Origin: an uncultured Christensenellaceae bacterium | GTDB taxonomy: Bacteria > Bacillota > Clostridia > Christensenellales > CAG-314 | NCBI GenBank assembly: GCA_910585195.1 | Contig: CAJUCX010000003.1 | Location: forward strand, 1,828 to 65,827 | DNA length: 64,000 bases | Direction of reading: 5' to 3' | In this document: positions 1-64,000 of the stretch, in pieces | Layout: every line of letters begins with the position of its first letter | Position numbering within the stretch: position 1 is the first letter of the stretch | The notes under the pieces: generated by a model | Told to the model about the DNA's origin: nothing | The model's input: only the letters and a program-made list of their open reading frames with translations | Database searches by the model: none | Program-made: the position numbers and the translations under genes

Positions 1-1251
1 TGCTTAACAGCGAACTGTCAGACAGCGCGGGCGAAATGCCAAAAACAGTTTATTGCCGTCCTTTGAAATTTACCGACAAGGAGATTTCAAAAATGCCAAA
101 GACTTTTAGAAAAGAGTTTAGAATAGACGGCTGCACAGCACACGTAAGAAAACGCAGCGACGCGCGCTACCGTTGCTCTTATGAGATAAGATACCGCCGG
201 AACGGTTACAACATCACCGCATCGGCGCGAACGCTTGAAGCAGCGAAAGAGAATTTTATTCAAAAATTGCGTAATGCTGACAACAAGAAAGAAAACCCTA
301 CCACCAACAAAGTGCCGACGACTTTTAACGAGTTTGCTTATTTTTGGTTTGAGAACTACCACAAACGCAAAGTTATAATCGACACATACAAAAATAGTTT
401 GGGCGTATTTAAAAGACACATTGCACAGCGGTTTGTAAACGAGCCTATAAAAAACATAAACGCAAAAGACATACAAGACATTTTGGACGAATACACGGCG
501 CAAGGCAAATACAAAACCGTCGAAGATATTTTCGGCTTATTCAATCAGATACTAACTTACGCTGTAAAATATGGGCTTATCGTACATAACCCTGCCGAAA
601 TCGTTTTTTACAAAAGACATGAGAGAAAGCACGGCAAAGCACTTTCGTTGGACGAAGAAAAAAAGTTGCTTGCAGAAAGTGCCGGCACACATTACCAACT
701 TATGTTTGCCGTCGCACTCTATACCGGACTGCGACCTAATGAATTTAAAACCGTTGAAATACGCGGCAACATGATAATTGCAAAAAACAGCAAGCGGCGC
801 AACGGTGAGATTGCATACAAGCGAATACCGATACTAAAAATGTTAAAGCCGTACTTAGACGGCGTCGACAAAATTAAATGGGTTAAGCTTGACCGAATAC
901 GCAACAAGTTTAGAGAAATTCTGCCAAATCACAAATTATATGACTTGCGGACGACGTTTTACACGCATTGTCAAATTTGCGGAATTGCAGAAAGCGCACG
1001 CGACGAAATGGTAGGACACTCCGGCGGAATACTTAAAGACACCTACACCGATTTGCCGGACGAATTTTTACTTAAAGAAGCGGAAAAAATGGTGTGGTAA
1101 AAAATTACCCCCAAATATACCCCCGCAAAATTTTAAAAAATAACTAAAAATGGAGTTTTTGGGCTTAAATATTTGAAAAAACAACTTAATATAATACAGT
1201 TTTAGGCAAAAAATGGCGTTTTTTAATATTCGAGCCCTATACTCCCCACCA
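1..1251 (+). mobile_element. Right end of a putative integrative element (integrase plus att-like site); the element would extend leftward out of the window
   Basis: An integrase gene at 36-1100 is followed about 130 bp later by a sequence laid out like a tRNA 3' end, present in two copies. The left boundary is not in the window. Confidence 0.45.
36..1100 (+). CDS. Tyrosine recombinase / phage-type integrase
   Basis: 354-aa ORF. The C-terminal part (GLRPNEF, HKLYDLRTTF, MVGHSGG..KDTYTD) fits the R..H-x-x-R..Y catalytic pattern. The N-terminus is basic and arm-binding-like. Confidence 0.85.
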   Translation: MPKTVYCRPLKFTDKEISKMPKTFRKEFRIDGCTAHVRKRSDARYRCSYEIRYRRNGYNITASARTLEAAKENFIQKLRNADNKKENPTTNKVPTTFNEFAYFWFENYHKRKVIIDTYKNSLGVFKRHIAQRFVNEPIKNINAKDIQDILDEYTAQGKYKTVEDIFGLFNQILTYAVKYGLIVHNPAEIVFYKRHERKHGKALSLDEEKKLLAESAGTHYQLMFAVALYTGLRPNEFKTVEIRGNMIIAKNSKRRNGEIAYKRIPILKMLKPYLDGVDKIKWVKLDRIRNKFREILPNHKLYDLRTTFYTHCQICGIAESARDEMVGHSGGILKDTYTDLPDEFLLKEAEKMVW

Positions 1252-1308
1252 AAACATAAGCACTGTGTTACACAGTGCTTTTTACTTTGTCTTGCGCCGG
1301 CTCTCACC
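1229..1308 (+). repeat. att-like repeat copy A: tRNA 3'-end-like 23-mer plus terminator hairpin
   Basis: TTCGAGC-CCTAT-ACTCCCC-A-CCA parses as T-loop(7), T-stem 3' arm(5), acceptor 3' arm(7), discriminator and CCA. There is no matching 5' half upstream. It is followed by the hairpin AGCACTGTG-TTA-CACAGTGCT and a T-run. Confidence 0.6.
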
Positions 1309-1364
1309 TACGGTAACGCGATTGGCTTATACAACAATCGCTATTCCGTCGCTGACGCTCCTTA

Positions 1365-1441
1365 CGAGCCCTATACTCCCCACCACAAACAAAGCACTGT
1401 GTAACACGGTGCTTTTTATTTATCTTTCGTTGGCTCTCACC
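1365..1441 (+). repeat. att-like repeat copy B, a diverged copy of 1231-1308
   Basis: The 21-bp core CGAGCCCTATACTCCCCACCA is identical to copy A. The following ~56 bp, including a terminator hairpin and the GGCTCTCACC end, is roughly 85 percent identical by eye. Confidence 0.6.
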
Positions 1442-1543
1442 AAAACATATTTACACATTCGATATTTGACAATATAATATATTTACAAATTATATTTGTA
1501 CTTTTTTTGTAATGAAAATATAATTAAACCAAGGTGAATTTTT

Positions 1544-2020
1544 ATGTCTAAGCAAGAAAAATTGTTGTTGCAAGCGCGCAATAAAAACGGCACTTATGAA
1601 GAAACTTTTTGCAAAAAATATATAAAAAGAAAGCGCGGTTATATTTTTTATGCAATTTTCCGTTGGCAGTCTATCGCTCTGTTTGTGGGACTGATTATTT
1701 GCTGTTTGCTGCACTATTTATTCAACCTTACCGGCGACGACGACATCATGGCAACCATCATATCGCTAGCGCTTATTGCAATATTCGGCTTTGCTTGGCT
1801 TTATTTCTTTTTTATGCCGCATGGTTTTGGAATACGCAAAGACAAGAAAGAGAAAAAAGAAAAAGCAGCCTTCTGCCGAGCAAAGCGACGAAACTTAATC
1901 GAAACCGTCGTAAAACTAAATAAAACCATACTTCAAAAGTGTTGCGCAACCGCAACGCTTTTGTTTTTTTATATAAATTGTTACCTGTCGGTTTCTTTTA
2001 ATTTGTGTTTAACAAATTAA
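1544..2020 (+). CDS. Hypothetical small membrane protein
   Basis: 158-aa ORF with AAGGTGA upstream of the ATG. It has two hydrophobic segments and a lysine-rich segment. I recognise no family. Confidence 0.4.
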   Translation: MSKQEKLLLQARNKNGTYEETFCKKYIKRKRGYIFYAIFRWQSIALFVGLIICCLLHYLFNLTGDDDIMATIISLALIAIFGFAWLYFFFMPHGFGIRKDKKEKKEKAAFCRAKRRNLIETVVKLNKTILQKCCATATLLFFYINCYLSVSFNLCLTN

Positions 2021-2174
2021 ATGTAACGCTATTTGTTAAACAAGAATATATTTACGTGTCAAACTTTCAAAAAAAATTCACAAGCATTATTGCAAATAAA
2101 CTACCGTTTTGATACAATACAGTTAGCGGTGAAAGTTGTTTTTTGCCGCAAAAAATCGAAAGGAGATATTACAG

Positions 2175-4358
2175 ATGTCAGACTTATTACTCATCATCGT
2201 GGGTGCTGCCGTAATACTTGCTCTTTCTTATGCGTGCTTCAACTTCTTTATGGTAAAGAAAATGAAAGAAGGCACCGACAGAATGCAGGAAATTGCAGGC
2301 GCAATCCGCATAGGCGCAAATGCGTTTATCCGCTATGAATACAAAATTGTTGCGATAATAGGCGCGGTTGTTGCCGTAATACTCGGCGTGCTTATCAGTT
2401 GGCAGACGGGCGTTTCGTTTATCTTAGGTGCAACGCTGTCGGCAACCGCAGGCTTTGTAGGAATGAAAATCGCAACGTACAGCAACGTGCGCGTTGCAAA
2501 CCAAGCAAACGAAACCCGCGACCTAGGCAAAACGCTTAAAGTTGCGTTTAAGGGCGGTTCGGTAATGGGCTTGTGCGTTGCAGGCTTTGCGCTTTTGGGC
2601 ATAATTATCGTATACCTTGTGTTCGGCGTGGCATTGGGACAGATAAACGACGTAATCGAAGGAACGGTTCAAAACAGCATAATCTTCCCTGCACTTGAAA
2701 CGTCCTTTACTATGACGGTGTCGGGCTATGCGCTCGGCTGCTCGATAATTGCGTTGTTCAACCGCGTAGGCGGCGGCATTTATACAAAAGCCGCGGATAT
2801 GGGCGCAGACCTCGTAGGCAAAACCGAGGCGCACATACCTGAGGACGACCCGAGAAACCCTGCAACAATTGCAGACAACGTAGGCGACAACGTAGGCGAC
2901 GTTGCTGGACTTGGCAGCGACTTGTTGGAAAGCTACGTCGGCGCGATTATGTCTGGCGTAATTCTTGCGTGCGAAATGTTTTTGCACGGGCTTGCGATTT
3001 CTGCGGAATTGCTGCATACGCTGTTGCTCTTCCCTATCGTTTTTGCAGGCTGCGGACTTTTGAGTTGTATAATAGGCATCTCTTACATAGTGTTAAAGCG
3101 CAAACTGTCAAGCAACGTTCATATGGAACTTAACGTTGCAACGTGGATTTCCGCCGCAATGTCGGTCATCTTGTGTTTTGTGATAAGTTTCTTTATATTC
3201 AAAGACTTCCCACAGGAAGAACTTGGGTTGCTAGGTTTCAGACTCGGCAACATATCTCCGTTTTTAGCGGCAGTGTTTGGTATTGCGGCAGGTATTTTAA
3301 TAGGAATCGCGTCGGAATACTACACAAGCTATGACTATAAACCTACCAAAAAAATTGCAAACTCGTCAAAAGAAGGTCCTGCACTTACTATCACGCAAGG
3401 TCTTGCAACGGGTATGATAAGCTGTATGATACCTGTGGTTATCTTAGGTGTGGCAATATTCGGTTCTTACCTTGTTGCCGGAATGTACGGCGTTTCGTGT
3501 GCGGCGCTTGGTATGCTGTCTTTTGTTGCAGCAACCGTTGCTGTCGACACTTACGGACCTATCTCGGACAATGCCGGCGGCATTGCAGAAATGAGCAAAC
3601 TCGACCCGGAAGTAAGAGAAATTACAGACAAACTCGACAGCGTAGGCAACACCACTGCGGCAATAGGCAAAGGTTTTGCAATAGGCTCTGCGGCGCTTGC
3701 GGCACTGTCTCTTATGAACTCTTACCTTTATGCATTCGGCGGAGTTGACGCTCTCGGCAACATTTTGCTTAACATAGTAAATCCGCTTACTCTCGTAGGC
3801 GCACTGTTCGGCGCGGCATTGCCGTTCTTGTTCTCGGGCATGCTTATAGAAGCAGTTGCAAAAGCGGCGCGCAAAATGGTTGACGAAGTGCGCAGACAGT
3901 TTAACGAAATACCGGGGCTGCTTGCAGGCGAAGCAATGCCTGACTACAAAACTTGTATAGAAATTTCTTCTCAAGGCTCGCTTAAAGAAATGCGCTTCCC
4001 TTGCGTATTGGCAATACTCTTCCCTATCGTTTCGGGCTTTGTATTCGGCGCGCAATTTGTAGGCGGCTTGCTTATCGGCGCAACGATAACGGCAATTATG
4101 CTTGCGCTCTTCTGCGGAAACTCGGGCGGTGCTTGGGACAACGCAAAGAAATTTATTGAAAGCGGCGGCGTAATGGGACACGGCAAAGGCTCCCCTGCAC
4201 ACGACGCATCTATCGTCGGCGACACCGTAGGCGACCCGCTTAAAGACACCGTCGGCCCGTCCCTCGATATACTCATCAAAATTATGTCTACCATCTCTCT
4301 CATAGCGGTAGTAATTTTCAGCCAATATAACTTGTTTGGCGTTTTGGGTATTATTTAA
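2175..4358 (+). CDS. hppA: Membrane-integral H+/Na+-translocating pyrophosphatase
   Basis: Motifs GGGIYTKAADMGADLVGK, DNVGDNVGD, GNTTAAIGKGFAIGSAAL and DTVGDPLKDT in a polytopic protein. I moved the start to ATG 2175, which follows AGGAGA. Confidence 0.93.
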   Translation: MSDLLLIIVGAAVILALSYACFNFFMVKKMKEGTDRMQEIAGAIRIGANAFIRYEYKIVAIIGAVVAVILGVLISWQTGVSFILGATLSATAGFVGMKIATYSNVRVANQANETRDLGKTLKVAFKGGSVMGLCVAGFALLGIIIVYLVFGVALGQINDVIEGTVQNSIIFPALETSFTMTVSGYALGCSIIALFNRVGGGIYTKAADMGADLVGKTEAHIPEDDPRNPATIADNVGDNVGDVAGLGSDLLESYVGAIMSGVILACEMFLHGLAISAELLHTLLLFPIVFAGCGLLSCIIGISYIVLKRKLSSNVHMELNVATWISAAMSVILCFVISFFIFKDFPQEELGLLGFRLGNISPFLAAVFGIAAGILIGIASEYYTSYDYKPTKKIANSSKEGPALTITQGLATGMISCMIPVVILGVAIFGSYLVAGMYGVSCAALGMLSFVAATVAVDTYGPISDNAGGIAEMSKLDPEVREITDKLDSVGNTTAAIGKGFAIGSAALAALSLMNSYLYAFGGVDALGNILLNIVNPLTLVGALFGAALPFLFSGMLIEAVAKAARKMVDEVRRQFNEIPGLLAGEAMPDYKTCIEISSQGSLKEMRFPCVLAILFPIVSGFVFGAQFVGGLLIGATITAIMLALFCGNSGGAWDNAKKFIESGGVMGHGKGSPAHDASIVGDTVGDPLKDTVGPSLDILIKIMSTISLIAVVIFSQYNLFGVLGII

Positions 4359-4409
4359 TAATATTTCACCTAACGGTTATTTTACTTTTACTCAACGACT
4401 TAACAAAAT

Positions 4410-4431
4410 GGCGTTGCCAAAAGGCAACGCC
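4410..4431 (+). terminator. Rho-independent terminator hairpin downstream of hppA
   Basis: GGCGTTGCC-AAAA-GGCAACGCC followed by T-rich sequence. A second 16-bp-stem hairpin lies at 4492-4527 and is followed by TTGTTT. Confidence 0.7.
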
Positions 4432-4567
4432 ACTTTATATTTATTTATTTTAAGCATAGACAATACGCCGTCGGTTTTTCTGTTTAAGAATAACCAAACC
4501 CCGTTGCTTTTGCAACGGGGTTTGGTTTTGTTTACTGTTTTATATTTTCATTAAAACTCAAATCGAT

Positions 4568-4810
4568 TTACGGCACTTGAATATACACGCCGTCTATAAG
4601 TTGATAAACCGCCTGCAACTCTATTTTTTGCTGCTGCAAAATTTGTCTTGCCTGCGTTGTTTTGTCTTCCGCAATACACAACAGCAAACCGCAGCCCGCC
4701 CTTATTGCATTTGGCACGGGACGCACCTTGACGGAAATATTCTGCTCTTGCAATGCCTGTTCTGCCGCGATGACGGCGGAAGTGTTTGGAAAGGTAAAAA
4801 AATATTCCAT
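4568..4810 (-). CDS. DUF3343-like small protein (putative Se/S carrier family)
   Basis: 80 aa. The pattern YFFTF..A..AE..L....I.V...P.P..I...CGL is typical of DUF3343 proteins. It is tightly linked to yedF. Confidence 0.7.
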   Translation of the reverse strand: MEYFFTFPNTSAVIAAEQALQEQNISVKVRPVPNAIRAGCGLLLCIAEDKTTQARQILQQQKIELQAVYQLIDGVYIQVP

Positions 4811-4812
4811 AA

Positions 4813-5427
4813 TTAAATATTGATTACCTTTTGAGCGCCGCTCATGGCTTCTACAATGTCGTACATATTGCAGATTTCCCCTACGGAAACTTGGTCTTTA
4901 ACTTTGAAGTAGTCTGCGCAAGTGCCGCAAATGCGTATTTTGGTGCCGCGTTCTTCCATAACTTTAATATCTGCCAGAGTGTTGGCGTCTTTTAACGTAA
5001 GTTTAACGCCGCTGTTGAAAAATACGACTGCCTTTGGCGGAACTTCCAACTGCGAAAGAGAAAAGATAAAACCTTTTATAAGTATCTTGCCGAGTTCTTC
5101 GCTGCCGTGCCCCATTTGGTTTTGACTTATGGCAACAACCAAACCGTTGCCCGACGGCGCCGAAACCGTTGTTTGTTGGCTAACTTCAACTTCCTGCGCC
5201 TGACCTGCGCCAACCGTGATAGTAACCGCATAGTCCTTGTCGGCGCGTTTTACTACGTCGCACTTGTAACCTTTGCTTGCCGACATTTTGCTTAAATTGT
5301 CGCAGGCAATTTGGTTGTCTACAAGCACTTGCACTGCGCCGCCTTCCTGCGGAAACTTTGCAATTACTTTTTTTGCTTCGATAACTGGTCTGGGACAAAC
5401 CCAACCCATTGCGTCGATAATTTCCAT
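4813..5427 (-). CDS. yedF: YedF-type selenium metabolism protein (TusA/SirA-like N-terminus plus DsrE-like C-terminus)
   Basis: 204 aa. N-terminal CPRP motif (GWVCPRPVIEAKK) as in TusA/SirA. An AGAGG ribosome-binding site precedes the ATG. Confidence 0.8.
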   Translation of the reverse strand: MEIIDAMGWVCPRPVIEAKKVIAKFPQEGGAVQVLVDNQIACDNLSKMSASKGYKCDVVKRADKDYAVTITVGAGQAQEVEVSQQTTVSAPSGNGLVVAISQNQMGHGSEELGKILIKGFIFSLSQLEVPPKAVVFFNSGVKLTLKDANTLADIKVMEERGTKIRICGTCADYFKVKDQVSVGEICNMYDIVEAMSGAQKVINI

Positions 5428-5429
5428 AA

Positions 5430-6593
5430 CTATTTACCTCTTTTTAATAAAATTCGTTTTATACCGCGGACGGCCGTGTCGACTTCTTCCTGCTTGTTGA
5501 AGTGGGAAAAGGAAAATCTGACCGCTCCCGTCCGTTGCGTACCCAAAGTTTTGTGCATAAGCGGCGCACAATGCGCTCCTGCCCTTACTGCAATACCGTA
5601 TTCCTGCCAAAGCATATCCGCCGCGTCGCCGCTGTCAATTCCGTCAAGATTAAGCGCAACGACAGGCGTCCTTACCGAGGCGCCGACGTCGCCGTAAAGA
5701 GTAACGCCGTCAATACATTCGACTTGTTTTATAAAATTTCTTGCTAATATATCGGCGTCGTCAAACAGACTAGAACTATTGTTTTGCTTGTTTGCTTTGC
5801 CTGTAAATATTTTTTCGTTAAACTTCTCTACGTAAGTTATGCCAGCAAGCAAACCCGCTATGCCGTGTGCGTTTTGCGTGCCTGCCTCCAAAGCATCGGG
5901 CATTAAATCGGGGTGCGTGGGAGAAAACGATTCGCTGCCGCTGCCGCCTATAACGAGCGGCTGCGGTTTGAAGTCTTGTCCCAAGCAAATACCTCCCGTG
6001 CCCTGCGGTCCGTAAAGCGATTTATGCCCGGAAAAGCACAGCGCCGATATATTTGCTTTTTGCATATCTATTGCAAGCAAGCCGGCAGTCTGCGCACAGT
6101 CTGCAATAAACCTTACGCCCTCTTTTTTGCAGATTTCGCCTATGGCATAAATATCGTAAACGTTGCCGACAAGGTTTGACGCGTGGCAAGTAACCACCGC
6201 TTCGGTTTCGCTTGTGATGGCGTCTTGCAACTTATTTAAGTCCAGTCTGCCTAGTTTGTCGTTTTGCACCACGGTAAAATTGCCGTGTCTATACACAGGG
6301 CGCAATACGCTGTTGTGCTCTGCGCAGGTGGTAACAATGTTTCCTTTAACGGAAGATATGGCAATATTAAGCGCGGCGGTTGCATTTTGAGTAAACGCCA
6401 CGTCCATTGCGTTTTTGACGTTAAACAACTTTGCAACGGCAAAACGCGCTTTCATAAGCGTACGCAAACCGTTAAGCGACGCGTCATAAGACCCGCGCGA
6501 CGGGTTTCCGCAAGTGTTAAGAGCGTTTGCGATTTCTTCCGCCACCTGCGGCGGCTTTGGCATTGTCGTTGCGGCGTTGTCAAAATATATCAT
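5430..6593 (-). CDS. Class V aminotransferase: cysteine desulfurase / selenocysteine lyase family
   Basis: 387 aa. FSGHKSLYGPQGTG is the PLP-lysine region, and HCAPL near the C-terminus holds the catalytic Cys region. It ends 2 nt before the yedF start. Confidence 0.85.
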   Translation of the reverse strand: MIYFDNAATTMPKPPQVAEEIANALNTCGNPSRGSYDASLNGLRTLMKARFAVAKLFNVKNAMDVAFTQNATAALNIAISSVKGNIVTTCAEHNSVLRPVYRHGNFTVVQNDKLGRLDLNKLQDAITSETEAVVTCHASNLVGNVYDIYAIGEICKKEGVRFIADCAQTAGLLAIDMQKANISALCFSGHKSLYGPQGTGGICLGQDFKPQPLVIGGSGSESFSPTHPDLMPDALEAGTQNAHGIAGLLAGITYVEKFNEKIFTGKANKQNNSSSLFDDADILARNFIKQVECIDGVTLYGDVGASVRTPVVALNLDGIDSGDAADMLWQEYGIAVRAGAHCAPLMHKTLGTQRTGAVRFSFSHFNKQEEVDTAVRGIKRILLKRGK

Positions 6594-6693
6594 AACAATA
6601 TTTTAACCCTGCAAAGAAACAATGTCAATAAAGAAATGTATTGAAATTAAATTGCAAGTGTGATAAAATTCAAATATAAACGGAGAAATTATT

Positions 6694-8073
6694 ATGAATA
6701 AATTGCGTTCTATGCCGCGCGTAGACGACGTGCTGTCGTTGGTGCAGGCAGAGCAAAAAACACAAAACATCTCTTATGCGGAACTGTTAAACTGCGTGCG
6801 CGAAACTTTGGACAAAACACGCAAAGACGTATTGTCTGGCAAACTCGAACAAGTGCCGCCTATTAAAGAAATCGTACGCGAAGTCGTAAGAATGGCGGTA
6901 AAACAATGCAGCGGCAGTTTGCGCCCCGTCATAAATGCCACCGGCGTAGTTTTGCACACAAACTTGGGCAGAGCCGTGCTTGCGGAAGCCGCGGCGGAAA
7001 ACGTAAAGCAAGTAGCAAGGCAATACAACACTTTGGAGTATGATTTGGAAGCAGGAGAGCGCGGCAGCAGACACAGCCACGTTGAAAAGCTTATTTGCAA
7101 ACTTACCGGTGCAGAGGCGGCAATGGCGGTAAACAACAACGCCGCAGCCGTAATGCTTATGCTTGCGAGCATATGTAAAGATAAGGAAGTAGTAGTTTCG
7201 CGCGGAGAACTCGTTGAAATCGGCGGTTCCTTCCGCGTGCCGGAAATTATGAGTATGAGCGGCGCAACGCTTAAAGAAATAGGCACCACCAACAAGACGC
7301 ACGCCGACGATTATCGCAAAGCGATAAACGAAAACACGGCGGCATTATTGAAAGTACACACAAGCAACTTTAAGATTGTAGGGTTTTCGCAATCAATCGG
7401 CATAGAAGAACTTTCTCAAATAGGCAAAGAAACAGGCGTGCCCGTGCTTTACGACGTAGGCAGCGGTCTTATGGTTGACAACGCTCTCGTAAACATCGCC
7501 GACGAACTTTGCGTAAAAGAATGCATAAAAGGCGGCGCCGACGTGGTATGTTTCAGCGCCGACAAGCTTTTGGGCGGTCCGCAGGCAGGTATCCTTGCAG
7601 GCAAAAAAGAATATATCGACAAAATGAAAAAAAATCAATTTGCAAGAGTCGTTCGTATCGACAAGTTGAATCTTGCCGCGTTGGAGTCCACTTTGCGCAT
7701 TTATCTTGACGAGGAACGCGCCTTTAAGGAAATACCTACCCTTGCAAACCTTGCGGTAAGTAAATCCGACTTGCGCATAAAGGCAACCAAACTGCAAAGT
7801 ATGCTGCCCGAGCGCAAAAAAGACTTTACTTCCGTCATCAAAGCAGCAGAGTCGCAAGTAGGCGGCGGCTCCGCACCTGGAGAACTTTTGCCGTCTTTCG
7901 CAGTGCAGATAACGCCCGTTTCCATATCCGCCGCGGAAATGGAAAAGCGCCTGAGAGAATATGAAACTCCTATCATCTGCCGCATAAGGCAGGATAAGGT
8001 TTTGCTTGACCCGCGCACCATCTTTGAAAATCAATTTGAAGAAATTGCAAAGGCGTTTAACGAAATATTTTAA
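6694..8073 (+). CDS. selA: L-seryl-tRNA(Sec) selenium transferase
   Basis: 459 aa. FSADKLLGGPQAG is the PLP-lysine motif characteristic of SelA. N-terminal MPRVDDVL-type start. Confidence 0.93.
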   Translation: MNKLRSMPRVDDVLSLVQAEQKTQNISYAELLNCVRETLDKTRKDVLSGKLEQVPPIKEIVREVVRMAVKQCSGSLRPVINATGVVLHTNLGRAVLAEAAAENVKQVARQYNTLEYDLEAGERGSRHSHVEKLICKLTGAEAAMAVNNNAAAVMLMLASICKDKEVVVSRGELVEIGGSFRVPEIMSMSGATLKEIGTTNKTHADDYRKAINENTAALLKVHTSNFKIVGFSQSIGIEELSQIGKETGVPVLYDVGSGLMVDNALVNIADELCVKECIKGGADVVCFSADKLLGGPQAGILAGKKEYIDKMKKNQFARVVRIDKLNLAALESTLRIYLDEERAFKEIPTLANLAVSKSDLRIKATKLQSMLPERKKDFTSVIKAAESQVGGGSAPGELLPSFAVQITPVSISAAEMEKRLREYETPIICRIRQDKVLLDPRTIFENQFEEIAKAFNEIF

Positions 8074-8100
8074 CAGCAACTAAAATAAGTAATAAAAAAA

Positions 8101-8132
8101 CAGGCTGCCGCCTTGAAAAATACGGCAGCCTG
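8101..8132. terminator. 10-bp-stem hairpin after selA
   Basis: CAGGCTGCCG-12 nt-CGGCAGCCTG. The uridine-rich tail is on the minus-strand side (A7 precedes the hairpin on plus), so the hairpin is canonical only for minus-strand transcription. Confidence 0.5.
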
Positions 8133-8174
8133 TGCTAAAATAATTTAGGTCGGGGAAGTTCGCCCCGTTTATAT

Positions 8175-8264
8175 GGGACCGGATAGGTGCTGGTGTGCCT
8201 TTCGGGCAACCGATATGGGAAGTTTTACTGCCTGGGTGAGTTCGATTCTCACACGGTCCCGCCA
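8175..8264 (+). tRNA. tRNA-like gene at the expected selC position; Sec-type scaffold, anticodon not resolved
   Basis: GGGACCG(G) pairs with (A)CGGTCCC, followed by G-CCA. The T-arm is GTGAG-TTCGATT-CTCAC. The D-arm AGGTGC-TGGT-GTGCCT has a 6-bp stem and 4-nt loop. The central 35 nt contain no TCA and no 7-nt anticodon loop that I can fold. Confidence 0.5.
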
Positions 8265-8309
8265 TTTTCAAAAATGATAGGAGTTGATAATTTTATTGCT
8301 CCCGACATA

Positions 8310-8338
8310 GAACCGATAAGTAAAAAATCGGTTCTTTT
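8310..8338 (+). terminator. Terminator downstream of the tRNA-like gene
   Basis: GAACCGAT-9 nt-ATCGGTTC followed by TTTT. Confidence 0.65.
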
Positions 8339-8394
8339 ATATAATATGCATTAAAAAGCAAAAGTGCTCTGCAATGCTTTTTTAAGGAGGACGT

Positions 8395-9423
8395 ATGGAC
8401 GCAAACAAAATTATGAAATTGCCTGCTTGCGGCGGTTGTATGGCAAAATTGCCACCGGGTATGCTTAAAGACGTGGTGTCGCAAATACCGACTTTTAACG
8501 ACAAAAATCTGCTTGTGGGTTTTGACACTTCCGACGACGGCGCGGTATATAAATTAAGCGACGACATTGCAATAATACAGACGCTGGACTTTTTTACCCC
8601 TATGGTCGACGACCCTTATGTTTTCGGTAAAATTGCAGCTACAAACGCTTTGAGCGACATTTACGCTATGGGCGGAGAAGTAAAAGTTGCATTAAACATC
8701 GTATGCTTTCCTGAAGAAGACGACCCTGCAATGTTGGCGTCCATTTTGAAAGGCGGCGCTGAAAAGGTTTTGGAAGCGGGCGGCGTGCTTTGCGGCGGAC
8801 ACTCCATAAACGACAAAGAATGCAAATACGGTCTGTCGGTAACCGGCACCGTGCACCCGAACAAATATCTGCGCAACAACACCTGCAAAAAAGGCGATTT
8901 AATCGTGCTTACCAAGCCTTTGGGCGTAGGTATGATAATGGCGTCTTACCGCTACGGCGAAGTTGCGGAAGACGACTATCAAACGGCGCTTAAAAGTATG
9001 CAGACATTAAATAAATACGCCTTTGAGGCGGCAAGCAAATTTGATTTGCACGCAGGCACAGACGTAACGGGCTTCGGCTTTTTGGGGCACTTAAACGAAA
9101 TGGTAGACGACGGCTACTCTATTGCAGTAAACGGCAACGACGTAAAATACATAAAAGGCGCAATGCATTTGGCGGAAGAATTTTTAACCACCGGCGGCGG
9201 ACAAAAAAACCGCAACTTTTTGGGCGACAAAGTAAAGTTCAACAACGTACCTCGCCCTGTGCAGGAAATTTTGCTTGACCCGCAAACCAGCGGCGGTTTG
9301 CTGTTGAGCTTGCCTCCTAAGGACGCCAAAGAACTTATGAAAGTGCTTGCCGACTTTGAAATGCCGTCGTGCATAATAGGCGAAGTAACCGACAGAAAAG
9401 AAAGCAATATTATTGTTTATTGA
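8395..9423 (+). CDS. selD: Selenide, water dikinase (Cys-type)
   Basis: 342 aa. N-terminal KLPACGGCMAKLPPG, then GGHSI and DVTGFG, fitting the AIR-synthase-like SelD layout. AAGGAGG precedes the ATG. Confidence 0.93.
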   Translation: MDANKIMKLPACGGCMAKLPPGMLKDVVSQIPTFNDKNLLVGFDTSDDGAVYKLSDDIAIIQTLDFFTPMVDDPYVFGKIAATNALSDIYAMGGEVKVALNIVCFPEEDDPAMLASILKGGAEKVLEAGGVLCGGHSINDKECKYGLSVTGTVHPNKYLRNNTCKKGDLIVLTKPLGVGMIMASYRYGEVAEDDYQTALKSMQTLNKYAFEAASKFDLHAGTDVTGFGFLGHLNEMVDDGYSIAVNGNDVKYIKGAMHLAEEFLTTGGGQKNRNFLGDKVKFNNVPRPVQEILLDPQTSGGLLLSLPPKDAKELMKVLADFEMPSCIIGEVTDRKESNIIVY

Positions 9424-9483
9424 TAAATTTTTAAGTTTAACTAATTGATAATAAAGTAATATAATCCATTGTCCGTAAATTTA

Positions 9484-9528
9484 CAAACCCAAAGCCCGCC
9501 ATAACAGCTGGCTTTGGGTTTGTGTTTT
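9484..9528 (+). terminator. Terminator downstream of selD
   Basis: CAAACCCAAAGCC-13 nt-GGCTTTGGGTTTG followed by TGTTTT. A second hairpin, AAAACCGTCC-TTAC-GGACGGTTTT, lies at 9548-9571. Confidence 0.75.
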
Positions 9529-9588
9529 ATCGTTTGACTAAATAACAAAACCGTCCTTACGGACGGTTTTGTTACGACGGATTTTGAT

Positions 9589-9654
9589 TTACTTTTGCAA
9601 ATTAAAATCATTTTATTTCAATTTGCTTTTTATTTTGCAGTTGCTCGCAATTTT
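9589..9654. repeat. 66-bp perfect direct repeat, copy 1 (non-coding duplicate of the hsp20 3' end)
   Basis: Identical to 9674-9739, separated from it by 19 bp. Confidence 0.9.
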
Positions 9655-9673
9655 ATTGCTACGCTTGCTATGC

Positions 9674-9739
9674 TTACTTTTGCAAATTAAAATCATTTTA
9701 TTTCAATTTGCTTTTTATTTTGCAGTTGCTCGCAATTTT
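9674..9739. repeat. 66-bp perfect direct repeat, copy 2 (covers the last 15 codons and stop of hsp20 plus 19 bp downstream)
   Basis: Identical to 9589-9654. Confidence 0.9.
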
Positions 9740-10121
9740 TGGGGAAACTTACGTTCAAAATTCCGTTGTCGTAGCTTGCGATGATTTGCTTTTCGTCAAC
9801 GTCCCCCACGTAAAAACTGCGAGAGCACGAACCGAAACTTCTTTCTCTTCTCAAATAGTTTTTGTTTTCGTCTTTGGTTTCTTTGGCGTTGCTGCTTTGC
9901 GCCGAAACGGTAAGATAACCGTTTTCCAAAGAAAGGTTGACGTCTTTTTTGTCATAACCCGGCATATCGACTTCCAAAATATAGTTGTCGCCCTCTTCTC
10001 TGATGTCGGTTTTCATTGCGGATTTTTCTACGCCGAAAAACGGACGGAAAAAATCTTCAAAATCGCTGTCAAACCAGCCCAAGCCAAAATTGTTTTGTCT
10101 TCTCGATGGATAATACTTCAT
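9693..10121 (-). CDS. Hsp20 / alpha-crystallin family small heat-shock protein
   Basis: 142 aa. Alpha-crystallin-domain-like sequence (DIREEGDNYILEVDMPGYDKKDV...GILNVSFPK). Confidence 0.9.
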   Translation of the reverse strand: MKYYPSRRQNNFGLGWFDSDFEDFFRPFFGVEKSAMKTDIREEGDNYILEVDMPGYDKKDVNLSLENGYLTVSAQSSNAKETKDENKNYLRRERSFGSCSRSFYVGDVDEKQIIASYDNGILNVSFPKNCEQLQNKKQIEIK

Positions 10122-10327
10122 ATAAACACCTCCGTAAATTTTTTACAATTTTTTCGAACGCCGCTGCCGTTTGCAAAAGCCTGTTTAATTGCCTTCTACC
10201 TAGTTGCCGCAAAATATGTTACAGACAATGCAAGCAAAGCAACGAGTCTAATTATTTATGCCGTGTCTGCCAAGCTTTGACAAATTGCTTACGGCGTTCA
10301 ATTTGTTTCAATCTTTATTTAAGAGTG

Positions 10328-10354
10328 CTAGCACTCTCTCTGATTGATTGCTAA
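10328..10354 (-). promoter_or_regulatory. CIRCE-like inverted repeat (putative HrcA operator) upstream of hsp20
   Basis: The minus strand reads TTAGCAATC-N9-GAGTGCTAG against the consensus TTAGCACTC-N9-GAGTGCTAA, which is 2 mismatches. It lies about 207 bp upstream of the hsp20 ATG. Confidence 0.6.
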
Positions 10355-10634
10355 TATAATATACCCGCAATTTGCTTTTGTCAACACTTTTTTGAAATTT
10401 TTTACAAAAAAATTTTTTTTATACCTTAACTGCCAAAGCGTAATAACTGAACATTGACTTATTTTGCCTATTGACCGTCTTGCATTGACAGATACCGCAA
10501 ATCGGTTATTCCTTTACAAATATATAAAATTTGCATAAACAAAAAAGACGGCATAAAGCCGTCTTTAATGTTTGTTATTTTGATTGCCGATAAGCCGCAG
10601 TCAATTACGCATTATTTTGTTGCCGACTGATTTA

Positions 10635-12632
10635 TCAGAACGAATACGGTATTGAAGTTGCCGTGTTTGCAACGGTAATTATTGTAAACAACAATGCATT
10701 TATCATAGCGCCGAGCCAAATGTTGCCGGTCTTTTTGTAAAGCACGCGCGAGATGATTGTTGCAATTGCAAGCACTGCCACCATAGGGAATACTACGATA
10801 TAGCCAAGCGCCATGTCTTTTTGCCACAATACGCCGGTTGAACGGAAAGTGATGTATTGAATAAGAATTACCAACAATATACCGAATGAGTTGAAGAATG
10901 CATTTATTGCAATCGTTGCCCATTCAGGCAAGTCTTTCAAACGGAAGCCCGCATTGCCCATTGCGCTGATTGCGTAGAAGATAAAGAATACCCAACTGTA
11001 TCTGAACATTGTAGGTATCATATTGAGGTTGAATACTTTTACGTCGAGCGTCCAGATACGGAAGTCGACAGTCCAAATGCCCCAGTTGATAAATACCACT
11101 GCATACAGCAGACCCACAACCAACAATGTAAGCAAAGCAGTTTTTACAAAACTTATAAGGTCAATCTTAGCGCACCTAAACGGATTGCCGACCGCAACTT
11201 CCTCTTTGCCGAGTTTCTTTGCAAGTTTACCAACGCCGAAGTTGATTGCCCATACAACAAGCATTACAAACAATGCAAAGCCTGCGCAAACGAGCGCCCA
11301 GTTTGCAACGCTGCCCGTTGTATCCTGAGGGAAATAATCGCTAGGGCTAATCATGCCTTTGCCTGCATAAGTTGTGTAAGCCTTTCTGAATATAAACCCG
11401 CCGAACAACATTGTAGCCACGCCGCCTGCAAAATATGTAACAGTCTTTGTTATGCCGTGCAAACCGCCCTTTTTGATTGAACCCAAACCAACGTCCAAAT
11501 CGAGTTCTTCCGTTTTGCGCAAAGACGCAAAGCAAGGAAGAGTCAACAACAAAGACACTACAGGGAAGATAAGGAAGAAGAATGCCGCCAAGCCGATAAG
11601 CGAGAACATTTCTTTTACCCACCAAATTTGGTTGCCGCTGCCGATAACGCCGTTGTTTGCAGGCGTGCCGAATGCCGAATAGAAGAAGTCTACAACATAA
11701 CCTGCGCTTTCAACCGAGAAGTGGTTGAGCGGGTGAATTTCGTTTGCTTCGTAAATTACACGGAAAGGCTGACCTACTGCCGTGCCTTGTTCTACTTCTT
11801 GAATTGCACCGTTTACGTAAGGTTTGCCGAAAGTTAAATTGATTGCATTGCCTGCCGTATACGCCTTATTATTTAAGAATGACCATGCCGCTTGCGATTT
11901 GATATATTCTCTGCAAATTGTAGCATTACCTGTCTCGTCTTTGCTCGCAAAGAAGAATTCATCGTCCATTGCTTTAAGTACGCCTACAGATTTATTGCCG
12001 TAAGGATTTGGATTTAGCGCGTTTGGCACACTAGGATTATATCCTTGAATAAGACCGGCTGCAATGATATTTATTCCTTTTGCATCGGTTGACAAAACAC
12101 TGCTTGTAGTCATACCTCCCATAGAGTGCCCAGAAATACCTATGCGCGCTTTGTCGACGTACGGCAAATTGTAAAGATATTTTGCACTGTCATACATACC
12201 ACTCGTATTCATTATTGCGCCATATGGTGAACCTGCAATAACATCTTCATCAGTATTGTGTCCGTGTCCGCCGCGGTCTATTGTCAAAACGACAAATCCG
12301 CGTCTTGCAAGCTCTATTGCGTTTTGAAGTTGCAACTCTCTGTTGTTGAGATAGCCGTGCGTCAAAACAATGGCAGGTGCAGGATTTTTTTCCGTAGCGG
12401 TGTTAGGCACAAACAAAATACCGCTTGCAACTTTACCTTGCACTTTTGTTTCTGTCGGGTTGCCGTTTGCGTCATACAGCACACCGCTGTTGGTTTCGTT
12501 TCGTAAATCCGTTACAGACGACTTATAGCCCGCCGACTGTACCATAGACGCGAAGAAACTGCTTACAAGAATGACCGCCAACGCTATTGCAAGCATAAGC
12601 AGAGATTTCTTGTTCTTTCTTAAATACTCCAT
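10635..12632 (-). CDS. Membrane protein with an N-terminal alpha/beta-hydrolase domain and a polytopic C-terminal domain
   Basis: 665 aa. N-terminal TM segment, GHSMGG nucleophile elbow (GxSxG), then at least 8 hydrophobic helices. AGGAGG ribosome-binding site. Substrate unknown. Confidence 0.6.
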   Translation of the reverse strand: MEYLRKNKKSLLMLAIALAVILVSSFFASMVQSAGYKSSVTDLRNETNSGVLYDANGNPTETKVQGKVASGILFVPNTATEKNPAPAIVLTHGYLNNRELQLQNAIELARRGFVVLTIDRGGHGHNTDEDVIAGSPYGAIMNTSGMYDSAKYLYNLPYVDKARIGISGHSMGGMTTSSVLSTDAKGINIIAAGLIQGYNPSVPNALNPNPYGNKSVGVLKAMDDEFFFASKDETGNATICREYIKSQAAWSFLNNKAYTAGNAINLTFGKPYVNGAIQEVEQGTAVGQPFRVIYEANEIHPLNHFSVESAGYVVDFFYSAFGTPANNGVIGSGNQIWWVKEMFSLIGLAAFFFLIFPVVSLLLTLPCFASLRKTEELDLDVGLGSIKKGGLHGITKTVTYFAGGVATMLFGGFIFRKAYTTYAGKGMISPSDYFPQDTTGSVANWALVCAGFALFVMLVVWAINFGVGKLAKKLGKEEVAVGNPFRCAKIDLISFVKTALLTLLVVGLLYAVVFINWGIWTVDFRIWTLDVKVFNLNMIPTMFRYSWVFFIFYAISAMGNAGFRLKDLPEWATIAINAFFNSFGILLVILIQYITFRSTGVLWQKDMALGYIVVFPMVAVLAIATIISRVLYKKTGNIWLGAMINALLFTIITVANTATSIPYSF

Positions 12633-12915
12633 AAGTTTCCTCCTATAAATTATAAGTATTTATTGCCACACTTTTATCGTCAAAAGTGTAAAAAGCCTTT
12701 ACAAAAAAATTTTTCGCTAACGCTCAAAATTCTTTTTGATTTTATGAGCACTCCGTGCAATCCTGTTTTACAAAATTGAAATTTTGTAAAACAAAGCACT
12801 TTGTAAAGTAATAGGCAATAGTGAAGAAGTATTGTCATATCTTAGGTAAAAATTTATCCGCAACTATTCACTTTTAACTCTTAACTATTTGCTAAAAAGC
12901 AACTTTAATTCTTAC

Positions 12916-14400
12916 TTACCCTTTGCGGTATCTTGTCCTGCCTATTGCCTCGTCCCAACCGTCCAAAAGCTGTTTGCGGCGGTCTTGCTTCATAGACGGC
13001 TTAAAGACTTTTTCTATCTGCTTGTTGTTTTTAATGTCGTTTAAGTCCTTCCAGTAACCCGTTTGCAAACCTGCAAGATAAGCCGCGCCAAGCGCAGTGG
13101 TTTCTATAACCTTAGGCCTTACTACGTCGATGTTTAATATATCTGCCTGAAACTGCATAAGAAAGTTGTTTGCGCTTGCCCCGCCGTCAACGTTTAACGA
13201 AGTTACACCTGTGCCCAAATCTTTTTGCATTGTGTTTACTATATCGCAAACCTGATAAGCAATGCTTTCCAACGCGGCGCGTATAAAATGCTCTTTTTTG
13301 GTGCCGCGCGTCAAGCCGCAGACGGTGCCGCGCGCTTTTGCGTCCCAGTAAGGCGCGCCCAAACCGACGAAAGCCGGCACGATATAAACGCCGTTGGTGT
13401 CCTCCACCTTGGTTGCATAATTTTCCGTTTCGCTTGCCTTTCTAACCATACGCATTTCATCCCGAAGCCATTGCACTATCGCTCCGCCGACAAATACGCT
13501 GCCTTCCAAAACGTATTGAGGTTTTTCGTTTGCGCCTGCGGCAAGAGTAGTTACCAATCCTTGCGACTCGACGGGTGCGTCCCCCGTGTTCATAAGCAAA
13601 AAGCAACCCGTACCGTAAGTGTTTTTTATGTCGCCCTTTTTGGTGCAAAGCTGACCGAACAATGCCGCTTGTTGGTCGCCTGCAACGCCGCAAATAGGAA
13701 TATTGCAACCCACTATAGTACTGTCGGTATAACCGAACATACTGCTTGACGGCTGAACCTTTGGCAACATACACTTAGGGATATCAAACAACTTTAATAA
13801 ATCGTCGTCCCACTCTAAACTATGTATGTTGTAAAGCATTGTTCTCGACGCATTTGTAAAATCGGTTGCAAAAATTTTGCCCTTTGATAAATGCCACATC
13901 AAAAACGTATCTATCGTGCCGAATAAAAGTTCCCCATTTTCCGCACGCTTTCTTGCGCCGTCGACGTTGTCTAAAATCCACTTTAATTTTGTTGCGGAAA
14001 AATATGCGTCAAGCACAAGTCCCGTTTTTTGGTATATTACTTTATCTAAACCCTGTTGTTTAAGACTGTCGCAATAGTCGGCAGTGCGTCTGCACTGCCA
14101 AACGATGGCGTTGTAAATAGGCTTGCCAGTGGACTTCTCCCACACCAAAGTAGTTTCGCGCTGATTGGTAATGCCGATAGCCCCTATGTCCTCGCAAGTA
14201 ACGTCGGCTCTCGTCAATGCCTCGCCGATGACGCCTATTTGACTTGCCAAAATTTCGTGCGGGTCGTGCTCTACCCAGCCGCTTTGCGGATAAATCTGCG
14301 GAAACTCCTGCTGTGCCGAACCTACTATTTCGCCCTTTTTGTCGAACACTATCGCGCGTGAACTTGTAGTACCTTGGTCAAGAGCCAAAACGTATTTCAT
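12916..14400 (-). CDS. glpK: Glycerol kinase
   Basis: [16 protein letters not shown]-terminus with FGGY-family motifs throughout. I set the start at ATG 14400, which follows AAGGAG, rather than the longer ORF. Confidence 0.95.
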
Positions 14401-14414
14401 AAGTGAAACTCCTT

Positions 14415-14777
14415 TTATATCTTGCTTGCGTGTTTTGTTGCGATTATATCCGCGCCGCTGTTGCATACGTTTTTATATAAAACGTCGCCTGCCTTGACGG
14501 GCGCGGTTGCAGTTATTGACTTAATGACTTCCAGACAGTCGAAAATGCTTTCCTTAGGTATGGCTTCGCTTGTTTTTACAGACACGAGTTTTGCGTCGGA
14601 GCCCGCAACTTTGACGGAACTAGTAACCATACGCTTAGGACAGGTTACTTCATTTACGGCATATACTTTGCCCCTCGGGCAAGTGTTGCCGGTAACCTTA
14701 ATATCGTTTTTGTCGCCGTCGTCAACCGCCAAATGACAGCCAAGCGGACAACTTATGCAAATCATTTCTTTAATCAT
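14415..14777 (-). CDS. DUF1667 domain protein (accessory subunit of clostridial-type G3P dehydrogenase clusters)
   Basis: 120 aa. CISCPLGC...TGNTCPRG cysteine pattern. It overlaps the upstream gene by 4 nt. Confidence 0.8.
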
Positions 14778-16045
14778 TTTTGACCTCCCGAAAGCAGCGT
14801 AACTTCCAGCGTAGAGCCTGCTTTTACCTTTTGCACGACTTCGCTACCAAGCGCGATTGTTTCCATTTCGCCGGGGGTAACGATTTGTTTCTTTTTGCCT
14901 GCGATTTTTACTCCGTCCAAAAGCACCGCGACTTCAACCCTCTTAAAGACGTTTGCAACGCGCATCTTCAAACTTATAGGGGCAAAGTCGTCGTCTTTGT
15001 TTATTTTTTGCGGCACTACGTACCTTATGCCGTTGGTGCCCTTAACGTCTATCTGACTGTTTCGCGAAGCGCCTTTCTTTATATACTCCGCCGCGCACAG
15101 ACCTGCGTGCTCGCTTTCTTCGCTGACGTAGTCAACCAAATCGTGAACGTGCAAAACGTTGCCGCACTCGAAAATGCCGTCTACGTTTGTCATCATTTTG
15201 TCGTCCACCACCGCGCCCGAAGTAATCGGCGAAAGCGTTACGTCGGCGTAGCCTGCCAACTCGTTTTCAGGCAGCAGCCCGACGCTTAACAGCAGCGTGT
15301 CGCATTTTATCTCTTCCGCGCTTTCCATAACGGGTTTCAACTTGTCGTCCACCGCCGCTATAACCACGCCCGAAACTCTGCCGTCTTTTGCCTTTATGTC
15401 AACCACCGTGTGCGAAAATTTAAGCGGAATGTTAAAGTCGTTTAAGCATTGCACAATATTTCTGTTGAGCCCGGAAGAATACGGCATAAGCTCTACGACG
15501 GCTTTTACCTTTGCGCCCTCGAAAGTCATTCGCCTTGCCATAATAAGACCGATGTCGCCGGAGCCTAGTATGACAACTTCGCGCCCGGGCATAAGCCCGT
15601 CAACGTTGACGAGTTTTTGCGCCGTGCCTGCCGAAAATATACCGGCCGCTCTTGCGCCTGCAATGTTTATACCGCCGCGAGGTCTTTCGCGGCAACCGCA
15701 GGCAAGTATAACGGCTTTTGCCTGCACTTTCTGCAAACCGTCTTGCTCATTTACGTAGGTAACTACTTTGTCTTTATTTATATTTATGACCGTGCTGTCG
15801 AGTTTATAAGGAACATTCCTTTCTTCCACCAAATCGATATATCTTTGAGCGTACTCGGGACCTGTGAGTTCTTCCTTAAAAGTGTGCAGACCGAAACCGT
15901 TGTGTATGCACTGATTCAAAATGCCGCCGAGACTTGACTCTCTCTCCAAAATAAGCAAATCCTTTACGCCTGCGTCATAGGCTGATTTTGCAGCCGCAAG
16001 ACCGGCAGGACCGCCGCCGATGATTACCAAATCGCAAGTGTTCAT
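14774..16045 (-). CDS. FAD/NAD(P)-dependent pyridine nucleotide-disulfide oxidoreductase family protein
   Basis: Start at MNTCDLVIIGGGPAGLAAA (ATG 16045, a 4-nt overlap with the upstream stop). A second Rossmann motif is VVILGSGDIGL. Confidence 0.85.
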   Translation of the reverse strand: MNTCDLVIIGGGPAGLAAAKSAYDAGVKDLLILERESSLGGILNQCIHNGFGLHTFKEELTGPEYAQRYIDLVEERNVPYKLDSTVININKDKVVTYVNEQDGLQKVQAKAVILACGCRERPRGGINIAGARAAGIFSAGTAQKLVNVDGLMPGREVVILGSGDIGLIMARRMTFEGAKVKAVVELMPYSSGLNRNIVQCLNDFNIPLKFSHTVVDIKAKDGRVSGVVIAAVDDKLKPVMESAEEIKCDTLLLSVGLLPENELAGYADVTLSPITSGAVVDDKMMTNVDGIFECGNVLHVHDLVDYVSEESEHAGLCAAEYIKKGASRNSQIDVKGTNGIRYVVPQKINKDDDFAPISLKMRVANVFKRVEVAVLLDGVKIAGKKKQIVTPGEMETIALGSEVVQKVKAGSTLEVTLLSGGQK

Positions 16046-17466
16046 TTTGTCCTCCCCACGACAAGATTGCTGCCTTTGCCGTTTTTGGTGATTTCCGTCA
16101 TATCTTTGCCGAGTTCTCTTGCGAGAATTTCCATAACTCTCGGCGTACAGAAGCCCGCCTGACATCTGCCCATACCCGCGCGCGTGCGCCGTTTTACGCC
16201 GTCCATATCTGTCGCGCCCAAAGGTCTGTTTATCGAGTCTACGATTTCACCTTCGGTTACGTTTTCGCAACGGCAGACGATTTTTCCGTACAAGCAATTT
16301 TCTTTTATAAGTTGCTCTCTTTCGCTGTCTGACATTAACGCAAAATGCGGTATACCCTTTCTTGTTTCCGTAAACCTTTGTTTTTTATTAAATCCCAAAT
16401 TTGCAGCGATTTTGCTTGCCATATCCACTGCTATTGCAGGCGCGCTTGTAAGACCGGGGGACTCTATGCCTGCAACGTTGTAAAAGTTTTTAACGTCGCT
16501 TTCTCCTATTACAAAATCGTTTTGCGTGCAATGTGCGCGCAGTCCCGCAAATTGCGTAATTATGTTGCGTCTGTTTAGGCCAGGCACGCTTATCGACGCT
16601 TTGTCAAATGCAGTGTTAAGCCCGTCGTAAGTGGTGTCGACGTCCGACTTGTTGTCAATGTCGTCTGCTGTTGGACCCACCAAAATATTGCCGTGAGTGG
16701 TAGGCGCAACCAAAATGCCTTTGCCCATTTTGGTAGGCAGTTGAAACAGCGTAGCGTCGGTAAGACCTCCGCACTTTTTGTCGAGCAAACAATACTCGCC
16801 TTTGCGTGAAATGATTTCTAATTTGTTTTTGCTTACTAAATTGTTTATAACGTCGGCGTATACGCCTGCGCAGTTTACTACGCTTTTGGCATAAACTTTT
16901 TCGTTATTAAGCGTTACTTCAAAAACTCCGTCTTTTTGTTTTATATCGGTTACTTCCTTTTCCAGCAAAAACTCCGCACCGTTCACAAAAGCGTTTTCCG
17001 CATAAGCAACGGTCATTTCGTAAGGACTTACTATGCCGGAAGTAGATATATAAAGCGCGGCGGTAACTTCTTTGGATATATTAGGCTCCAACCGTCTTGC
17101 CTCTTCACCCGACACGATACGCAAATCTTTTACGCCGTTTTTTACGCCTTGATTTAACAAGTCTTGAAGTTTAGGCTCGTCGTCTTTATCGAAGCACAGC
17201 ACAAACGCGCCGTTTTTGCGATAAGGAAAATCCAACTGTTTTGACAGTTCTTCAAACATACCTGCGCCCAAAACGTTGTACTTTGCTTTGTTTGACCCCG
17301 TCTTTGCGTCAAACCCTGCGTGCACTATACCCGAGTTTGCTTTGCTCGTGCCCGTGGCAACGTCGTTTTCTTTTTCTGCGACGACAATTTTTGCATCGTA
17401 TCTGGCAAGTTCTCTCGCCAACGAACAACCTATCACGCCGCCTCCGATAATTAAAACGTCATACAT
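16042..17466 (-). CDS. FAD-dependent glycerol-3-phosphate dehydrogenase/oxidase with BFD-like [2Fe-2S] domain
   Basis: 474 aa. MYDVLIIGGGVIGCS dinucleotide fold, and C-terminal CRCENVTEGEI...GRCQAGFC motifs. It sits in a glpP/glpK context. Confidence 0.85.
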   Translation of the reverse strand: MYDVLIIGGGVIGCSLARELARYDAKIVVAEKENDVATGTSKANSGIVHAGFDAKTGSNKAKYNVLGAGMFEELSKQLDFPYRKNGAFVLCFDKDDEPKLQDLLNQGVKNGVKDLRIVSGEEARRLEPNISKEVTAALYISTSGIVSPYEMTVAYAENAFVNGAEFLLEKEVTDIKQKDGVFEVTLNNEKVYAKSVVNCAGVYADVINNLVSKNKLEIISRKGEYCLLDKKCGGLTDATLFQLPTKMGKGILVAPTTHGNILVGPTADDIDNKSDVDTTYDGLNTAFDKASISVPGLNRRNIITQFAGLRAHCTQNDFVIGESDVKNFYNVAGIESPGLTSAPAIAVDMASKIAANLGFNKKQRFTETRKGIPHFALMSDSEREQLIKENCLYGKIVCRCENVTEGEIVDSINRPLGATDMDGVKRRTRAGMGRCQAGFCTPRVMEILARELGKDMTEITKNGKGSNLVVGRTK

Positions 17467-17596
17467 AAAAACGCCCCTTTGTTAAAAAATTGACCAATAA
17501 AAAAGCCGCACTTCGGGCAAACGCTTTTGACGCCCATCCATATTGCGACTCCGAAACCCTTACAATATCAATGACTTTATATCGGTTATATTTATA

Positions 17597-17624
17597 GTAT
17601 ATTGTCGAAAAATGCTAATGTCAA
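17597..17624 (-). promoter_or_regulatory. Sigma-A-type promoter for the G3P dehydrogenase-glpK operon
   Basis: The minus strand reads TTGACA-17 nt-TATACT, leaving a leader of about 120 nt before the ATG at 17466. This leader is a candidate GlpP target. Confidence 0.5.
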
Positions 17625-17726
17625 TACCGATTTGTAAATTTGTATTATTATTTTTTCAAAATAATACAATTTTTTGTAAAAACAGCAACTTTATTTACAA
17701 CTTTTTAATTTTTCTTCGGCAAATTA

Positions 17727-17752
17727 TAAAAAAACAACGGTTTATAACCGTT
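17727..17752 (-). terminator. Terminator after glpP
   Basis: The minus strand reads CAACGGTT-ATA-AACCGTTG followed by T7. Confidence 0.75.
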
Positions 17753-17797
17753 GCCGTAAAAATATATGACTTTATAAAAAACATAAAAACAGATATA

Positions 17798-18358
17798 TTA
17801 AAAATTCCAAAGTTCTTCGTCGCTTGTAGAACAGCAAATCGCGCCTGCGTTTATTGCCTCGTCTATATGCCTGCGGCAATTTATAAGTCCGCCGGTTATG
17901 ACTTGAGCGTCGGCTTCTTCTCTGAAAGTTTTGACCAAGTCGGGTATTATGCCCGGCAAAATTTCCACCGCGTCGGCTTTGTTCTTTATGGTGTTGGATA
18001 AAGAAACTTCCACCGAGTGCGAGTCTATCAAAAATACGCGAAACACGCAAAACATTCCGTATTGTTTGGCGACTTTAATTACGTTGTTTTTTGTGGAAAT
18101 TATTCCGTCGGGTTTAATTATTTCCGCGGCGTATTTTACCGCCGCCTCGTCGTTTGATAAGCCCTCCGTCAAGTCAAAATGCAAAAAGGCTTTTTTGCCG
18201 TGGCTGTGGCAATAGTCTACCATTTCTTTGGCGGAAGACAAATCGCTTTTAAGCAAAAACACGACTGACGCATTTGACTTTACCGCGCGTTGAAGTTGAC
18301 TTTCCTCCTTAACCGCAGGTATCACTTCCGAACGGCGCAACTCTTCGATAAGATTCAT
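17798..18358 (-). CDS. glpP: Glycerol-3-phosphate responsive antiterminator
   Basis: 186 aa, collinear with the B. subtilis GlpP pattern (IPAVK..., IKPDGIISTKNNVIKVAKQ, VEILPGIIP, ITGGLI, LW at the C-terminus). Confidence 0.85.
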   Translation of the reverse strand: MNLIEELRRSEVIPAVKEESQLQRAVKSNASVVFLLKSDLSSAKEMVDYCHSHGKKAFLHFDLTEGLSNDEAAVKYAAEIIKPDGIISTKNNVIKVAKQYGMFCVFRVFLIDSHSVEVSLSNTIKNKADAVEILPGIIPDLVKTFREEADAQVITGGLINCRRHIDEAINAGAICCSTSDEELWNF

Positions 18359-19722
18359 AGCAACTCGCTTTCCTTTGTTTTTGTAATTTTATAATTTTTC
18401 CACTTGCCTGTGCGCATATACACAATGCAAATAATTATTGACACTATACTTGCGATGGGCGCCGCAAGACCGATTTCAAACAGCCCCGTATCGGGCAATA
18501 TGCTCATAATATAAGCAAACGGCACGCGGATTGCAAAAGTGGCTATAAGACTGTGCGCCATTGTAAACACAGTTTTTCCGCATCCGTTGAAAAACCCGTT
18601 CATACAGAAAATAAAGCATACAAGCACGCAGTCGAAAATGTACGACCGCATATATACAAAGCCCGCTTCTATAACTTCCTTATCGGGAGAGAATATAGAC
18701 AGCAGTATCCTGCCGCCGCCTAATTCCGTAAACAGCACTATTGCCGCCTCTATCGCAAAGGTAAACAATATGCCGTACATCATACATTTTTTTGCCCTGT
18801 CGGGTCTGTCGGCGCCTATGTTTTGAGCAGTCATTGCGGCGATTGCCATAGACAGCGCGCTTGGCGGAAGCATAGTAAAGCATATTACTTTTTCCACCAC
18901 GCCTACGGCGGCGGACTCCACCAAGCCCTTGCCGTTTAATATGGAAGTTATTATCAAAAAAGAAATATTAACAAGCGCTTCCTGCAAAGCGACGGGAGAG
19001 CCAAACCTCAAAATGCCGGACGTCTTTTGTTTTTCCAACCTGACGTAATTTTTCTTTACAGAAAGACCGAAGCCTCTTATTTTAAGGTAAACAAGCGCAA
19101 AAACAAAACTGCACGCCTGCGCTATAATGGTTGCATAAGCCGCGCCGGCCGCTTTCATATCAAGCACTGCGACAAACAGCAAATCCAACCCGACGTTTAT
19201 TACCGTTGCCACTATGACGAATATCATAGGACTTGTGCTGTCGCCCATTCCGCGCAATATACTGCTGACGGCGTTGTAACCTACAATAAAAATTATGCCG
19301 GCAGAGCATATGAAGATATATTCCACCGTTTGGTCGAAGGCTTCCTGCGGCGCCTGCATAATCAGCGCAACCTGCGTTGCCAAAAGCAGCATAATTGCCG
19401 TAAGAATAACCGCAACAACGGCAAAAAGCGCAACGGTTGCGCCGACTGTTTTTGCGGCGTCGTCTTTTTTGTTTGCGCCTATATACTGACCGACAAGCAC
19501 CGTCGCGCCCGTGGCAAGACCTGTTATTATGCCGGTTATGGTCTTCATAACCTGACTGCCGGTGGACACCGCGGATACCGCCGCCGTGCTGCAAAACTGC
19601 CCCACCACCAACAGGTCGATTGCGCCGTAAAGCAGTTGCAAAAAGTTTGCAACCAAAAACGGCAAAGCAAATTTCATAAGCGTGGGGAATATCTTTCCGC
19701 CCGTCAAAGCGTTTTCGTTCAT
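18355..19722 (-). CDS. MATE family efflux transporter
   Basis: 455 aa, 12-TM-like. N-terminal PTLMKFALPFLVANFLQLLYGAIDLLVVGQ is typical of MATE. Its stop overlaps the glpP ATG (ATGA). Confidence 0.9.
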   Translation of the reverse strand: MNENALTGGKIFPTLMKFALPFLVANFLQLLYGAIDLLVVGQFCSTAAVSAVSTGSQVMKTITGIITGLATGATVLVGQYIGANKKDDAAKTVGATVALFAVVAVILTAIMLLLATQVALIMQAPQEAFDQTVEYIFICSAGIIFIVGYNAVSSILRGMGDSTSPMIFVIVATVINVGLDLLFVAVLDMKAAGAAYATIIAQACSFVFALVYLKIRGFGLSVKKNYVRLEKQKTSGILRFGSPVALQEALVNISFLIITSILNGKGLVESAAVGVVEKVICFTMLPPSALSMAIAAMTAQNIGADRPDRAKKCMMYGILFTFAIEAAIVLFTELGGGRILLSIFSPDKEVIEAGFVYMRSYIFDCVLVCFIFCMNGFFNGCGKTVFTMAHSLIATFAIRVPFAYIMSILPDTGLFEIGLAAPIASIVSIIICIVYMRTGKWKNYKITKTKESELL

Positions 19723-19808
19723 AATGTATATTATAACACAACGATTACGTCGGCGTAAGCAAAATCTGCCGCAAACAACAATCGAGTGTTATGGGTTTTG
19801 CAACTCGG

Positions 19809-20744
19809 TTATTTTTCTTTATCGGAATTATCGTCCGTCAAACTGTCATTCGACTCGCTCGGCTGTTTCTTTTTACGCAAAAACTCCAACTTTGTTTCGG
19901 AAATAAGCACCGCTATAAATATCAAAACAAAACCTACTGCTATTTTTAGCGTCAGCACTTCGTGATAGAATATGACGCTGAACATTACGCCGAACATTGC
20001 TTCGAAAGTCAAAATTATTGCAACTGACGATGACGGAATATATTTTTGACTGATATTTTGAAACAGCATTGCAACGGTTGTACCAAACAACGCAAGGTAT
20101 GCGATTTCAAGCCACGCTCCCGTGGAAATCTCCGCAGGCATTGTTTCCGTACACAGCGACAAAACGGCGCATATTATGCCGGTTGCGGCAAATTGCATAA
20201 TGGTAAGCAATACGGGGTCTTTGTCTTTATTAAAAGCAGACACAAACACTATATGCAAACCGAAAAACAAACCGCCGACAAGCGTCAGCCAATCGCCCGT
20301 GCTTATGGAAAAATCGCCGTCCAACGACACAAGACCTATACCCACAAGGCAAGTTACCGCGGCAATAAAATTGTAAGCGTCGGGGCGCTTGCGATAAAAT
20401 ATCCACAATAGAAAGGGAACCAACACGCAGTAAACCGCAGTCAAAAAGGCGTTTTTGCCCGGTGTAGTGCCCAACAGCCCGAAAGTTTGAAAGATATATG
20501 CGGCGGCAAGAAACGCGCCTATTATTGCCCCTTGCCAAACGTACGACCAGTTTAGTTGTTTGAGTTTTTTGCAAAATATAATTGACAGCAATATTGCCGC
20601 TGCGAGAAACCTAAACGCAAGTATAAAATATGTCGGTATGCTGTCCAGCGCATTTTTAAGTATAACAAACGTACTGCCCCAAATGAGCGTAGACGTAAGC
20701 AACGCAAGTCTTGCCAGCAAACCTATTTTTTTAGATTTTTCCAT
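19809..20744 (-). CDS. DMT superfamily (EamA-like) transporter
   Basis: 311 aa, 10 hydrophobic helices, two EamA-like halves. Confidence 0.85.
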   Translation of the reverse strand: MEKSKKIGLLARLALLTSTLIWGSTFVILKNALDSIPTYFILAFRFLAAAILLSIIFCKKLKQLNWSYVWQGAIIGAFLAAAYIFQTFGLLGTTPGKNAFLTAVYCVLVPFLLWIFYRKRPDAYNFIAAVTCLVGIGLVSLDGDFSISTGDWLTLVGGLFFGLHIVFVSAFNKDKDPVLLTIMQFAATGIICAVLSLCTETMPAEISTGAWLEIAYLALFGTTVAMLFQNISQKYIPSSSVAIILTFEAMFGVMFSVIFYHEVLTLKIAVGFVLIFIAVLISETKLEFLRKKKQPSESNDSLTDDNSDKEK

Positions 20745-20820
20745 ACCGTAAAATTATATTGTTGCGTCGCTTTTAAGTCAAGTTTTTGCGCGTAAAGTAA
20801 TAACGAGGAACACAAACGTT

Positions 20821-20850
20821 AAAAAAACACGGCGTATTGCCGTGTTTTTT
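20821..20850. terminator. Bidirectional terminator hairpin
   Basis: A7-ACACGGC-GTATT-GCCGTGT-T6. Confidence 0.75.
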
Positions 20851-20955
20851 GACATTTGCTTTTGATTAAATTTTATCAATAAAATCAATTTGCTTTTACA
20901 AGCAAAGCAAAAAAACTTTGCTTATGCTCTTTTCCCTTATTTGCCGTCGGGGAAG

Positions 20956-22317
20956 TTATTTCAAGAGTTGCGGCGCGTATTTGTTTACCAAATACTCCAA
21001 CTCTTCGTCGCCGTATTTGGTTACCCTGCCGTTTGCGTATTCTTTGTCGATATGCTCTTTAATAGGCAACAGTCTTGAATCGTTTTTGCCGACTACTTCC
21101 TTGCCCATAAAGAGATTTATCCAATGGGCAATGCCTGCAATGCCCGACGCGTTGTTAATGCTTACCCTAGGCGGACGGTTTAATATTTTTTCCGTATCGA
21201 AAATGTTGTAAATTTCTTCGTCTTTCATAAGACCGTCGGCGTGCACGCCTGCAAGAGTGGTGTTGAAGTCTTTGCCAACAAACGGAGTTTTTGACGGAAT
21301 TTTATATCCTATGACCTTTTGATAATAGTCTGCAATTTCGGTAATAACGCGCGTGTCCATACCGTCGGTAGTTCCGCGAAGTTGCGCATACTCTATAACC
21401 ATTGCTTCAAGCGGAGTGTTGCCGGTTCTCTCGCCTATACCCAAAAGCGAGCAGTTTACGCCGCTTGCGCCGTAAAGCCACGCATAAGCCGAGTTGGTAA
21501 CCGCTTTGTAAAAATCGTTATGTCCGTGCCATTCTATAAGCGCACTCGGGATTTCCGCATGGAAATGCAAACCGTGTATTATGCCCGATACGCTTCTCGG
21601 CAGACTTGCGCCGACGTAAGGCACGCCGTAGCCCATTGTATCGCACGCGCGGATTTTTATGTCAATGCCGCTTTCGTCCATAAGTTTTTTAAGTTCGCTG
21701 GCAAACGGTACTACAAAACCGTAAAAGTCCGCTCTTGTAATGTCTTCCATATGACAGCGCGGTTTGATGCCTACCGACAAAGCGTCTTTAATAATGCCCA
21801 AATATTTTTCCAACGCCTGTTTACGGCTCAAACCCAATTTTTTGAAAATATGATAGTCGCTGCAACTTACCAAAATGCCGCATTCCTTAAAGCCCATTTC
21901 TTTGGCAAGCAAAAAGTCCTCTTTTTTGGCTCTTATCCAACCGGTAATTTCAGGAAACTCAAAGCCCAGTTCCTGACATTTCCTTACGGCTTGCCTATCC
22001 TTTTCGCTATATAAAAAGAATTCGCTTTGGCGGATAATGCCCTTTGGTCCGCCGAGTTTATGCAAAAGTTTGAACAAATCTACAATTTGCTCTATCGAAT
22101 ACGGCGCGCGCGATTGCTGACCGTCGCGGAAAGTCGTATCGGTTATCCAAATTTCATCAGGTACGCACATAGGCACGCGTCTGCGGTTGAATGTTACCTT
22201 AGGGATTTCTTCATAATTGTAAATATCTCTATATAAATTAGGTTCTTTTACGTCCTGCAACTGATAGTGATACAACGGCTCATCAAGCGTATTGAAATGA
22301 TTGTTAAATTTAAGCAT
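20956..22317 (-). CDS. HMGL-like aldolase family protein (isopropylmalate / homocitrate / Re-citrate synthase family)
   Basis: ITDTTFRDGQQS and HGHNDF motifs. Start set at MLKFNN (ATG 22317), which follows GAGGGG. Assignment to Re-citrate synthase is only a guess from the N-terminal extension. Confidence 0.7.
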   Translation of the reverse strand: MLKFNNHFNTLDEPLYHYQLQDVKEPNLYRDIYNYEEIPKVTFNRRRVPMCVPDEIWITDTTFRDGQQSRAPYSIEQIVDLFKLLHKLGGPKGIIRQSEFFLYSEKDRQAVRKCQELGFEFPEITGWIRAKKEDFLLAKEMGFKECGILVSCSDYHIFKKLGLSRKQALEKYLGIIKDALSVGIKPRCHMEDITRADFYGFVVPFASELKKLMDESGIDIKIRACDTMGYGVPYVGASLPRSVSGIIHGLHFHAEIPSALIEWHGHNDFYKAVTNSAYAWLYGASGVNCSLLGIGERTGNTPLEAMVIEYAQLRGTTDGMDTRVITEIADYYQKVIGYKIPSKTPFVGKDFNTTLAGVHADGLMKDEEIYNIFDTEKILNRPPRVSINNASGIAGIAHWINLFMGKEVVGKNDSRLLPIKEHIDKEYANGRVTKYGDEELEYLVNKYAPQLLK

Positions 22318-22529
22318 AAGACCCCTCAAAATTTTAATAATGCAAAGTATATTATTTTTTGTTGTATTTGTCAATGTAATCAAAAGCGCAACCGCCGTAA
22401 TTTTTAAGAATTTATTTTTGCAATTCTTTGATTATATTAAATCAAGTTTTTACACCTAAGTCATAACCCAATAATAAGCAAAACACTGTTTGTTTTATTT
22501 GCAAAATTAAAAACCGTCGGTGTTTCAAG

Positions 22530-22561
22530 AAAAAACAAAATGCCGCGTGTTTCCACGCGGC
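22530..22561 (-). terminator. Terminator after the collagen-repeat gene
   Basis: GCCGCGTG-TTTC-CACGCGGC with a T-rich tail on the minus strand. Confidence 0.7.
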
Positions 22562-22604
22562 TTAAAACGATAAATATTTTTCAGTCATTTTCTGTACAGG
22601 TATA

Positions 22605-23192
22605 TCAAGAAATTACTTCCCAAATTACGTTACTTTGCGAAACGGCGCCGTCGCCCCACACTGCAAAACCGGGGTCGCCCTTTTCTCCTTTGTCGCCTTT
22701 GTCCCCCTTAAAATCGCCGTCGGCAATTTGCTGCGACACTTGCTCGATAAGTTGATTTAGCGCCGTCCGTCCGTCTTTCAAATCATCAAAAAGCCGCTGC
22801 GCCTCTGCCAAAAAGTCTTTGACGAAATGCGTCTGCGTATTTGCGTTTATGCTTGACAACACGGGGAACTCCGCCGTCTGCGACTTAAAAACTCTGTCGC
22901 CGTCTATTGAAACAACCTGCACTTGTGCGTTGCCGCAGCCTGACAGTATGCTGTTTTCCAACTCGTAAACAAGTTGACCGTCGGAGGGAATTATCGGCGG
23001 CGTTACGTATCTTTTGCCGTCAGCGCACTTAAACTCGAAATAATGCTTTGCCGACTGTTCCTGCAACAATGTGCCGTCGGCTTCAACGCACAGTTGAACG
23101 GAAATATTTTCTCCCGAGTTTATGACGGGTATTTCCGTAAGGTGCAACTCGCCGGACTCCGCAAGTTTCGCTTTCAATTTTTTTAAGGTCAT
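22605..23192 (-). CDS. Hypothetical protein with a short collagen-like repeat; resembles the N-terminal part of phage tail-fibre/baseplate proteins
   Basis: 195 aa. GDK-GDK-GEK-GDP triplets lie near the C-terminus. It has its own terminator, and no other phage genes are adjacent. Confidence 0.5.
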   Translation of the reverse strand: MTLKKLKAKLAESGELHLTEIPVINSGENISVQLCVEADGTLLQEQSAKHYFEFKCADGKRYVTPPIIPSDGQLVYELENSILSGCGNAQVQVVSIDGDRVFKSQTAEFPVLSSINANTQTHFVKDFLAEAQRLFDDLKDGRTALNQLIEQVSQQIADGDFKGDKGDKGEKGDPGFAVWGDGAVSQSNVIWEVIS

Positions 23193-23395
23193 TTTATTGC
23201 TCCTTGTGTAAATATTGAAGTTTCGCTTCTTTATTGTAACTTACGCGACCGCAAATTCTGCCCCGCCGTGCCAAATTTTTTATACTTGTGTTTTGATAAA
23301 ACTGCAATTTTTTGTATTGAAAATATTTAATATTACAATTGATAAACAACTTACAAATAAGTTATCAAAAGGGGAAAGACATATAAAAAAAGACC

Positions 23396-24175
23396 TCAAC
23401 GGTCTTTTTTGAAGATTTCCAAAACTTGGCTTATATCTTTGCCGACGCCCAAAGGATTGTACTCGGCATTGTATTTTTCGTAAAATTTGGAAATATAGCC
23501 GTCTCGCGAAAAACTGTAATAATCGTCCTTGCCTATTATCAAGTGTTCCGTCAGCACGACGTCAATGCCGCGCAGCGCCGTATAAAGCGCTTTGGTAAAA
23601 ATTATGTCGTCGTTTGACGGATTTACCGAGCCGTTGGGGTGCGAATGCGCAATGACGACCGCAGTTGCCTGCGCTATAACGCAAAACTCCACGACCTCGC
23701 GCAAAGGCACGTTTACTTTGTTTAGCGTACCTTTCCACTTCTTTACGGAAAGTATACTTCCGTCGCTGTCAAGGCAAATGACGACAAACTCTTCCTTGAC
23801 GCTGCTTTCCAACAGCGCCTTGCAATAATCCAACGCGTCGCCGAAAAACCGCAGTTTCTTTTTGTTTTCCAACTTATCCGCCTGATAGCATCTGAACGCC
23901 GCAGGGTAAGTTTTAAGCAAGACGGCGTTTTGTTTGCCCACGCCGTCAACCTTCATAAGTTCTTCGACGGGCGCGTCGAACACCGCCGACAAACTGCCGA
24001 ATTTGTCAATCAATGCGTGCGCAATGCCGTTGGTGTTTTTGCGTTTGTTTGCACCGTATAAAATAATTTCTATTACTTCGTGCGGAAAAAACGAATCGCT
24101 GTCGGCGATAAACTTTTCGCGCATACGCTCGCGATGACCGTCGTGAGGATTTGCTTTGGTAGGTTTTTCGTCCAT
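23396..24175 (-). CDS. radC: RadC-like JAB/MPN domain protein
   Basis: 259 aa. HSHPNGSVNPSNDD JAMM-like motif and an N-terminal helix-hairpin-helix-like region. Confidence 0.85.
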   Translation of the reverse strand: MDEKPTKANPHDGHRERMREKFIADSDSFFPHEVIEIILYGANKRKNTNGIAHALIDKFGSLSAVFDAPVEELMKVDGVGKQNAVLLKTYPAAFRCYQADKLENKKKLRFFGDALDYCKALLESSVKEEFVVICLDSDGSILSVKKWKGTLNKVNVPLREVVEFCVIAQATAVVIAHSHPNGSVNPSNDDIIFTKALYTALRGIDVVLTEHLIIGKDDYYSFSRDGYISKFYEKYNAEYNPLGVGKDISQVLEIFKKDR

Positions 24176-24176
24176 A

Positions 24177-25046
24177 TTATTTTACAAGTTGTTTAAGATA
24201 CTCGGCAAATTTTGCACCGAGGTTTTCGTCGCGCAAACCGTACTCTACCGTTGCTTTTAAGTAACCGAGTTTGTCGCCCAAGTCATACCTTAAACCCTCG
24301 AAGTCATAAGCATAAATGCCATTGGTCTGCGCCTGCAAATTGAGCGCATCGGTAAACTGCAACTCGCCGTTTTTTGCAACGGAAATTTTACGCAGATAGT
24401 CAAAGAAGTCGGCGGAAATTACGTATCTGCCGAGCGCGGCATAAAAACTTGGTGCTTTGTCTACCGCGGGCTTTTCCACTATGTTTTTAATAAAGAAAGT
24501 TCTGTCGTCTTTTTGCTCTACCACGTCGATAGAACCGTACTTGACGATATTTTCCGGCAAGACTTTTTGCACGCCTATTACCGTCGTGCCGTATTTTTCG
24601 TAACAGTCTGCAAGCTGTTTGGTTACGCTGTTGTCGGTGTAAATAAGGTCGTCGCCGTTAAGCACCGCGCCGGCTTGCCCGTCCAAAAATTCTTCCGCAA
24701 GCAACACCGCGCTGCCGCTGCCGTTTGCAACCTTTTGATACGCAAACTTTATGTTTGCCATAGTGCCGATGTCGTGCAACAACTTTGCTTCCGCATTTTT
24801 GCCGTGCTGCGTCAAGAAGTTTTCAAAATCGCCGTCTACGGAAAAATGTTTTTCTATCATAGTTTTGTCGGGACTTATGATAATAAGTATGTCTTTTATG
24901 CCGGCGTTTACTACTTCGTCAACAATCAACTGCAACGACGGAGTATCCACCACAGGCAGCATCTCCTTCGGGCACGCCTTCGTATAAGGCAAAAAGCGTG
25001 TGCCGCGTCCTGCCGCAAGTATAATTGCTTTGTTTACTTTCTTCAT
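24177..25046 (-). CDS. galU: UTP-glucose-1-phosphate uridylyltransferase family protein
   Basis: 289 aa. AAGRGTRFLPYTKACPKEMLPVVD, VEKP and GRYV motifs are collinear with GalU. Confidence 0.9.
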   Translation of the reverse strand: MKKVNKAIILAAGRGTRFLPYTKACPKEMLPVVDTPSLQLIVDEVVNAGIKDILIIISPDKTMIEKHFSVDGDFENFLTQHGKNAEAKLLHDIGTMANIKFAYQKVANGSGSAVLLAEEFLDGQAGAVLNGDDLIYTDNSVTKQLADCYEKYGTTVIGVQKVLPENIVKYGSIDVVEQKDDRTFFIKNIVEKPAVDKAPSFYAALGRYVISADFFDYLRKISVAKNGELQFTDALNLQAQTNGIYAYDFEGLRYDLGDKLGYLKATVEYGLRDENLGAKFAEYLKQLVK

Positions 25047-25069
25047 TGTTTTCTCCTTTGTTTTATATT

Positions 25070-26851
25070 TTACTCTACCGTAACGCTTTTTGCAAGGTTA
25101 CGCGGCTTGTCGGGATTTATGCCGCGCTCTATGCTCATATAATATGCAAACAACTGCAACGGAATAATTGCCGACATCGGCGCAATAAGTCCCGATGAAG
25201 ACGGCAACTGCAAAAATGCGTCGCACTCTACGTCGTTTTTTGCCTTTTCAAACGGAGTGATGATAACAACCTTGCCGCCGCGCGCCTGCACTTCGTGAAG
25301 GGCGTTGCAGGTTTTTTCCGCCACGTGTCTTTGCGTAACCACCGCGATGACGAGAGCGTTTTTGTCAATCAACGCAAGCGTACCGTGTTTAAGCTCGCCC
25401 GAGGCAAAACCCTCGCTATGTATGTAAGACACTTCTTTAAGTTTAAGCGTGCCTTCCAAAGCCAATGCATAATCCAGCCCCCTGCCTATAAAAAACACCG
25501 ACTGCTTTTTGCAAAACTCTTTTGCAAGTTTGTGCACCTGCTCGTCGAGCGCAAGGGTCTTTTGCGTCAACTGCGGCAAACTTTCAATTTCCTTTTTAAT
25601 GGCGGCAACCGACTTTAAGTCGTCGGACAATACCGTCGCAACGCACAAAAACAACAGTATCTGCGTGAGATAACTCTTCGTCGCGGCAACGGCGACTTCC
25701 GCCCCCGCCTTTGTATGCAACACCATATCGGCATAGCGCGTAATGGAAGAATGCGCAACGTTTGTTATAACCACGACGTCCGCGCCTTTGCTTTTTGCAA
25801 GTCTTACGCCTGCGATGGTGTCTGCCGTCTCGCCGCTTTGGCTTACCGCAACCACAACCGTCTTGTCGTCAATTATAGGATTTTTGTAACGGAATTCGCT
25901 TGCAAGTTCTACCTCCACGGGAACTCTCAACACCGTTTCGAAAATATTTTTGCCCACCAAACACGCATTATACGCCGTGCCGCATCCTATCATTACAACT
26001 TTATCATTTTTTGAAAAAATGTCAACAACGCCGAGCTTCTTTTCGTCGTTTGCAAAAAATTCTTCCGCTGTATACTGCACCGCCTTAGGAATTTCGTAAA
26101 TTTCTTTATACATAAAACTTTTGCAGTCGGCTGGCGCAAAATACTCGGTTGCTGTTTTTTCGATTTTGACCGCCTTTCTATTGCCGTTGCCGTCAAACAG
26201 TTTTATGCCCTGCGAGGATACTTCGCCTATTTCGTTGTCTTTAAGATACACCGCTTTGTCGGTATATTGCGAAAACGCCATACAGTCGCTTGCCACAAAG
26301 CACTCTGCGTCGCCTATGCCCACAACAAGCGGACTTTGTTTTTTGACAACGAATATTTTGTCGGGAAAGTCTTTGCAAAGTATTGCCAATGCAAAAGAGC
26401 CTTTAAGTTTTTTCAACGCCGCAGACAGCGCTTTTATCACGTCGCCGTCGTAAACGTCGTCCAAAAATACCGCGATTGCTTCGCTGTCGGTTTGAGTCAA
26501 AAACCTTTTGCCCTTGTTTGCAAGTTGGCTTTTTATAGAAACAAAATTTTCTATAATGCCGTTATGTACTAATGTAAATTTTCCGCAGGTGTGCGGGTGC
26601 GAATTTACGTCGCTTGGCGCGCCGTGCGTGGCCCAGCGCGTATGACCTATGCCGCAGTTTCCTTCCGTACCTATCGTAGCGCTTTCCAACTGACTTACGT
26701 AGCCGGCGCGCTTTATGCAATTTATTTTGCCGCAGCCGTCAAACACTGCAAGTCCTGCCGAGTCGTAACCGCGATACTCCAAAATTTTAAGCCCTTGTAT
26801 TATGTAATCCCTTGCTCTTCTTTTGCCGATATATCCTACTATACCGCACAT
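25070..26851 (-). CDS. glmS: Glutamine-fructose-6-phosphate aminotransferase
   Basis: 593 aa. MCGIVGY N-terminal nucleophile, two SIS domains, and a C-terminal ...NLAKSVTVE. Confidence 0.95.
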   Translation of the reverse strand: MCGIVGYIGKRRARDYIIQGLKILEYRGYDSAGLAVFDGCGKINCIKRAGYVSQLESATIGTEGNCGIGHTRWATHGAPSDVNSHPHTCGKFTLVHNGIIENFVSIKSQLANKGKRFLTQTDSEAIAVFLDDVYDGDVIKALSAALKKLKGSFALAILCKDFPDKIFVVKKQSPLVVGIGDAECFVASDCMAFSQYTDKAVYLKDNEIGEVSSQGIKLFDGNGNRKAVKIEKTATEYFAPADCKSFMYKEIYEIPKAVQYTAEEFFANDEKKLGVVDIFSKNDKVVMIGCGTAYNACLVGKNIFETVLRVPVEVELASEFRYKNPIIDDKTVVVAVSQSGETADTIAGVRLAKSKGADVVVITNVAHSSITRYADMVLHTKAGAEVAVAATKSYLTQILLFLCVATVLSDDLKSVAAIKKEIESLPQLTQKTLALDEQVHKLAKEFCKKQSVFFIGRGLDYALALEGTLKLKEVSYIHSEGFASGELKHGTLALIDKNALVIAVVTQRHVAEKTCNALHEVQARGGKVVIITPFEKAKNDVECDAFLQLPSSSGLIAPMSAIIPLQLFAYYMSIERGINPDKPRNLAKSVTVE

Positions 26852-26962
26852 ATATATACCCCGAGCATACTTTTAATTTTATTTTTTTGCCATATTTTTC
26901 TTTACTGAATTCTACTCTTCAAACTGCTTTTGCTGTTTATGGTTTTTCAACCGTAAAATCCG

Positions 26963-28252
26963 TTAAATTCTCATTATAATATCCGCCAAGATTTTGCCGA
27001 CCTGTTCGCCCTTTGCAGCGTCTCTGCACTCGGTCATAATCCTTATTTTAGGCTCCGTGCCGCTTGCGCGCACCAAAATTCTGCCGTCAAAGCCGTCGCT
27101 CAACTTTGCCACGTTTCTCCATAAATCTTCGTGGTTTATGACAAGCATTTTGTCCGCCACGACCAAATCCAAATTAAACTGCGGATAAAGCTGTATATCA
27201 GCCAACTGCGACAGTTTGGCTTGCTTGATGACTTTTGCCAACTGCAACGCCGTAAGCACTCCGTCGCCCGTGCTTAACAAATGCCTTATGATGATATGTC
27301 CCGACTGCTCTCCGCCTATCTCCGCGCGGCTTGACGCCATAAGAGCGTTGACGTATTTGTCGCCTATGTCTGCGTGCAGCAACTTTATGCCGTCGGCTTG
27401 CAGAGCCTTTTCCACACCCATATTTGTATGCGAAGTGCCTACCGCGCAGTCGTTTTTGAGCAAACCTTTCTTCTTGTATTCCTTTGCCAAAATGCAAAGA
27501 ATCTTGTCGCCGTCTACCACGTTGCCGCACTCGTCCACGGCAATAAGTCTGTCGCCGTCGCCGTCAAAACAAAAGCCCGCGTCCGCCCCGCACTCGACAA
27601 CTTTTTTTGCAGCAAACTCGGGGTGCAAAGAACCGCAGTTTCTGTTTATGTTTTTGCCGTCTGCACGGCAAGACAGCAAAACCGTCTCCGCCCCTAATGA
27701 GGAAAACACCTTCGGCGCGGTTTTGCAGGTTGCGCCGTTGCTGCAATCCAACACGATTTTCAATCCCGACAGGCTTTCGTCAATGGTATCCGAAAGAAAG
27801 TTTCTGTAAATTTCCACCGCTCGCGTCTGCGTATATTTGCCCGTTGCGCAACCGTCCGCAAGCACCGTCGTCGCCATAAATTTTTCTATACGCTCTTCTT
27901 CCTCGTCGGCAAGTTTCACGCCAAGAGAAGAAAAAACCTTTATGCCGTTAAACTCGGGCGGATTGTGCGACGCGCTTATGACCACACCGAATCGGCAATC
28001 CAGCACGTCGGTAAGATATGCAATGCACGGCGTAGGCACTATACCCACGTCTATTACGTCGCAGCCGCCGGAAAGCGCACCGCTTGCCAAAGAAACCGCC
28101 AGCATATCGCCGGATTGTCTTGTATCTCTGCCTATCACTATTTTGTCCGCGCCAGCCTGTGCAAGAGCGTTGCCGCATTTGAAAGCGAGGTCGGGGGTAA
28201 TTTGTCTGTTTGCTATTCCTCTTATGCCGTCAGTTCCAAAATAAAGTCCCAT
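26963..28252 (-). CDS. glmM: Phosphoglucosamine mutase
   Basis: 429 aa. MGLYFGTDGIRG start, SASHNPPEFNGIK phosphoserine loop and a FDGDGDR metal loop. Confidence 0.9.
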   Translation of the reverse strand: MGLYFGTDGIRGIANRQITPDLAFKCGNALAQAGADKIVIGRDTRQSGDMLAVSLASGALSGGCDVIDVGIVPTPCIAYLTDVLDCRFGVVISASHNPPEFNGIKVFSSLGVKLADEEEERIEKFMATTVLADGCATGKYTQTRAVEIYRNFLSDTIDESLSGLKIVLDCSNGATCKTAPKVFSSLGAETVLLSCRADGKNINRNCGSLHPEFAAKKVVECGADAGFCFDGDGDRLIAVDECGNVVDGDKILCILAKEYKKKGLLKNDCAVGTSHTNMGVEKALQADGIKLLHADIGDKYVNALMASSRAEIGGEQSGHIIIRHLLSTGDGVLTALQLAKVIKQAKLSQLADIQLYPQFNLDLVVADKMLVINHEDLWRNVAKLSDGFDGRILVRASGTEPKIRIMTECRDAAKGEQVGKILADIIMRI

Positions 28253-28258
28253 ATACTC

Positions 28259-29179
28259 CTACTTTTTGTTTGCTTTGATAGTCGAAGGAAATCTGCCTAT
28301 AATAAACGAATTGTCGTCCGCGTCGTCCGTTACCGTCGTACCTGCCGCGACAAACACATTGTCGCCCAGTTTAAGCGGAGCAACTAAATTTGTATTGCAG
28401 CCTAAAAAACAGTTGTCGCCTACCGTCGTTTTGTGCTTTTGTTTGCCGTCAAAGTTTGCAAACACAACACCGCAGCCGATGTTTGTATTTGCGCCGACGT
28501 CTGCGTCGCCGATATACGCCAAATGCGCGGACTTTACCCCGTCGCCCAAAAAAGCGTTTTTAACTTCCACAAAATTGCCTATTCGGCAACCGTCGCCGAT
28601 ACTTGTATTTGGTCTTACGGAAGCAAACGGACCAACCGTACAGTCGCAGCCTATTTGACAGTCTTGCGCAAAAGTACTTTTAACAACCGTTCCTTCGCCG
28701 ACACTGCAATTTTCCAAACAGCAATAAGGATACACAACAGCGTTGCCGCCTATGACGCTATTGCCTTTAATTACGTTTGGCGCGTATATTTCCGTCCCCG
28801 CGCTTATCTTTACGGTGCCGTCTATAACAAGATTTTGCCTGTCGTGCAAAATGACCCCGCTGTTTGTAATATCGTCTAAAATAGCGCTTTGCAAAGTTTT
28901 TTCTATGTAGGAAAAATTTTTTTCGTTGAGTCTTAAAGACAGGTTGCCGTATTTCAAATTGTCAATCGTTATTAAAGTGCAGTCCCAGTCTATGCAGATG
29001 ACGTCGTCGCCGTAAGCGTCGTTTTTGTCCCATATAATAACCTTTTTGAAGTAGGGCGAAAGACGAAGTTTAATCCACTCCGCACTTGTATAGCCCAAAA
29101 TTTTTTTGTCGAATAACCATTGATTTTTGGAATTTGTCTGCACAATGATTGCAAGCGTCATGCGTGAAAAGTCTTTCAT
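28259..29179 (-). CDS. GlmU-like left-handed beta-helix acetyltransferase with a short, degenerate N-terminal domain
   Basis: 306 aa. The C-terminal ~170 aa are collinear with the GlmU acetyltransferase domain (GNFVEVKNA.LG.G.K..HL.YIGDA..G...NIG.G....N.DG..K..T..GD). The N-terminal ~130 aa lack the LAAGxGTR nucleotide-binding loop. Confidence 0.75.
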   Translation of the reverse strand: MKDFSRMTLAIIVQTNSKNQWLFDKKILGYTSAEWIKLRLSPYFKKVIIWDKNDAYGDDVICIDWDCTLITIDNLKYGNLSLRLNEKNFSYIEKTLQSAILDDITNSGVILHDRQNLVIDGTVKISAGTEIYAPNVIKGNSVIGGNAVVYPYCCLENCSVGEGTVVKSTFAQDCQIGCDCTVGPFASVRPNTSIGDGCRIGNFVEVKNAFLGDGVKSAHLAYIGDADVGANTNIGCGVVFANFDGKQKHKTTVGDNCFLGCNTNLVAPLKLGDNVFVAAGTTVTDDADDNSFIIGRFPSTIKANKK

Positions 29180-29200
29180 ACACGCTCCTTTTGCCGCCGT

Positions 29201-29947
29201 TTACATAATAATGAAAGATACGACAGCCACTACAATCAAATATATGCAGAAAGGTAAAAAATTGTTTGCGCCTATTAGTTTTAGTACAAGTTTAATTGCC
29301 AAAATGCCGGAAATTGCAGAACTAGCAAATCCGACGGCAAGCAAAAGAAAATCCGCCTGCAACAACGCACCGCTGCCGAATTTTAATATGCAGCCGCCCA
29401 AAATAACGGGTATGCTCATAAGGAAAGCAAAGGAAGTAACCTGTTTTTTATCGCCTTTTGCAACAAGACCGCCGAATATCGTACTGCCGCTGCGCGACAC
29501 CCCCGGTACAAGCGCCGCCGCCTGCATAAACCCCATTGCGACGGCGTGTTTTGCCGTTACGTCGCCGTCAAACTTTTTTTTCATAAGTCGGTCGCTAACA
29601 AACAAAATAACTGCGGTAAACAAAAATGCAAAACCTAAAAATTTGCCGGTAAACAGCGTTTCTATTTCGTCGCCGAGCAACAGCCCCGCAACCCCCGCGG
29701 GAATCGTTGCAAGAATAAGCAAAAACAGTTTGGTAAAAGGCGGACGAAACAAACGCAAAAAATCTTTGAAAAACACCGCTATAACCGCAACGAGAGTACC
29801 CAAATGCAACACAAGCGTTACGGTGAGGGTATCAACAGACAAATTAAGCAATTTTTGCGCCAATAAAATATGTCCGCTGCTTGATACAGGCAAAAACTCC
29901 GTCAACCCCTGTATAATGCCCAATAAAGCAATCTTAAAAACTTCCAT
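29201..29947 (-). CDS. uppP: Undecaprenyl-diphosphate phosphatase
   Basis: 248 aa. GLTEFLPVSSSGH and PGVSRSG motifs. Confidence 0.9.
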   Translation of the reverse strand: MEVFKIALLGIIQGLTEFLPVSSSGHILLAQKLLNLSVDTLTVTLVLHLGTLVAVIAVFFKDFLRLFRPPFTKLFLLILATIPAGVAGLLLGDEIETLFTGKFLGFAFLFTAVILFVSDRLMKKKFDGDVTAKHAVAMGFMQAAALVPGVSRSGSTIFGGLVAKGDKKQVTSFAFLMSIPVILGGCILKFGSGALLQADFLLLAVGFASSAISGILAIKLVLKLIGANNFLPFCIYLIVVAVVSFIIM

Positions 29948-30139
29948 AATTACATTGTACCCAACCGCGCCGAAAACAAAACCGCAAGCATTTTGCCTGC
30001 GGTGTAATAATGTTTCTATTTGGTTTTTATGTTTTAATTAGTGAATTATAATATCTGGTTTTGATAAAGTTCGGTTGTAAAAATAAATTATTTACAATAC
30101 GGCAAATTATCGGTTGCATTATGAAAAACACATTTTAAC

Positions 30140-30868
30140 TCAGCCAATGGCTTTATGGTTGAAATTTATGTTTGCTTTTTTTGCCTGTGAGTGTTGATGT
30201 TTACGCGGTATGCGATATATCTTACCATCTTTTTTCAACCGTGCGCCGGTTTGATGAAAATAAAACGCGACGCCGCGCTCTACCGCCTGAGCGCGCAAAC
30301 TTAAAACCCAATCGAAATCGCAAACTCTTGCGTTAATGCCGGACTCTCCGCCGACGGACAGTTCTTCAATGCCGTCCAGATAATTCGACAAGTCCATATC
30401 TTCCAACAGCGGCGCGCAAACTATCATTTTGTGTTTTATCGGTACAAGCTGAAAAACAGGCAAGCGTATGTCTGCTTGTTTTTGATTTTCCACCGTGCAG
30501 CCTACCGCAACGTTGTCGTAGCCCTCGCCCCAGTCCGACGGAATGCACTCTGTAAACCTGTCAATCCTTTTGGTGATGAAAAAGAAATTGCAGTCGCAAC
30601 GCTCTTTGATTATGCGCCAACACTCGTCGCGCCATTCGTCGGCTTCTTGCAATAAAAAGTCAGAAGTAAAACACAGTCCGAACATAGTGCCCGACGGATA
30701 TTTATAGTTGCCCTTCCTGTCTTTTTTTATAGGCAGATTGAAAGCCAGATTTTTGGTTACGACAGAACTGTCCTTGTCATATTTGCAATCGCTACTGTAA
30801 ACGTAACAGTTTTTGCAGCCGTCGCTTATTTTATGACAGCCGTGCCAAGGATTCCAATATTCCTGCAT
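30140..30868 (-). CDS. DUF5131 (phage Gp37/Gp68 family) protein
   Basis: WNPWHGCHKISDGCKNCY N-terminal motif. Start set at MQEYWNPW (ATG 30868). Confidence 0.8.
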   Translation of the reverse strand: MQEYWNPWHGCHKISDGCKNCYVYSSDCKYDKDSSVVTKNLAFNLPIKKDRKGNYKYPSGTMFGLCFTSDFLLQEADEWRDECWRIIKERCDCNFFFITKRIDRFTECIPSDWGEGYDNVAVGCTVENQKQADIRLPVFQLVPIKHKMIVCAPLLEDMDLSNYLDGIEELSVGGESGINARVCDFDWVLSLRAQAVERGVAFYFHQTGARLKKDGKIYRIPRKHQHSQAKKANINFNHKAIG

Positions 30869-30983
30869 AAATATAAGATAATATACCGCACGCCTACTGT
30901 CAACAACCTTAAAAAAAAGACCCGCCTGCAACTTTTTAATTTTGCAGACGGGCTCTTGCATAGGAGAACACTTATAAACAATA

Positions 30984-31760
30984 TCAAACCCCTTCGATAA
31001 GCATTTTGTCGGCCACCAATGCTATAAACTCGCCGTTGGTTGGTTTTTCTCTTGAAGCATAAATTTTTAAGCCGAACAAAGAATTTATATTTTCTATCTT
31101 GCCTCTGTTCCACGACACTTCAATCGCGTGTCGTATCGCTCTCTCGACCTTGCTAGGCGTGGTGTCGTATTTTTCCGCAATGGATGGATAAAGCTGCTTA
31201 GTAATGCTGTTTATTATACTCGGATTTTCTATCGCCATTTTTATACCTTCGCGCAAAAACTGATAGCCCTTTATATGTGCAGGAATGCCGACAATATGAA
31301 ACACGCTTGTAATACGCTCGTCCAATGTTTTTACGCGGTAATTATTTCTCGCATCGGCTTTTTCCAGCATAGCGAATTTGTCCGTCAGCTTGCTTGCAAC
31401 AAGATTGAAAATATGCTTTTTTAACATCTCTTTCTGACAAGGCTTTGCCACGAAATCGTCGGCGCCTTGCGCAAACGCCCGAGAAACCCCGTCGTCCGTG
31501 CTTAATGCGGAGTATATCAAAAATTTAGGTTTATTACGGTCATTCTTAAAAAACTCCAAAACACCGTACCCGTCCAAAACAGGCATAATCAAATCGAGTA
31601 TAACAACGTCTGGCTGTGCCGATGGTATCTTTGTAATGGCCTCCACCCCGTCTTTCGCTTCCCCAACCAATTCCGTGTCATCGCATTTTTCCAACAAATC
31701 CTTGATTTCTTCTCTTACGTCTTGATTGTCATCTACGACAAAACATCTGATTCTCGACAT
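30984..31760 (-). CDS. spo0A: Sporulation master regulator Spo0A
   Basis: 258 aa. Receiver domain (VVDDN...[10 protein letters not shown]) plus a Spo0A C-terminal DNA-binding domain ([37 protein letters not shown]). Confidence 0.92.
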
Positions 31761-32308
31761 AAAACTTCTCCTTATAAAGTTGATATTAAATTAAACCTTT
31801 GCGGTTATATTTCGATTAGGTTTTACAAAAAATTTGTACAAAATGCCATATTGCACCGCCTGCGGTTATGCAAATTTTTGCAATTATTTGTAAAAATAAT
31901 TCTGCAAAATTTGAATTTATCCCATAAAAACTAAAAAATAGTATGCAAAAACAACAAATTTAGAATATAATTTTCTTTTTACCTGTTTTTGTGGGGAAAT
32001 TTGTTCAAATTTATATTCACACTTTAGCACTCATTTACACGGTTGTCAATAGTTTTTTAGAAAATTTTGGAAATTTGTTTATATTTTTATAGAATTTCCG
32101 TTTATATCGTTGCAAAGTGCAAAAATAATGTCGCCAAACATAATTTGCCGTCATTAAATAAAACAATCGCGTTTAATTTGACCGTCAAAAAACTTATTAT
32201 GGCGTATTGCGGTTGATTTTAACGCAAACTTACAGCCGACAAAAATGTTTGTCGGTAAATATAATTTCATTTTAGACAGACGTATGACAACAAAATTTCT
32301 TGTAACCG

Positions 32309-32338
32309 TTGACATTACAACAAATGCGGTTTTATAAT
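32309..32338 (+). promoter_or_regulatory. Sigma-A-type promoter of the Rrf2 regulator gene
   Basis: TTGACA-18 nt-TATAAT, 18 bp upstream of the ATG at 32356. Confidence 0.5.
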
Positions 32339-32355
32339 ATCCAAAAGGAGATTTT

Positions 32356-32781
32356 ATGCAGATAACTTCGCGTTTTACGGTTGCAGTGCATACCATGCTT
32401 GCAATTTGCACCTTTCAAGATACCTATAAAACCACGTCGGATTTTATAGCGTCCAGCGTAAACGTAAATCCGGTCATCATAAGAAGAACTTTGCAAAGCC
32501 TTAAAAAAGCCGGCTTGGTTGACGTAAAAGCAGGAACGGGCGGAGCAACCGTCGCAAAAGATTTGAAAGACGTTTCGCTATACGACGTATATACCGCCGT
32601 GGATTGCGTAACGGAAAACTTGTTTAACTTTCACAACAACCCAAATCCCGCTTGCCCTGTCGGGAAAAACATACACAACGCACTTGACTCACATCTTGCA
32701 GCCGCGCAAAATGCTCTGGAAACGCAACTAAAAAGCGTAACTTTGGCAGACGTCGCAAAAGACTTAAACAAATTTATTTGA
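32356..32781 (+). CDS. Rrf2 family transcriptional regulator
   Basis: 141 aa. MQITSRFTVAVHTMLAI N-terminus and a winged-helix region typical of Rrf2/BadM. Confidence 0.85.
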   Translation: MQITSRFTVAVHTMLAICTFQDTYKTTSDFIASSVNVNPVIIRRTLQSLKKAGLVDVKAGTGGATVAKDLKDVSLYDVYTAVDCVTENLFNFHNNPNPACPVGKNIHNALDSHLAAAQNALETQLKSVTLADVAKDLNKFI

Positions 32782-32995
32782 TTCTTCCGGTGAAATTATG
32801 AAAATAAAAAAAATTGAATTTAGACTGCGCGGCATAAACCGCCGTTTGTGCGTAATTGATAGATTTGCTGCCCAATATACCGTAAAAACGTTACAGCAGC
32901 AATATAGTCTAGTTACACGGCACTATAATAATTTATAAATAGCAAAAAAATAACCTAACTCGATACTCTTTTAAGTATTCGAATTAGGTTATGAG

Positions 32996-33072
32996 TGGCG
33001 CACCCTAAGAGGCTCGAACTCCTAACCTTTGGTTCCGTAGACCAACGCTCTATCCAATTGAGCTAAGGGTGC
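32996..33072 (-). tRNA. tRNA-Arg (anticodon ACG), CCA encoded
   Basis: Hand fold: acceptor GCACCCT/AGGGTGC, D-arm GCTC..GAGC, anticodon arm TTGGT-CTACGGA-ACCAA, T-arm AGGAG-TTCGAGC-CTCTT, then G-CCA. A terminator hairpin lies at 32951-32992. Confidence 0.9.
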
Positions 33073-33463
33073 AAATTTACGAATATTAAGTTTTAATGCG
33101 GTTTCGTACCGTACTGCCGACAAACCCGATGCGCGAAAATAAAAATTAAATTTTGTTTTATATCGCAAACCGACATTCTTATCAACTTTGACCGCCGTCA
33201 AAACTTTATCTTGTCAGCCTAAACAGTATATAACCGCATTTGATTTTTGTCAAATAAAAAGCAGCCGCATTGCAATAAGTGTTTTTTGCCGTTTATTAAA
33301 GTTTGTTTCAAAATTTAATTGCTGTTTTGAAAAAATTTATTGAAAAATATTTTCCGTTTACGGCAAAATATGGTATAAATATATCGTTATTACTTTGACT
33401 TGCGGAAACAAAAGACGCAACACCAAATTAAAAGCAATTTTACTGTTAAAGGAGTAGGTTAAA

Positions 33464-34147
33464 ATGAAAAAAATTTATACCGGAAAAACCAAAGACGTAT
33501 TTTCACTTGAAAACGGCAACGTATTGCTGAAATTCAAAGACGACTGCACCGGCAAAGACGGCAAGTTTGACCCGGGCGAAAATTCGGTCGGTCTCACCAT
33601 CGAAGGAATAGGCAAAGCAAACCTTAAAACTTCGGTTTATTATTTCGAGTTGCTCAAAAAAGCAGGCGTAAAAACACACTACGTCAGCGCCGACGTAGAC
33701 AACGCCACAATGGAAGTTCTTTCCGCAAAAGTGTTTGGACACGGTTTGGAAGTAATTTGCCGCTTGGTTGCAACAGGCAGTTTTGTACGCCGCTATGGAG
33801 AATATATCGCTGACGGCACCCCTATCAAAGGCGGTTACGTAGAAACCACTTTTAAGGACGATGCAAAAGGCGACCCACTCGTTACCAAAGACGCTCTTGT
33901 TGTTTTGGGCGTAATGAGCGAAAAAATGTATGACAGCATGAAGGAGCAAACACTTGCAATAACCAAAGTTGTTGCAGACGACCTTGCAAAAAAAGGAATG
34001 CAACTTTATGACATCAAGTTTGAATTCGGCTACGACGGCAACGGCAACGTAATTTTGATTGACGAAATTGCCAGCGGAAATATGCGCGTATATAAAGACG
34101 GCAAAATCGTAGACCCGATGGATTTGACTTCTTTGATTTTGGCATAA
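33464..34147 (+). CDS. purC: Phosphoribosylaminoimidazole-succinocarboxamide synthase
   Basis: 227 aa. [13 protein letters not shown]...LKFKDD and ILIDEI motifs of SAICAR synthetase. AAGGAG ribosome-binding site. Confidence 0.92.
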
Positions 34148-34149
34148 CA

Positions 34150-34186
34150 AAAAAAAGCCCTGCGATAAGCAGGGTTTATTTTTTAC
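34150..34186. terminator. Bidirectional terminator after purC
   Basis: A-run, GCCCTGC-5 nt-GCAGGGT, then T-run. Confidence 0.75.
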
Positions 34187-34355
34187 ACTTGTTTTCAAAT
34201 AGCTCTGATAAGCTTTTTGCACGCAACAGCATTTTATTCAGATTTATACAAAAATAACTGCTTAGTAATTACTTTATAACTATGAGAGTATGTATATCTG
34301 CAGCAAGTGCCAAACAAATAAAAAAACCGCCGCTTGTATTAAGCGGCGGTTAATT

Positions 34356-36470
34356 TTACTTATCTTGTTTGTCATCTTTGCTTTCAAAAACGTCTTCTTC
34401 TTTCGGAGCGATAATTTGTTTAGGCTTTTCAACAACTTCTTCTACGGTTTTTTCCGACTTCTCTTCTGCCTGCGGTTTTTGGGAAGGTTTATCCGGATTG
34501 TACTTCTTGTCAATAAAGTTTATTACCGTTTCCGCGCTTTCTCCGTTGATAAGCATATCTACTTCGTCCGTGTGTATCGTTTCCTTTTCCAACAAGACGC
34601 GCGCCATATTGTGCAAGACTTCTATATTTTCTTTCAAAATTTCCGTTGCGCGTTTATGACACTCGGATACTATCCTGTTAGATTCTTCGTCTATCTTGCT
34701 CGCTATCGACTCGCTGTAATTATTTTGCGCCTGATAGTTTTTGCCGACAAACACTTCGTGGTCGGAACCGTAATAAATAGGTCCGATAACGTCAGACATA
34801 CCCCACTCTGCAACCATACTGTGTACGGTACCGGTAAGCGACTTTATGTCGCCGCTTGCACCAGAGGTAATGTTTTGAATGACCAGTTCTTCCGCCACCC
34901 TGCCGCCAAGCGTCATAGTTATTTGGTCAATCAACTGCGCTTTGGTTTGGTGGTTGTCGTCGTTTTCAGGTCTGGTCATAGTGTAACCTGCCGCCATACC
35001 GCGCGGAATTATCGTTACTTCCTGCACAGGGTCGCAATATTTAAGCTTGCAAGCCAAAATCGCATGACCTGCCTCGTGATAAGCAGTTATACGCTTGTCG
35101 CTTTCCGTAACAAGCCTGCTCTTCTTTTGCGGTCCCATAAGAACTTTGTTTATACCTTCCGCAACGTCTTTCATTGCAACGCTCTTTCTTCCGTCGCGCA
35201 CCGCGAGAATAGCCGCTTCGTTAAGCAAATTTTCCAAATCCGCGCCGGAAAAACCGCTGGTTATGCGCGCAATAGTCTTAAAGTCAACGTCGCTTGCCAT
35301 TGGCTTGTTTCTTGCGTGCACTTTAAGGATTGCCTCTCTGCCTCTTACGTCAGGTCTGTTGACGTATATTTGCCTGTCGAAACGCCCAGGTCTCAACAAC
35401 GCAGGGTCGAGAATGTCCGCCCTGTTGGTCGCCGCCATAATGATTATGCCGTTGTTTGTTTCAAAACCGTCCATCTCTACCAACAACTGGTTGAGTGTTT
35501 GTTCTCTTTCGTCGTGTCCGCCGCCGAGACCTGCGCCCCTTTGACGACCGACCGCATCGATTTCATCGATAAATACGATACACGGCATATTGCGTTTTGC
35601 TTGGTCAAACAAATCTCTTACACGGCTTGCGCCTACGCCGACAAACATTTCTACAAAATCACTGCCGCTTATCGAGAAGAACGGAACACCCGCCTCTCCG
35701 GCAACTGCTTTGGCAAACAAAGTTTTACCCGTCCCCGGAGGCCCCACAAGCAACACGCCGCGCGGAATTCTTGCGCCAAGTTCGTTAAACTTTGCAGGCG
35801 CTTTCAAAAAGTCGATAATTTCCGCAAGTTCTTCCTTTTCTTCTTCGGCTCCGGCAACGTCGGTAAAGCGCACTTTTACATTTTCGTTTACTCGCGCTTT
35901 GCTCCTGCCGAAATTTATATTTTGGTTGTTCTGCTGCGAAATCTTCTTCAACAAAACAATGACGATAACTATAGACGTACCCAAAATAAGCAACGGGAAG
36001 AGATAGTCCCAAATGCTGACCTGGTCAGGCTTATTGAAATCCATCATTATTGTATAAGACGAAATTAACGGTTTTTTCTCGCTTTCGGGTTTGCCTTCGT
36101 TGTCTGCGTTTATTTTTTTGTTTTCTTCTTCTATAACAGCATTACGCTTTTCTATTGCGGCAAAAATATCGTTCTTTGCTTCAACTCTGCTAGGAATGTT
36201 CAATGCATAGTCGTAGCTTGCAGGAAATTTTGCAAGGGTGTTGTTTACGCCGTGCTCCTTCTCGCCCTCGTTGACCAATACGCGCATAGTGTAGTTTCCG
36301 TCAAAATAAACTGCCTGCACTTTTCCTTCTTCGACTTGCTCTAAAAATTCGAGATAGGTCGGCTGCTCCGCCTTTTGGTTAAACAACAGACTTACCAGCC
36401 AAATTCCCAAAAACACCATAGCAAGCGCACACAAAACTGTAATAATTTTTCTGGTAGTAGTGCTCTTCAC
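34356..36470 (-). CDS. ftsH: ATP-dependent zinc metalloprotease FtsH
   Basis: 704 aa. GPPGTGKT Walker A, DEIDAVGR, and HEAGHA zinc site. GTG start preceded by AAGGAG. Confidence 0.95.
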
Positions 36471-36669
36471 TTATTTTCTCCTTAAAATATAATTATGTTA
36501 AAATCTCACTTTATTATTATAATCAATAAGATTAGAGTTTATTTTATCATAAAGCACATTTAATGTCAACAAGTTGAATATTTTGACAAGTCAAACTAAC
36601 TTTTTGCATAAAAATAAAGTCGGACAAGCTAGTCCGACCGTTTATAAATGAACATATGTTTATTTATGC

Positions 36670-37185
36670 TTATGCAATGGAGCCTGCTATACTCTCGCTG
36701 ATAACTTTTGCCATAGAATTTACCGTTTGCTGCCTTGCCGTGTATAGCATTGAGAGCCCAAAGGCAGTTATTTTTTCATTTACAACACCCACGATAGATA
36801 TATCCCCCACGCATGGCAAATTTTTATTTGTGGCAGAACCAGGGTATAAGCCGTGAGAATAAATTTGTATCGTGCCAACTTCCGCCGTATGCCCCAATGC
36901 AGCATCGACAACCAATAGCATTCTGTCATAGTGTAATTCTCTTATCATATCCTTGACCAATAAAAGATTTTTTGCATTTATATTGTTGTCTACCATTCCG
37001 TACACTATTACGTCTTTATCTAATTGCTCTATAAGTTTTGTCCCAATCATCGGCCCGAGGCTGTCCCCTGCCACTCTATCGCAGCCGATACATAATACAA
37101 CAAGTTTTTGTTTACCAATCAACAAAGAGAGTTTGTCTTTAAGTTTTTGCACACAGTTGCTATCATAAACGTCAACGGAAAACAT
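36670..37185 (-). CDS. yyaC: Spore protease YyaC (GPR-like)
   Basis: 171 aa. VVLCIGCDRVAGDSLGPMIG motif. GGAGG ribosome-binding site. Confidence 0.85.
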   Translation of the reverse strand: MFSVDVYDSNCVQKLKDKLSLLIGKQKLVVLCIGCDRVAGDSLGPMIGTKLIEQLDKDVIVYGMVDNNINAKNLLLVKDMIRELHYDRMLLVVDAALGHTAEVGTIQIYSHGLYPGSATNKNLPCVGDISIVGVVNEKITAFGLSMLYTARQQTVNSMAKVISESIAGSIA

Positions 37186-37349
37186 ATCATTTACCTCCGC
37201 ATAGATTATTTCCCACTATTTGACTTTTATACCAAACCTTTCCCGTCAGATAAAAATATAATAATTTTAATTATGATTGTCCCATCATAACTATGAAATG
37301 TAGTTAGATATATGAGATATTGAAATATTACGTCATCAAAAAATCTCGG

Positions 37350-37403
37350 CGGTATGGCGGTAGGTTATACAATGACCAGACCTGAAAACGACGACAACCA
37401 CCA
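37350..37403 (+). repeat. 54-bp near-copy of an internal ftsH segment, in inverted orientation relative to ftsH
   Basis: 51/54 identical to the reverse complement of 34948-35001 (FtsH residues [18 protein letters not shown]). Mismatches are at 37361, 37368 and 37371. Confidence 0.85.
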
Positions 37404-37467
37404 GCGATTTCTTTTTACTTAAACTAAATTGCGTTAAAATTTGCTTAAAATTGCAGATTTGAAAAAT

Positions 37468-37539
37468 GCCCGTAGAATGCGACGAGACAGAATGACACTT
37501 TTTTTGGTCGAACCAAAAATACCCCCATTCTGTCTCGTC
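37468..37539. repeat. Left 72-bp inverted-repeat unit (13-nt arm plus imperfect long palindrome)
   Basis: GCCCGTAGAATGC plus GACGAGACAGAATG..TTTTTGG-TCGAA-CCAAAAATACCCCCATTCTGTCTCGTC. It is 66/72 identical to the reverse complement of 37853-37924. Confidence 0.85.
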
Positions 37540-37621
37540 AAAGCCTATTTTTGGGGAAAATTTTCCGTTTCTTGCAAAGTCAATCATTTAGGGTTATATA
37601 ATATTTAACACAACAAATAAT

Positions 37622-37637
37622 TGTTTCACGTGAAACA
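37622..37637. promoter_or_regulatory. parS site 1 (ParB/Spo0J binding site)
   Basis: TGTTTCACGTGAAACA, a perfect 16-bp palindrome matching the Firmicute parS consensus TGTTNCACGTGAAACA. Confidence 0.85.
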
Positions 37638-37659
37638 ATTAAAGAAAACGATATATTTG

Positions 37660-37675
37660 TGTTTCACGTGAAACA
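37660..37675. promoter_or_regulatory. parS site 2
   Basis: A second TGTTTCACGTGAAACA, 38 bp from site 1 measured start to start. Confidence 0.85.
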
Positions 37676-37852
37676 TTGTGTATATATACTTTTTGACAAT
37701 AAAATAATAGCGAGTAAGCATGGAAAATAATATCAACCTGTCATTATCCTTAAATTTATCTTTAATATACTGGGGATAGCATTAAGCACTTAATTTGATT
37801 GCGTGGCAGTTTTGACTGTTGTAATAGGGAAATATAGGAATTATTTCGATAA

Positions 37853-37924
37853 GACGAGACAGAATGGGGGTATTTTTGGCTCGACCAAAAATACCCCCAT
37901 TCTGTCTCGTCGCATTCTACGGGC
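37853..37924. repeat. Right 72-bp inverted-repeat unit (perfect 27-bp-arm palindrome plus 13-nt arm)
   Basis: GACGAGACAGAATGGGGGTATTTTTGG-CTCGA-CCAAAAATACCCCCATTCTGTCTCGTC followed by GCATTCTACGGGC. Confidence 0.9.
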
Positions 37925-37985
37925 ATATTAAATTTGGGCAAAATAAAGGGGCTTTTATTGAAAGCCCCGTGTGAAATTACTTTAA

Positions 37986-38783
37986 TTAAAATATTTGCGA
38001 CATCAGCCAGTTTGCTATCCAGTTGTTTTCAAACAGAAACTTTGTAACTACCGACTGGTCGATTTGTGCGCGCAACCCTGACAAAAAGCCTTCGATAGGA
38101 ATGTACGCAACGGCGGTAAGAATAATCGATATTATCAAATACGCTTCCGCAACACCGAGCAAAAATCCTAACACGCGGTTAATTCCGCCGAATAACTTAA
38201 AGGACGTAAGTCTTATCAACACTCTGCGCAGAATAAATATAACTATTGACAAAACGATTATCAAGAATACAAAGGCAACAACGGTCATTGCAAGAGATGC
38301 TATTGCATTAGGCAAAACTTCCGCAAGAACAGCCTCCCCAAAACTTTCAAACATTCCGTTGAAAATGCCGGTTGCCATAAGCAGGCTTGCAAACGTTGAC
38401 GGTATGCCGATTCTCTCCAACACAATCTGAATAAGTCCGTGATTGTCGGGGTTTGCCCAATCGATAGAGGTGGTGAAAATTTGAATAGCCTGACCGTCGT
38501 CAAGCCCTGCAATAGAGTTGGCGATAGGGTCGCTTACTATATGTCCAAACGGACCTACCAGTAGGGAACCGACAGGCCTTGCAAGCAACACAGCTCCGAC
38601 AATTACAATCAACGTGCCGAACAAACTGAAAAATAATTTTGTAAAGCCTTTTGCCATACCTATTACACCTAAAATCAATATAAAGGCAATTACGACGAGG
38701 TCTATCGTAGCAAGACCTGAGCCTTCGGCAAAAAACATTCCGTTAAAATACGTCATCGATACTCCTAAAAAATGAACACTCAT
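37986..38783 (-). CDS. cvpA: CvpA family membrane protein
   Basis: 265 aa, 4-5 TM helices, with the N-terminal DLVVIAFILILGVIGMAKGF pattern of CvpA. Its ATG overlaps the parB stop (ATGA). Confidence 0.8.
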   Translation of the reverse strand: MSVHFLGVSMTYFNGMFFAEGSGLATIDLVVIAFILILGVIGMAKGFTKLFFSLFGTLIVIVGAVLLARPVGSLLVGPFGHIVSDPIANSIAGLDDGQAIQIFTTSIDWANPDNHGLIQIVLERIGIPSTFASLLMATGIFNGMFESFGEAVLAEVLPNAIASLAMTVVAFVFLIIVLSIVIFILRRVLIRLTSFKLFGGINRVLGFLLGVAEAYLIISIILTAVAYIPIEGFLSGLRAQIDQSVVTKFLFENNWIANWLMSQIF

Positions 38784-39703
38784 TCATTTTTATTATCGTT
38801 ATTGTTAAATCTCAAATCCTCAATCATAGCGCAAATTCTGTCAAGGTCATCTTTTGTGTAATAGTCTATATAAAGTCTTCCCTTGTTGTCATTTCCTATG
38901 GCGGTAACTTTAGTTGCAAAAACACGCTGCATATTAGAAACTAGTTCTTTAAGTTCTATACTTTGTTCTACGCGAGGTTTAACAGGCTTAGGGTTGAGAT
39001 ATTCTCTTACCATTTTTTCCGTATCGCGCACAGACATATTGCAAGCGCGTTGGGCAAGTTTTACCTGCGCGTCCAAATCCGTAACTACGACAAGCGTTCT
39101 TGCGTGTCCTGCCGAAAGTCTGTTTTTTTCTACCAAATCGAGCACTTGCTCGTCAAGGGTAAGAAGACGCAAAGTGTTGGCTATTGCGGAACGGCTTTTA
39201 CCCAGTCTGTCGGCAACGGATTCCTGCGTCATATTGCATTCTTCCATCAGCTGCTTTATTGCGCGGGCAGTTTCTACCGGGTTGAGGTCTTCACGCTGCA
39301 AGTTTTCTATCAAAGAAACTTCTTTTATCTGTTGCGGCGTATATTTTTTGACGATTGCCGGCACAGCTTTAAGCCCTGCGATTTTTGCGGCGCGCCATCT
39401 GCGTTCGCCGGCAATTATCATATAACGCGAGCCCATTTTAACCAAAACTATCGGTTGAATTATTCCATGTGTTTTAATGCTGTCGGCAAGTTCTTTTAAC
39501 GACTGTTGGTCAAAGTTTTTACGCGGCTGCTCATAGTTAGGGTCGATTTCTCCGATTTCGATTTCGCTAACTTCACCGGTGGCTATTTGCTTTTTAAGCT
39601 CTTTTTTTCTTTCGTCAATTAAAATGCTTTGCTTTTTGTCGGTTTTATTTTCTCCTAAAAGCGAATCAAACGATTTTCCCAATCCTTTTTTTGCTGCTGC
39701 CAT
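38780..39703 (-). CDS. parB: Chromosome partitioning protein ParB/Spo0J
   Basis: 307 aa. IIQPIVL, GERRWRAAK box and an HTH region. Confidence 0.93.
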   Translation of the reverse strand: MAAAKKGLGKSFDSLLGENKTDKKQSILIDERKKELKKQIATGEVSEIEIGEIDPNYEQPRKNFDQQSLKELADSIKTHGIIQPIVLVKMGSRYMIIAGERRWRAAKIAGLKAVPAIVKKYTPQQIKEVSLIENLQREDLNPVETARAIKQLMEECNMTQESVADRLGKSRSAIANTLRLLTLDEQVLDLVEKNRLSAGHARTLVVVTDLDAQVKLAQRACNMSVRDTEKMVREYLNPKPVKPRVEQSIELKELVSNMQRVFATKVTAIGNDNKGRLYIDYYTKDDLDRICAMIEDLRFNNNDNKNE

Positions 39704-39704
39704 A

Positions 39705-40469
39705 TTAACCCAATCTCCTTAAAAGTTCTTCCGCAACTTTTTCGTATGCGATGCCTCCGCGTGACTTCGGTGCGTGCTGCGAAATCGGCACGCCGAAACT
39801 AGGGCTTTCGCAAAGTTTGACGTTTCGCGGAATTTGCTCGTCAAACACCTTGTCGCCGAAATATTTTTTGATTTCTTCGGTAACTTGTTTTGACAGAGTA
39901 GGACGGCTATCGTACATCGTCAAAATTACGCCGTATATACTTATTTTAGGGTTTACGCGCTCTTTAACGAGTTTAATGGTGTTCATTAACTGACTTAAAC
40001 CTTCCAAGGCAAAAAACTCGCTTTGCAGCGGAACGATAACTCCGTCGCAAGCACCCAAAGCGTTCAAAGTAAGTATGCCCAAAGACGGCGGACAGTCAAT
40101 CATTACGTAGTCGTAACGAGAAACTTTGCCGCGAAGCGCTTTTGCAAGAACGCGCGTTCTGTTCGGAACGTCTGCAAGTTCTATCTCCAAATTGGCCAAG
40201 TCTATATTGCACGGCAGGATATCGAGACCGGGATAGCCGGTTGTCAATGCAACATCCTTAAACTCTGCATTGCCGAGCATAAGGTCATAAAGAGTATAGT
40301 CAAGTTCGTTCTTTTCAAAACCGTAACCGCTCGTCAGATTGCCCTGGGGGTCTATGTCTACCATCAGCACTTTTTTGCCTGCGCGTGCTACGTAATCTGC
40401 AACGTTCAAAACAGTTGTAGTCTTACCAACACCGCCTTTCTGATTTGAAAACGCTATAATTTTACCCAT
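39705..40469 (-). CDS. parA: Chromosome partitioning ATPase ParA/Soj
   Basis: 254 aa. Deviant Walker A, NQKGGVGKTT. Confidence 0.93.
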   Translation of the reverse strand: MGKIIAFSNQKGGVGKTTTVLNVADYVARAGKKVLMVDIDPQGNLTSGYGFEKNELDYTLYDLMLGNAEFKDVALTTGYPGLDILPCNIDLANLEIELADVPNRTRVLAKALRGKVSRYDYVMIDCPPSLGILTLNALGACDGVIVPLQSEFFALEGLSQLMNTIKLVKERVNPKISIYGVILTMYDSRPTLSKQVTEEIKKYFGDKVFDEQIPRNVKLCESPSFGVPISQHAPKSRGGIAYEKVAEELLRRLG

Positions 40470-40594
40470 TTTTTCTCCTTAAAAAACTTATACAGATATA
40501 GTATAGCAAATAAATTTTCAAAACTCAATATTTTTCGGCAAATCTTTGCACTTTAAGCAAATTTTCGCCGTTTGATTTTCTTCATTTGAAATAC

Positions 40595-41266
40595 TTAAAG
40601 AGGCAAGGAGCGTTCTTTGCCTTTTCCGCGCGGATATTTTGCAGGTGTTGCGGAAATTTTTTTGATGACCACAATGCTTCTGCCGTCTCCGTTTGATAAA
40701 TTGAATTTCTTTATATCTTCAATTTTTCCGCCAAGTAATTTAATTGCATTTTTACTTTCCGCCGTTTCTTCGTCTGCAATAGACTTGTATGCCAAAAACA
40801 CGCCGCCCACCTTTACAAGCGGCAGACAATATTCGCAAAGCGTGTTTAGTCTTGCTACGGCGCGGGCGGTTACGACGTCGAAACTTTCGCGCAATTCATT
40901 TCTGCCTGCGTCTTCCGCACGCATATGTATGCATTTTGCGTTTAAGTTTAATTCCTCCGACACTGTTTGCAAAAAGTTTATGCGTTTGTTAAGACTGTCC
41001 AACAGCGTTGCGCAAACGTCGTTTCTTACAATGCTTAGAGGCACGCCCGGAAAACCCGCACCGCTGCCAACATCGCAAAGACTCGCGTTTTGAGGTATTA
41101 AGTCGGCGCCGTATATACTGTCTTCAAAGTGCTTTACAAACACTTCGCCGTAATTTGTAATTGCAGTGAGATTTATTTTTTCGTTCCACTCTGCAAGTAA
41201 TTTATAATATGCGTCAAACTTCTCTTTATTTCGTTCTATCAAGTTAAGCGCGGTTTGTATATCCAT
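40595..41266 (-). CDS. rsmG: 16S rRNA (guanine527-N7)-methyltransferase
   Basis: 223 aa. DVGSGAGFPG SAM motif. Conserved position next to mnmG. Confidence 0.9.
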   Translation of the reverse strand: MDIQTALNLIERNKEKFDAYYKLLAEWNEKINLTAITNYGEVFVKHFEDSIYGADLIPQNASLCDVGSGAGFPGVPLSIVRNDVCATLLDSLNKRINFLQTVSEELNLNAKCIHMRAEDAGRNELRESFDVVTARAVARLNTLCEYCLPLVKVGGVFLAYKSIADEETAESKNAIKLLGGKIEDIKKFNLSNGDGRSIVVIKKISATPAKYPRGKGKERSLPL

Positions 41267-43186
41267 TTATTTTTCCTTTTTCTGCTGTGCCAACCAAACG
41301 ATAAGCACCGTTACGTCGGCAGGCGATACGCCTGAAATTCTCGACGCCTGTCCGAGATTTTGCGGCTTGATTTTATTTAACTTCTGTCTTGCTTCGATAC
41401 GCAATCCGCCTATATTATTATAATCAACGTCGGGCGGTAACTTGCGTTGTTCCATCTTATTAAATTGCTCTATTTGTTCTTTTTCTTTTTGTATATAGCC
41501 TTCGTACTTGACGTCGGTTTCAGCCTGTTCCAACGCCTGTTTGGAAAACTCTGTAAGTATGCCGAAGTATTTTTGCAAATCGAAGATATTTACGTTGTGT
41601 CTGCGCAGCATATCTTTGTAAGACAACGCATTGTTAGGTATCACTTCGCCTTTGTCGCGAAAAAGTTTTTCAAATTCTTTTGGTTTGCAAATGGTGGAAA
41701 GTATTTCGTTTATTTCTTCTATCTCTTTTTTCTTTTTAAGATAAATTTCATAACGATTGTCGTCAACCAAACCGACTTTTCTGCCGATTTCAGTCAGTCT
41801 TGTGTCCGCATTGTCTTGACGCAGCAACAAGCGATATTCCGCACGGCTGGTCATCATACGGTACGGCTCGTTTGTGCCTTTTGTGGTAAGATCGTCAATC
41901 AATACGCCTATATACGAGTTGGAACGCTCCAACACGACCATTTCTTTTTTGTCTAAATAAAGCGACGCGTTTATTCCCGCGACAAGACCTTGTCCCGCCG
42001 CTTCTTCATAACCGCTGGTGCCGTTTATCTGTCCCGCGCAAAACAATCCGTCAAGGTTTTTGTACATAAGCGTAGGGTAAAGCTGCGTCGGGTCTATGCA
42101 GTCGTATTCTATGGCGTAGGCGTCGCGCATAATTTCTACCCTTTCAAGCCCAGGGATTGATTTATAAATCTTGTATTGAATTTCCGCCGGCATAGAAGAA
42201 CTCATACCCTGTACGTAAATTTCGTCGGTGTCTAAGCCTTCGCGCTCTAAAAATATCTGGTGCCTGTCTTTGTCGGCAAAACGCGTAACTTTGTCTTCTA
42301 TCGAAGGGCAATATCTCGGACCCGTGCCTTTTATACTTCCGGAAAATAACGGGGCGCGGTCTATATTGCTGCGTATTACGTCGTGCGTTTCCTGTACGGT
42401 ATAAGTCAAATGACAGTCGTATTGATTTTCGTTGACGCTTTTGTGCACGTAAGAAAACGGCGCCATATCTTTATCGCCGGGTTGCGGCGTCATTTTATCG
42501 AAGTCCACGCTGCGGGCGTGTATTCTGGCAGGAGTGCCCGTCTTAAATCGGCGCACTTCAAAGCCCATTTCCACAAGACTGTCGGTCAAATGCTTTGCAT
42601 TTGAAAATCCGTTTGGACCGACGTCGTTTGTCCATTCTCCTACAATTATGCGCGAGTTTAAGTATACGCCCGTTGCCAAAATTACCGCATTTGCAAAATA
42701 CTCCAAACCTTGTGCCGTTTTTACGCCAAGCACTTGTTTGTCGTTGTGCAACACTTCTGCCGCTTCCGCCTGACGCAAATATAAATTTGCCGTGCCTTCC
42801 AAAGTTTTTTTCATTTGAGAGTGGTATTTATATTTGTCTACCTGCGCGCGCGGACAATGCACCGCGGGGCCTTTGCCGCGGTTTAACATACGCAACTGAA
42901 TAAGCGTTTTGTCTGTGTTGATGCCCATTTCTCCGCCGAGCGCGTCTATTTCTTTTACTATGTTGCCTTTTGCGGTGCCGCCTACGGACGGGTTGCACGC
43001 CAAGTAGCCTACGGTATCGAGATTGGTTGCCAACACAAGCGTTTTTTTGCCGAGTCTTGCGCTTGCCAAACCCGCTTCGCAACCGGCGTGTCCTGCGCCT
43101 ACGACAATTACGTCATATATAAAATTTTTGTCGTTTGTTTCTTCTTTTTTCATCATTGTCATTTTATATCGTTTATTATTGTGCAT
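41267..43186 (-). CDS. mnmG: tRNA uridine 5-carboxymethylaminomethyl modification enzyme MnmG (GidA)
   Basis: YDVIVVGAGHAGCEA FAD motif and full-length collinearity. The exact start is uncertain among the ATGs at 43186, 43162 and 43153. Confidence 0.95.
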   Translation of the reverse strand: MHNNKRYKMTMMKKEETNDKNFIYDVIVVGAGHAGCEAGLASARLGKKTLVLATNLDTVGYLACNPSVGGTAKGNIVKEIDALGGEMGINTDKTLIQLRMLNRGKGPAVHCPRAQVDKYKYHSQMKKTLEGTANLYLRQAEAAEVLHNDKQVLGVKTAQGLEYFANAVILATGVYLNSRIIVGEWTNDVGPNGFSNAKHLTDSLVEMGFEVRRFKTGTPARIHARSVDFDKMTPQPGDKDMAPFSYVHKSVNENQYDCHLTYTVQETHDVIRSNIDRAPLFSGSIKGTGPRYCPSIEDKVTRFADKDRHQIFLEREGLDTDEIYVQGMSSSMPAEIQYKIYKSIPGLERVEIMRDAYAIEYDCIDPTQLYPTLMYKNLDGLFCAGQINGTSGYEEAAGQGLVAGINASLYLDKKEMVVLERSNSYIGVLIDDLTTKGTNEPYRMMTSRAEYRLLLRQDNADTRLTEIGRKVGLVDDNRYEIYLKKKKEIEEINEILSTICKPKEFEKLFRDKGEVIPNNALSYKDMLRRHNVNIFDLQKYFGILTEFSKQALEQAETDVKYEGYIQKEKEQIEQFNKMEQRKLPPDVDYNNIGGLRIEARQKLNKIKPQNLGQASRISGVSPADVTVLIVWLAQQKKEK

Positions 43187-43278
43187 TATCCTTTTATAAA
43201 AATTTTTATAGAGTTTTCAAAAAATCTGAACTCCTGCGTCTTCGATTTGTTTAACTTGTAAGGCTGTGAGGGAAAAAC

Positions 43279-44616
43279 CTACTTTCCTACACAAAACTTT
43301 TCAAAAATTCTGTTTACTATGTCTTCGCTTGCGGTGGTGCCTGTTATTTCGCCCAATGCCTGCCAACTTTCTCTTATTTGCAACGATATGCAATCCAAGG
43401 TGTTGTCTTTGTCGTCAAGCGCGGCAGTCAGACTTTGCGACGCTCTGCTTAAACAGTCTATATGTCTTGCGTTGGTTATCAGCACGTCGTTGTTGGATAC
43501 GTTGTCTGCCTTTATCTTGTCGTAAATCGCTTGCTTCAAATTTTCTACGTTTTCGCCTGTTTTTGCACTTACGCTTATGCCGTCTTTTTGATTGTGTTTT
43601 ACCAAATCGGCTTTGTTGTAAATAGATACGGTTTTTGGGTTGTTTTTAATTTCTTCGTATTCTTTGGGAATACTTCCGCCGTCAAACACCAACAAAATTA
43701 CGTCCGCGCGTTCCGCCGCTTGAAGAGTGCGTTCTATGCCGATGTTTTCCACGACGTCGTCGGTTTTACGCAAACCCGCCGTGTCAATAAAATTAAACTT
43801 TACGTCGTTATATACATAACTTTCCGACAGAGTATCGCGCGTTGTTCCTTCTATGTCGGTTACTATGGCTCTGTCATATCCTACAAGCGCGTTAAGCAAA
43901 GAGGACTTGCCTACGTTGGTTTTGCCTACGATAGCAATATCCACGCCGTTTTTAATTATTCTGCCTTTAGATGCGGTGTCTGATAGGGCGGTTATTTCTT
44001 TCAAAACCTTATTTATCGTTTGAAATACTTTGTCTTTGGTTATATATTCCAAATCTTCTTCTGGATAGTCAAGCGCAACTTCTATCTGCGCAAGCAGGTC
44101 GGTAAGACTGTCCTGCAAGTTGTTTATTTTGTCGTCGAGTCTGCCCGTCAACATTTTGTAACCGTTTTCCACTGCGGAAATGCTTTCCGCATCTATTACG
44201 TCCATTATGCCTTCAACGCCTGCGAGATTCATTTTTCCGTTTAAGTAGGCGCGTTTTGTAAACTCGCCTCGTTCCGCCAGACGGCAGCCGTTTTGTATGC
44301 AGCTTTTAAGCACTCCGTCCGCTACGGAAAAACCTCCGTGCACCTGAAACTCTACCATATCTTCGCCTGTGTAAGATTTGGGCGCAACAAAATAAACGCA
44401 CATTGCTTGGTCGCTGAAATGCTTTGCGTCAAGTTTGCCGAGTTTAAGCATACCCGCCTCTGCAGGGAACGGCTTAAACATCGTTTTTGCAATATCTATT
44501 ACTCCGCAGCCGGACATACGCACGACGGAAATCGCGCCGCGGCCTATAGGCGTGCTTATTGCAACTATTTTATTTTCTCCCGTAGATATTTCAGAGTGTT
44601 TTTCAAATTCTTTCAT
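43279..44616 (-). CDS. mnmE: tRNA modification GTPase MnmE (TrmE)
   Basis: 445 aa. GKTNVGKSSLLNAL G1 motif, DTAG, and a C-terminal CVGK. Confidence 0.95.
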   Translation of the reverse strand: MKEFEKHSEISTGENKIVAISTPIGRGAISVVRMSGCGVIDIAKTMFKPFPAEAGMLKLGKLDAKHFSDQAMCVYFVAPKSYTGEDMVEFQVHGGFSVADGVLKSCIQNGCRLAERGEFTKRAYLNGKMNLAGVEGIMDVIDAESISAVENGYKMLTGRLDDKINNLQDSLTDLLAQIEVALDYPEEDLEYITKDKVFQTINKVLKEITALSDTASKGRIIKNGVDIAIVGKTNVGKSSLLNALVGYDRAIVTDIEGTTRDTLSESYVYNDVKFNFIDTAGLRKTDDVVENIGIERTLQAAERADVILLVFDGGSIPKEYEEIKNNPKTVSIYNKADLVKHNQKDGISVSAKTGENVENLKQAIYDKIKADNVSNNDVLITNARHIDCLSRASQSLTAALDDKDNTLDCISLQIRESWQALGEITGTTASEDIVNRIFEKFCVGK

Positions 44617-44786
44617 AGTTTTACCAAAATTTTTATTAACTTTTATTTATAAAACAGTTGATTTAATCATAAATTTCTTATTATTAAATTACAACTTTTT
44701 TAAGTTGTTGTAAACTATTAGGTTTATCTCGCTTTGAATGAATTACTCTTTCGCCTATTTCTAATAGGCACAAAAAAAGAAGGTTT

Positions 44787-45461
44787 TCACCTTCTCTTTT
44801 TATCGGAACGATAAACAAACGTATGCATTTTTTTTCTTTCAGGCTTTTTTGCCGAAGGTGTATAATTTTTAGGTGTAATTACTACAAATCTGTTTGGCGA
44901 CGTACCTTCCGACGAAGTCGTTACGTTTTCGCTGTCCTGCAAAGCCGAGTGAATTATCCGTCTTTCAAAAGAGTTCATCGGCTCTAACTTAACGGGTCTG
45001 TTGGTACGCATTGCCTTAGATTCCAAATTTTTTGCAAGGGTTTGAAGTTTGTCTATTCTCTTGTTTCTGTAACCTTCCGTATCGAGCACGACGCGTTTAT
45101 ATTTGTCTTTGCCTTTGTTTGCCACAAGAGAAGTAAGGTATTGCAAAGAGTCAAGCACTTCGCCGCGGTGTCCTATTACGCAGCCGCTTTCGGTGCCTAT
45201 AAGTTCCAACTTTGCTTCCGCCTCGTCTTCTTCGAGCTCTACCACAAAAGTAAGTCCCATTTTGTTTAGCAGTTCTTCCAAAAACTTGACTGCCGCCTCG
45301 CCTTCGGTTTGTTTTTTGGTTACTCTTACCTTTGCCTGCTTTATTATTCCGCCTTCGCTCAAAACTTCTATTTTTGCTTGTTCGCGCGCTATACCAAGAC
45401 GGGCAAGCGCCTTTTCAACGGCAACATCTACGTTTTTGCCGCTTTCTTCAACCTGTCTCAT
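44787..45461 (-). CDS. jag: RNA-binding protein Jag/KhpB (KH plus R3H)
   Basis: 224 aa. The R3H region includes ERRIIHSAL. Conserved position after yidC. Confidence 0.9.
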   Translation of the reverse strand: MRQVEESGKNVDVAVEKALARLGIAREQAKIEVLSEGGIIKQAKVRVTKKQTEGEAAVKFLEELLNKMGLTFVVELEEDEAEAKLELIGTESGCVIGHRGEVLDSLQYLTSLVANKGKDKYKRVVLDTEGYRNKRIDKLQTLAKNLESKAMRTNRPVKLEPMNSFERRIIHSALQDSENVTTSSEGTSPNRFVVITPKNYTPSAKKPERKKMHTFVYRSDKKRR

Positions 45462-45462
45462 T

Positions 45463-46641
45463 TTATCTCCTGTAAGACGCTTTGTTTACTATATTAACGT
45501 CTTTTTTGCTGTACATTTTGTTGATAATAGGGGTAAGTGCCAACGATATTATAATTGTCAACAGCGAGTTGCATACAAAATATACGCCGAGCGCTGCGGT
45601 ATACATCAATACAAATACTACCATAATAAGCGGCATCATAATAGACATCATCTTTCCGCCGCCTTGCATTGACGGGTCCATAGTAGCCTGCGTCGTCTTT
45701 TGTGAAATCTTCATAGAAAGGAATGACAGCAACGCCGACAATATCGGCAAAATCAATAGACCGTTCCACGCTTCTCCGGCGTAACCTCCGGAAAGTTCTC
45801 CTTTGGCAACCGCGTCGTAAATAATTTGATATTCTCCGCTGTCTACTTTTACTTTATCTGCTTCCGAAATACCGGCAACACCTATTGTACCGTTTATAAA
45901 ATCGTTGTAAGAAGGTATTACGCTTTCCCACGTGTCAGGTCTCCAAATATTTTTTATCCAAAGGAAGCTCTCTCTGTTTTCGTATGCAAATTCGTCGACG
46001 TAAGGTTTTGCGCCTTCCAAAATAGCGTTATATTTTTCGTCGGAAATTTCGCCTGTTTTTACGCCTTCTATAATTTGGTTTTTGAATGCCGACAGAGCGG
46101 TTTCGTTTTCTTCCGTCCAAGTGCCGGATTTATATTTACCGTCAAGAGCAAACCTCAAATTTTCAGGTACTTCGATGCCGTTTTCATCGGCGGAAACTAT
46201 TATCGCATAGTGATAACTGTTTACCAACTCGTTATATTGTTGTACGTTTGCGTGTGTTGTGTAACTTGTAAGACCGGAAAACATAATTACGAATATAACA
46301 AGCGTTACAATCATAGGCAAGCAGCTTGAAAACATAGAATAACCGAATTTTTTCATCAGTTTTTGTTTTTCCGCCTGCGCGCCTTTTTTATTTTCACCGT
46401 ATGCTTTGTCTATCTTTGCAAGCATAGGCTTCATTTGTTCCATTTTTTTTGCATTTTTCTTTGCGGAACATCTTTGCCAAAAGTCCAAAGGTAAGGTTAT
46501 TACTTTAAGAATAACGGTAAACAAAACTACCGTCCAACCGTAATTGCCTATTGCACCGTACAGACCTTCGACTATTTTACCTACCCAGTTTAAGTCGGGT
46601 ACGGCAATGCCGCTTGCCAAAAATGAGGTCATAATACCCAT
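45463..46641 (-). CDS. yidC: Membrane protein insertase YidC/SpoIIIJ family, long form
   Basis: 392 aa. YidC core helices (WTVVLFTVILKVITLPL, ..MMPLIMVVFVLMYTAALGVYF) with a ~150-aa soluble insertion. Confidence 0.85.
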   Translation of the reverse strand: MGIMTSFLASGIAVPDLNWVGKIVEGLYGAIGNYGWTVVLFTVILKVITLPLDFWQRCSAKKNAKKMEQMKPMLAKIDKAYGENKKGAQAEKQKLMKKFGYSMFSSCLPMIVTLVIFVIMFSGLTSYTTHANVQQYNELVNSYHYAIIVSADENGIEVPENLRFALDGKYKSGTWTEENETALSAFKNQIIEGVKTGEISDEKYNAILEGAKPYVDEFAYENRESFLWIKNIWRPDTWESVIPSYNDFINGTIGVAGISEADKVKVDSGEYQIIYDAVAKGELSGGYAGEAWNGLLILPILSALLSFLSMKISQKTTQATMDPSMQGGGKMMSIMMPLIMVVFVLMYTAALGVYFVCNSLLTIIISLALTPIINKMYSKKDVNIVNKASYRR

Positions 46642-46871
46642 TTAATTTTTCCTCCAAACTTATACGGAACGGGGTCAAAACCGCCTTTCGACCACGGCCC
46701 GCATTTAAGAAGCCTTTTTGCGGTTAAATAACTGCCTTTGAAAAAACCGAAGCTTTTGTATGCTTCCATAGAATATACCGAACAAGTCGGATAAAAAATA
46801 CAGTTTTTTCCTATCAAAGGGGACAGCGTAATTTTATAAATTTTAAGCAAAAAAATACAAATCCAACGCAT
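46629..46871 (-). CDS. yidD: Membrane protein insertion efficiency factor YidD
   Basis: 80 aa. YK.TLSPL.G..C.F.PTCS.Y motif. Confidence 0.9.
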   Translation of the reverse strand: MRWICIFLLKIYKITLSPLIGKNCIFYPTCSVYSMEAYKSFGFFKGSYLTAKRLLKCGPWSKGGFDPVPYKFGGKIKWVL

Positions 46872-46872
46872 A

Positions 46873-47205
46873 TTAACCTTTGTTTATTTTTTCTATCAAA
46901 AAATCAGCCGACTTCTCCAACTGTGCAAAAGTCACTGGTTTTTCGAGTGTTCTCGGCAAAAATATATAATTATATTTTGTGTTAAGAAAATTGTAACGCT
47001 TGTTTATTATTTCTTTAAGTCTGCGTTTTACTTTATTTCGTTTTACCGCTTTGCCGTACTTCTTACTGACGGAAAAACCGATTTTAGGTTTGCCGTTTTT
47101 GTTATGGCAAAAAACTATCACTAAGTTTTTGTCGTTTACCGACTTGCCGTTTTTATAAACGTAATTAAATTGATAGTTTTTTCTTAACCTATATTGTTTT
47201 TCCAT
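46873..47205 (-). CDS. rnpA: Ribonuclease P protein component
   Basis: 110 aa, basic. KAVKRNKVKRRLKE is the RNR-like motif. Confidence 0.9.
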   Translation of the reverse strand: MEKQYRLRKNYQFNYVYKNGKSVNDKNLVIVFCHNKNGKPKIGFSVSKKYGKAVKRNKVKRRLKEIINKRYNFLNTKYNYIFLPRTLEKPVTFAQLEKSADFLIEKINKG

Positions 47206-47219
47206 TTTTACCTTTTTTA

Positions 47220-47354
47220 TTATGCGGAAAGGTTATGTCTGCCTTTTGCTCTTCTTCTTGCAATAACGTTTCTTCCGCCTTTGCTTCTCATTCTTTGTCT
47301 AAAACCGTGCACTTTGCTGCGTTGTCTTTTTTTAGGTTGATAAGTTCTTTTCAT
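47220..47354 (-). CDS. rpmH: 50S ribosomal protein L34
   Basis: Absent from the ORF track because it is under 60 aa. My translation is [51 protein letters not shown] ribosome-binding site. Confidence 0.92.
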
Positions 47355-47494
47355 TTTTTTCCTCTCTTATTTTTGCAGGGAATTACCCAATATATTTTCA
47401 TTCTGTACTAGTATATATTAAATTTTATCTACTGTCAAGGAGATTAAAAATACACATATCTATGCCTTTTTTAATTTTAAGCATAAATTTATCT

Positions 47495-47532
47495 AAAAAA
47501 AGCAAGGTTGATATAAATTATCATTCCTTGCT
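47495..47532 (-). terminator. Terminator after dnaN
   Basis: AGCAAGG-18 nt-CCTTGCT with a T6 tail on the minus strand. Confidence 0.6.
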
Positions 47533-47571
47533 TTTATCGCTTCATAATATTTTTTTTATAATTTTAATTTT

Positions 47572-48675
47572 TTACACTATGCGTACCGGAAGTATGAGAT
47601 ACAAATATTCTTCTTTGTCGCAAGGGGTTATTACGCAAGGGTTTACCGGCGTGTTTAGGTTTATCTTTATAAACTCGTCGTCAACCGCCTTCATACAATC
47701 CAACAAATAACGGGAGTTAAAGGCAATGGTCATATCTTTGCCTACCAAATTTATTGCGATGCTTTCCTTCAAATTTGCGCCGTCGTCGCTGTTGGAAATT
47801 AAATTTACTACGTTTTCTTTAATATCGAGTTTTACGAGGTTGTTTTTTTCCAAACGGGAAAGTATGCTTGCTCTGTCGAGACTGTTTTTGAATTGGTCTT
47901 TATTTATAATTACGTTGGTATCGAAATCGGTAGGTATGATTTGCTTATAGTTTATGAAATCACCCGAAAGCAAGCGGGTCATTATCATAGTATGTTCCAA
48001 ATCTACCATAAGGAAGTTGTTTTCTACTTTAACATGTATTATATCGTCGCTGTCGTCCAAAAACTTGTTAAGTTCGTTAAGACTGCGCGCAGGTACTATT
48101 ACGCTCATCTTTTCCGCTTTTTGTTCCAAAGGTTTGTTTACCATAGCAAGACGGTAACCGTCAAGAGCAACCGCACTTATTTTGTAATCTTCCGCCTCAA
48201 ACAAACAACCTTTAAGCGTAGGCCTGCCTTCGTCCACAGAAACGGAAAATATGGTTTTTGTTATTAAATCTTTAAGTTCTTTGGAAAGTATAACAAAACC
48301 TTTTGCCGATTCTATCCTTTCGAGTTCCGGATATTCTTCCACAGGGAAGCATTTCTTTTCTACTTCGCCGTCGGTGTATTTTATTTTAAGTTTCTGACTG
48401 TCGTCCAAAGAAAGTTCTATTTGCTCGTTGGTAAGCATTTTTACAAGCTCGCCGAAAAATTTGCCCGGCACGACGGTTTCGCCTTCGACCAAAACTTCCG
48501 CATTTATTTTCTTTTCTATCGCAAGTTCCAAATCTGTGGCAAACAACGTAAGACAATCGTCTTTTGCCGTAAGTTTAATACCTTCCAAAATAGGAGAAAC
48601 GTTTTTGCTGTTTAAGGCTTTTGTTACTTTAATTACGGCGTCGCTGAGTTCTACGCCCTGACAGATAAGTTTCAT
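47572..48675 (-). CDS. dnaN: DNA polymerase III beta sliding clamp
   Basis: 367 aa, three-domain clamp. MKLICQ...L...V.K....K...PIL.GI.L start and a LILPVRI-type C-terminus. AAGGAG ribosome-binding site. Confidence 0.95.
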   Translation of the reverse strand: MKLICQGVELSDAVIKVTKALNSKNVSPILEGIKLTAKDDCLTLFATDLELAIEKKINAEVLVEGETVVPGKFFGELVKMLTNEQIELSLDDSQKLKIKYTDGEVEKKCFPVEEYPELERIESAKGFVILSKELKDLITKTIFSVSVDEGRPTLKGCLFEAEDYKISAVALDGYRLAMVNKPLEQKAEKMSVIVPARSLNELNKFLDDSDDIIHVKVENNFLMVDLEHTMIMTRLLSGDFINYKQIIPTDFDTNVIINKDQFKNSLDRASILSRLEKNNLVKLDIKENVVNLISNSDDGANLKESIAINLVGKDMTIAFNSRYLLDCMKAVDDEFIKINLNTPVNPCVITPCDKEEYLYLILPVRIV

Positions 48676-49043
48676 TTATTTAAGGCTCCTTCAAAAATTT
48701 TTCGTAAGTTTAATTTATTATATTCAAAAAGCAGCAGCAGTAGTAGAGAGTGTTAAGTTGTGGAAAACTTTTTTGCAACTGCTTTTATTTATTGACGAAA
48801 TACATTATAAATGAATTGAAAAAAAAAATCAATACAATATATAGTCGGTATTAAAAAAATCAACAAAATTTTTTTGTTTATAAGTTGTGAAAAAGTATAA
48901 AAAACAATGTTAAAAAGTTGTGTATAAAAAGAAAATATATCAAAAACAGTTGTAAATAAATTATTGATTTTTTTCGGCAGTTGTGTATAATTAAAGTCCC
49001 TACATTTTGCAAACGGTAAAATTTATATAAAGGAAAATTAAAA
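48676..49043. other. Chromosomal replication origin (oriC): DnaA-box cluster, DnaA-trio-like repeat and AT-rich tract
   Basis: TGTGNAWAA-type 9-mers lie at 48759, 48886, 48919 (perfect), 48951 and 48982 (perfect), all in the same orientation. CAGCAGCAGTAGTAG lies at 48732-48746 next to the AT-rich tract 48690-48730. Gene strand bias flips here. Confidence 0.8.
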
Positions 49044-50378
49044 ATGGACGTCAGAGAATTGTGGCAAAAAATGCTGGACGAACTTGAAACGACACTTCCG
49101 GCTTTGGGTTTCGACACATTGGTTGAAACAACCGTGCCTGTAAGTATAACAGACGGCAAACTTATACTTTGCACAAACAGCGAAGTAAGCAAAAGTCTTG
49201 TTCAAAAAAGGTTTGCACAACAAATAAGACTGGCTATGCAAATGGTGCTGCCTATGCTTGACGACGTAGAATTTATTACGGAAGCGCAAAAAGATTTATA
49301 TATAAATAAAGAAGAAGTTTTAAGACCGGTCTGCCACAATTTTGAAGAAACGGTATTTATAAAGAAATATACGTTCGACAATTTCGTAGTAGGCAAATCC
49401 AACGAGTTTGTAGCCGCTGCTGCAAGGGCCGTATCGGAAGCACCCGGCAAAAAATTCAATCCGTTGTTTATATACGGCGGAGTGGGACTCGGCAAAACGC
49501 ACTTACTGCACGCAATAGGCAATCATTTAATGAAAAGCAAGCCTAAATTCAAGACGCTGTACGTAAGTTGCGAAAAATTTACCAACGAACTTATAGAAGC
49601 CATAAGAGACACCAACGAAGCAAAAAAAGCGTTTAGAGAAAAGTACCGCAGTTGCGACGTGCTTATGATTGACGACATTCAGTTTGTATCCAAAACCGAC
49701 GCCACCCAGGAAGAATTGTTTCATACTTTCAACGACCTTTACAGCGCGGAAAAGCAAATTATCATAAGCAGCGACCGCCCACCGAAAGAAATTCAGCATT
49801 TGGAGGACAGATTGCGCACGCGTTTTGCGTGGGGTATGATTGCCGACATAAAACCGCCTGATTTAGAAACGAGAATTGCCATTTTGCAAAAAAAGGCAAG
49901 CGAGCAAAACGCAAACGTAAGCAACGACATATTAAAGGTTATTGCAAACAACGTGCAGACCAACATAAGAGATATGGAAGGTTTGCTTACTAGGGTTATA
50001 AGTTACGCATCGCTTATAAACCACTCGGTAATAGATATGGACGTTGTTAAAGAAGCGTTAAAAGACTACACCGACGATCAAAAGGAAATGATTTCCGTAG
50101 ACAATATTATAGACGCCGTTACGGAGTATTTCAGCATAGATAAAGAGGCGTTGGTAGGCAAAAAGAAAAATAAAGAAATTGTAGAACCGCGTCAGATATG
50201 TATATATCTCATCACAGAGTTTTTGACTTTGCCGTTGGTTAAAATAGGAGAAGTCTTCGGCGGAAGAGATCATACAACCATATTGCACGCGCGCAATAAA
50301 ATAGAAGAGCAGTGTAAAACGGACGGCAGAATTTCCGTATACGTAAAAGATTTGAAGGATATGCTCCTTAAAAAATAA
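49044..50378 (+). CDS. dnaA: Chromosomal replication initiator DnaA
   Basis: 444 aa. GGVGLGKTHLLHAIG Walker A and a C-terminal DNA-binding domain (GGRDHTTILHARNKI). Confidence 0.97.
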   Translation: MDVRELWQKMLDELETTLPALGFDTLVETTVPVSITDGKLILCTNSEVSKSLVQKRFAQQIRLAMQMVLPMLDDVEFITEAQKDLYINKEEVLRPVCHNFEETVFIKKYTFDNFVVGKSNEFVAAAARAVSEAPGKKFNPLFIYGGVGLGKTHLLHAIGNHLMKSKPKFKTLYVSCEKFTNELIEAIRDTNEAKKAFREKYRSCDVLMIDDIQFVSKTDATQEELFHTFNDLYSAEKQIIISSDRPPKEIQHLEDRLRTRFAWGMIADIKPPDLETRIAILQKKASEQNANVSNDILKVIANNVQTNIRDMEGLLTRVISYASLINHSVIDMDVVKEALKDYTDDQKEMISVDNIIDAVTEYFSIDKEALVGKKKNKEIVEPRQICIYLITEFLTLPLVKIGEVFGGRDHTTILHARNKIEEQCKTDGRISVYVKDLKDMLLKK

Positions 50379-50505
50379 TTTTTTCGCGTTTTTTCCGCCC
50401 GTTGTCTGTATTTATGTTTTATAAAAAATAATATATTTTTCGTTGTTAAAACCGCGCTTTGTTTTCCCGTCGACAGACTAAAACCGCGTTAAAAAAATTA
50501 ATAAA

Positions 50506-51603
50506 ATGTTTGTAAGAAGTATTACGGTAAAAAATTACAGAAATTTGGATTACCAAAAAGTAGAGTTGCAAAAGGGGTTAAACGTCTTTTGCGGACTCAA
50601 CGCGCAAGGAAAAACAAATTTTTTGGAGTGTATCGTATTGAGTTCTCTCGGCAAATCTCCGCGTACCGACAGAGACAAAGAACTTATAAACTGGGACAAA
50701 GACTGGGCGCAGATAAAGACTGTTTTTTGCACCGAAACAACCGACGGAGAAATAGAAATAAAACTAAGCAAGGCAGAAAAAAAACGCGTCGCGGTAAACG
50801 GGTTGCCGTTAATAAAAATAGGCGAGTTGTTGGGGTGGTTAAACGTAATTTATTTTTCGCCCGAAGAAATAAAAGTCATAAGAGAAGGTCCCGACGCAAG
50901 ACGCCGTTTTATGGATATAGACCTCTGCCAGACGGACAAAAATTATTTTTATACGCTAAACAGATACAACAAAATTTTGACGCAGCGCAACAATTTGCTC
51001 AAAAAAGAATTTCAAAACAAAGACCTTAAAGAAATGCTTTCCATTTGGGACAAGCAGCTTGCCAAAGAAGGCGCAAAACTTTTTATAAAGCGCAAGGACT
51101 TTATACAAAAAATTGCACCGATAGCGCAGGAAGTGCATAAAAAACTGACCGATGGCAAAGAAGAAATGCACTTGATATATCAGACGGAAATGCAAGGGGA
51201 AACTGCGGCTCAGGCGGAAGAATTTTTGACGGACAAACTGTCTCAGACTTTCGACAAACAGTTGAAGTTGGGGTTTACCGCCAACGGCGTGCACAGAGAC
51301 GACGTCAAGTTTTCCGTCAACAACGTAGATATACGCAAATACGGTTCGCAAGGACAGCAGCGCACGGCGGCGCTTACGCTAAAAATAAGCGAAGTAAAAT
51401 TGCTTAAAGAAATCATCGGCGAGTACCCCGTATTGTTGCTTGACGACGTTTTCAGCGAAATCGACGCATTGCGCCGCAGACGGCTGTTGGAGTACACAGC
51501 GGACATTCAAACGGTGCTTACCGCAACGGAGTTTGAGACAGAACTTGCAAACGGCATACCTTACAAAAAATTTACCGTATCGAACGGCAAAATAAGCGGA
51601 TAA
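50506..51603 (+). CDS. recF: DNA replication and repair protein RecF
   Basis: 365 aa. GLNAQGKTNFLE Walker A, GSQGQQRT signature and LLLDDV Walker B. Confidence 0.93.
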   Translation: MFVRSITVKNYRNLDYQKVELQKGLNVFCGLNAQGKTNFLECIVLSSLGKSPRTDRDKELINWDKDWAQIKTVFCTETTDGEIEIKLSKAEKKRVAVNGLPLIKIGELLGWLNVIYFSPEEIKVIREGPDARRRFMDIDLCQTDKNYFYTLNRYNKILTQRNNLLKKEFQNKDLKEMLSIWDKQLAKEGAKLFIKRKDFIQKIAPIAQEVHKKLTDGKEEMHLIYQTEMQGETAAQAEEFLTDKLSQTFDKQLKLGFTANGVHRDDVKFSVNNVDIRKYGSQGQQRTAALTLKISEVKLLKEIIGEYPVLLLDDVFSEIDALRRRRLLEYTADIQTVLTATEFETELANGIPYKKFTVSNGKISG

Positions 51604-51610
51604 AAAAACA

Positions 51611-51645
51611 ACAGCGGATTTTATAAAATCCGCTGTTTTGGTTTT
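51611..51645 (+). terminator. Terminator after recF
   Basis: ACAGCGGATTTT-AT-AAAATCCGCTGT followed by T-rich sequence. A second hairpin, CGCGATTGT..ACAATCGCG, lies at 51656-51679. Confidence 0.75.
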
Positions 51646-51682
51646 TATTAAAAACGCGATTGTTTATGACAATCGCGTTTTT

Positions 51683-51895
51683 TTAATATTCTTTTCGTCC
51701 GCACAAAACGTCAATGCTAATGTCAAAAAAATCCGCAATCTTCCAACACTCTATAATACTCGGCTCTATTAAACCTTGTTCCCAACGCGACAAATTTGCC
51801 TGACTTGTGTTTAATTCTTTTGCAAGTTGCCGCTGGGACAGATTTTTTAATTTTCTGAATTCGGCAATTTTATTGTTATCGAAGTTATACTCCAT
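51683..51895 (-). CDS. XRE family helix-turn-helix transcriptional regulator
   Basis: 70 aa. LSQRQLAKELNTSQANLSRWEQG is a classic Cro/C1-type HTH. Confidence 0.8.
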   Translation of the reverse strand: MEYNFDNNKIAEFRKLKNLSQRQLAKELNTSQANLSRWEQGLIEPSIIECWKIADFFDISIDVLCGRKEY

Positions 51896-51906
51896 AATTT
51901 TATGAT

Positions 51907-51950
51907 ATACAAAAATGTATCAAATTACTTTATAGATACATATTTGTATC
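51907..51950. promoter_or_regulatory. Two operator-like inverted repeats in the divergent XRE / membrane-protein promoter region
   Basis: ATACA-AAAA-TGTAT at 51907-51920 and GATACA-TATT-TGTATC at 51935-51950. Confidence 0.5.
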
Positions 51951-51986
51951 ACATAATGATTTACAAATACATAGGAGGAGATTGTT

Positions 51987-52214
51987 ATGGACAATCAAAA
52001 TTTGGTACGTTTTTTACTTACTTTCTTTTTGGGGTGGATTGGCAGTATAATTATCAATCACACTTCATTAAAGCCGGACGGATTTACTTCCAGGTCGTTG
52101 GCATATTTCTTTTTATCTATAATAACGTTTGGCGTTTACGGTTTGGTGGCTTCTATTTGCAATTTAACGTTTGACCCTAATAAGGAAAGAAACATCGGTT
52201 ACAAAAAAGACTGA
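51987..52214 (+). CDS. Small two-TM membrane protein
   Basis: 75 aa. AGGAGG ribosome-binding site 8 nt upstream. Two hydrophobic helices. Family not recognised. Confidence 0.5.
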   Translation: MDNQNLVRFLLTFFLGWIGSIIINHTSLKPDGFTSRSLAYFFLSIITFGVYGLVASICNLTFDPNKERNIGYKKD

Positions 52215-52621
52215 TTTTTTGTAAAAGATATACACAAAACAAAAGCGCGCTTATATAAGCACGCTTTTGTTTTGTGGTAAGGTAGGGTGCAGAAATAAAA
52301 TTTTTTATTATAAAAATTTGAAAACGACGCGGAAAACCGAAAAAATTCACAGGCGAAAGGAAAAAAGCGAAAAACAGCAAGCCATTTTTGTCAATCGGCA
52401 AAATATTTCCGTTTGTAAGCAAAATAAAGGGCTTAAAAAGGCATACGAAAAAATTAAGACAAAAAATTTAATTAAATCGCCTTAAAATACAAGCCAAAAA
52501 CGCTATGTTTGTGGTATAATAACAAAAAATTGCTTGCTTATGCAGAGAACTCTTTTCTGTCTGCGGCGCGTTATGCACAATCTCGTTTGAAAAAAGATAA
52601 TTTTGCAAACGAGACGCTTAA

Positions 52622-54583
<1,962 letters not shown>

Positions 54584-54601
54584 TTTTGAGGTGTTTGTAA
54601 T

Positions 54602-57106
54602 ATGAAAAAAGTAGAAAACAGTCATTCAATAGAATATCAAAAAGCTTTGGAAAACACCAAAGTAGTAAAAATCAACGTAGAAGACGAAATGAAAAAATCG
54701 TTTATTGCCTATGCAATGGCGGTAAACGTATCCCGTGCAATTCCTGACGTAAGAGACGGACTTAAACCGGTACACAGAAGAATATTGTACGCTATGGGCG
54801 AACTTAACTTGACAAACGACAAACCGTACAGAAAGTGTGCCCGTATCGTCGGCGACGTTTTGGGTAAATACCACCCGCACGGCGACAGTGCAGTTTACGA
54901 CGCGCTCGTGCGTTTGGCGCAGGACTTCTCTATAAACGAGCCGCTTGTAGAAGGTCAAGGCAACTTCGGTTCCGTCGACGGCGACCCGCCTGCGGCGCAA
55001 AGGTATACCGAAGCAAAACTGTCAAAAATCGCAAGCGAAATGCTTAGAGATATAGACAAAAACACGGTAGACTATTACCCTAACTTCGACGAAACTTTGG
55101 AGCAGCCCGTTGTTTTGCCGTCGAGATTTCCTAACCTTTTGGTAAACGGCTCGGACGGTATAGCAGTAGGTATGGCAACCAACATACCGCCGCACAACTT
55201 AAACGAAGTTATCAACGGCGTAATCGCAACGATAGACAATCCGGAAATCACCGTTGACGAACTTATGACGATTATCCCGGCGCCTGACTATCCTACCGGC
55301 GGCATACTTATGGGCAGGGCGGCAGTGCGCCACGCTTACAAGACGGGGCACGGCGGCATCATCATAAGAGCCAAAGCAGAGATAGAAGAGTTCAACAACG
55401 GCACGCGCAATCGCATAGTCGTTACGGAATTGCCGTATCAGGTAAATAAGGCAAAACTTATAGAGACCATTGCCGATATGGTAAAGAACAAGCGTTTGGA
55501 GGGTATTTCCGACATTCACGAAGAATCCGACCGTTTGGGTATGCGTATAGTTATCGACGTCAAAAAAGACGCCAACGCGCAGGTAGTGCTCAACGCGCTG
55601 TATAAGCATACGCAAATGCAAATTTCCAACGGCATAAACTTGCTTGCGCTTTCCGACGGCGAGCCTAAGGTATTAAACCTCAAAGAAATTATTCAGCAAT
55701 ACGTAGCACACCAAAACGACGTTATTTTGCGCCGTACCAAATACGATTTGGAAAAGGCGGAAGAAAAATGCCACATTTTGGAAGGTCTGGTAATAGCGCA
55801 GGACAATATCGACAGAGTAATAGAAATCATCAAAAAGTCGGAAGACAAAAACGTCGCAAAAGGCAAGTTGATGCAGGAGTTCGGTTTGACGGACAAGCAG
55901 GCAACGGCTATTTTGGAAATGCGCCTGCACAGACTCACCAGTCTTGAAGTCGAAAGTCTCAAAAACGAACTTGCAGAACTTAAAAATTATATCGCAGAGC
56001 TTAAAAGCATTATCAAAAGTCCTGCCAAAGTTGCGGAAATCATCAAAACGGACCTTCGAGAAATAAGCGAAAAATACGGTACACCGCGCAAGACGGAAAT
56101 TTCTATGGACTACGGCGAGATAGACATCGCCGACTTGATTGAAAAAGAAGACGTAGTAATTTCCATGACGCACTTCGGTTACGTTAAGCGCATACCTGTT
56201 GCGGAATACCGCACTCAAAAACGCGGCGGCAAGGGCGTTACCGCACATAAGACCAAGGAAGAAGACTTTGTCGAGCAAATGTTTGTGTCTAGTACACACG
56301 ACGATTTGCTGTGCTTTACCAACAAGGGCAAAGTTTACAACATCAAGGCTTACGAAGTGCCGGAAGCGCAAAAGACGGCAAAAGGCAGGGCAATAGTAAA
56401 CTTGCTGCAACTGACGGAAGGCGAAAAGGTAACGACAATAATACCTATTCAAGAAGGAGCAACGCTGCAAGGCAACTTGCTTATGGCGACTAAAAACGGT
56501 CTTATCAAAAAGACAGACCTAAATGAATTTTCGTCAATCCGCAAGGTCGGCAAAATTTGCATTTCGCTTGTAGGCGAGGACGAACTTATTGCGGTATCTA
56601 TGACGACGGGTTACGACGAAATTTTGGTTGCAAGTCATATGGGCAAGTGCATAAGATTCAGCGAAGAAGAAATCCGCGCAATGGGTCGCGAAGCGCAAGG
56701 CGTACGCAGTATGAAACTTGCCAAAGACGACTTCGTAACCGATATGGCAATCATCAAGAGCGGTTACGAAGTGCTTACCGTAAGCGAAAGCGGCTACGGC
56801 AAACTTTCCGACGTGTCGGACTACCGCTTGCAGGCAAGGGCAGGCAAAGGTATAAAGGCGGGCGTATTCAACAAAAAGACCGGCAACCTCGTCAATCTTA
56901 AACTTGTAAGCCCTGACGAAGACGTTATGCTTATTGCCGACAACGGCGTTATAATCCGCATACGCGCAAATGAAATATCCAAGATAGGCAGAGATACTTT
57001 GGGCGTAAGAGTAATGAAGTTTAAGGACAACGCCAAAGTGGTTTGCGTTGCAACTACACCGCACAATGCCGACGAAGTTGAAGGCGGCGAAGAAACTGCG
57101 GAATAA
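54602..57106 (+). CDS. gyrA: DNA gyrase subunit A
   Basis: 834 aa. [26 protein letters not shown], the YHPHGD QRDR region, and C-terminal beta-pinwheel repeats. Confidence 0.97.
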
Positions 57107-57124
57107 CCAAATAAACAAAATCTT

Positions 57125-57155
57125 TAACCGCAGTGAAAACTGCGGTTAAATTTTG
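57125..57155 (+). terminator. Terminator after gyrA
   Basis: TAACCGCAG-6 nt-CTGCGGTTA followed by AATTTT. Confidence 0.7.
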
Positions 57156-57304
57156 CCCTTTGCTTCTTTGTTGGTTACGGCAGAAAAAGTCGGCGCAAAA
57201 CGTGCATAACGACTGACGAAAAATTATTGTAAAACGGTTGGCAACCGGCGGCGTTTGTTTTATAATAGGTCTGTTGCAAAAATAAACATAAAGGAGAAAT
57301 TTTC

Positions 57305-57988
57305 ATGATTGTAAAAAACAAAACAGCAACTTTGGTTTCAAGAATTTTAATTTGTCTTATTATGCTTGCAGGCGCAATAATTTCACTTGGCGCAGTCAAC
57401 CCCGCGCCAAACTGGTACGTATATTATACAAACCTGTCCAACTATTTTTGTCTTATCGTTGTGCTTGTTGAAACGGTATTTACTGCAATAAATATTAAGA
57501 GCGGACAAGACAAAAAACAACTCAAAGTTGTCCCCGAGGTAAAGTTTGCGGCGCTTATTGCAATTTTGGTTACGTTTTTGATAACTAATATTTTGCTGAC
57601 AAACATTTTTTCCGCCGCCTATTGGTCCGGTGCGGAAAACGTACTTATGCATTTTGTAAACCCTATCCTGTTTTGGGTAGACTGGATACTTTTTGCGGAA
57701 CACAAAAACACAAAGTGGTATTTCCCTTTGTATGAACTTATCTTCCCGCTGACTTACGTCGTTTACATTTTGATAAGGGGCGCAATAATAGCAGACACCG
57801 CCGCGCCGTGGCAAAAGGTGTATCCGTACTTTTTCTTAAACGTAACGGAACTGGGCTATGCAGGTGTGTTTTTGTGGGTGTTGGGACTTGTTGCAATCTT
57901 TTTGATTTTCGGCTACTTAATCTATTTGTTCGATAATTTTGCGGAAGTCAAAACCAAATTAAAACAAAAATTTCAAAATAAAAACTGA
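57305..57988 (+). CDS. Integral membrane protein, family uncertain
   Basis: 227 aa, about 6 hydrophobic helices. AAGGAGA ribosome-binding site. Confidence 0.55.
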   Translation: MIVKNKTATLVSRILICLIMLAGAIISLGAVNPAPNWYVYYTNLSNYFCLIVVLVETVFTAINIKSGQDKKQLKVVPEVKFAALIAILVTFLITNILLTNIFSAAYWSGAENVLMHFVNPILFWVDWILFAEHKNTKWYFPLYELIFPLTYVVYILIRGAIIADTAAPWQKVYPYFFLNVTELGYAGVFLWVLGLVAIFLIFGYLIYLFDNFAEVKTKLKQKFQNKN

Positions 57989-58038
57989 CGGCGGAAATTT
58001 TGATATGTCCGTTAAACTGAAATAAGGAGAGTAATATT

Positions 58039-59055
58039 ATGAAATGTGCTATTTACGGCGCAGGTGCAATGGGCACAGTGCTCGGCGCTTATATTGCGCG
58101 CGCCGGTGTTGAAATCGATTTAATAAACCGCAATGAAAATCATATTTCCGCGCTTAAACAAGACGGAGCAAAAATCATAGGTACGACGGAGTTTACGCAA
58201 AAGGTAAACGCATTGCTGCCAAATGAAATGACGGAAAAATACGATATAATCGTGTTGATGACAAAGCAAAAAGACAATGCGGATATAGTAAGTTTCTTAA
58301 AAGATTATCTCAAAGACGACGGAGTAATCTGCACTTGTCAAAACGGTTTGCCCGAGCCTAAAATTGCCGACATTATAGGGCAGGAGCGTACTCTCGGCTG
58401 CGCCATTGCGTGGGGCGCTACATTCCACGGCAACGGCGTGTCGGAGCTTACTTCCGCACCCGACGCTCTTACGTTTTCGCTCGGCGCGTTCGGCAGCGGC
58501 AACCGTTTGAACGAAGTAAAAGCCTTGTTCGAGCATATGGGCACCGTTGTGGTGGAACAGAATTTCATAGGCGCAAGGTGGTCAAAACTGCTTATAAACA
58601 GCGCGTTTTCCGGCTTATCGGCGGTTACCGGCGCTACATTCGGGCAAGTGTCAAAAGTCAAGTCTTCACGCAAAGTCGCGCAGCGCATTATGAAGGAGTG
58701 CATCGACGTAGCAAAAGCCGCAGGCATTGTTATAGAGCCCGTACAGGGACATAAAATAGACAAGCTGTTTGACTACAAAGGGGCGTTCAAACGCAAAATA
58801 TCTTTTATGCTTATACCCGTCGCGATGAAAAAGCACGGCAAGTTGGAGTCGAGTATGCTGCAAGACCTTCGCAACGGCAAAAAGTGCGAGATAGATTTTA
58901 TAAACGGCGTTGTGTGCGAATACGGCAAAAAATATAACGTGCCTACTCCGTTTAACGCACGAACGGCGGAAATAATTCACGGCATAGAGGACGGCAAATA
59001 TAACATAGAGTTTGACAACATCAAACTTTACGGCGATTTGTTTAAGAAAAAATAA
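58039..59055 (+). CDS. Ketopantoate reductase (PanE/ApbA) family oxidoreductase
   Basis: 338 aa. MKCAIYGAGAMGTVLGAYIA Rossmann start and the C-terminal ApbA domain pattern (E.D.I.G.V...G). Confidence 0.85.
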   Translation: MKCAIYGAGAMGTVLGAYIARAGVEIDLINRNENHISALKQDGAKIIGTTEFTQKVNALLPNEMTEKYDIIVLMTKQKDNADIVSFLKDYLKDDGVICTCQNGLPEPKIADIIGQERTLGCAIAWGATFHGNGVSELTSAPDALTFSLGAFGSGNRLNEVKALFEHMGTVVVEQNFIGARWSKLLINSAFSGLSAVTGATFGQVSKVKSSRKVAQRIMKECIDVAKAAGIVIEPVQGHKIDKLFDYKGAFKRKISFMLIPVAMKKHGKLESSMLQDLRNGKKCEIDFINGVVCEYGKKYNVPTPFNARTAEIIHGIEDGKYNIEFDNIKLYGDLFKKK

Positions 59056-59385
59056 ATTGTTGCAAATTAAAATTTTATTTGCTTGACATATAAATTTATA
59101 TATAGTATAAACTCTGTACTGACAACAAAATAGTTCATCGGAGGATGCGTAATCGCAATTACGCCGTCGATTAAGATGTCGAGTGCGCTCGGTTGTTTTT
59201 TTAACTTATCGGGCGCTCTTTTTTTATCGTAAAATACCCTAAAAATGCCAAGGCGTCAAAGAGTTATCGGGCAGGTTGACTTTGCCGTGAGGCGGTTTAA
59301 GAAGTTTTGCGGTATATAACGGCGCTGTTGTTATTCGCGTCGGAACTATCGTCGGCAACAAAAAATATAAAAAAAGGAGTTATTT

Positions 59386-60714
59386 ATGCAAATAGGACTT
59401 GGCGAACATTTCAATTACAACAAACTTTTGCGGTTTGTCATGCCTTCTATTTTGATGATGATTTTTACGTCTATATACAGCGTGGTAGACGGTCTTTTCG
59501 TGTCCAACATGGTGGGCAAAACCGCATTTGCGGCAGTCAACTTTGTCATACCTCTCACTATGGGGTTGGCTGCAATAGGCTTTATGATAGGTACGGGCGG
59601 CAACGCAATAGTGGCCAAAACTTTGGGCGAAGGCGACCGAAAAAAGGCCAACGAATATTTTTCCATGATGGCCTATCTTTGTATAATTTGCGGCATAGTG
59701 CTTGCAGCGGCGGGAGAGGCTGTTTTGCGTCCGCTTATGGCGGCAATGGGTGCGCAGGGGCAAATGCTTGACGACAGCGTGCTTTACGGCAGAATTTTGC
59801 TTGTGGCGCTTCCTTTCTTTATGTTGCAAAATATGTTTCAAGGCTTTTTAGTTACGGCGGAAAAACCAAAACTCGGTCTTTGCGTTATAGTCGTGGCGGG
59901 CGTGGCAAATATGGTGCTTGACGCATTGTTTATGGCTGCATTTAAGTGGGGCATCGTCGGCGCGGCGGTCGCAACGGCAATAAGCCAAGTTTTGGGCGGC
60001 GTTATACCGGTGTTTTACTTCACGGCAAAAAACAGCAGTCTTTTGCAACTGGTAAAAGCCAAATTCAGCGGAAAAGTAATATTAAAAGCCTGCGCAAACG
60101 GTGCAAGCGAGTTTATGACAAACGTTGCGATTTCTTTGGTAAACGTTATTTACAACCTGCAACTTTTGCACATTGCCGGCGAAAACGGCGTTGCGGCTTA
60201 CGGCACGATAATGTACGTAAACTTTATTTTTATCGCAATTTTTATAGGTTACTCGATGGGCTGCGCTCCGCTTGTGGGCTACAACCACGGCGCGCAAAAC
60301 CATAAAGAACTAAAAAACCTGTTCCGCAAAAGTTTGATTTTGATTGGCGTTACAGGCGTTGCGCTTACGGGACTTGCCTTCTTGCTTGCCTCTCCGCTGT
60401 CGCAACTGTTTGTCGGCTATGATGCCGAACTGCTCGAAATGACGAAACACGGTATGCAACTGTTTTTGCTTGCATTTCTGGTAAACGGCTTTAACGTGTT
60501 CGGTTCGGCTTTCTTTACCGCGTTAAACAACGGGTTGGTGTCTGCAATCATTTCCTTTTTGCGCACATTGCTGTTTCAGGTTGCGGCGGTGTTTTTACTG
60601 CCGCTGGTATTGGGCTTGGACGGCATATGGCTTGCAATTTCCGTCGCGGAAGTGTTGACGCTAATCATTACGATAACATTTTTTATCACTCAAAAAAAGC
60701 GTTACAACTATTAA
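59386..60714 (+). CDS. MATE family efflux transporter
   Basis: 442 aa, 12 TM helices. N-terminal LLRFVMPSILMMIFTSIYSVVDGLFVSN. AAGGAG ribosome-binding site. Confidence 0.9.
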   Translation: MQIGLGEHFNYNKLLRFVMPSILMMIFTSIYSVVDGLFVSNMVGKTAFAAVNFVIPLTMGLAAIGFMIGTGGNAIVAKTLGEGDRKKANEYFSMMAYLCIICGIVLAAAGEAVLRPLMAAMGAQGQMLDDSVLYGRILLVALPFFMLQNMFQGFLVTAEKPKLGLCVIVVAGVANMVLDALFMAAFKWGIVGAAVATAISQVLGGVIPVFYFTAKNSSLLQLVKAKFSGKVILKACANGASEFMTNVAISLVNVIYNLQLLHIAGENGVAAYGTIMYVNFIFIAIFIGYSMGCAPLVGYNHGAQNHKELKNLFRKSLILIGVTGVALTGLAFLLASPLSQLFVGYDAELLEMTKHGMQLFLLAFLVNGFNVFGSAFFTALNNGLVSAIISFLRTLLFQVAAVFLLPLVLGLDGIWLAISVAEVLTLIITITFFITQKKRYNY

Positions 60715-60858
60715 GACAAACAAAACTTATTAGGTATTTTCAAAAAGCAAAGGCCCTAACTCATTTGAGTTAGGGTCTTTGTAAATTAAAGAAACATAAA
60801 TTTTTTTGTAAACGATTTTTATATTACACTTTCGTCATACGGATTATTTATATCGTTA

Positions 60859-62106
60859 TCAAAGATTTTCGTTTTGTATCAAAGGTTTTTCGCCCTTATA
60901 AAGCAGTTTCAAAAGCAAAGGGGCTGCAAGTGCGGATATAACCACCAACAGCAATACAAACGGCATAATGGCAGGGGAAACAAGACCGTTGTCCAAACCT
61001 TTTTGCGTGCAGACTATTACAACTTCGGCGCGCACCATCATACCTATGCCTACGCGCAAACTGTCTTTGATGCCGTATTTGCACATCAACGCGCCTGCGC
61101 CGCAGCCCAAAACCTTGCCGAGAAGTCCTGCCGCGATAAACGCCAACCCAAAGCCCGCCATTTGCGCGGTAATGCCCGAGAAGTTTGCCGTAATGCCTAT
61201 GTTTGCAAAAAACACGGGAGCAAAAATCATATAGTTGCTTACTTCTATTTTACGGTCGATGTACTCGTGTTCTTTTACGGTAGAGAGCACAAGTCCCGCA
61301 ACGTAAGCGCCCGTTATGTCTGCAACGCCAAACCATTTTTCCGCAGCGTAAGCAAAAAAGAAGCATATGGCAAAGCCTATTATCGGCAATCTGCGCGTAT
61401 GCGGCGCGCGCTTTTCTACGTAGTTCATAAGGAAGTGCAAGCCGACGCCCAACACTGCCGCAACTGCAAAAAAGCCAAACATTTTAAGTATTATTATACC
61501 GATGTTTCCCGCTCCGCCACCGCTGCCGAGACTTATAAACAGCGACAGTAAAATTATGCCTATTACGTCGTCCATTATTGCCGCGGCAATTATGGAAGTG
61601 CCGACTTTTGAGTTGAGTTTGCCAAGTTCTTTAAGAGTGGCAACGGTTACGCTTACAGACGTTGCCGAGAGAATCGTACCGTAAAACAAGTTTGGTATCA
61701 AGTTTTCGCTTAAATTTTCAAAACCGCCGTTAAACAGCGTCGCAACCAAAAAGCCCAACCCCAACGGGACTATTACGCCAAGCAAAGTTATAACCACCGA
61801 CGGCAGGCCGCAGGACTTAAACTGCTTTAAGTCGGTTTCTATCCCTGCAGAAAACATTATTAAAATTACGCCGATTTTTGCTATAAAAGAAAGTCCGCTC
61901 AACGCGTCGTCGGTGAAAACGGTTTGCTCGGGTATAAGGTTTATCAACCCCAGCAATATGCCTGCTACAATCATACCGACAACCTGCGGCAAACCCATTT
62001 TTTTGCCGATTAGCGCAAATATTTTTGCAAACAGCAAAATGAGCGCCAACGGCAGCAAAACTTCAAAATAAGATACTGTTTCCGAAATCGATAACAATTT
62101 TGTCAT
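60859..62106 (-). CDS. Cation:proton antiporter (CPA2 / Kef-type Na+/H+ exchanger family)
   Basis: Start set at MTKLLSISE (ATG 62106), which follows GGAGA. Polytopic, with the typical GLPQVVGMIVAGILLG N-terminal helix pair. Confidence 0.85.
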   Translation of the reverse strand: MTKLLSISETVSYFEVLLPLALILLFAKIFALIGKKMGLPQVVGMIVAGILLGLINLIPEQTVFTDDALSGLSFIAKIGVILIMFSAGIETDLKQFKSCGLPSVVITLLGVIVPLGLGFLVATLFNGGFENLSENLIPNLFYGTILSATSVSVTVATLKELGKLNSKVGTSIIAAAIMDDVIGIILLSLFISLGSGGGAGNIGIIILKMFGFFAVAAVLGVGLHFLMNYVEKRAPHTRRLPIIGFAICFFFAYAAEKWFGVADITGAYVAGLVLSTVKEHEYIDRKIEVSNYMIFAPVFFANIGITANFSGITAQMAGFGLAFIAAGLLGKVLGCGAGALMCKYGIKDSLRVGIGMMVRAEVVIVCTQKGLDNGLVSPAIMPFVLLLVVISALAAPLLLKLLYKGEKPLIQNENL

Positions 62107-62290
62107 AAAACATCTCCACGATTTTTTGTTATACTCTTTTGCTTTTGTTAAGTCAAGTGTTTTTTTATTCTTGTATCTTCTTATTTTATTTAATTGCAAA
62201 TCCGCCTTTTCAAAGCAAAAACGTTGCACTGTAATATTTATTAAGCACCGCCGTAAAATTGCATAAACGCTGTATAAAACCGTAATAACT

Positions 62291-62324
62291 AAAAAACCCG
62301 ACGAAATTTTTCGTCGGGTTTTTG
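62291..62324. terminator. Bidirectional terminator
   Basis: A6-CCCGACGA-6 nt-TCGTCGGG-T5. Confidence 0.75.
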
Positions 62325-62339
62325 TTCTTGTTTGTTATA

Positions 62340-62780
62340 TTATTTTCTTTTCAAAACAAGTCTTGCTTTTACGGCAACACCGTTTTCGGTTGTGTTGGTT
62401 TCATAAACAAGCTTGCCGTCCTTATATTCGAGATAAGGTACGGTGTCGCTTATATCACCGACGTCTTCGCCTTCGGTTTTGAATGTAAGTTTGTTGTCCT
62501 TAAATTCATAAGTGCCTGTTACCGTTTCGCTTGAAGCAGTTCCGCCCAATTCAGGAATGCCGGCCATAGAAAGCGTCATTGAGAAAGTATTGTCGTCTTT
62601 GAGAGATACGGAAACATCCATTCCCATTTCTTTCATATCAACTTCAATGCCCGCAGTGCTGGAAGTAAATTCTTCCAAGGTCCAATCGCCTACAACAGAC
62701 GTTCCGCCGCATGCTGCAAATGAAAACAACGCAACAAGCGTCAATGCCAAAACAGCAAAAAGTTTACTGAATTTTTTCAT
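62340..62780 (-). CDS. Lipoprotein (lipocalin-like beta-rich domain)
   Basis: 146 aa. Signal peptide with the lipobox LFSFAAC-GG. AGGGGGA ribosome-binding site. Confidence 0.7.
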   Translation of the reverse strand: MKKFSKLFAVLALTLVALFSFAACGGTSVVGDWTLEEFTSSTAGIEVDMKEMGMDVSVSLKDDNTFSMTLSMAGIPELGGTASSETVTGTYEFKDNKLTFKTEGEDVGDISDTVPYLEYKDGKLVYETNTTENGVAVKARLVLKRK

Positions 62781-62810
62781 AAGTATTTCCCCCTTTAAGT
62801 GGTTTTCCTA

Positions 62811-62840
62811 ATTTTATCACTGGGGGGGGGGGGCTGTCAA
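62811..62840 (-). promoter_or_regulatory. Promoter of the lipoprotein gene with a homopolymeric spacer
   Basis: The minus strand reads TTGACA - G C12 AGTGA - TAAAAT. The spacer is 18 nt, and TGA directly precedes the -10, giving an extended -10 TGnTAAAAT. Confidence 0.55.
62822..62833. repeat. G12 / C12 homopolymeric tract
   Basis: Twelve consecutive G on the plus strand, counted directly from the sequence. Confidence 0.95.
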
Positions 62841-63147
62841 TATCTTTGAACCCACAAAATGTGAAAAAGTTTGCCGAAAATCGAACAACGCAAGCCACCC
62901 GCCCCGCAATAAAGCATGTTGCAATTCGATATAAATTGCCCTATAAAAGCAAGTTGAGACAGTTGGCTGTCTGACAGTTTACAAACGCACGGCGGAGTAA
63001 TTATGCGATTTTTACTAAGATGTTTTTTGTTAAAGTAAGTTGCGGAATAATATTAACGGAAATCTAAGCAATAAAAAAAGAGCGTTGCCGCTCTTTTTAG
63101 TGTAACAAAAAAGTAAGGCGTTTGACCTTACTTTTTATTGTTTTAAG

Positions 63148-63777
63148 TTATGCTTTTGTAAAAACCCATTTGCCTGCGTTTGTTTCTCTTACCAAAGAGT
63201 CGCCGCCCAAAAACGGTACGCTTAGTTGATAGTCGCCTGCAAGCAATGCAAGAGGACTTGTACCTGCCGACAACGTTACAACGCCGCCCTCATACGTCCA
63301 AGTGCCGCTCATAGTTATAGACGCTGCTCTGCTTGCGCGGGTTTCTCCGCCTTCGCCTTCTCCTCCCGTTTCTCCGCCGGTTTCTCCGCCTGTGTTGCCT
63401 TCGTCGTCGGAGCCGCCCGTGTTACCCGCGTCTCTCGGTTCAAAAGTCATGGTGTACGCGCCGGAGCCGTTTTCTGCATTATATTTGTTGAGTGTCAACG
63501 TAAGTTTGCCGTTTGCGTCGCTCAAACTTATATCGGCGCCGCCGAGGTTGATTGTTCCTTCGGTGAGTTCCCACTTGCCTTGCGCATAGTTTGGGTTAGG
63601 CGGCATACCGTTGTTTACAAAAAACAGTACAAGCAATGCGATGTCTATTACCAAAAGAACAGCAAAGAGGATGATAAAAAAGTTTAAGATAGGATGCTTC
63701 TTCTTTTCCTGTTCATAAGGGTTGGCAGGATTGACGCCGGGAACTTCATTTTTATTTTTTTTATCTTTCTTCCCCAT
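63148..63777 (-). CDS. Membrane-anchored protein with a Gly/Glu/Thr-rich low-complexity insert; distant paralogue-like of the neighbouring lipoprotein
   Basis: Start set at MGKKDKKNK (ATG 63777), which follows AGGTGA. One TM helix. GKWELTEGT resembles GDWTLEEFT of the 62340-62780 product. The insert reads GGSDDEGNTGGETGGETGGEGEGGET. Confidence 0.55.
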   Translation of the reverse strand: MGKKDKKNKNEVPGVNPANPYEQEKKKHPILNFFIILFAVLLVIDIALLVLFFVNNGMPPNPNYAQGKWELTEGTINLGGADISLSDANGKLTLTLNKYNAENGSGAYTMTFEPRDAGNTGGSDDEGNTGGETGGETGGEGEGGETRASRAASITMSGTWTYEGGVVTLSAGTSPLALLAGDYQLSVPFLGGDSLVRETNAGKWVFTKA

Positions 63778-64000
63778 AATTTCACCTATATACAAAAATA
63801 TTAGTACAGTTATTATATACCTTTTTGCAACAATTTTCAATATTATATGCAAAGTTTTTTTCGATTAAACTGCAAATATAGGCATTTTTTTGTTTATTCG
63901 GGGCTAAGTTTAATATTACTAAGGCCTGCCTCTGAATATTTTTGTTCAAAAAACAATGCAAAAGAAAGCGAGATAAATAAAACCCAATGGCTTTTGCCAC

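Follow-up and report, generated by a model that had tools for sequence, protein, structure and literature searches.

Several RNAs lend the body of a tRNA to an enzyme while their use on the ribosome has been lost or is avoided, as is the case for the tRNA-like domain of tmRNA, the cell-wall tRNA-Gly of Staphylococcus and tRNA-Other of Bacillus cereus. To our knowledge, none of these three is a derivative of tRNA-Sec that works with a tRNA-dependent amino-acid-converting enzyme. No other part of normal tRNA-Sec is as well conserved as its anticodon arm. T-box leaders sense a tRNA by pairing with its anticodon, and the NCCA end of the tRNA meets the bulge of the antiterminator.

The N-terminal domain of SelA recognises tRNA-Sec's D-arm, with its 6-bp stem and 4-nt loop, and SerRS relies on the variable arm together with G73, without regard to the anticodon (reviewed in PMC7609411). 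A bulge in the D-stem is a trait of Clostridiales tRNA-Sec (PMC5330540). Allo-tRNAs and selC* tRNA-Cys have 8/4 or 9/3 branches and normal 7-nt loops and are active in translation (Mukai et al., 2017, PMC5389517). In Helicobacter pylori, the N-terminal tRNA-binding domain of the orphan SelA has been lost, as has selC (Cravedi et al., 2015, PMC4607533).

Here, we analysed a gene that lies directly downstream of selA and upstream of selD in a 64-kb stretch of DNA, hereafter called the window. At the level of the locus, our analysis demonstrates that this gene descends from selC, that its anticodon loop has been lost, that selB is absent and that both the fold of the RNA and SelA are under selection.

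A tRNA-Sec-like RNA without an anticodon loop

The 90-nt element (Table 1) matches the Rfam tRNA-Sec family RF01852 end to end (model positions 1-91) with 48.0 bits, a score that only just passes the gathering score of 47, and with E values of 1.5e-6 over the whole window and 1.2e-8 locally. Under its own covariance model, R1, it reaches 97.9 bits. For the acceptor stem, the linker (AT), the D-arm, the T-arm and the terminal G-CCA, the letters read as the first-pass annotation had described them. The acceptor carries a non-Watson-Crick eighth position, G8182.A8253, an inner G.A that can also be read from the sequence of the canonical relative L023, and the 3' end consists of the discriminator G8261 followed by an encoded CCA at 8262-8264. 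The MFE fold returns the same cloverleaf (-36 kcal/mol, z = -2.0) and includes the mini-hairpin UCGG-GCAA-CCGA already drawn by that annotation at 8202-8213, with a GNRA tetraloop at 8206-8209 and a bulged U8214. The 7-bp pairing of 8202-8208 with 8229-8235 that it had offered as an alternative is disfavoured by the homologs, which support the cloverleaf with 8217-8233 as the variable arm, separated from the T-arm by a connector of only 2 nt. The element has the 6-bp D-stem, 4-nt D-loop, 7(+1)/5 acceptor/T geometry, long variable arm, G73 and CCA of tRNA-Sec, and lacks its 6-bp anticodon stem with a 7-nt loop, U33 and the anticodon.

The RF01852 alignment deletes six of the seven anticodon-loop positions and places no 7-nt loop anywhere in 8175-8264, and there is no TCA in 8201-8235, in agreement with the earlier failure to read a UCA anticodon loop by eye. 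ARAGORN does not call the element and reports only an unrelated tRNA-Arg in the window; on the RNAs of the relatives it returns either nothing or mutually contradictory anticodons (atta, tct, tac), an output that we read as a sign of the missing anticodon and not as anticodon calls. Across the family, the middle hairpin is capped by GCAA, CAUUAC, CUUG, UUUUAAAC, AUCUU or UUU(UA), loops of 3-8 nt with no triplet in common, and its stem counts 4-5 bp versus 6 in tRNA-Sec. This arm is the least conserved part of the RNA family, in which only the presence of a hairpin is kept. With only a short capped hairpin left of its anticodon arm, the RNA cannot read a codon.

Two candidate anticodons were considered and rejected. 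The variable arm, whose loop is a 7-nt UUAGGAG in the relatives, could be mistaken for the real anticodon arm; its loop is 5 nt long in the window, and the arm lies 3' of the middle hairpin with only the 2-nt connector to the T-arm. A UUA anticodon within the 8-nt loop of L029 (UUUUAAAC) fails as well, as no register yields a 7-nt loop together with a stem of at least 5 bp.

Apart from the overall resemblance to tRNA-Sec, nothing speaks for a normal selC that had been folded wrongly by eye, or for an artefact of assembly, and we regard both as refuted, their chance being negligible. The missing loop is a deletion in the covariance-model alignment, and the loops of 3-8 nt in the relatives include short arms in six further lineages that differ from the arm in the window. 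The 90 nt are 100% identical in six independent assemblies from different samples (L032-L037), seven with the window, which belong to one species-level population. Among these seven, selA and selD differ by 1.5-3% and the flanks of the element have six variable sites in 232 nt; an assembly error is excluded by the identity of the 90 nt.

The gene has its own transcription signals. A promoter scan predicts a sigma-70-type promoter that agrees with the consensus at 10 of 12 positions and has a TG extension. The corresponding region of L013 (7710-7741) reads TTGAAA-17-TATAAT and is 84% identical over 32 nt to the promoter region in the window. The TTAGGT-17-TTTATA promoter put forward in the first-pass annotation abuts the mature 5' end, and the upstream signal fits better. 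The hairpin in the 5' leader is presumably removed together with the leader by RNase P. Downstream, the terminator noticed earlier is sound: the stem (fold of -10.9 kcal/mol, z = -3.35) is followed by a U tract and has a counterpart at the same place in every relative.

Table 1. Coordinates of the RNA gene, its parts and the neighbouring genes (numbering of the window)
Feature	Position	Strand	Remarks
Se/S carrier	4568-4810	-	Divergent from selA
YedF	4813-5427	-	Divergent from selA
NifS/SclA-like class-V aminotransferase	5430-6593	-	Divergent from selA; the three genes together span 4568..6593
selA (459 aa), intact	6694..8073	+	TIGR00474, 601 bits
Sigma-70-type promoter	8113..8141	+	TTGAAA (8113-8118), 17-nt spacer, TGcTAAAAT
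5'-leader hairpin CGGGG-AAGUUCG-CCCCG	8151..8167	+	Between promoter and mature 5' end
tRNA-Sec-like mature RNA	8175..8264	+	90 nt, encoded G73-CCA; 5' half GGGACCG-G-AU-AGGUGC-UGGU-GUGCCU-U-UCGG-GCAA-CCGA-UAU, 3' half GGGAAG-UUUUA-CUGCCU-GG-GUGAG-UUCGAUU-CUCAC-A-CGGUCCC-G-CCA
Acceptor stem GGGACCG/CGGTCCC	8175..8181 paired with 8254-8260	+	7 Watson-Crick pairs
D-arm AGGUGC-UGGU-GUGCCU	8185..8200	+	6-bp stem including 2 G.U, 4-nt loop
Anticodon-arm remnant	8201..8215	+	U8201-A8215 pair, UCGG 8202-8205/CCGA 8210-8213
Variable arm GGGAAG-UUUUA-CUGCCU	8217..8233	+	17 nt, one A.G mismatch
T-arm GUGAG-UUCGAUU-CUCAC	8236..8252	+	5-bp stem
Intrinsic terminator	8309..8341	+	Stem 8309-8317/8327-8335, then U tract
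selD (342 aa)	8395..9423	+	TIGR00476, 371 bits; uninterrupted ORF, no in-frame UGA

Relatives of the locus and descent from selC

Uncultured Bacillota/Clostridia assemblies supply a graded series of homologs of the SelA in the window, and L-numbers denote these loci from other assemblies. At 60-100% SelA identity, the gene order is selA, the tRNA-Sec-like gene, (yedE-tusA-DUF3343-)selD(-nifS), and the closest diverged relative, L013, has a SelA 87% identical to that of the window. The RNA gene is present at selB-less loci throughout this series (L013-L019, L021, L022, L024, L029 and L032-L037). Searches by tblastn with SelB found neither the gene nor a remnant of it in the 64-kb window, nor any remnant in the 8-14 kb around selA at the RNA-carrying loci of the relatives. 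The upstream trio of Se/S carrier, YedF and NifS/SclA-like genes is also found upstream of selA in L013-L019, L021, L022, L029 and L033; for L032 and L034-L037, the genes given by the gene caller at this place were YedF-like (TusA-domain) and Aminotran_5 only. The window itself corresponds to the oriC-proximal part of a chromosome of spore-forming Clostridia, with Spo0A, dnaA and gyrBA.

Just outside the clade, at 59-61% SelA identity, canonical loci (L023, L030, L031 and L038) are organised as grd-selA-selB, grd being a glycine-reductase operon, with grdA split at a UGA codon in these loci and grdB likewise in L030 and L031. Downstream of selB follow genes for tRNA-Sec with a UCA anticodon, one in L023 and two in tandem in L030 and L031, all three loci being called as tRNA-SeC (anticodon tca) by ARAGORN; the contig of L038 ends 168 nt past selB, so that its selC lies outside the view. 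After its selC copies, L030 continues with yedE-tusA-DUF3343-selD-nifS, the same block as in the relatives of the window's clade. Canonical tRNA-Sec genes met in these searches score 70.8-77.2 bits with RF01852 (70.8 for that of L023) versus 33.9-51.7 bits for the anticodon-less relatives. By its position, the RNA gene is orthologous to selC, and it belongs to a lineage in which selB has been excised from the locus. The SelAs of the selB-less loci are monophyletic in a neighbour-joining tree (371 of 500 bootstraps, 74%), which is consistent with a single loss of selB, and we infer that the selenocysteine decoding of this lineage was lost along with it.

Alternatively, selenocysteine decoding could persist in these genomes, with selB and a normal selC at another site and the element as a diverged spare from a tandem selC pair. 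Such a spare would have been available, given the two tandem copies in L030 and L031, and the absence of selB covers the 64-kb window and 8-14 kb around selA in the relatives. We nevertheless find this scenario unlikely. selB has disappeared exactly between selA and the RNA gene in every member of the clade, neither the 64-kb window nor the loci of the relatives have a second tRNA-Sec match, and no grd operon or other split-UGA gene stands beside selA, unlike in the canonical relatives. Relocation of both selB and one selC would be required, which is less parsimonious than a deletion.

In a scan of genome contigs with SelA peptides, only relatives at 39-46% identity were retrieved (Synergistaceae, Chloroflexi, Verrucomicrobia), and a DNA-pattern scan of metagenomes added one true member, L024, which resembles L017. 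Pattern matches in L025-L027 were rejected, as no tRNA-Sec-like RNA is found at the matched position and they look like chance; L025 carries a separate canonical tRNA-Sec about 1.8 kb from its chance match. The match in L028 falls at a contig end. Within the clade, selA and yedE of L020 (SelA 67% identical) are only 84 bp apart, and about 10 kb of this locus contain no such RNA, which indicates that SelA can persist without an adjacent copy of the RNA.

Selection on the RNA body and on SelA

A covariance model was built from four members of the family, and eight distinct family sequences were retrieved and aligned with it, since MAFFT had misplaced the short arm and the 5' ends. The comparison of related loci shows that the helices are conserved. 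All 224 of 224 pair cells hold standard pairs across the eight members, a count biased upward as the alignment was fitted to the structure, and ten pairs, distributed among the helices of the acceptor, the D-arm, the anticodon remnant and the T-arm, have changed on both sides. The alignment scores 0.495 for covariation; column shuffles give 0.224, with none of 500 attaining the observed value (again with an alignment fitted to the structure), and controls in which the pairing partner was slid by 1-3 columns give 0.03-0.14. Seven of seven acceptor pairs are kept in all eight members, with pair 5 changing from CG to UA or AU and pairs 4 and 6 changing on one side. Compensatory changes affect three of the six D-stem pairs and three of the five T-stem pairs, and three of the five pairs of the anticodon remnant have changed on both sides. 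The stem of the variable arm is conserved in all members. Every member has the variable arm, G73 and the CCA end; the D-loop and the T-loop are invariant, as are G73 and CCA. The selA genes of the window and L013 have diverged to a dS of about 1, yet their RNAs are the same except for two loops and for two stem positions at which the structure is preserved.

SelA has been maintained alongside. dN/dS of SelA ranges from 0.08 to 0.13 within the clade at a dS of about 1 (0.082 against L013), indistinguishable from the canonical pair L030/L031 (0.093), and selD shows values of 0.03-0.14. The SelA of the window aligns with the structures of Aquifex SelA (3W1H, E = 1.8e-115), and the motifs FSxDKLLGGPQAG (with the PLP lysine), NLGRA and RxxRIDK are kept in the window and in all clade members. 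The N-terminal domain with LRxxPRVD is kept across the clade as well, at an omega of 0.14-0.29 versus 0.245 in canonical relatives, i.e. at the same relative rate. The first-pass annotation had feared that selA would lack its substrate in cis. The opposite is probably true, since what SerRS and SelA recognise is precisely what has been kept: the 6-bp D-stem with its 4-nt loop, the variable arm, G73 and the CCA end.

These data bear on the idea that the RNA and selA are non-functional leftovers, decaying slowly after selenocysteine decoding was lost. The anticodon loop is indeed gone and its length drifts, L020 has no RNA next to selA, and the lineage of the window has lost yedE-tusA-DUF3343. 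Against this stand five helices that remain fully paired in eight diverged members, with ten compensatory pairs, the invariant D-loop, T-loop, G73 and CCA, the retained promoter and terminator, and a SelA with intact catalytic motifs and an omega of about 0.1 at a dS of about 1. We saw none of the signs of a pseudogene (broken helices, a lost discriminator or CCA, a neutral pattern of change) in the eight members. This explanation is already largely refuted, and we hold it to be very improbable. The earlier suggestion of a decayed selC is correct as to descent from selC and loss of the anticodon loop, and fails as to decay, given that the helices covary and SelA is under purifying selection. 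The other possibility then raised, a tRNA-Sec-like RNA without a decoding function, agrees with what we find, a selected tRNA-Sec body with no decoding loop. On comparative grounds, the RNA is selected for its tRNA-Sec body and is not a decaying relic.

Possible roles of the RNA and comparison with known systems

The genes that are conserved around the RNA outline a pathway of selenium metabolism, with YedE for uptake, TusA-like, DUF3343 and YedF proteins for trafficking, a NifS-like protein for mobilisation and SelD for activation. SelA is the only visible consumer of selenophosphate in this cluster, and the acylated RNA would therefore be either the product of the pathway or its read-out. 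We favour, with a probability of about 0.55, the view that the RNA is a non-decoding derivative of selC which, following the loss of selB, serves as the carrier or partner of SelA in a non-translational selenium metabolism. The RNA could still be serylated, as it retains the features read by SerRS (the long variable arm, G73, the pairs G1-C72, G2-C71 and G3-C70, and CCA). SelA, for which the 6-bp D-stem, the 4-nt D-loop and the T-loop are retained, may then convert the seryl-RNA with selenophosphate from the adjacent SelD, yielding a selenocysteinyl-RNA that would never enter the ribosome. Off the ribosome, selenocysteine or activated selenium could thereby be supplied, or the acylation state could report the selenium supply. 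No downstream user of selenocysteinyl-RNA is visible in the conserved neighbourhood.

A different kind of role is suggested by the variable loop, for which all relatives have UUAGGAG and the window alone has UUUUA. Together with the first base of its stem, the loop reads UUAGGAGC and is invariant in seven of seven distinct relatives with a yedE operon, whereas the variable loops of canonical tRNA-Sec relatives are unrelated to it. The complement, (G)CUCCUA(A), occurs in one to three copies in each of six out of six leaders, between the terminator of the RNA gene and yedE. The CTCCTA motif is enriched 143-fold in the leaders relative to the remainder of these loci (Fisher p = 1.6e-17), and none of 20,000 shuffles of the leaders had it in all six. 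Predicted 8-bp duplexes between RNA and leader reach -11.5 to -12 kcal/mol in all six cases, a value attained by 0-2% of shuffled leaders. When the leader modules of L016, L017 and L029 were folded, the motif lay within an internal loop on the 3' side of a hairpin, and in L016 and L017, with two modules each, the stem sequences differ between modules and yet stay complementary. One leader (L017, 7560-7945) was scanned with Rfam families and gave no match.

This complementarity hints at a regulatory or sensing role. The RNA could act in trans through its variable loop on the leader of yedE-tusA-DUF3343-selD-nifS, with SelA and SerRS setting its state, and would then be a sensor of selenium status and not a supplier of selenocysteine. 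The window lacks both the yedE block with its leader and the AGGAG loop, and the loss of both in a single event fits an interaction between loop and leader in the relatives; no homology between the window trailer (8265-8394) and the L013 leader was found when it was sought to map the deletion. In the window, however, conservation of the RNA body and of SelA has outlasted the leader target, which indicates that the pairing is not the whole function. Furthermore, the loop is invariant among the members with a leader, so that there is no covariation between loop and leader to read, and a purely cis-acting role is conceivable for the motif, which also resembles an anti-Shine-Dalgarno sequence. Reading the leaders by eye revealed no T-box-like UGGC element. 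As an account of the RNA as a whole, a trans-acting regulator is possible, though we lend it rather little weight. More specifically, SelA and the anticodon-less tRNA-Sec might constitute a sensor of selenium status, in which the RNA would be serylated constitutively, converted by SelA only in the presence of selenophosphate, and read as to its free or bound state by repeated, specifier-like internal loops of the yedE-operon leader (GCUCCUAA) pairing with UUAGGAGC. Such a device would be a T-box-like riboregulator with the variable loop in place of the anticodon, built from the remains of selenocysteine decoding; we consider it doubtful.

Whichever role it plays, the RNA remains close to bacterial tRNA-Sec (RF01852, Clostridiales 7/5 subtype) in its position downstream of selA, its 7-bp acceptor with the additional G.A and 5-bp T-stem, its 6-bp D-stem with a UGGU loop, its long variable arm, G73 and encoded CCA, and the relatives L021 and L022 share the D-stem bulge of Clostridiales tRNA-Sec. 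It differs in lacking a 7-nt loop with UCA, in its anticodon stem of 4-5 bp and in the absence of selB from the locus. Like the allo-tRNAs and selC* tRNA-Cys of Clostridia and other bacteria (PMC5389517), it has a tRNA-Sec-like body without being a tRNA-Sec; unlike them, it is of the 7(+1)/5 type and has no anticodon loop. As AlaRS does on tmRNA, SerRS would act here without need for an anticodon, and the cell-wall tRNAs of Staphylococcus keep their anticodon loops, which this RNA does not. The leaders of the relatives recall T-box leaders in lying upstream of pathway genes and in presenting the complement of a loop of a tRNA-shaped RNA within a 3'-side internal loop. They depart from them in that the pairing would involve the variable loop, that the modules are repeated two or three times, that neither a T-box sequence nor an NCCA bulge was identified by eye, and that the window is leaderless. 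We found no published description of an anticodon-less tRNA-Sec or of the yedE leader motif in the literature searched, in which few subscription journals were covered.

tRNA-Sec is defined by decoding. In this lineage the anticodon loop has been lost and selB is missing from the locus, yet strong selection acts on the tRNA body and SelA. Were the RNA still charged and converted, we would have here the first natural tRNA-dependent synthesis of selenocysteine uncoupled from translation, its output being selenocysteine or activated selenium destined for another use, or a measure of the selenium supply. The RNA would also be a natural minimal substrate revealing the real requirements of SerRS and SelA. 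For annotation, the locus is a warning, as such genomes score positive for selA, selC and selD and yet probably cannot insert selenocysteine. The orphan SelA of H. pylori (PMC4607533) is similar in that a selected selA outlives the selenocysteine-decoding trait, and it offers a contrast case in that here both the N-terminal domain and the RNA partner have been kept.

Leader modules of the yedE operon

Among relatives whose selA loci lack selB and carry the tRNA-like RNA, six (L013, L016, L017, L021, L022 and L029) have one to three hairpin modules in the leader of their yedE operon. In the modules that were folded (L016, L017 and L029), the motif (G)CUCCUA(A) is exposed in a 3'-side internal loop, and it is the exact complement of the variable loop of the tRNA-like RNA, UUAGGAGC. 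The L016 and L017 modules have different stem sequences, with complementarity being kept. Of the leaders, only that of L017 was scanned against Rfam, and it matched no family.

Coordinates of features in the window and in relatives' loci
Feature	Locus	Positions	Location
11-bp hairpin (ACAGGCUGCCG...CGGCAGCCUGU)	window	8093-8133	3' of selA stop codon
Small hairpin, AGGAG(U) paired with (U)GCUCC	window	8277-8305	spacer between tRNA-like RNA and selD
Second hairpin, then U run	window	8360-8392	just 5' of selD Shine-Dalgarno sequence
Divergent arrangement of dnaN homolog and dnaA	window	47572-48675 (-) and 49044-50378 (+)	dnaN homolog upstream of dnaA-recF-gyrB-gyrA
yedE leader modules	L013	8205-8232	
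yedE leader modules	L016	7645-7800	
yedE leader modules	L017	7640-7790	
yedE leader modules	L021	7680-7780	
yedE leader modules	L022	7790-7930	
yedE leader modules	L029	4050-4180	
Split grd ORFs	L023	1151-1621	
Split grd ORFs	L030	1838-3151 and 4592-5056	
Split grd ORFs	L031	1812-3116 and 4584-5048	
Tandem UCA tRNA-Sec genes	L030	11329-11426 and 11557-11654	
Tandem UCA tRNA-Sec genes	L031	11336-11433 and 11549-11646	

Sequences flanking the tRNA-like RNA in the window

The two hairpins in the stretch from the RNA to selD could be attenuator-like; this spacer shows no homology with the leader of L013. On the other side of the RNA, the hairpin that follows selA is preceded by an A7 run and would look like an intrinsic terminator when read on the minus strand. 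The promoter of the tRNA-like gene has its -35 box in the loop of this hairpin. Similar sequence, with partly complementary arms, occupies the corresponding position in L013 (7700-7730).

Elsewhere in the window, the dnaN homolog does not lie downstream of dnaA in the same orientation, an unusual layout for an origin region.

SelA without an adjacent RNA, and canonical relatives

In L020, a member of the clade without selB whose SelA is 67% identical to that of the window, only 84 bp (4287-4371) separate selA from the downstream yedE, and about 10 kb of this locus contain no tRNA-Sec-like gene, CUCCUAA leader or selB. Possibly SelA is retained here with no such RNA next to it; alternatively, the RNA may be encoded elsewhere.

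Throughout this clade, no split genes of the grdA/grdB kind adjoin selA. Among the canonical relatives, grdA is called as split ORFs in L023, L030 and L031, and grdB in the latter two, as expected for genes with UGA selenocysteine codons. L030 and L031 also carry, 3' of selB, a tandem pair of near-identical UCA tRNA-Sec genes.

Follow-up and report, generated by a model that had tools for sequence, protein, structure and literature searches.

The window analyzed here is a 64-kb stretch of DNA from an uncultured Christensenellaceae bacterium. All genes around the locus of interest are on the minus strand, in the order mnmG, rsmG, parA, parB, a CvpA-domain gene, and then DUF1256/yyaC and ftsH. 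parA (soj, 39705–40469) matched the Pfam families AAA_31, CbiA and ParA, and parB (spo0J, 38780–39703) matched ParB_N, HTH_ParB and ParB_C. The last gene of the par operon (37986–38783) codes for a CvpA-domain membrane protein (Colicin_V, 1.1e-16), and is followed by the intrinsic terminator of the parA-parB-cvpA operon at 37948–37968 on the same strand (GGGGCTTT..AAAGCCCC, then TTTATTTT); an equivalent hairpin was present after cvpA in all relatives. The first gene past the spacer is yyaC (36670–37185), a member of the spore protease YyaC family (DUF1256, 7.8e-40; a homologue is named “spore protease YyaC”). The locus adjoins the downstream end of parA-parB-cvpA and is about 11 kb away from oriC, with dnaA and the GC-skew minimum located approximately 11 kb from the parS sites described below. 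No DnaA boxes were found in the spacer.

The cvpA-yyaC spacer contains two exact copies of the 16-bp perfect palindrome TGTTTCACGTGAAACA, at 37622–37637 and 37660–37675 (strand not applicable), whose starts are 38 bp apart. Both matched the parS consensus TGTTNCACGTGAAACA exactly, and both have cognate parA and parB genes adjacent and lie in an origin-proximal position. Within the 64 kb, the 16-mer occurred only these two times (0.05 expected by chance), no other match was found at up to two mismatches, and allowing three mismatches added a single poor match at 6412. The original prediction of two perfect parS copies just downstream of parA-parB-cvpA, the only such sites in the window, was therefore borne out by exact matching, by the mismatch search and by the Pfam-annotated gene order. 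Site 1 was kept at this spacer in all alleles and all related lineages, and the two sites were spaced 37–40 bp apart in the sister lineage and in other alleles. In each of the nine lineages sampled (the present one among them), the cvpA-yyaC spacer had 2–4 parS sites, and most of these lineages had no palindromes there; the clusters were found in L016, L031, L032–35, L036/38, L039, L042, L009 and L043. A cluster of two to four sites in this spacer is ancestral to the whole clade, and the two 16-mers are predicted to serve this uncultured, spore-forming Firmicute as its main ParB loading sites near the origin. They resemble the parS clusters of Bacillus subtilis Spo0J/ParB in the 16-bp palindrome itself, the origin-proximal location, the position beside parA-parB and the presence of multiple copies. 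However, in contrast to clusters of that type, the sites are concentrated here in one spacer and bracketed by conserved quasi-palindromes, an arrangement for which no description was found in the literature searched. In comparisons with plasmids and phages, only the parS stretch was matched, to a few Lactobacillus phages.

The bracketing elements are two units of 72 nt. The cvpA-side unit (37853–37924, plus strand) consists of a perfect 27+5+27 palindrome (37853–37911) and the 13-mer GCATTCTACGGGC (37912–37924), and the yyaC-side unit (37468–37539, minus strand) consists of the 13-mer GCCCGTAGAATGC (37468–37480) and a 59-nt quasi-palindrome (37481–37539) with a self-complementarity of 82%. In the alignment, the units are reverse complements of each other at 66 of 72 positions, with the six differences confined to one arm and the loop, and fainter similarity stretches the inverted repeat to 105 nt (37435–37539 versus 37853–37957, 81%). 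In these respects, including the 27-bp arms and 5-nt spacer of the right palindrome and the imperfection of the left one, the elements are as originally described. The palindromes and their inverted repeats are real and non-random, and the folding z-score at the palindromes was −14.6. In each unit, two inverted 14-bp arms (GACGAGACAGAATG) are separated by exactly 31 bp and precede the invariant GCATTCTACG, and the motif AGAATG occurs three times per unit. An earlier claim that the palindromes lack a U-tail proved correct for the large stem, which has no adjacent T tract, but not for the yyaC-side unit as read on the gene strand, where ATTTTTC follows 14 nt further on; a hairpin of five pairs that includes the 13-mer precedes CATTTTT there and was flagged by the scan as a small terminator-like hairpin.

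Several analyses addressed the units at the level of RNA and protein. The best Rfam match on structure scored 24.6 bits, against a gathering score of 80; searches of Rfam families for the hairpins gave noise only, at both gathering and permissive thresholds, and the window yielded just tRNA and tRNA-Sec. No covariation supporting the helix was found among the compared units: 15 of the 27 pairs never varied, and 9 of 27 departed by unpaired cells only. The lower part of the stem was invariant, and the middle seven pairs were unpaired in most units. RNA folding revealed no consistent strand preference. Small ORFs running through the units were also considered. All six frames were open, and a frame of 22–40 aa (M...FCLVAFYGH) was retained across units because the DNA itself is conserved; it was rejected as a gene, having never been called by the gene caller and having no convincing ribosome-binding site.

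The units had a narrow and patchy distribution. In the sister lineage (L009, L043), two units were found as direct, not inverted, repeats, and in a more distant lineage (L032–35) there was only one. Four lineages with a parS cluster in the same spacer had no unit (L016, L036/L038, L039 and L042), and the partial L031 contig had none on the cvpA side. In the tree, unit-less L042 is the sister of the single-unit L032–35 lineage, and the overall pattern requires several losses or two gains. The L032–35 hairpin was recovered with E=0.04 by blastn-short and with 14 bits (E=0.35) by the covariance model, values that do not allow for its syntenic position; it is probably a homologue, with moderate support. 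Among the sampled lineages, the units are confined to this species and its sister lineage, plus this probable single-copy homologue in one distant lineage, and the inverted arrangement is specific to this species. In L016, a second terminator-like hairpin was located ahead of the parS cluster.

The 24-mer CATTCTGTCTCGTCGCATTCTACG and the arms were identical in all eight units of the two lineages; the interior varied freely in sequence, and its length was 31 nt in 8 of 8 units. With arms and a 24-mer that hardly vary in a spacer that is approximately 40% diverged (the core is 57–58% identical between the two lineages, and the outer spacer 53%), the units are under purifying selection. Within the species, the units were 92–100% identical versus 65–68% for the core halves, and the flanking genes and outer spacer were 97–100% identical. 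The yyaC-side unit was nearly identical in all 14 conspecific assemblies that reached it, with L048 slightly different. The core (37540–37852, strand not applicable) is an AT-rich segment of 313 bp in which only the parS pair is conserved; its halves are dimorphic among conspecific strains, and the alleles are mosaics that break at the parS pair. The cvpA-side unit is quasi-palindromic in the alleles L001, L046 and L048, where the arm ACACTTTTTTTG replaces GGGGTATTTTTGG. Other strains had quasi-palindromes on both sides, such that the perfect palindrome is allele-specific, and there were 5–7 central mismatches in the palindromes of other alleles and lineages. The conserved right half of the core contains a sigma-70-like promoter candidate (TTGCAA..TATATA), which was rejected since it was not kept in L046 and L048.

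A consensus scan pointed to promoter-like sequences at the units. TTGCCC-16-TAGAAT (37914–37941, minus strand; −35, 4/6) has its −10 inside the 13-mer of the cvpA-side unit and points inward along the gene direction, so as to read into the palindrome and over parS. Its mirror, TTGCAG-16-TAGAAT (37451–37478, plus strand; −35, 3/6), also reads inward over parS, antisense to the genes. The equivalents in the sister lineage were TTGACA-16-TAGAAT, with a −35 score of 6/6, and TTTACA or TTTATA-18-TAGAAT. The former was listed by the scan at unit 1 (11/12), and its TTGACA was retained in L043 despite three substitutions in the spacer. TAGAAT was invariant, and the partner −35 elements, scored by consensus matches only, reached 3/6, 4/6, 4–5/6 or 6/6 depending on the unit; among random positions, about 14% have a −35 score of at least 4/6, about 2% at least 5/6 and 0.2% 6/6. 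In total, the scan returned 18 sites versus 9.5 expected, in AT-rich DNA.

Our best overall explanation, which we hold with moderate confidence, is that an ancestral parS cluster is accompanied by conserved and separate cis units whose promoter-like character we infer. A more specific best guess, and a tentative one, is that each unit may be a promoter-like module followed by a 5′ hairpin or an operator. With the −10 (TAGAAT) in the 13-mer, a transcript would start at the base of the palindrome, so that it would begin with a 5′-terminal hairpin, or else an operator would overlap +1; read on the opposite strand, a unit would resemble a weak hairpin terminator. The two modules of this species would face each other across parS, and the pair would be transcribed convergently within a cassette of about 450 bp, starting and stopping at the units. 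Both modules of the sister lineage would be aimed at cvpA-parB. The likely consequence would be control of transcription over the ParB nucleation site, antisense to the par operon. Several points speak against a promoter: the elements were found post hoc as consensus matches in AT-rich DNA, the −35 elements of this species are weak (3/6 and 4/6), and a promoter leaves the fixed 31-bp spacing of the arms unexplained. Plasmid centromeres may overlap promoters, for example, parC of R1, and Bacillus has 5′-terminal stem-loops that stabilise mRNA. Under the proposed model, the likeness to these systems would lie in transcription signals within a centromere region and in a stable hairpin at the transcript start. 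To our knowledge, promoters aimed across parS have not been described for type Ia chromosomal ParABS systems, and in this the candidate modules, predicted here from sequence, differ from plasmid centromeres such as parC of R1.

Other functions of the units have to be weighed against this model. They may be sites for a sequence-specific DNA-binding protein, each with two inverted 14-bp sites at the fixed 31-bp spacing and a third, partial AGAATG in the 13-mer, in which case they would serve as accessory centromere or operator sites beside parS with neither transcription from the units nor hairpin extrusion. This possibility, which we regard as somewhat improbable, agrees with conservation at the level of sequence and not structure (invariant arms and 24-mer, free interior, 31 nt in 8 of 8 units), with the three AGAATG motifs per unit and with folding that showed no strand asymmetry. 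On the other hand, no candidate protein and no adjacent regulator gene were found, the site centres are 45 bp apart, which is not a whole number of helical turns, and none of the recognition sequences considered was matched (DnaA boxes were absent from the spacer; 0A, CIRCE, CtsR and CodY were compared by eye). It is unlikely that the units act at the RNA level only, as terminators, insulators or RNA-stability hairpins that shield the parS cluster and yyaC from read-through of the par operon. Four of the five unit types do share a polarity in the gene direction (palindrome, 13-mer, T-run), CTCGTCGCATTCTACGGG followed by CATTTTT was flagged as terminator-like both in the window and in L009, and the second terminator-like hairpin of unit-less L016 stands ahead of the parS cluster. 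However, the T-run starts 14 nt past the large stem and the small hairpin has just five pairs; a good operon terminator already lies upstream of the cvpA-side unit, which in this species is oppositely oriented; covariation was absent; and 100% identity amid surroundings that are 40% diverged is not usual for terminators.

A physical role, in which the palindromes would extrude as cruciforms that delimit ParB clamps or SMC at the parS pair or help to load them, seems very unlikely, even though long palindromes flank the only parS sites of the window on both sides, units were observed only beside the parS cluster, and the right unit, with 27 perfect pairs, folds very favourably. The perfect palindrome belongs to one allele, with 5–7 central mismatches elsewhere, and the symmetric pair belongs to one species; in its relatives, the same parS cluster is accompanied by a single unit, by direct repeats or by no unit. 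Because the symmetric arrangement and the perfect palindrome are species- or allele-specific, the idea of paired cruciform boundaries is weakened. Besides, ParB is able to bypass roadblocks and normally has to spread across kilobases (PMC9242446). Control of transcription is likely a better account than a cruciform fence. A combined possibility, to which we assign a low probability, is that the units are accessory centromere elements. They would set up convergent or antisense transcription right where ParB nucleates, or hairpin extrusion there that depends on supercoiling, and in this way tune ParB/SMC loading or expression of the par operon. If this were true, it would represent a regulated chromosomal centromere in a spore-forming Firmicute, and the recombinogenic inverted repeats would also account for the hypervariable and occasionally inverted core.

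The cassette might also be mobile or invertible. The original prediction had likened it to a MITE or another terminal-inverted-repeat element carrying parS, and its terminal inverted repeats of 72–105 nt, as well as GTAG within the 13-mer, would fit a MITE-like or REP-like element that captured parS. REP elements carry a 5′ GTAG, which served here as a lead only; imperfect palindromes, a conserved flanking tetranucleotide and inverted pairs are further points of likeness to REP, BIME and REPIN sequences, and MITEs (Correia, RUP, BOX) are likewise short non-coding segments with terminal inverted repeats. However, REPs occur in tens to hundreds of dispersed copies together with a RAYT gene. No further unit copies were found in the 64-kb window and about 145 kb of related loci using exact, mismatch and gapped-pattern searches, blastn-short and a covariance model, and the palindrome arm had no second location in the window beyond the units. 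In GTDB species representatives, there was no unit copy; four matches (Segatella, Leptolyngbya, Nesterenkonia) were unrelated hairpins sharing just an 11-nt stem. The 22-mer was unmatched in metagenome contigs, where the arm pattern occurred at the same locus only, once per sample, and the unit was not found in viral contigs, plasmids or phages. The check for dispersed REP-like copies, as had been proposed, was negative in all sequence searched. There was no target-site duplication (no direct repeat of at least 3 bp; flanks ...TTTGAAAA|ATGCCCG and CGGGCAT|ATTAAATT). The L001 gene table has neither transposases nor recombinases within 10 kb, and Y1_Tnp/RAYT was matched neither in that table nor among the window ORFs scanned; the only integrase-like ORF stands 36 kb off. 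An empty site lacking the whole element and its cargo was not found, and relatives without units keep the parS cluster in place. In a comparison of L035 with its sister L042 in search of an empty site or footprint, the spacers were too diverged for alignment past the first 145 nt. In addition, the units are direct in the sister lineage and single in the distant one, such that orientation varies by lineage, and the parS cargo is older than the repeats. Relatives that have parS without the repeats (L016, L036/L038, L039, L042) contradict the idea of packaged parS on the terms in which it had been put forward. We consider a mobile element extremely improbable; across the window, the related loci and the sequence collections, the units behave as a strongly conserved single-locus element that does not appear to be mobile.

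Inversion of the core is another, quite unlikely, possibility. Here, the cassette would be an inverton in which the 72-nt inverted repeats recombine and a core promoter is switched between yyaC-ftsH and antisense par. A segment of about 300 bp between inverted repeats is typical of such systems, and in one contig (L003, MAG GCA_948949305.1) the core was the exact reverse complement of allele L001 (282 of 282 nt), with the interior of the unit moved together with the core, exactly as predicted if crossing-over took place within the repeat's outer 41 nt. However, this was the only inverted case among approximately 15 assemblies reading into the core, the other 14 or so being forward. L001-type repeats share an exact 41-mer that could produce a misassembly, and L003 is a short contig with its end inside the core, so that a low-coverage misjoin fits equally well; the inverted core is either a real inversion or a misassembly. 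In contrast to known invertons, the repeats are much longer, there is no recombinase within 10 kb (the integrase-like ORF is far outside), and the core is dimorphic between strains and has no conserved promoter. Moreover, parS is symmetric, and the direct repeats of the sister lineage would delete rather than invert. The inverted repeats appear to make the core recombinogenic as a by-product, with mosaic and dimorphic alleles and one inverted assembly. Logan contigs ending 89 nt past cvpA were considered as further heterogeneity, and are explained by a k=31 unitig break at the start of the inverted repeat.

As parS sites, the two 16-mers are textbook examples. The novelty lies in the hairpin modules, a single-locus pair of invariant sequence that tightly brackets the main ParB loading site. 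The modules are conserved between lineages, with the spacer around them diverged nearly to the level of random sequence, and they are arranged inverted, direct or single depending on the lineage; the core segments that they enclose are about 35% different even in strains with about 99% identity elsewhere. Two caveats are the uncultured state of the organism and the small size of the clade. If the modules are promoters or operators, as in our favored model, the locus would be a natural case of controlled transcription over a chromosomal centromere; if they are protein-binding sites, they would point to a centromere-associated factor not yet known. The locus also offers a clean natural example of a quasi-palindrome that was “perfected” in one allele. 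The perfect palindrome is a derived allele: a block of six bases in one arm was changed so as to complement the opposite arm, the signature of templated conversion within a quasi-palindrome or of conversion with the second unit as donor. Template switching at quasipalindromes is an established route of mutagenesis (PMC7202029), and six changes in one arm that create the exact complement of the other resemble its hotspots, although the same outcome is expected from conversion by the second unit or from recombinational import. Template switching would account for the origin of the perfect palindrome, not for the purpose of the unit.

Two hairpin modules, invariant in sequence and specific to this locus, bracket the main centromere in a small clade of uncultured Clostridia and enclose a hypervariable interior, which presents a real puzzle, if a small one. 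A pattern search of the 64 kb found the parS sequence TGTTTCACGTGAAACA at 37622-37637 and 37660-37675; no other match with up to two mismatches was present in the 64 kb (0.05 expected by chance), and allowing three mismatches added one poor match at 6412. The pair lies in an AT-rich core of 313 bp (37540-37852) between two 72-nt units, one on the yyaC side (37468-37539) and one on the cvpA side (37853-37924), each composed of a 59-nt palindrome and an outer 13-mer, GCCCGTAGAATGC or GCATTCTACGGGC. In the alignment, these units were reverse complements at 66/72 positions, every difference falling within one arm and the loop, and the inverted repeat extended to 105 nt at weaker similarity. The right palindrome (37853-37911) is perfect, with 27-nt arms and a 5-nt loop; in the left palindrome (37481-37539) self-complementarity reaches 82%. 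The original prediction of a unique parS pair within palindromic inverted repeats was thus confirmed. The cassette lies within an 800-bp spacer in a gene order encoded on the minus strand (mnmG, rsmG, parA, parB, CvpA-domain gene, spacer, DUF1256/YyaC, ftsH), and the par operon is served by a good terminator of its own (37948-37968), which lies upstream of the first unit. From the GC-skew minimum, the DnaA-box-like sites and dnaA, oriC was placed near 48.7-49.0 kb, and the cassette is therefore about 11 kb from the origin.

The layout had been likened to a MITE or another terminal-inverted-repeat element, a reading we rejected: the units were found at a single locus in all collections searched, no target duplication flanks the repeats, and no transposase or recombinase lies within 10 kb of the cassette. 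Neither the window nor the combined set of window and related loci (about 145-152 kb, searched by blastn-short and by a covariance model built from the eight units) contained a further copy. The only four matches to a gapped stem pattern in GTDB representatives (185,579 species, one genome each) were unrelated hairpins. The unit 22-mer had zero matches among metagenome contigs, where the arm pattern hit the syntenic locus alone, a single time per sample in three samples, and the units had no match in viral contigs, plasmids or phages. Nor are they a common dispersed element, as had also been considered, since in these collections they occurred only at the parS locus. In the rest of the window, the only transposase or recombinase candidate was an integrase-like ORF (36-1100, plus strand), 36 kb from the cassette and with no link to it shown, whose similarity to phage-type tyrosine integrases was confined to their N-terminal and central domains (Phage_int_SAM_3, Phage_int_M).

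Exact look-up returned no identical record of the window's CvpA protein. CvpA and YyaC homologues, their contigs and two metagenome pattern scans supplied the same spacer from eight other lineages as well as about 20 conspecific assemblies. When six flanking proteins were concatenated, their neighbour-joining tree had the groups ((window, L001), L009), (L036, L039) and (L016, (L035, L042)) with 99-100% bootstrap. Every lineage sampled had 2-4 parS or near-parS sites in the cvpA-yyaC spacer; the parS cluster at this place is therefore ancestral and ordinary. As to the units, the window species has two, inverted; the sister lineage (L009, L043 and L045; protein distance 0.10) has two as direct repeats, both 13-mers being on the yyaC side; and in the L032-L035 lineage (distance 0.31) three parS sites are accompanied by just one unit-like hairpin, on the yyaC side, AGACAGAATG..ATTTTTGGTCG..ATTCTGTCTCATCGC, which occupies the syntenic position and is modestly similar to the units (blastn-short E=0.04 in 152 kb; covariance model 14 bits). 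No unit was found in the spacers of L042 (sister of the L032-L035 lineage), L016, L036/L038 and L039, or on the cvpA side of L031. With direct, single or no units elsewhere, the symmetric package is specific to one species. In the unit-less L016, a second terminator-like hairpin (5290-5330; AGGCTGTTTT..AAAACAGCCT, then AATTTTT) separates the cvpA terminator from the first parS site. Besides, the parS stretch 37615-37677 matched, at about 91% identity over 33-45 nt, unannotated intergenic DNA of the large Lactobacillus plantarum/pentosus phages Lpa804, Bromius and LpeD, suggesting that these phages carry parS-like sites.

Between the window species and the sister lineage, genes were 77-84% identical in nucleotide sequence, the core 57-58% and the outer spacer 53%. 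The 24-mer CATTCTGTCTCGTCGCATTCTACG and a 14-nt arm were identical across eight units of the two lineages, except for one base in one unit, and the unit interior was exactly 31 nt in 8/8. The units are under selection, and what is conserved is sequence, not structure. Among 27 possible pairs, 15 were invariant and nine departed by unpaired cells only, with one double change; in a covariation test, shuffles equaled or outdid the real units, and folding energies revealed no consistent strand preference. The "long palindrome" is therefore best regarded as a pair of invariant arms in inverted orientation, together with a short T:A stem and an interior free to vary. The proposal of cruciform boundaries, unlikely though conceivable, was unsupported by comparative data.

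At least four alleles of the cassette occur within the species. The window allele, with its perfect palindrome on the cvpA side, was found in seven further assemblies, and the conspecific contigs L001, L046, L047 and L048 have a quasi-palindrome on both sides (arm ACACTTTTTTTG); thus, the perfect palindrome is allele-specific. It differs by six changes in one block, which bring the arm into exact complementarity with its partner, the signature of templated conversion by quasipalindrome template switching (PMC7202029), of conversion from the other unit or of import by recombination. The two core halves (37540-37621 and 37676-37852) are each dimorphic, with 65-68% identity between alleles, against 97-100% for flanking genes and outer spacer. 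Breakpoints at the parS pair give the core alleles a mosaic make-up (window, A+A; L001, B+A; L046, B+B).

In one conspecific contig, L003 (MAG GCA_948949305.1, CARBXT010000032.1, 5477-5817), the core is the exact reverse complement of that of L001 (282/282) and runs on from the cvpA-side unit, with the unit interior swapped to match. This is the arrangement that a crossover within the outer portion of the 72-nt repeats would produce. About 14 other assemblies have the core forward, and we put the chances of a real inversion at about even. The alternative is misassembly: a misjoin across the 41-nt exact repeat in a low-coverage assembly would give the same arrangement, and L003 stops within the core. 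A dedicated inversion switch is unlikely. The many Logan contigs that stop 89 nt past cvpA were an artefact, a k=31 break where the repeat starts.

With regard to function, the invariant 13-mer contains TAGAAT, and on the strand running from 13-mer to palindrome every unit has a -35-like hexamer 16-18 nt upstream of it: TTGCAG (3/6) in the window's yyaC-side unit, TTGCCC (4/6) in its cvpA-side unit, TTTATA or TTTACA (4/6 or 5/6) in sister-lineage unit 2, and TTGACA (6/6) in sister-lineage unit 1, where L009 and L043 both keep it although their spacers differ by three substitutions. Background frequencies per position were 0.2% for 6/6, about 2% for at least 5/6 and about 14% for at least 4/6. 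Each unit is possibly, on this post hoc reading, a promoter-like module whose transcript would begin at the palindrome base and carry a 5'-terminal hairpin; alternatively, an operator made up of the arms could overlap +1. In the window species the modules would be convergent, with the parS pair between them, and in the sister lineage both would point to cvpA-parB. The promoter reading would account for the invariant -10 and first transcribed arm, for co-conservation of the second arm through pairing, and for the free interior, but it leaves the fixed 31-nt spacing unexplained. That the units are instead putative binding sites of a sequence-specific protein seems a still more doubtful explanation. 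On the opposite strand, a scan scored the small hairpin formed by the 13-mer, with CATTTTT after it, as terminator-like.

Just upstream of yyaC (37186-37260, minus strand), GTATA is followed after about 14 nt by GGAAATAAT, a promoter-like sequence of forespore type as judged by eye against the sigma-F consensus; if real, it would give yyaC its own sporulation promoter, independent of the units. Around the presumed oriC, dnaN (47572-48675, minus strand) and dnaA (on the side of 49044-51603, plus strand) are divergent and lie on opposite sides, in the order rnpA <- dnaN / oriC / dnaA -> recF -> gyrB -> gyrA. The window departs here from the usual dnaA-dnaN-recF order. L001 shares the dnaN/oriC/dnaA order of the window. 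The window also contains a selenium-utilisation cluster (5430-9423), which comprises a class-V aminotransferase, selA (6694-8073), tRNA-Sec (8175-8260) and a SelD-like AIR-synthase-family protein (8395-9423).

Follow-up and report, generated by a model that had tools for sequence, protein, structure and literature searches.

The window (the whole 64-kb stretch of DNA that was analysed) comes from an uncultured mouse-gut Clostridia bacterium whose nearest relative is Ca. Heteroclostridium caecigallinarum, with which its DnaN shares 89% identity. The gene order described in the initial annotation, rpmH(-) and dnaN(-), then oriC, then dnaA(+) and recF(+) followed further on by gyrB and gyrA, is real, as judged from the open reading frames, Pfam domains and collinear contigs (Table 1). 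Both dnaN, on the leftward replichore, and dnaA are co-oriented with their own replication forks, as had been proposed for dnaN. Instead of the canonical Bacillus/Clostridium order, the locus reads rpmH< dnaN< / dnaA> recF> (arrowheads give the direction of transcription), the dnaN transcript is separate, and recF takes the place of dnaN as the gene 3' of dnaA.

Table 1. Genes, regulatory elements and origin features of the dnaN-dnaA region, in window coordinates.
Feature	Coordinates	Strand	Basis or detail
rnpA	46873-47205	-	ORFs and Pfam
rpmH (ribosomal protein L34)	47220-47354	-	Pfam PF00468, E = 1e-22
rpmH promoter	47438-47410	-	TTGACA-17-TATACT; promoter scan score 11/12
dnaN intrinsic terminator	~47491-47535	-	10-bp stem GCAAGG...CCUUGC, then U7
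dnaN (DNA polymerase III beta clamp, 367 aa)	47572-48675	-	Pfam PF00712, PF02767, PF02768, each full length
dnaN-dnaA spacer, 368 bp	48676-49043		between ORF calls
dnaN ribosome-binding site	~48686-48690	-	GGAG
AT-rich tract, candidate DNA-unwinding element	48693-48725		between trios and dnaN ribosome-binding site; read from sequence
DnaA-trios, 6-7	48726-48746	-	dnaN-sense 5'-CTA CTA CTG CTG CTG CTT (TTT)
Trio-proximal DnaA box	48759-48767	-	TTTTCCACA; 12 nt before first trio
dnaN promoter	48804-48832	-	TTGATT-17-TATAAT; 5' of box and trios
Possible distal dnaA promoter	48816-48845	+	TTGAAA-18-TATAGT; promoter scan; back to back with dnaN promoter
Distal box array, five co-oriented DnaA boxes	48875-48990	-	starts 48875, 48886, 48919, 48951, 48982
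Proximal dnaA promoter	48964-48991	+	TTGATT-16-TATAAT; promoter scan
dnaA (444 aa)	49044-50378	+	DnaA_N, AAA+, helix-turn-helix; PF00308 at 1e-69, PF08299, PF11638
dnaA-recF spacer, 127 bp	from 50379		without boxes or terminator
recF	50506-51603	+	ORFs and Pfam
XRE gene	51683-51895	-	ORFs and Pfam
orf90	51902-52174	+	ORFs and Pfam
gyrB	52625-54583	+	ORFs and Pfam
gyrA	54602-57106	+	ORFs and Pfam

The dnaN side of the spacer has the layout of a basal unwinding system (BUS), for which the published definition asks for three or more trios, each with A in the middle (3'-NAN-5' on one strand), no farther than 16 bp from a preceding DnaA box (PMC8287927), with an AT-rich tract after the trios (PMC8287927, PMC7561715). 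Here, the box TTTTCCACA (48767-48759), after which comes a weak second box, CTTAACACT, is separated by 12 nt from the 6-7 trios (48746-48726), and the AT-rich tract lies distal to them. The distance from box to trios falls inside the peak of 10-13 nt reported for such modules (PMC8287927). On the opposite strand the trios read 3'-GAT GAT GAC GAC GAC GAA, the CTG trios (3'-GAC-5') deviating from the 3'-[G/A]A[T/A]-5' preference. The trio run CTACT(A/G)C... is kept in five of five genomes of the window's clade (the window and L001-L004), and the trio-proximal box is conserved in L001-L004. The AT-rich tract is a candidate element that would, given its position, be the site of unwinding.

The module thus lies directly 5' of dnaN and is aimed at it, its polarity matching that in Bacillus and C. 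difficile, and the link between module and dnaN is kept throughout the relatives of the two nearest clades. Both observations run against the initial view that dnaN had been displaced to the other side of the origin. The gene that is re-oriented relative to the origin is probably dnaA, not dnaN.

Transcription of dnaN starts from a promoter located 5' of the box and trios, so that a leader of ~120 nt would be transcribed across the unwinding module; the promoter pattern TTGNNN-17-TATAATGTAT is kept in five of five clade genomes. A dnaN-only transcript of ~1.25 kb was recovered in two metatranscriptome studies (contigs 47526-48784 and 47538-48783), this RNA evidence consisting of unstranded contigs, not reads, which makes the transcript ends approximate and the strand inferred. 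Contigs from X26 and X27 each span the whole transcript and X29 has a matching 3' end, the contigs of the three runs stopping at 47526, 47538 and 47540, at the terminator, whose fold has an energy of -15.9 kcal/mol (z = -2.73). A separate RNA contig for rpmH ends at 47351. The RNA contigs from two studies, together with the hairpin and its U7 tract, bear out the earlier proposal that dnaN is monocistronic with a terminator of its own, and a promoter of its own was also found. The proposed absence of dnaA-dnaN co-transcription is supported as well, in that the dnaN contigs are bounded at ~48784 and ~47530 and are separate from dnaA; in X26, X27 and X28 a contig gap extends from ~48784 up to the dnaA leader. 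Expression of dnaN is uncoupled from dnaA, the gene being transcribed alone from a conserved promoter to its own terminator.

On the other side of the spacer, dnaA RNA contigs begin at 49016 (X27) and 49039 (X29), and a single X31 contig covers 48874-49157. The distal DnaA boxes are mostly spaced 31-33 bp apart, and the array they form would represent both the distal box sub-region of the origin and the dnaA operator. Because the box at 48982-48990 overlaps the -10 element of the proximal dnaA promoter, dnaA is probably autoregulated by DnaA. An X31 contig (50271-50794) bridges the dnaA-recF spacer, in which no stable hairpin was detected (fold z = +0.39), and dnaA and recF are probably co-transcribed.

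The locus was compared with related loci, 53 in the comparison set. The unwinding module was found 5' of dnaN in the window's clade (five of five genomes) and in the sister clade (40 of 40 loci); a strict box-plus-trio regular expression matched the window alone, and the modules of relatives came from direct reading and a tolerant core-motif search. Regardless of the upstream gene, each of the 40 sister-clade loci carries the core motif TTTTCCACTTGTCAACA on the dnaN strand, 71-121 nt ahead of the start of dnaN. Across all loci the gene just 5' of dnaN is parA< in 22, dnaA< in 7, dnaA> in 5, parB> in 4, parB< in 3, rsmG< in 4, rsmG> in 1 and recF> in 1; in another 5, either no gene lies within 1.5 kb or the contig ends. 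GC skew on the relatives' loci of 7-13 kb was noisy and gave no origin placement for the dnaN> dnaA> recF> type. In abundant human-gut lineages, dnaA sits head-on directly 3' of dnaN.

The order seen in the window is common to its nearest relatives (Ca. Heteroclostridium), occurring in the window, L001, L002, L033 and L035. It had been singled out as unusual; within the immediate clade it is the norm, and the wider group has at least seven fixed dnaA/dnaN/recF orders, this one included. Each gene order corresponds to one clade, both in a DnaN tree and in a DnaN+DnaA+RecF tree, and the seven dnaA/dnaN/recF states need only 6 changes on the tree.

Taken together, the locus is probably the chromosomal origin, one that has an intact module-dnaN core, relative to which dnaA is inverted, and that became single-part by fusion. 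The dnaA promoter and operator boxes, the equivalent of oriC1/incAB, and the unwinding module occupy a common 368-bp spacer. Starting from a canonical rpmH / dnaA-dnaN-recF arrangement, two inversions would be needed, one affecting only dnaA and the other the dnaA-oriC-dnaN block, and the dnaA flip could have come before or after the block flip. The window joins a flipped dnaA to the flanks of a flipped block, dnaN neighbouring rpmH and dnaA neighbouring recF. Each candidate intermediate is found among relatives. In the sister pair L003/L004 the whole dnaA-oriC-dnaN block is inverted, the order in L003 being rpmH< dnaA< / dnaN> recF> and that in L004 having the same left half with recF inverted, and L021 and L047 read recF< dnaA> dnaN>. 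Monophyly of the window-type genomes was not rejected by an AU test (p = 0.37), under which either the window-type or the L003-type order may be the older. Boxes in the rpmH-dnaA spacer of L003/L004, which might be remnants of oriC1, were not above the AT-rich background.

The same end state, formally identical, could have been reached by a single translocation-inversion in which dnaN, alone or with the module, moved as a cassette to the rpmH side and dnaA was never inverted, and the many different neighbours of the module-plus-dnaN unit in relatives would suit a movable element. We nevertheless regard such a move as unlikely, since both simple inversion intermediates exist, the dnaA-dnaN spacer is homologous in both block orientations, and the unit in the window is without flanking repeats, transposase or recombinase; two nested inversions ending in intergenic spacers are also the simpler account.

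That the origin lies in the dnaN-dnaA spacer is consistent with both base composition and box density. Within the 64-kb window, the only span covered, GC skew flips sign at 48-49 kb and cumulative GC skew reaches its minimum (-3.79) at 47-49 kb; the skew is negative again past 60 kb, where genes are on the minus strand. The spacer is the top 400-bp bin for DnaA-box density across the 64 kb. It contains four of the window's 12 matches to TTWTNCACA, every one on the minus strand, as well as 3 of the 14 sites at most one mismatch from TTATCCACA and 6 of the 225 at most two mismatches away (1.3 expected), with no perfect TTATCCACA box among them. The rpmH-dnaN spacer has just two sites, each two mismatches from TTATCCACA, and the scan of the 127-bp dnaA-recF spacer was empty even at up to two mismatches, in agreement with the earlier report of no boxes there. 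The claim that box and trio elements are all concentrated in one spacer, implying a single-part origin, likewise holds, as no box cluster was found elsewhere at the locus. While a bipartite origin has two box clusters with dnaA between them, here the sole cluster is in the dnaN-dnaA spacer, and boxes and unwinding element occupy one intergenic region at the skew switch of the 64-kb window.

Since skew was followed over 64 kb only, and since oriC is located apart from dnaA in some bacteria, such as E. coli (PMC4285127), the origin might be sought elsewhere and the box cluster might merely regulate the divergent dnaA and dnaN promoters. This is very improbable given that both the change of sign in skew and the switch in strand of ~50 kb of genes fall at the spacer, that a complete and conserved module of box, 12 nt, trios and AT-rich tract is present, and that parS sites and an origin-proximal block, parAB-rsmG-mnmGE-jag-yidC-rnpA-rpmH, adjoin it. 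With the spacer as origin, DnaA would fill the phased boxes at 48875-48990 and the box at 48759, then oligomerise onto the trios and open the AT-rich tract beside the dnaN start. Forks would exit co-directionally, leftward with dnaN and rightward with dnaA-recF-gyrBA.

A further alternative is that the dnaA-oriC-dnaN block is actively invertible and alternates between the window-type and L003-type orders within populations. Both orientations do occur in closely related genomes, at ~80% DnaN identity, and 104-nt inverted repeats bracket dnaA in L003; these repeats are a lineage-specific dispersed hairpin element, and in the window no inverted repeats above background were found bordering dnaA, dnaN or the block. 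Contigs of four metagenome studies contain no well-supported inversion joints. Two low-depth joints, both in X5, were the only ones seen, a 2077-bp skip (22-nt side, depth 14.7) and a backward joint (depth 5.2), and are typical of other organisms or repeats. Orientation, moreover, tracks phylogeny and is unmixed within clades. Active inversion is accordingly highly improbable, and the arrangement is fixed and inherited in a small lineage, not a switch.

An assembly or binning artefact, whether a chimeric join or a mis-oriented contig at 47.4 or 48.7 kb, might be feared for a metagenome-assembled source with AT-rich spacers that can break assemblies, but it can practically be dismissed, as Logan contigs from four independent DNA studies, including strains with 9-31 differences, are collinear across both junctions (X1, 46800-51000, 0 differences; X13, 46800-50017; X5, 47325-50215; X8, 47325-51000), and the identical order is found in L001, L002, L033 and L035, from other hosts and other assemblers. 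An additional set, X25, labelled 'RNA?' and with even coverage like that of DNA, is also collinear (47329-49400). The check for misassembly at these two points, called for in the initial annotation, therefore clears the gene order.

The locus is a variant of a well-known system, and no new mechanism is revealed by it. In work on B. subtilis and C. difficile, rpmH / dnaA-oriC-dnaN, a two-part origin and a dnaA-dnaN operon are regarded as normal for Firmicutes. The present lineage and its relatives offer natural experiments outside that pattern, with the box clusters fused in one spacer, dnaN expression uncoupled from dnaA autoregulation and an unwinding module that never leaves dnaN. They raise the question of which origin features are truly constrained. 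Origin-prediction programs that expect dnaA and then dnaN can mis-orient or miss the unwinding element, and the arrangement offers concrete designs to rebuild in B. subtilis strains that depend on oriN for survival. We suggest, tentatively, that the invariant core of the origin in this family- to order-level group of gut Clostridia might be 'unwinding module plus dnaN' rather than 'dnaA plus oriC', with dnaA, parAB and recF re-oriented or moved around that core at least six times. If so, nature could dispense with a box cluster set apart upstream and with co-transcription of dnaA and dnaN, and box-rich spacers beside the origin would be hotspots for small inversions. The module-dnaN link would itself be under selection, for instance if transcription that runs from the dnaN promoter through the unwinding tract assists or modulates the opening of the origin.

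As in B. subtilis oriC (incC), the box or boxes, a short spacer, trios and an AT-rich tract lie directly 5' of dnaN and are aimed at it, extra distal boxes are found 120-230 bp away, and boxes at the dnaA promoter suggest autoregulation. The distal boxes of B. subtilis work through looping and are tolerant of being moved (PMC6669920, PMC8287927). Unlike in B. subtilis, where incA/B lie 5' of dnaA and incC between dnaA and dnaN, the window has one 368-bp origin spacer, not two, and its dnaA is inverted rather than looped out between two box clusters. A dnaA-dnaN operon is absent, the dnaN promoter sits 5' of the module, rpmH comes after dnaN, and recF comes after dnaA. Clostridioides difficile, of the same bacterial class, also has TTWTNCACA-type boxes, and its oriC2 has a very similar trio run, CTACTACT..., 5' of dnaN with DnaA boxes before the trios; the published run is 5'-CACCTACTACTATTACTACTATGA-3' (PMC7561715). 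That origin is bipartite, with oriC1 between rpmH and dnaA and oriC2 between dnaA and dnaN, and in vitro unwinding required both (PMC7561715). Whereas the C. difficile clusters are separated by dnaA, those of the window are contiguous and dnaA is divergent.

Borrelia burgdorferi was considered as having the same order and was ruled out, as its gyrB is divergent from dnaA, and its oriC lies between a dnaA and a dnaN that are transcribed in one direction (PMC9879097). In the literature on divergent dnaA/dnaN or on origin-region inversions in Clostridia, no paper was found on the window's arrangement. In Deinococcus radiodurans, dnaN is on the opposite strand. A published precedent for the layout dnaN, oriC, dnaA is provided by oriCI of that species, in which a 13-box cluster lies between dnaN (DR_0001) and dnaA (DR_0002), 5' of dnaA (bioRxiv 10.1101/2020.03.25.007906). 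Unlike the window, D. radiodurans belongs to a different phylum, has many perfect boxes on both strands and has other flanking genes.

The initial annotation placed rpmH and dnaN on the minus strand, followed by a spacer and by dnaA, recF, gyrB, and gyrA on the plus strand, and the ORF list and Pfam assignments recovered exactly this order. The arrangement is not an assembly artefact. Four independent DNA studies gave Logan contigs, some of them from strains with 9-31 differences, that were collinear with the window over the rpmH-dnaN, dnaN-dnaA, and dnaA-recF junctions, and none supported an inversion joint. The organism was found in mouse-gut metagenomes of many studies, and synteny comparison shows that the order rpmH< dnaN< / dnaA> recF> (arrowheads give direction, the slash the origin spacer) recurs in sequences of other hosts and assemblers, both MAGs and metagenome contigs, namely L001 (Ca. 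Heteroclostridium caecigallinarum, chicken), L002, L033, and L035. GC skew in the window is negative over ~10-48 kb and positive over 49-60 kb, with the cumulative minimum at 47-49 kb, in agreement with a predicted switch near ~48.8 kb, and dnaN and dnaA are each co-directional with the fork passing them. The recF-gyrB spacer (51604-52624) is 1021 bp in the window as compared to ~360 bp in L001 and ~230 bp in L002; its XRE gene and 90-aa ORF, missing in both, are a species-specific insertion. A 26-nt palindrome (52233-52276) and a hairpin (51602-51645) look like bidirectional terminators.

Features of the window around the origin; spacer elements are ordered on the dnaN-sense strand, from the dnaA start toward dnaN
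Feature	Coordinates	Strand	Evidence or detail
yidC, yidD	left of rnpA	-	ORF list, Pfam
rnpA	46873-47205	-	ORF list, Pfam
rpmH	47220-47354	-	ORF list, Pfam
dnaN	47572-48675	-	ORF list, Pfam
dnaN-dnaA spacer	48676-49043		368 bp
dnaA	49044-50378	+	ORF list, Pfam
recF	50506-51603	+	ORF list, Pfam
XRE gene	51683-51895	-	followed by 90-aa ORF
gyrB	52625-54583	+	ORF list, Pfam
gyrA	54602-57106	+	ORF list, Pfam
dnaA promoter	48964-48991	+	TTGATT-16-TATAAT; box 48982-48990 overlaps its -10
Five co-oriented DnaA boxes	48875-48990		mostly 31-33 bp apart
dnaN promoter	48832-48804	-	TTGATT-17-TATAAT
Trio-proximal box	48767-48759		TTTTCCACA; then 12-nt spacer
Trios, six to seven	48746-48726		CTA CTA CTG CTG CTG CTT
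AT-rich tract	48725-48693		then dnaN ribosome-binding site and start codon

The dnaN-dnaA spacer is the densest DnaA-box region of the window. It holds four of the 12 exact TTWTNCACA matches (all on the minus strand), three of 14 sites with at most one mismatch to TTATCCACA, and six of 225 with at most two (1.3 expected). The same search found no site in the dnaA-recF spacer of the window, as had been proposed, and the reading of a single-part origin with all box and trio elements in one spacer stands. The basal unwinding system (BUS), which the window's box, spacer, and trios fit, has been defined as a box, a spacer of ≤16 nt, and ≥3 NAN trios, with spacer lengths peaking at 10-13 nt (PMC8287927). 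The module of trio-proximal box, spacer, trios, and AT-rich tract is conserved in all five genomes of the clade, with the box, CTACT(A/G)C..., and a dnaN promoter of the form TTGNNN-17-TATAATGTAT. With respect to dnaN, the module sits in its canonical place and points the canonical way. It is dnaA whose orientation to the origin has changed, and the initial annotation's description of dnaN as displaced does not hold. DnaA would bind the phased boxes together with the trio-proximal one, then extend onto the trios and open the AT-rich tract beside dnaN. The box array may double as the dnaA operator and may serve as the distal sub-region, a part that acts by looping in B. subtilis.

Fold analysis showed that the hairpin downstream of dnaN (10-bp stem plus U7, -15.9 kcal/mol, z = -2.7) is a good intrinsic terminator, and found no comparable structure in the dnaA-recF spacer. 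Two studies each yielded one ~1.25 kb dnaN RNA contig (47526-48784 in run X26, 47538-48783 in X27), distinct from the rpmH contig ending at 47351, and a third run gave the same dnaN 3' end, at 47540; as the RNA contigs are unstranded, strand and exact transcript ends are inferred. No contig was found between ~48785 and the dnaA leader in X26, X27, or X28, and 48785-48873 had none in any metatranscriptome run, the exception being X25, which is labelled 'RNA?' and has DNA-like even coverage. Contigs of dnaA start at 49016 and 49039. Given the separate contigs bounding it, dnaN is monocistronic, with a ~120-nt leader transcribed through the box, trios, and AT-rich tract. It is expressed independently of the dnaA promoter, and the claims that dnaN has its own terminator and that dnaA-dnaN co-transcription is removed are both supported. 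A contig of run X31 (48874-49157) is compatible with a second, distal dnaA promoter at 48816-48845, and another (50271-50794), which starts in the 3' end of dnaA, spans the 127-bp spacer, and reaches into recF, suggests that dnaA shares an operon with recF instead of dnaN; dnaA and recF are probably co-transcribed.

The comparison covered 53 related loci, in which genes were mapped by means of the window's proteins. Each gene order forms one clade on both the DnaN and the DnaN+DnaA+RecF trees, and just six changes account for the seven dnaA/dnaN/recF states. The closest relatives, L003 and L004 (~80% DnaN identity), have the order rpmH< dnaA< / dnaN> recF> gyrB>, with a homologous spacer and the whole dnaA-oriC-dnaN block inverted relative to the window; this is the canonical order with dnaA alone flipped, and in L004 recF is inverted too. 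The L004 recF (7312-8400, dnaN> recF< as compared to dnaN> recF> in L003) lies near a contig end and reflects either one more inversion of a single gene or a misassembly at this spot.

The sister clade comprises Ca. Limadaptatus and many human-gut contigs of up to 245 kb. In all 40 of its 40 loci, the dnaN strand carries the core TTTTCCACTTGTCAACA, then CTTATTTATGCTATTATTATTAAAAA, at 71-121 nt ahead of the dnaN start, whatever the upstream gene. Its orders are parB< parA< / dnaN> dnaA< recF>; parA> parB> dnaN> dnaA> recF>, found in the sister sub-clade of the first, with parAB and dnaA both flipped; recF< dnaA> dnaN>; dnaA< recF> dnaN>; and dnaN> parA> parB> recF>, seen in L007 (149-4540) with no dnaA between dnaN and recF. 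The first, with the module before dnaN, occurs in L005, L006, L008, L013, L018-L020, L031, L032, L036-L042, L044, L046, L048, L049, L051, and L052 (dnaN at 6001 or 4001), a clade of Ca. Limadaptatus and relatives common in human-gut metagenomes; here dnaA, convergent with dnaN, would meet the rightward fork head-on <~1.2 kb from the origin. L007, L009, L011, L012, L016, and L030 are titled "uncultured Bacteroidaceae bacterium", yet the DnaN tree groups them within the Clostridia clade and they carry its module; their record taxonomy looks wrong. The more distant Ca. Scatosoma group has dnaN> rpmH> and no dnaA within 6 kb. L024-L029, from this group and relatives, resemble the window in having rpmH-rnpA-yidD-yidC-jag after dnaN, but none has dnaA within that distance. 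In L025-L029 a promoter is all that can be seen in the 200 nt preceding dnaN, and L024 has a box-trio-like sequence directly upstream of the gene. L024-L028 are rich in boxes in their 0.9-1.4 kb rsmG-dnaN spacer, where L025, L027, and L028 match the core motif or the strict box-trio pattern 600-840 nt ahead of dnaN.

Two inversions are needed to derive the window order from the canonical one, and candidate intermediates exist among the relatives (L003; L021 and L047). In the concatenated tree, L003 and L004 branch beside the window and within the window-type genomes (support 90/95), but the data do not reject a monophyletic window type (AU p = 0.37). Slightly favoured is an ancestor recF< dnaA> module dnaN> rpmH> (flipped block), from which a dnaA flip would have given the window type and a block flip then the L003 type. 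No inverted repeats were found at the borders in the window. In L003, dnaA is bracketed by 104-nt inverted repeats (3657-3760 and 5327-5430, 80% complementary) and by a shorter pair, 18 nt long and perfect; the 104-nt copy beside the dnaA start is an insert missing in the window, L001, L002, and L004, and these repeats are lineage-specific dispersed hairpin elements.

A literature search found no paper on a divergent dnaN/dnaA arrangement in Clostridia. The dnaN / oriC / dnaA layout has been published for Deinococcus radiodurans (10.1101/2020.03.25.007906); Borrelia was ruled out as a precedent (PMC9879097). The window locus would work like a Bacillus/Clostridium origin. B. subtilis has the module (incC) in the dnaA-dnaN interval and its distal boxes toward dnaA (PMC6669920), and C. 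difficile has the trio run 5'-CACCTACTACTATTACTACTATGA-3' in oriC2, its dnaA-dnaN spacer (PMC7561715). Unlike the bipartite type, the window locus has neither two box clusters separated by dnaA nor a dnaA-dnaN operon; the description that suits it best is a monopartite origin that arose by fusion. The arrangement is genuine and typical of its lineage, a variant of a system already known. More interesting is the wider pattern, in which the unwinding module keeps its link to dnaN and the positions of dnaA and its neighbours are reshuffled.

Follow-up and report, generated by a model that had tools for sequence, protein, structure and literature searches.

A C12 homopolymer occupies most of the -35/-10 spacer of a lipoprotein promoter in the window (the whole 64,000-nt stretch of DNA that was analysed), and its length differs between assemblies that are otherwise nearly identical. 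At the level of assemblies the tract is hypervariable, and it is probably a hypermutable contingency locus that acts as a transcriptional phase or volume switch of the porA/opc type. The anatomy of the promoter and the length polymorphism among assemblies support the phase-variation reading put forward in an earlier note on this DNA; we infer that the promoter is used, that expression depends on tract length and that switching takes place within clonal populations.

A homopolymer makes up most of a promoter spacer

On the minus strand, positions 62840-62811 read TTGACA-g-C12-agtga-TAAAAT, with a spacer of 18 nt, and a consensus promoter scan gave this site a score of 11/12 with a TG preceding the -10. 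The earlier note had described a -35/-10 pair with the tract as its 18-nt spacer, followed by AGGGGGA and an ATG at 62780; the promoter proved accurate in every detail, and the downstream elements lie where it placed them (AGGGGGA at 62794-62788). The features of the locus are as follows.

62835..62840, minus strand: -35 hexamer TTGACA, perfect consensus, from the promoter scan
62822..62833, minus strand: C12 homopolymer (G12 on the plus strand), 12 of the 18 spacer positions
62834 and 62821-62817, minus strand: remainder of the spacer, g and agtga, respectively
62811..62819, minus strand: extended -10, composed of TG (62819-62818), a, and TAAAAT (62816-62811)
62788..62794, minus strand: ribosome-binding site AGGGGGA, 16 nt past the -10 and 7 nt before the ATG
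62340..62780, minus strand: lipoprotein gene, an open reading frame of 146 aa with signal peptide, lipobox (LFSFAA-C23) and lipocalin-like domain
62292..62323, minus strand: intrinsic terminator, 14-bp stem and T run, ending the single-gene unit of the lipoprotein
63075..63098, minus strand: terminator of the upstream gene, which encodes a 209-aa membrane-anchored protein

From the position of the -10, transcription is predicted to start near 62804, which would give a leader of ~24 nt. The promoter scan found no second promoter-like site on the same strand between the terminator at 63098-63075 and the ATG, and an Rfam search of 62000-64000 gave no match near the gathering score, hence no riboswitch or leader. 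Since the gene is bounded by terminators at 62323-62292 and 63098-63075, the tract promoter drives a single-gene unit, which the terminator at 63075-63098 shields from read-through. About 130 nt upstream of the -35, at window positions 62950-62980 on the minus strand, lies the palindrome CTGTCAGACAG, with CCAACTGTCTC after it. Nine of the ten other assemblies described below conserve CTGTCAGACAG, which has diverged in L054; it may be a candidate regulator-binding site or a hairpin.

The N-terminus of the 146-aa protein, MKKFSKLFAVLALTLVALFSFAACGG, is a signal peptide with a lipobox. The signal peptide closes with a lipobox, MKKFSKLFAVLALTLVALFSFAA-C23-GG, that fits the L-[AS]-[GA]-C pattern as judged by eye, and the protein is a predicted signal peptidase II substrate. 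Residues 30-125 match Pfam Lipocalin_4 (PF13648) with 26.6 bits against a gathering cut-off of 22.4 (E 1.1e-5); a sequence search of the PDB returned no relative of the lipoprotein. The upstream gene (63148-63777) encodes a 209-aa protein with a Gly/Glu/Thr-rich insert. It had been taken for a related membrane-anchored protein: the membrane anchor holds, and the kinship is marginal only (BLASTP E 0.009, 27% identity over 67 aa). This gene has its own tract-free promoter, TTGAAA-17-TATAAT (63840-63812), and its own terminator; thus, the tract switch controls one gene.

Tract length varies between near-identical assemblies

An exact-protein look-up of the lipoprotein retrieved ten further assemblies that carry the tract: the NCBI MAGs GCA_948984165.1 and GCA_948949305.1, six from ENA, one JGI metagenome and one from Logan. 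All ten have the tract inside contigs, with identical unique flanks. A flank-anchored pattern scan of metagenome contigs gave no match, although the tract-bearing JGI contig (L048) exists. The lengths over the 11 assemblies are C11 in three, C12 in one, C13 in one, C14 in three, C16 in two and C6-T-C6 in one, where several ENA assemblies are 4-8x Illumina and their long-homopolymer consensus may be off by ~1 base.

Window: C12
L047: C13
L055: C14
L049: C16
L050 and L051: C14 each
L052 and L053: C11 each
L048 (JGI contig): C11, with TTTACA as -35
L056: C16, with the -10 region replaced by actgaaacaattatag
L054: C6-T-C6

Comparison of tract lengths among strains and metagenomes, which the earlier note had called for, was therefore positive, with C11-C16 in 11 assemblies. 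The closest assemblies show the variation most directly. BLASTN alignment of L047 with the window contig spans 6441 nt with 0 mismatches and one 1-nt gap, that of L055 4624 nt with 0 mismatches and one 2-nt gap, and that of L049 4606 nt with 3 mismatches and one 4-nt gap; each gap falls at the tract. These three assemblies thus contribute 15.7 kb of near-identical sequence with 3 substitutions and 3 indels, every indel being at the tract. Two pairs of ENA assemblies from neighbouring accessions share a haplotype, and each pair agrees in length (L050/L051, 14; L052/L053, 11), which argues that the lengths are reproducible and not random assembly noise. The T7 run of the upstream terminator varies only between haplotypes that have diverged by ~2%, never inside one haplotype.

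Outside the tract, the -35 TTGACA is kept in nine of the ten other assemblies, the exception being L048 (TTTACA). The T interruption in L054 should stabilise a 19-nt spacer, and in both L054 and L056 the switch looks locked or decayed.

A proposed spacer-length switch

Promoters recognised by sigma-70 or sigma-A are functional with a spacer of 17 +/- 1 nt, and with a longer spacer the -35 no longer lies in register. Where the -10 is extended, weak transcription can proceed independently of the -35. In the mechanism that we propose, slipped-strand mispairing during replication would add C:G pairs to the tract or remove them, and each gain or loss would alter the distance between the TTGACA -35 and the extended -10, TGaTAAAAT. 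By arithmetic, C11 gives a spacer of 17 nt, C12 18, C13 19, C14 20 and C16 22 nt, and the observed lengths shift the spacer in and out of the functional range. An uninterrupted tract with a 17-18-nt spacer is found in only 4/11 assemblies, one of which is L048 with its weakened -35.

C11, at the 17-nt optimum, would give high expression, and C12, the length in this genome, would give somewhat lower expression and still be active. With C13-C16 (19-22 nt) the -35 would be out of register, leaving at most weak transcription from the extended -10. The amount of one small lipocalin-like surface lipoprotein would then vary stochastically, either on/off or by degrees, in a heritable and reversible way. 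The extended -10 may leave the gene partly on at every length, which would make the tract a dial, not a switch. With mismatch repair intact, the tract may switch less often than those of Campylobacter or Helicobacter.

Nine long tracts in one small genome

The genome of the window is a draft of 1.36 Mb with 41% G+C in 16 contigs. It contains 279 G/C runs of length 5 and 8 of length 6, none of lengths 7-9, and 9 of lengths 10-18. Such a bimodal distribution of run lengths is far beyond chance and is what contingency tracts under selection classically produce. The nine tracts of at least 10 comprise four in promoter spacers (that of the window included), one at a ribosome-binding site, three intragenic and one intergenic. 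The eight tracts other than that of the window are listed here.

C5:367: TTGACT-G12-caatgt-TAAAAT with a spacer of 18 nt; the gene that follows encodes a membrane protein with weak similarity to DUF2207_C
C1:354575: TTGACT-ttttgct-G12-TACAAT, 19-nt spacer, before a 448-aa lipoprotein
C2:6138: TTGACA-atttcact-G15-TATAAT, 23-nt spacer; downstream of it an ABC-transporter operon has another promoter, which carries no tract
C8:14036: G13 in ribosome-binding-site position, with 3 nt between it and the ATG of a gene of AbrB/MazE type
C13:22659: intragenic G18 in a Big_3 lipoprotein gene, immediately behind the Cys of the lipobox
C1:106620: G13 splitting a DinG-like defence gene (helicase), now out of frame, intragenic
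C4:1428: in-frame G10 in a sodium:neurotransmitter-type symporter-like gene (assigned by eye), intragenic
C15:2636: a run of 13 C after a HaeII-type restriction gene

Two of the intragenic tracts disrupt reading frames. The G18 at C13:22659 leaves the mature lipoprotein out of frame, and G17 or G20 restores it; at C1:106620, positions 201-674 of the PADLOC PprDinG model lie in one frame and positions 675-922 in the other.

Sister tracts vary as well. All four sister loci that could be compared across assemblies differ in tract length: the ABC-transporter promoter tract occurs as G8, G11, G13, G15 and G18, the AbrB ribosome-binding-site tract as G10-G15, the promoter tract at C5:367 as G12 and G13, and the intragenic tract of the Big_3 lipoprotein as G18 and G19. 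An exact-protein look-up of the 448-aa lipoprotein (C1:354575) found no record, and a look-up through the neighbour of the DinG-like gene yielded one short contig only. In other assemblies the contigs frequently break off at the sister tracts, or contain Ns or junk there, which fits both heterogeneity and technical difficulty. Taken together, the nine tracts are likely to form a multi-locus phasome that acts mostly on envelope proteins and a defence gene. A mobile promoter cassette was considered as the source of the tract promoters and rejected: the four in this genome have only the hexamers in common.

Three open reading frames (C1:353078-354424, C13:22624-23646 and C4:2025-2900) share a C-terminal region with a GG(A/V)WC-x-NT motif, in which no Pfam match is found. 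Two of the three are tract-controlled lipoproteins. On the basis of the shared motif, these proteins may be a paralogous family of variable surface proteins.

Tract promoters recur across the family

The nearest named relatives are "uncultured Christensenella sp." MAGs (MGBC series), Firmicutes bacterium CAG:475 and Candidatus Limadaptatus. The pattern TTGAC-N1-9-G10 occurs as ~80 distinct tracts in 33 of 82 family genomes, compared with 0 for a reversed control; the poly-C version, which has the orientation of the window tract, is much rarer (9 tracts vs 3 in the control). In a sample of 35 distinct promoter-type tracts, the gene that follows encodes a lipobox protein in 11 cases and a protein whose N-terminus carries a membrane or signal segment in 12. 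The spacers of the 35 have a mode of 18 nt, and 21/35 fall within 16-19 nt. Because the family promoters share only the hexamers, they represent a recurrent design and not a mobile cassette.

Two properties of the family tracts stand out. The strand is biased, with G on the sense strand in ~80 promoter tracts vs C in 9, and the commonest spacer, at 18 nt, exceeds the canonical 17 nt by one. Bias and mode may stem from the reduced helical twist of G:C runs or from an effect of the replication strand.

The tract at this particular gene is private to the species. DNA and protein searches of 40 relatives found no orthologous locus with a tract, homologues of the lipoprotein in a congener (G004, 48% identity) are tract-free, and among loci in 80 genomes that are syntenic by the Na+/H+ exchanger gene no adjoining tract was present. 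Since homologous and syntenic loci lack it, the tract is a species-level acquisition at this gene, and the relatives provide no conservation argument for this particular gene.

Genome and family both bear on whether the tract matters for regulation. Runs of 7-9 are absent from this genome, runs of at least 10 are concentrated after TTGAC (the ~80 tracts vs 0 in the reversed control), and the tracts precede envelope-protein genes with spacers that peak at 16-19 nt. This positional concentration, together with the spacer peak, is hard to explain without selection for a place inside promoters, and it makes unlikely the reading in which the tract is a mutational hotspot without a part in regulation and its length changes are neutral by-products of slippage, for instance if the extended -10 alone drives transcription. 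That reading draws on the presence of the TG of the extended -10 and on the commonness of lengths 14 and 16 among assemblies, as if none were strongly selected.

We consider it quite improbable that the tract is real but static in vivo, serving as a fixed structural spacer or protein-binding element, with the differences in length introduced by sequencing, PCR or assembly. Errors of this kind are usually +/-1 base and the range of 11-16 far exceeds them; assemblies of the same haplotype repeat their length (14/14 and 11/11), and near-identical assemblies differ at no other homopolymer. The T within the tract of one strain and the rewritten -10 of another are real differences at the same spot. 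Set against these observations are the low coverage (4-8x) of several ENA assemblies and the contig breaks, N runs, adapter sequence and poly-C junk at sister tracts. An assembly artefact of two-colour Illumina chemistry, to which the earlier note's own caveat on poly-G runs relates, is very improbable here and was rejected: poly-G at contig ends in the relatives G019, G021 and G034 does look artefactual, but the tract lies inside a 131-kb contig between unique flanks and recurs, again with unique flanks, in ten more independent assemblies (NCBI, ENA, JGI and Logan). A contingency locus in the promoter spacer thus remains our preferred reading.

Comparison with known contingency loci

Slippage-driven promoter switches are textbook material for a few mucosal pathogens. 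In Neisseria meningitidis, one-base slippage in the spacers of porA (poly-G) and opc (poly-C) sets the expression of a surface protein at a high or an intermediate level or abolishes it. The locus described here resembles porA and opc in having a G:C homopolymer between -35 and -10, and mismatch repair is present in both. It differs in its host, since Neisseria is a proteobacterial pathogen and our locus belongs to an uncultured, Gram-positive-type member of the Clostridia (Christensenellales-like) that lives as a gut commensal, and in its gene, which encodes a small lipocalin-like lipoprotein behind a promoter with an extended -10. The phase-variable gene sets of Neisseria have been reviewed (PMC5953494, PMC5084427).

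The unrelated genes that follow tracts in this genome, and the tracts inside coding regions, set it apart from Mycoplasma hyorhinis vlp, which is one paralogous cluster with repeat-encoded size variation. In vlp, poly-A lies in the -35/-10 spacer, and single lipoprotein genes, several per genome, switch independently. The likeness is a spacer homopolymer that precedes individual lipoprotein genes, in an organism of the Firmicutes lineage with a small genome; the homopolymer is poly-A there and G:C here.

The tracts of Treponema pallidum are mostly 7-12 nt long and are positioned around the transcription start or upstream of it. At tpr genes and tp0126 of this organism, variable poly-G in or near promoters modulates the transcription of envelope genes (PMC7864442). 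Our locus shares with these a tract of variable length at the promoter of an envelope-protein gene; unlike in T. pallidum, a pathogen of another phylum, the tract lies strictly within a consensus sigma-A-type spacer.

The poly-G phasomes of Campylobacter jejuni and Helicobacter are characterised by bimodal run lengths and a few dozen or fewer long G/C tracts, which serve as contingency loci, in a small genome (PMC8355987, PMC2823697). The genome analysed here is likewise small, with a bimodal genome-wide distribution of G/C run lengths. Tracts in Campylobacter and Helicobacter are mostly intragenic and the organisms have no MutS/MutL, whereas here 4/9 tracts are in promoter spacers and mutS and mutL are intact.

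No account of such switches in Christensenellales or gut Clostridia turned up in full-text literature searches; the gut-commensal literature that was searched deals mainly with invertible promoters (invertons) and epigenetic phase variation. The locus is a further case of a known mechanism, in a lineage for which we found no published description. As an example from a gut commensal it is well supported: several length alleles are known, and near-identical strains differ by no indel other than the tract. If expression tracks length, strain-level metagenomics of these abundant uncultured bacteria overlooks a layer of surface variation that is relevant to IgA, phage and host. There is also a practical side: such tracts break short-read assemblies and yield apparent pseudogenes, as with the out-of-frame Big_3 lipoprotein and DinG-like gene.

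Mismatch repair, PolC and the replication strand

The locus is of interest chiefly for a phasome that spans the lineage and may be connected with an unusual replisome. As a tentative idea, the lineage, a family of small-genome gut Clostridia that is without full-length PolC and retains mismatch repair, might possess a promoter-spacer phasome in which G-run promoters, not invertons, are the main randomiser of envelope and defence genes, and a DnaE-only replisome perhaps eases both the origin of tracts and their slippage.

Loss of mismatch repair was rejected as the cause of the tracts in this genome because mutS (963 bits) and mutL (495 bits) are intact, both being open frames without stops. 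Among the sampled relatives, tracts are most numerous (~14) in G024, a 97%-complete genome with no detectable mutS or mutL. In G021, with ~9 tracts, mutS is split into two frames at model position 540, and G006 and G010 are without mutS.

Full-length PolC is absent from 25/25 sampled family genomes and from five other relatives; what remains in the PolC-less genomes is DnaE and a PolC-exonuclease fragment of ~520 aa. Tracts of at least 10 number ~60 in 30 PolC-less genomes vs ~5 in 11 PolC-bearing genomes of the order, an association that is a lead only, as the PolC-less genomes are essentially one clade and the comparison is phylogenetically confounded.

All nine G runs of this genome, the window tract included, lie on the strand of positive GC skew. 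A consistent leading-strand location of the G run was not established as a rule: it holds for 9/9 tracts here and 19/29 in relatives (20-kb skew windows). The skew minimum of this genome is near C3:50 kb, and the lipoprotein gene is oriented head-on to replication.
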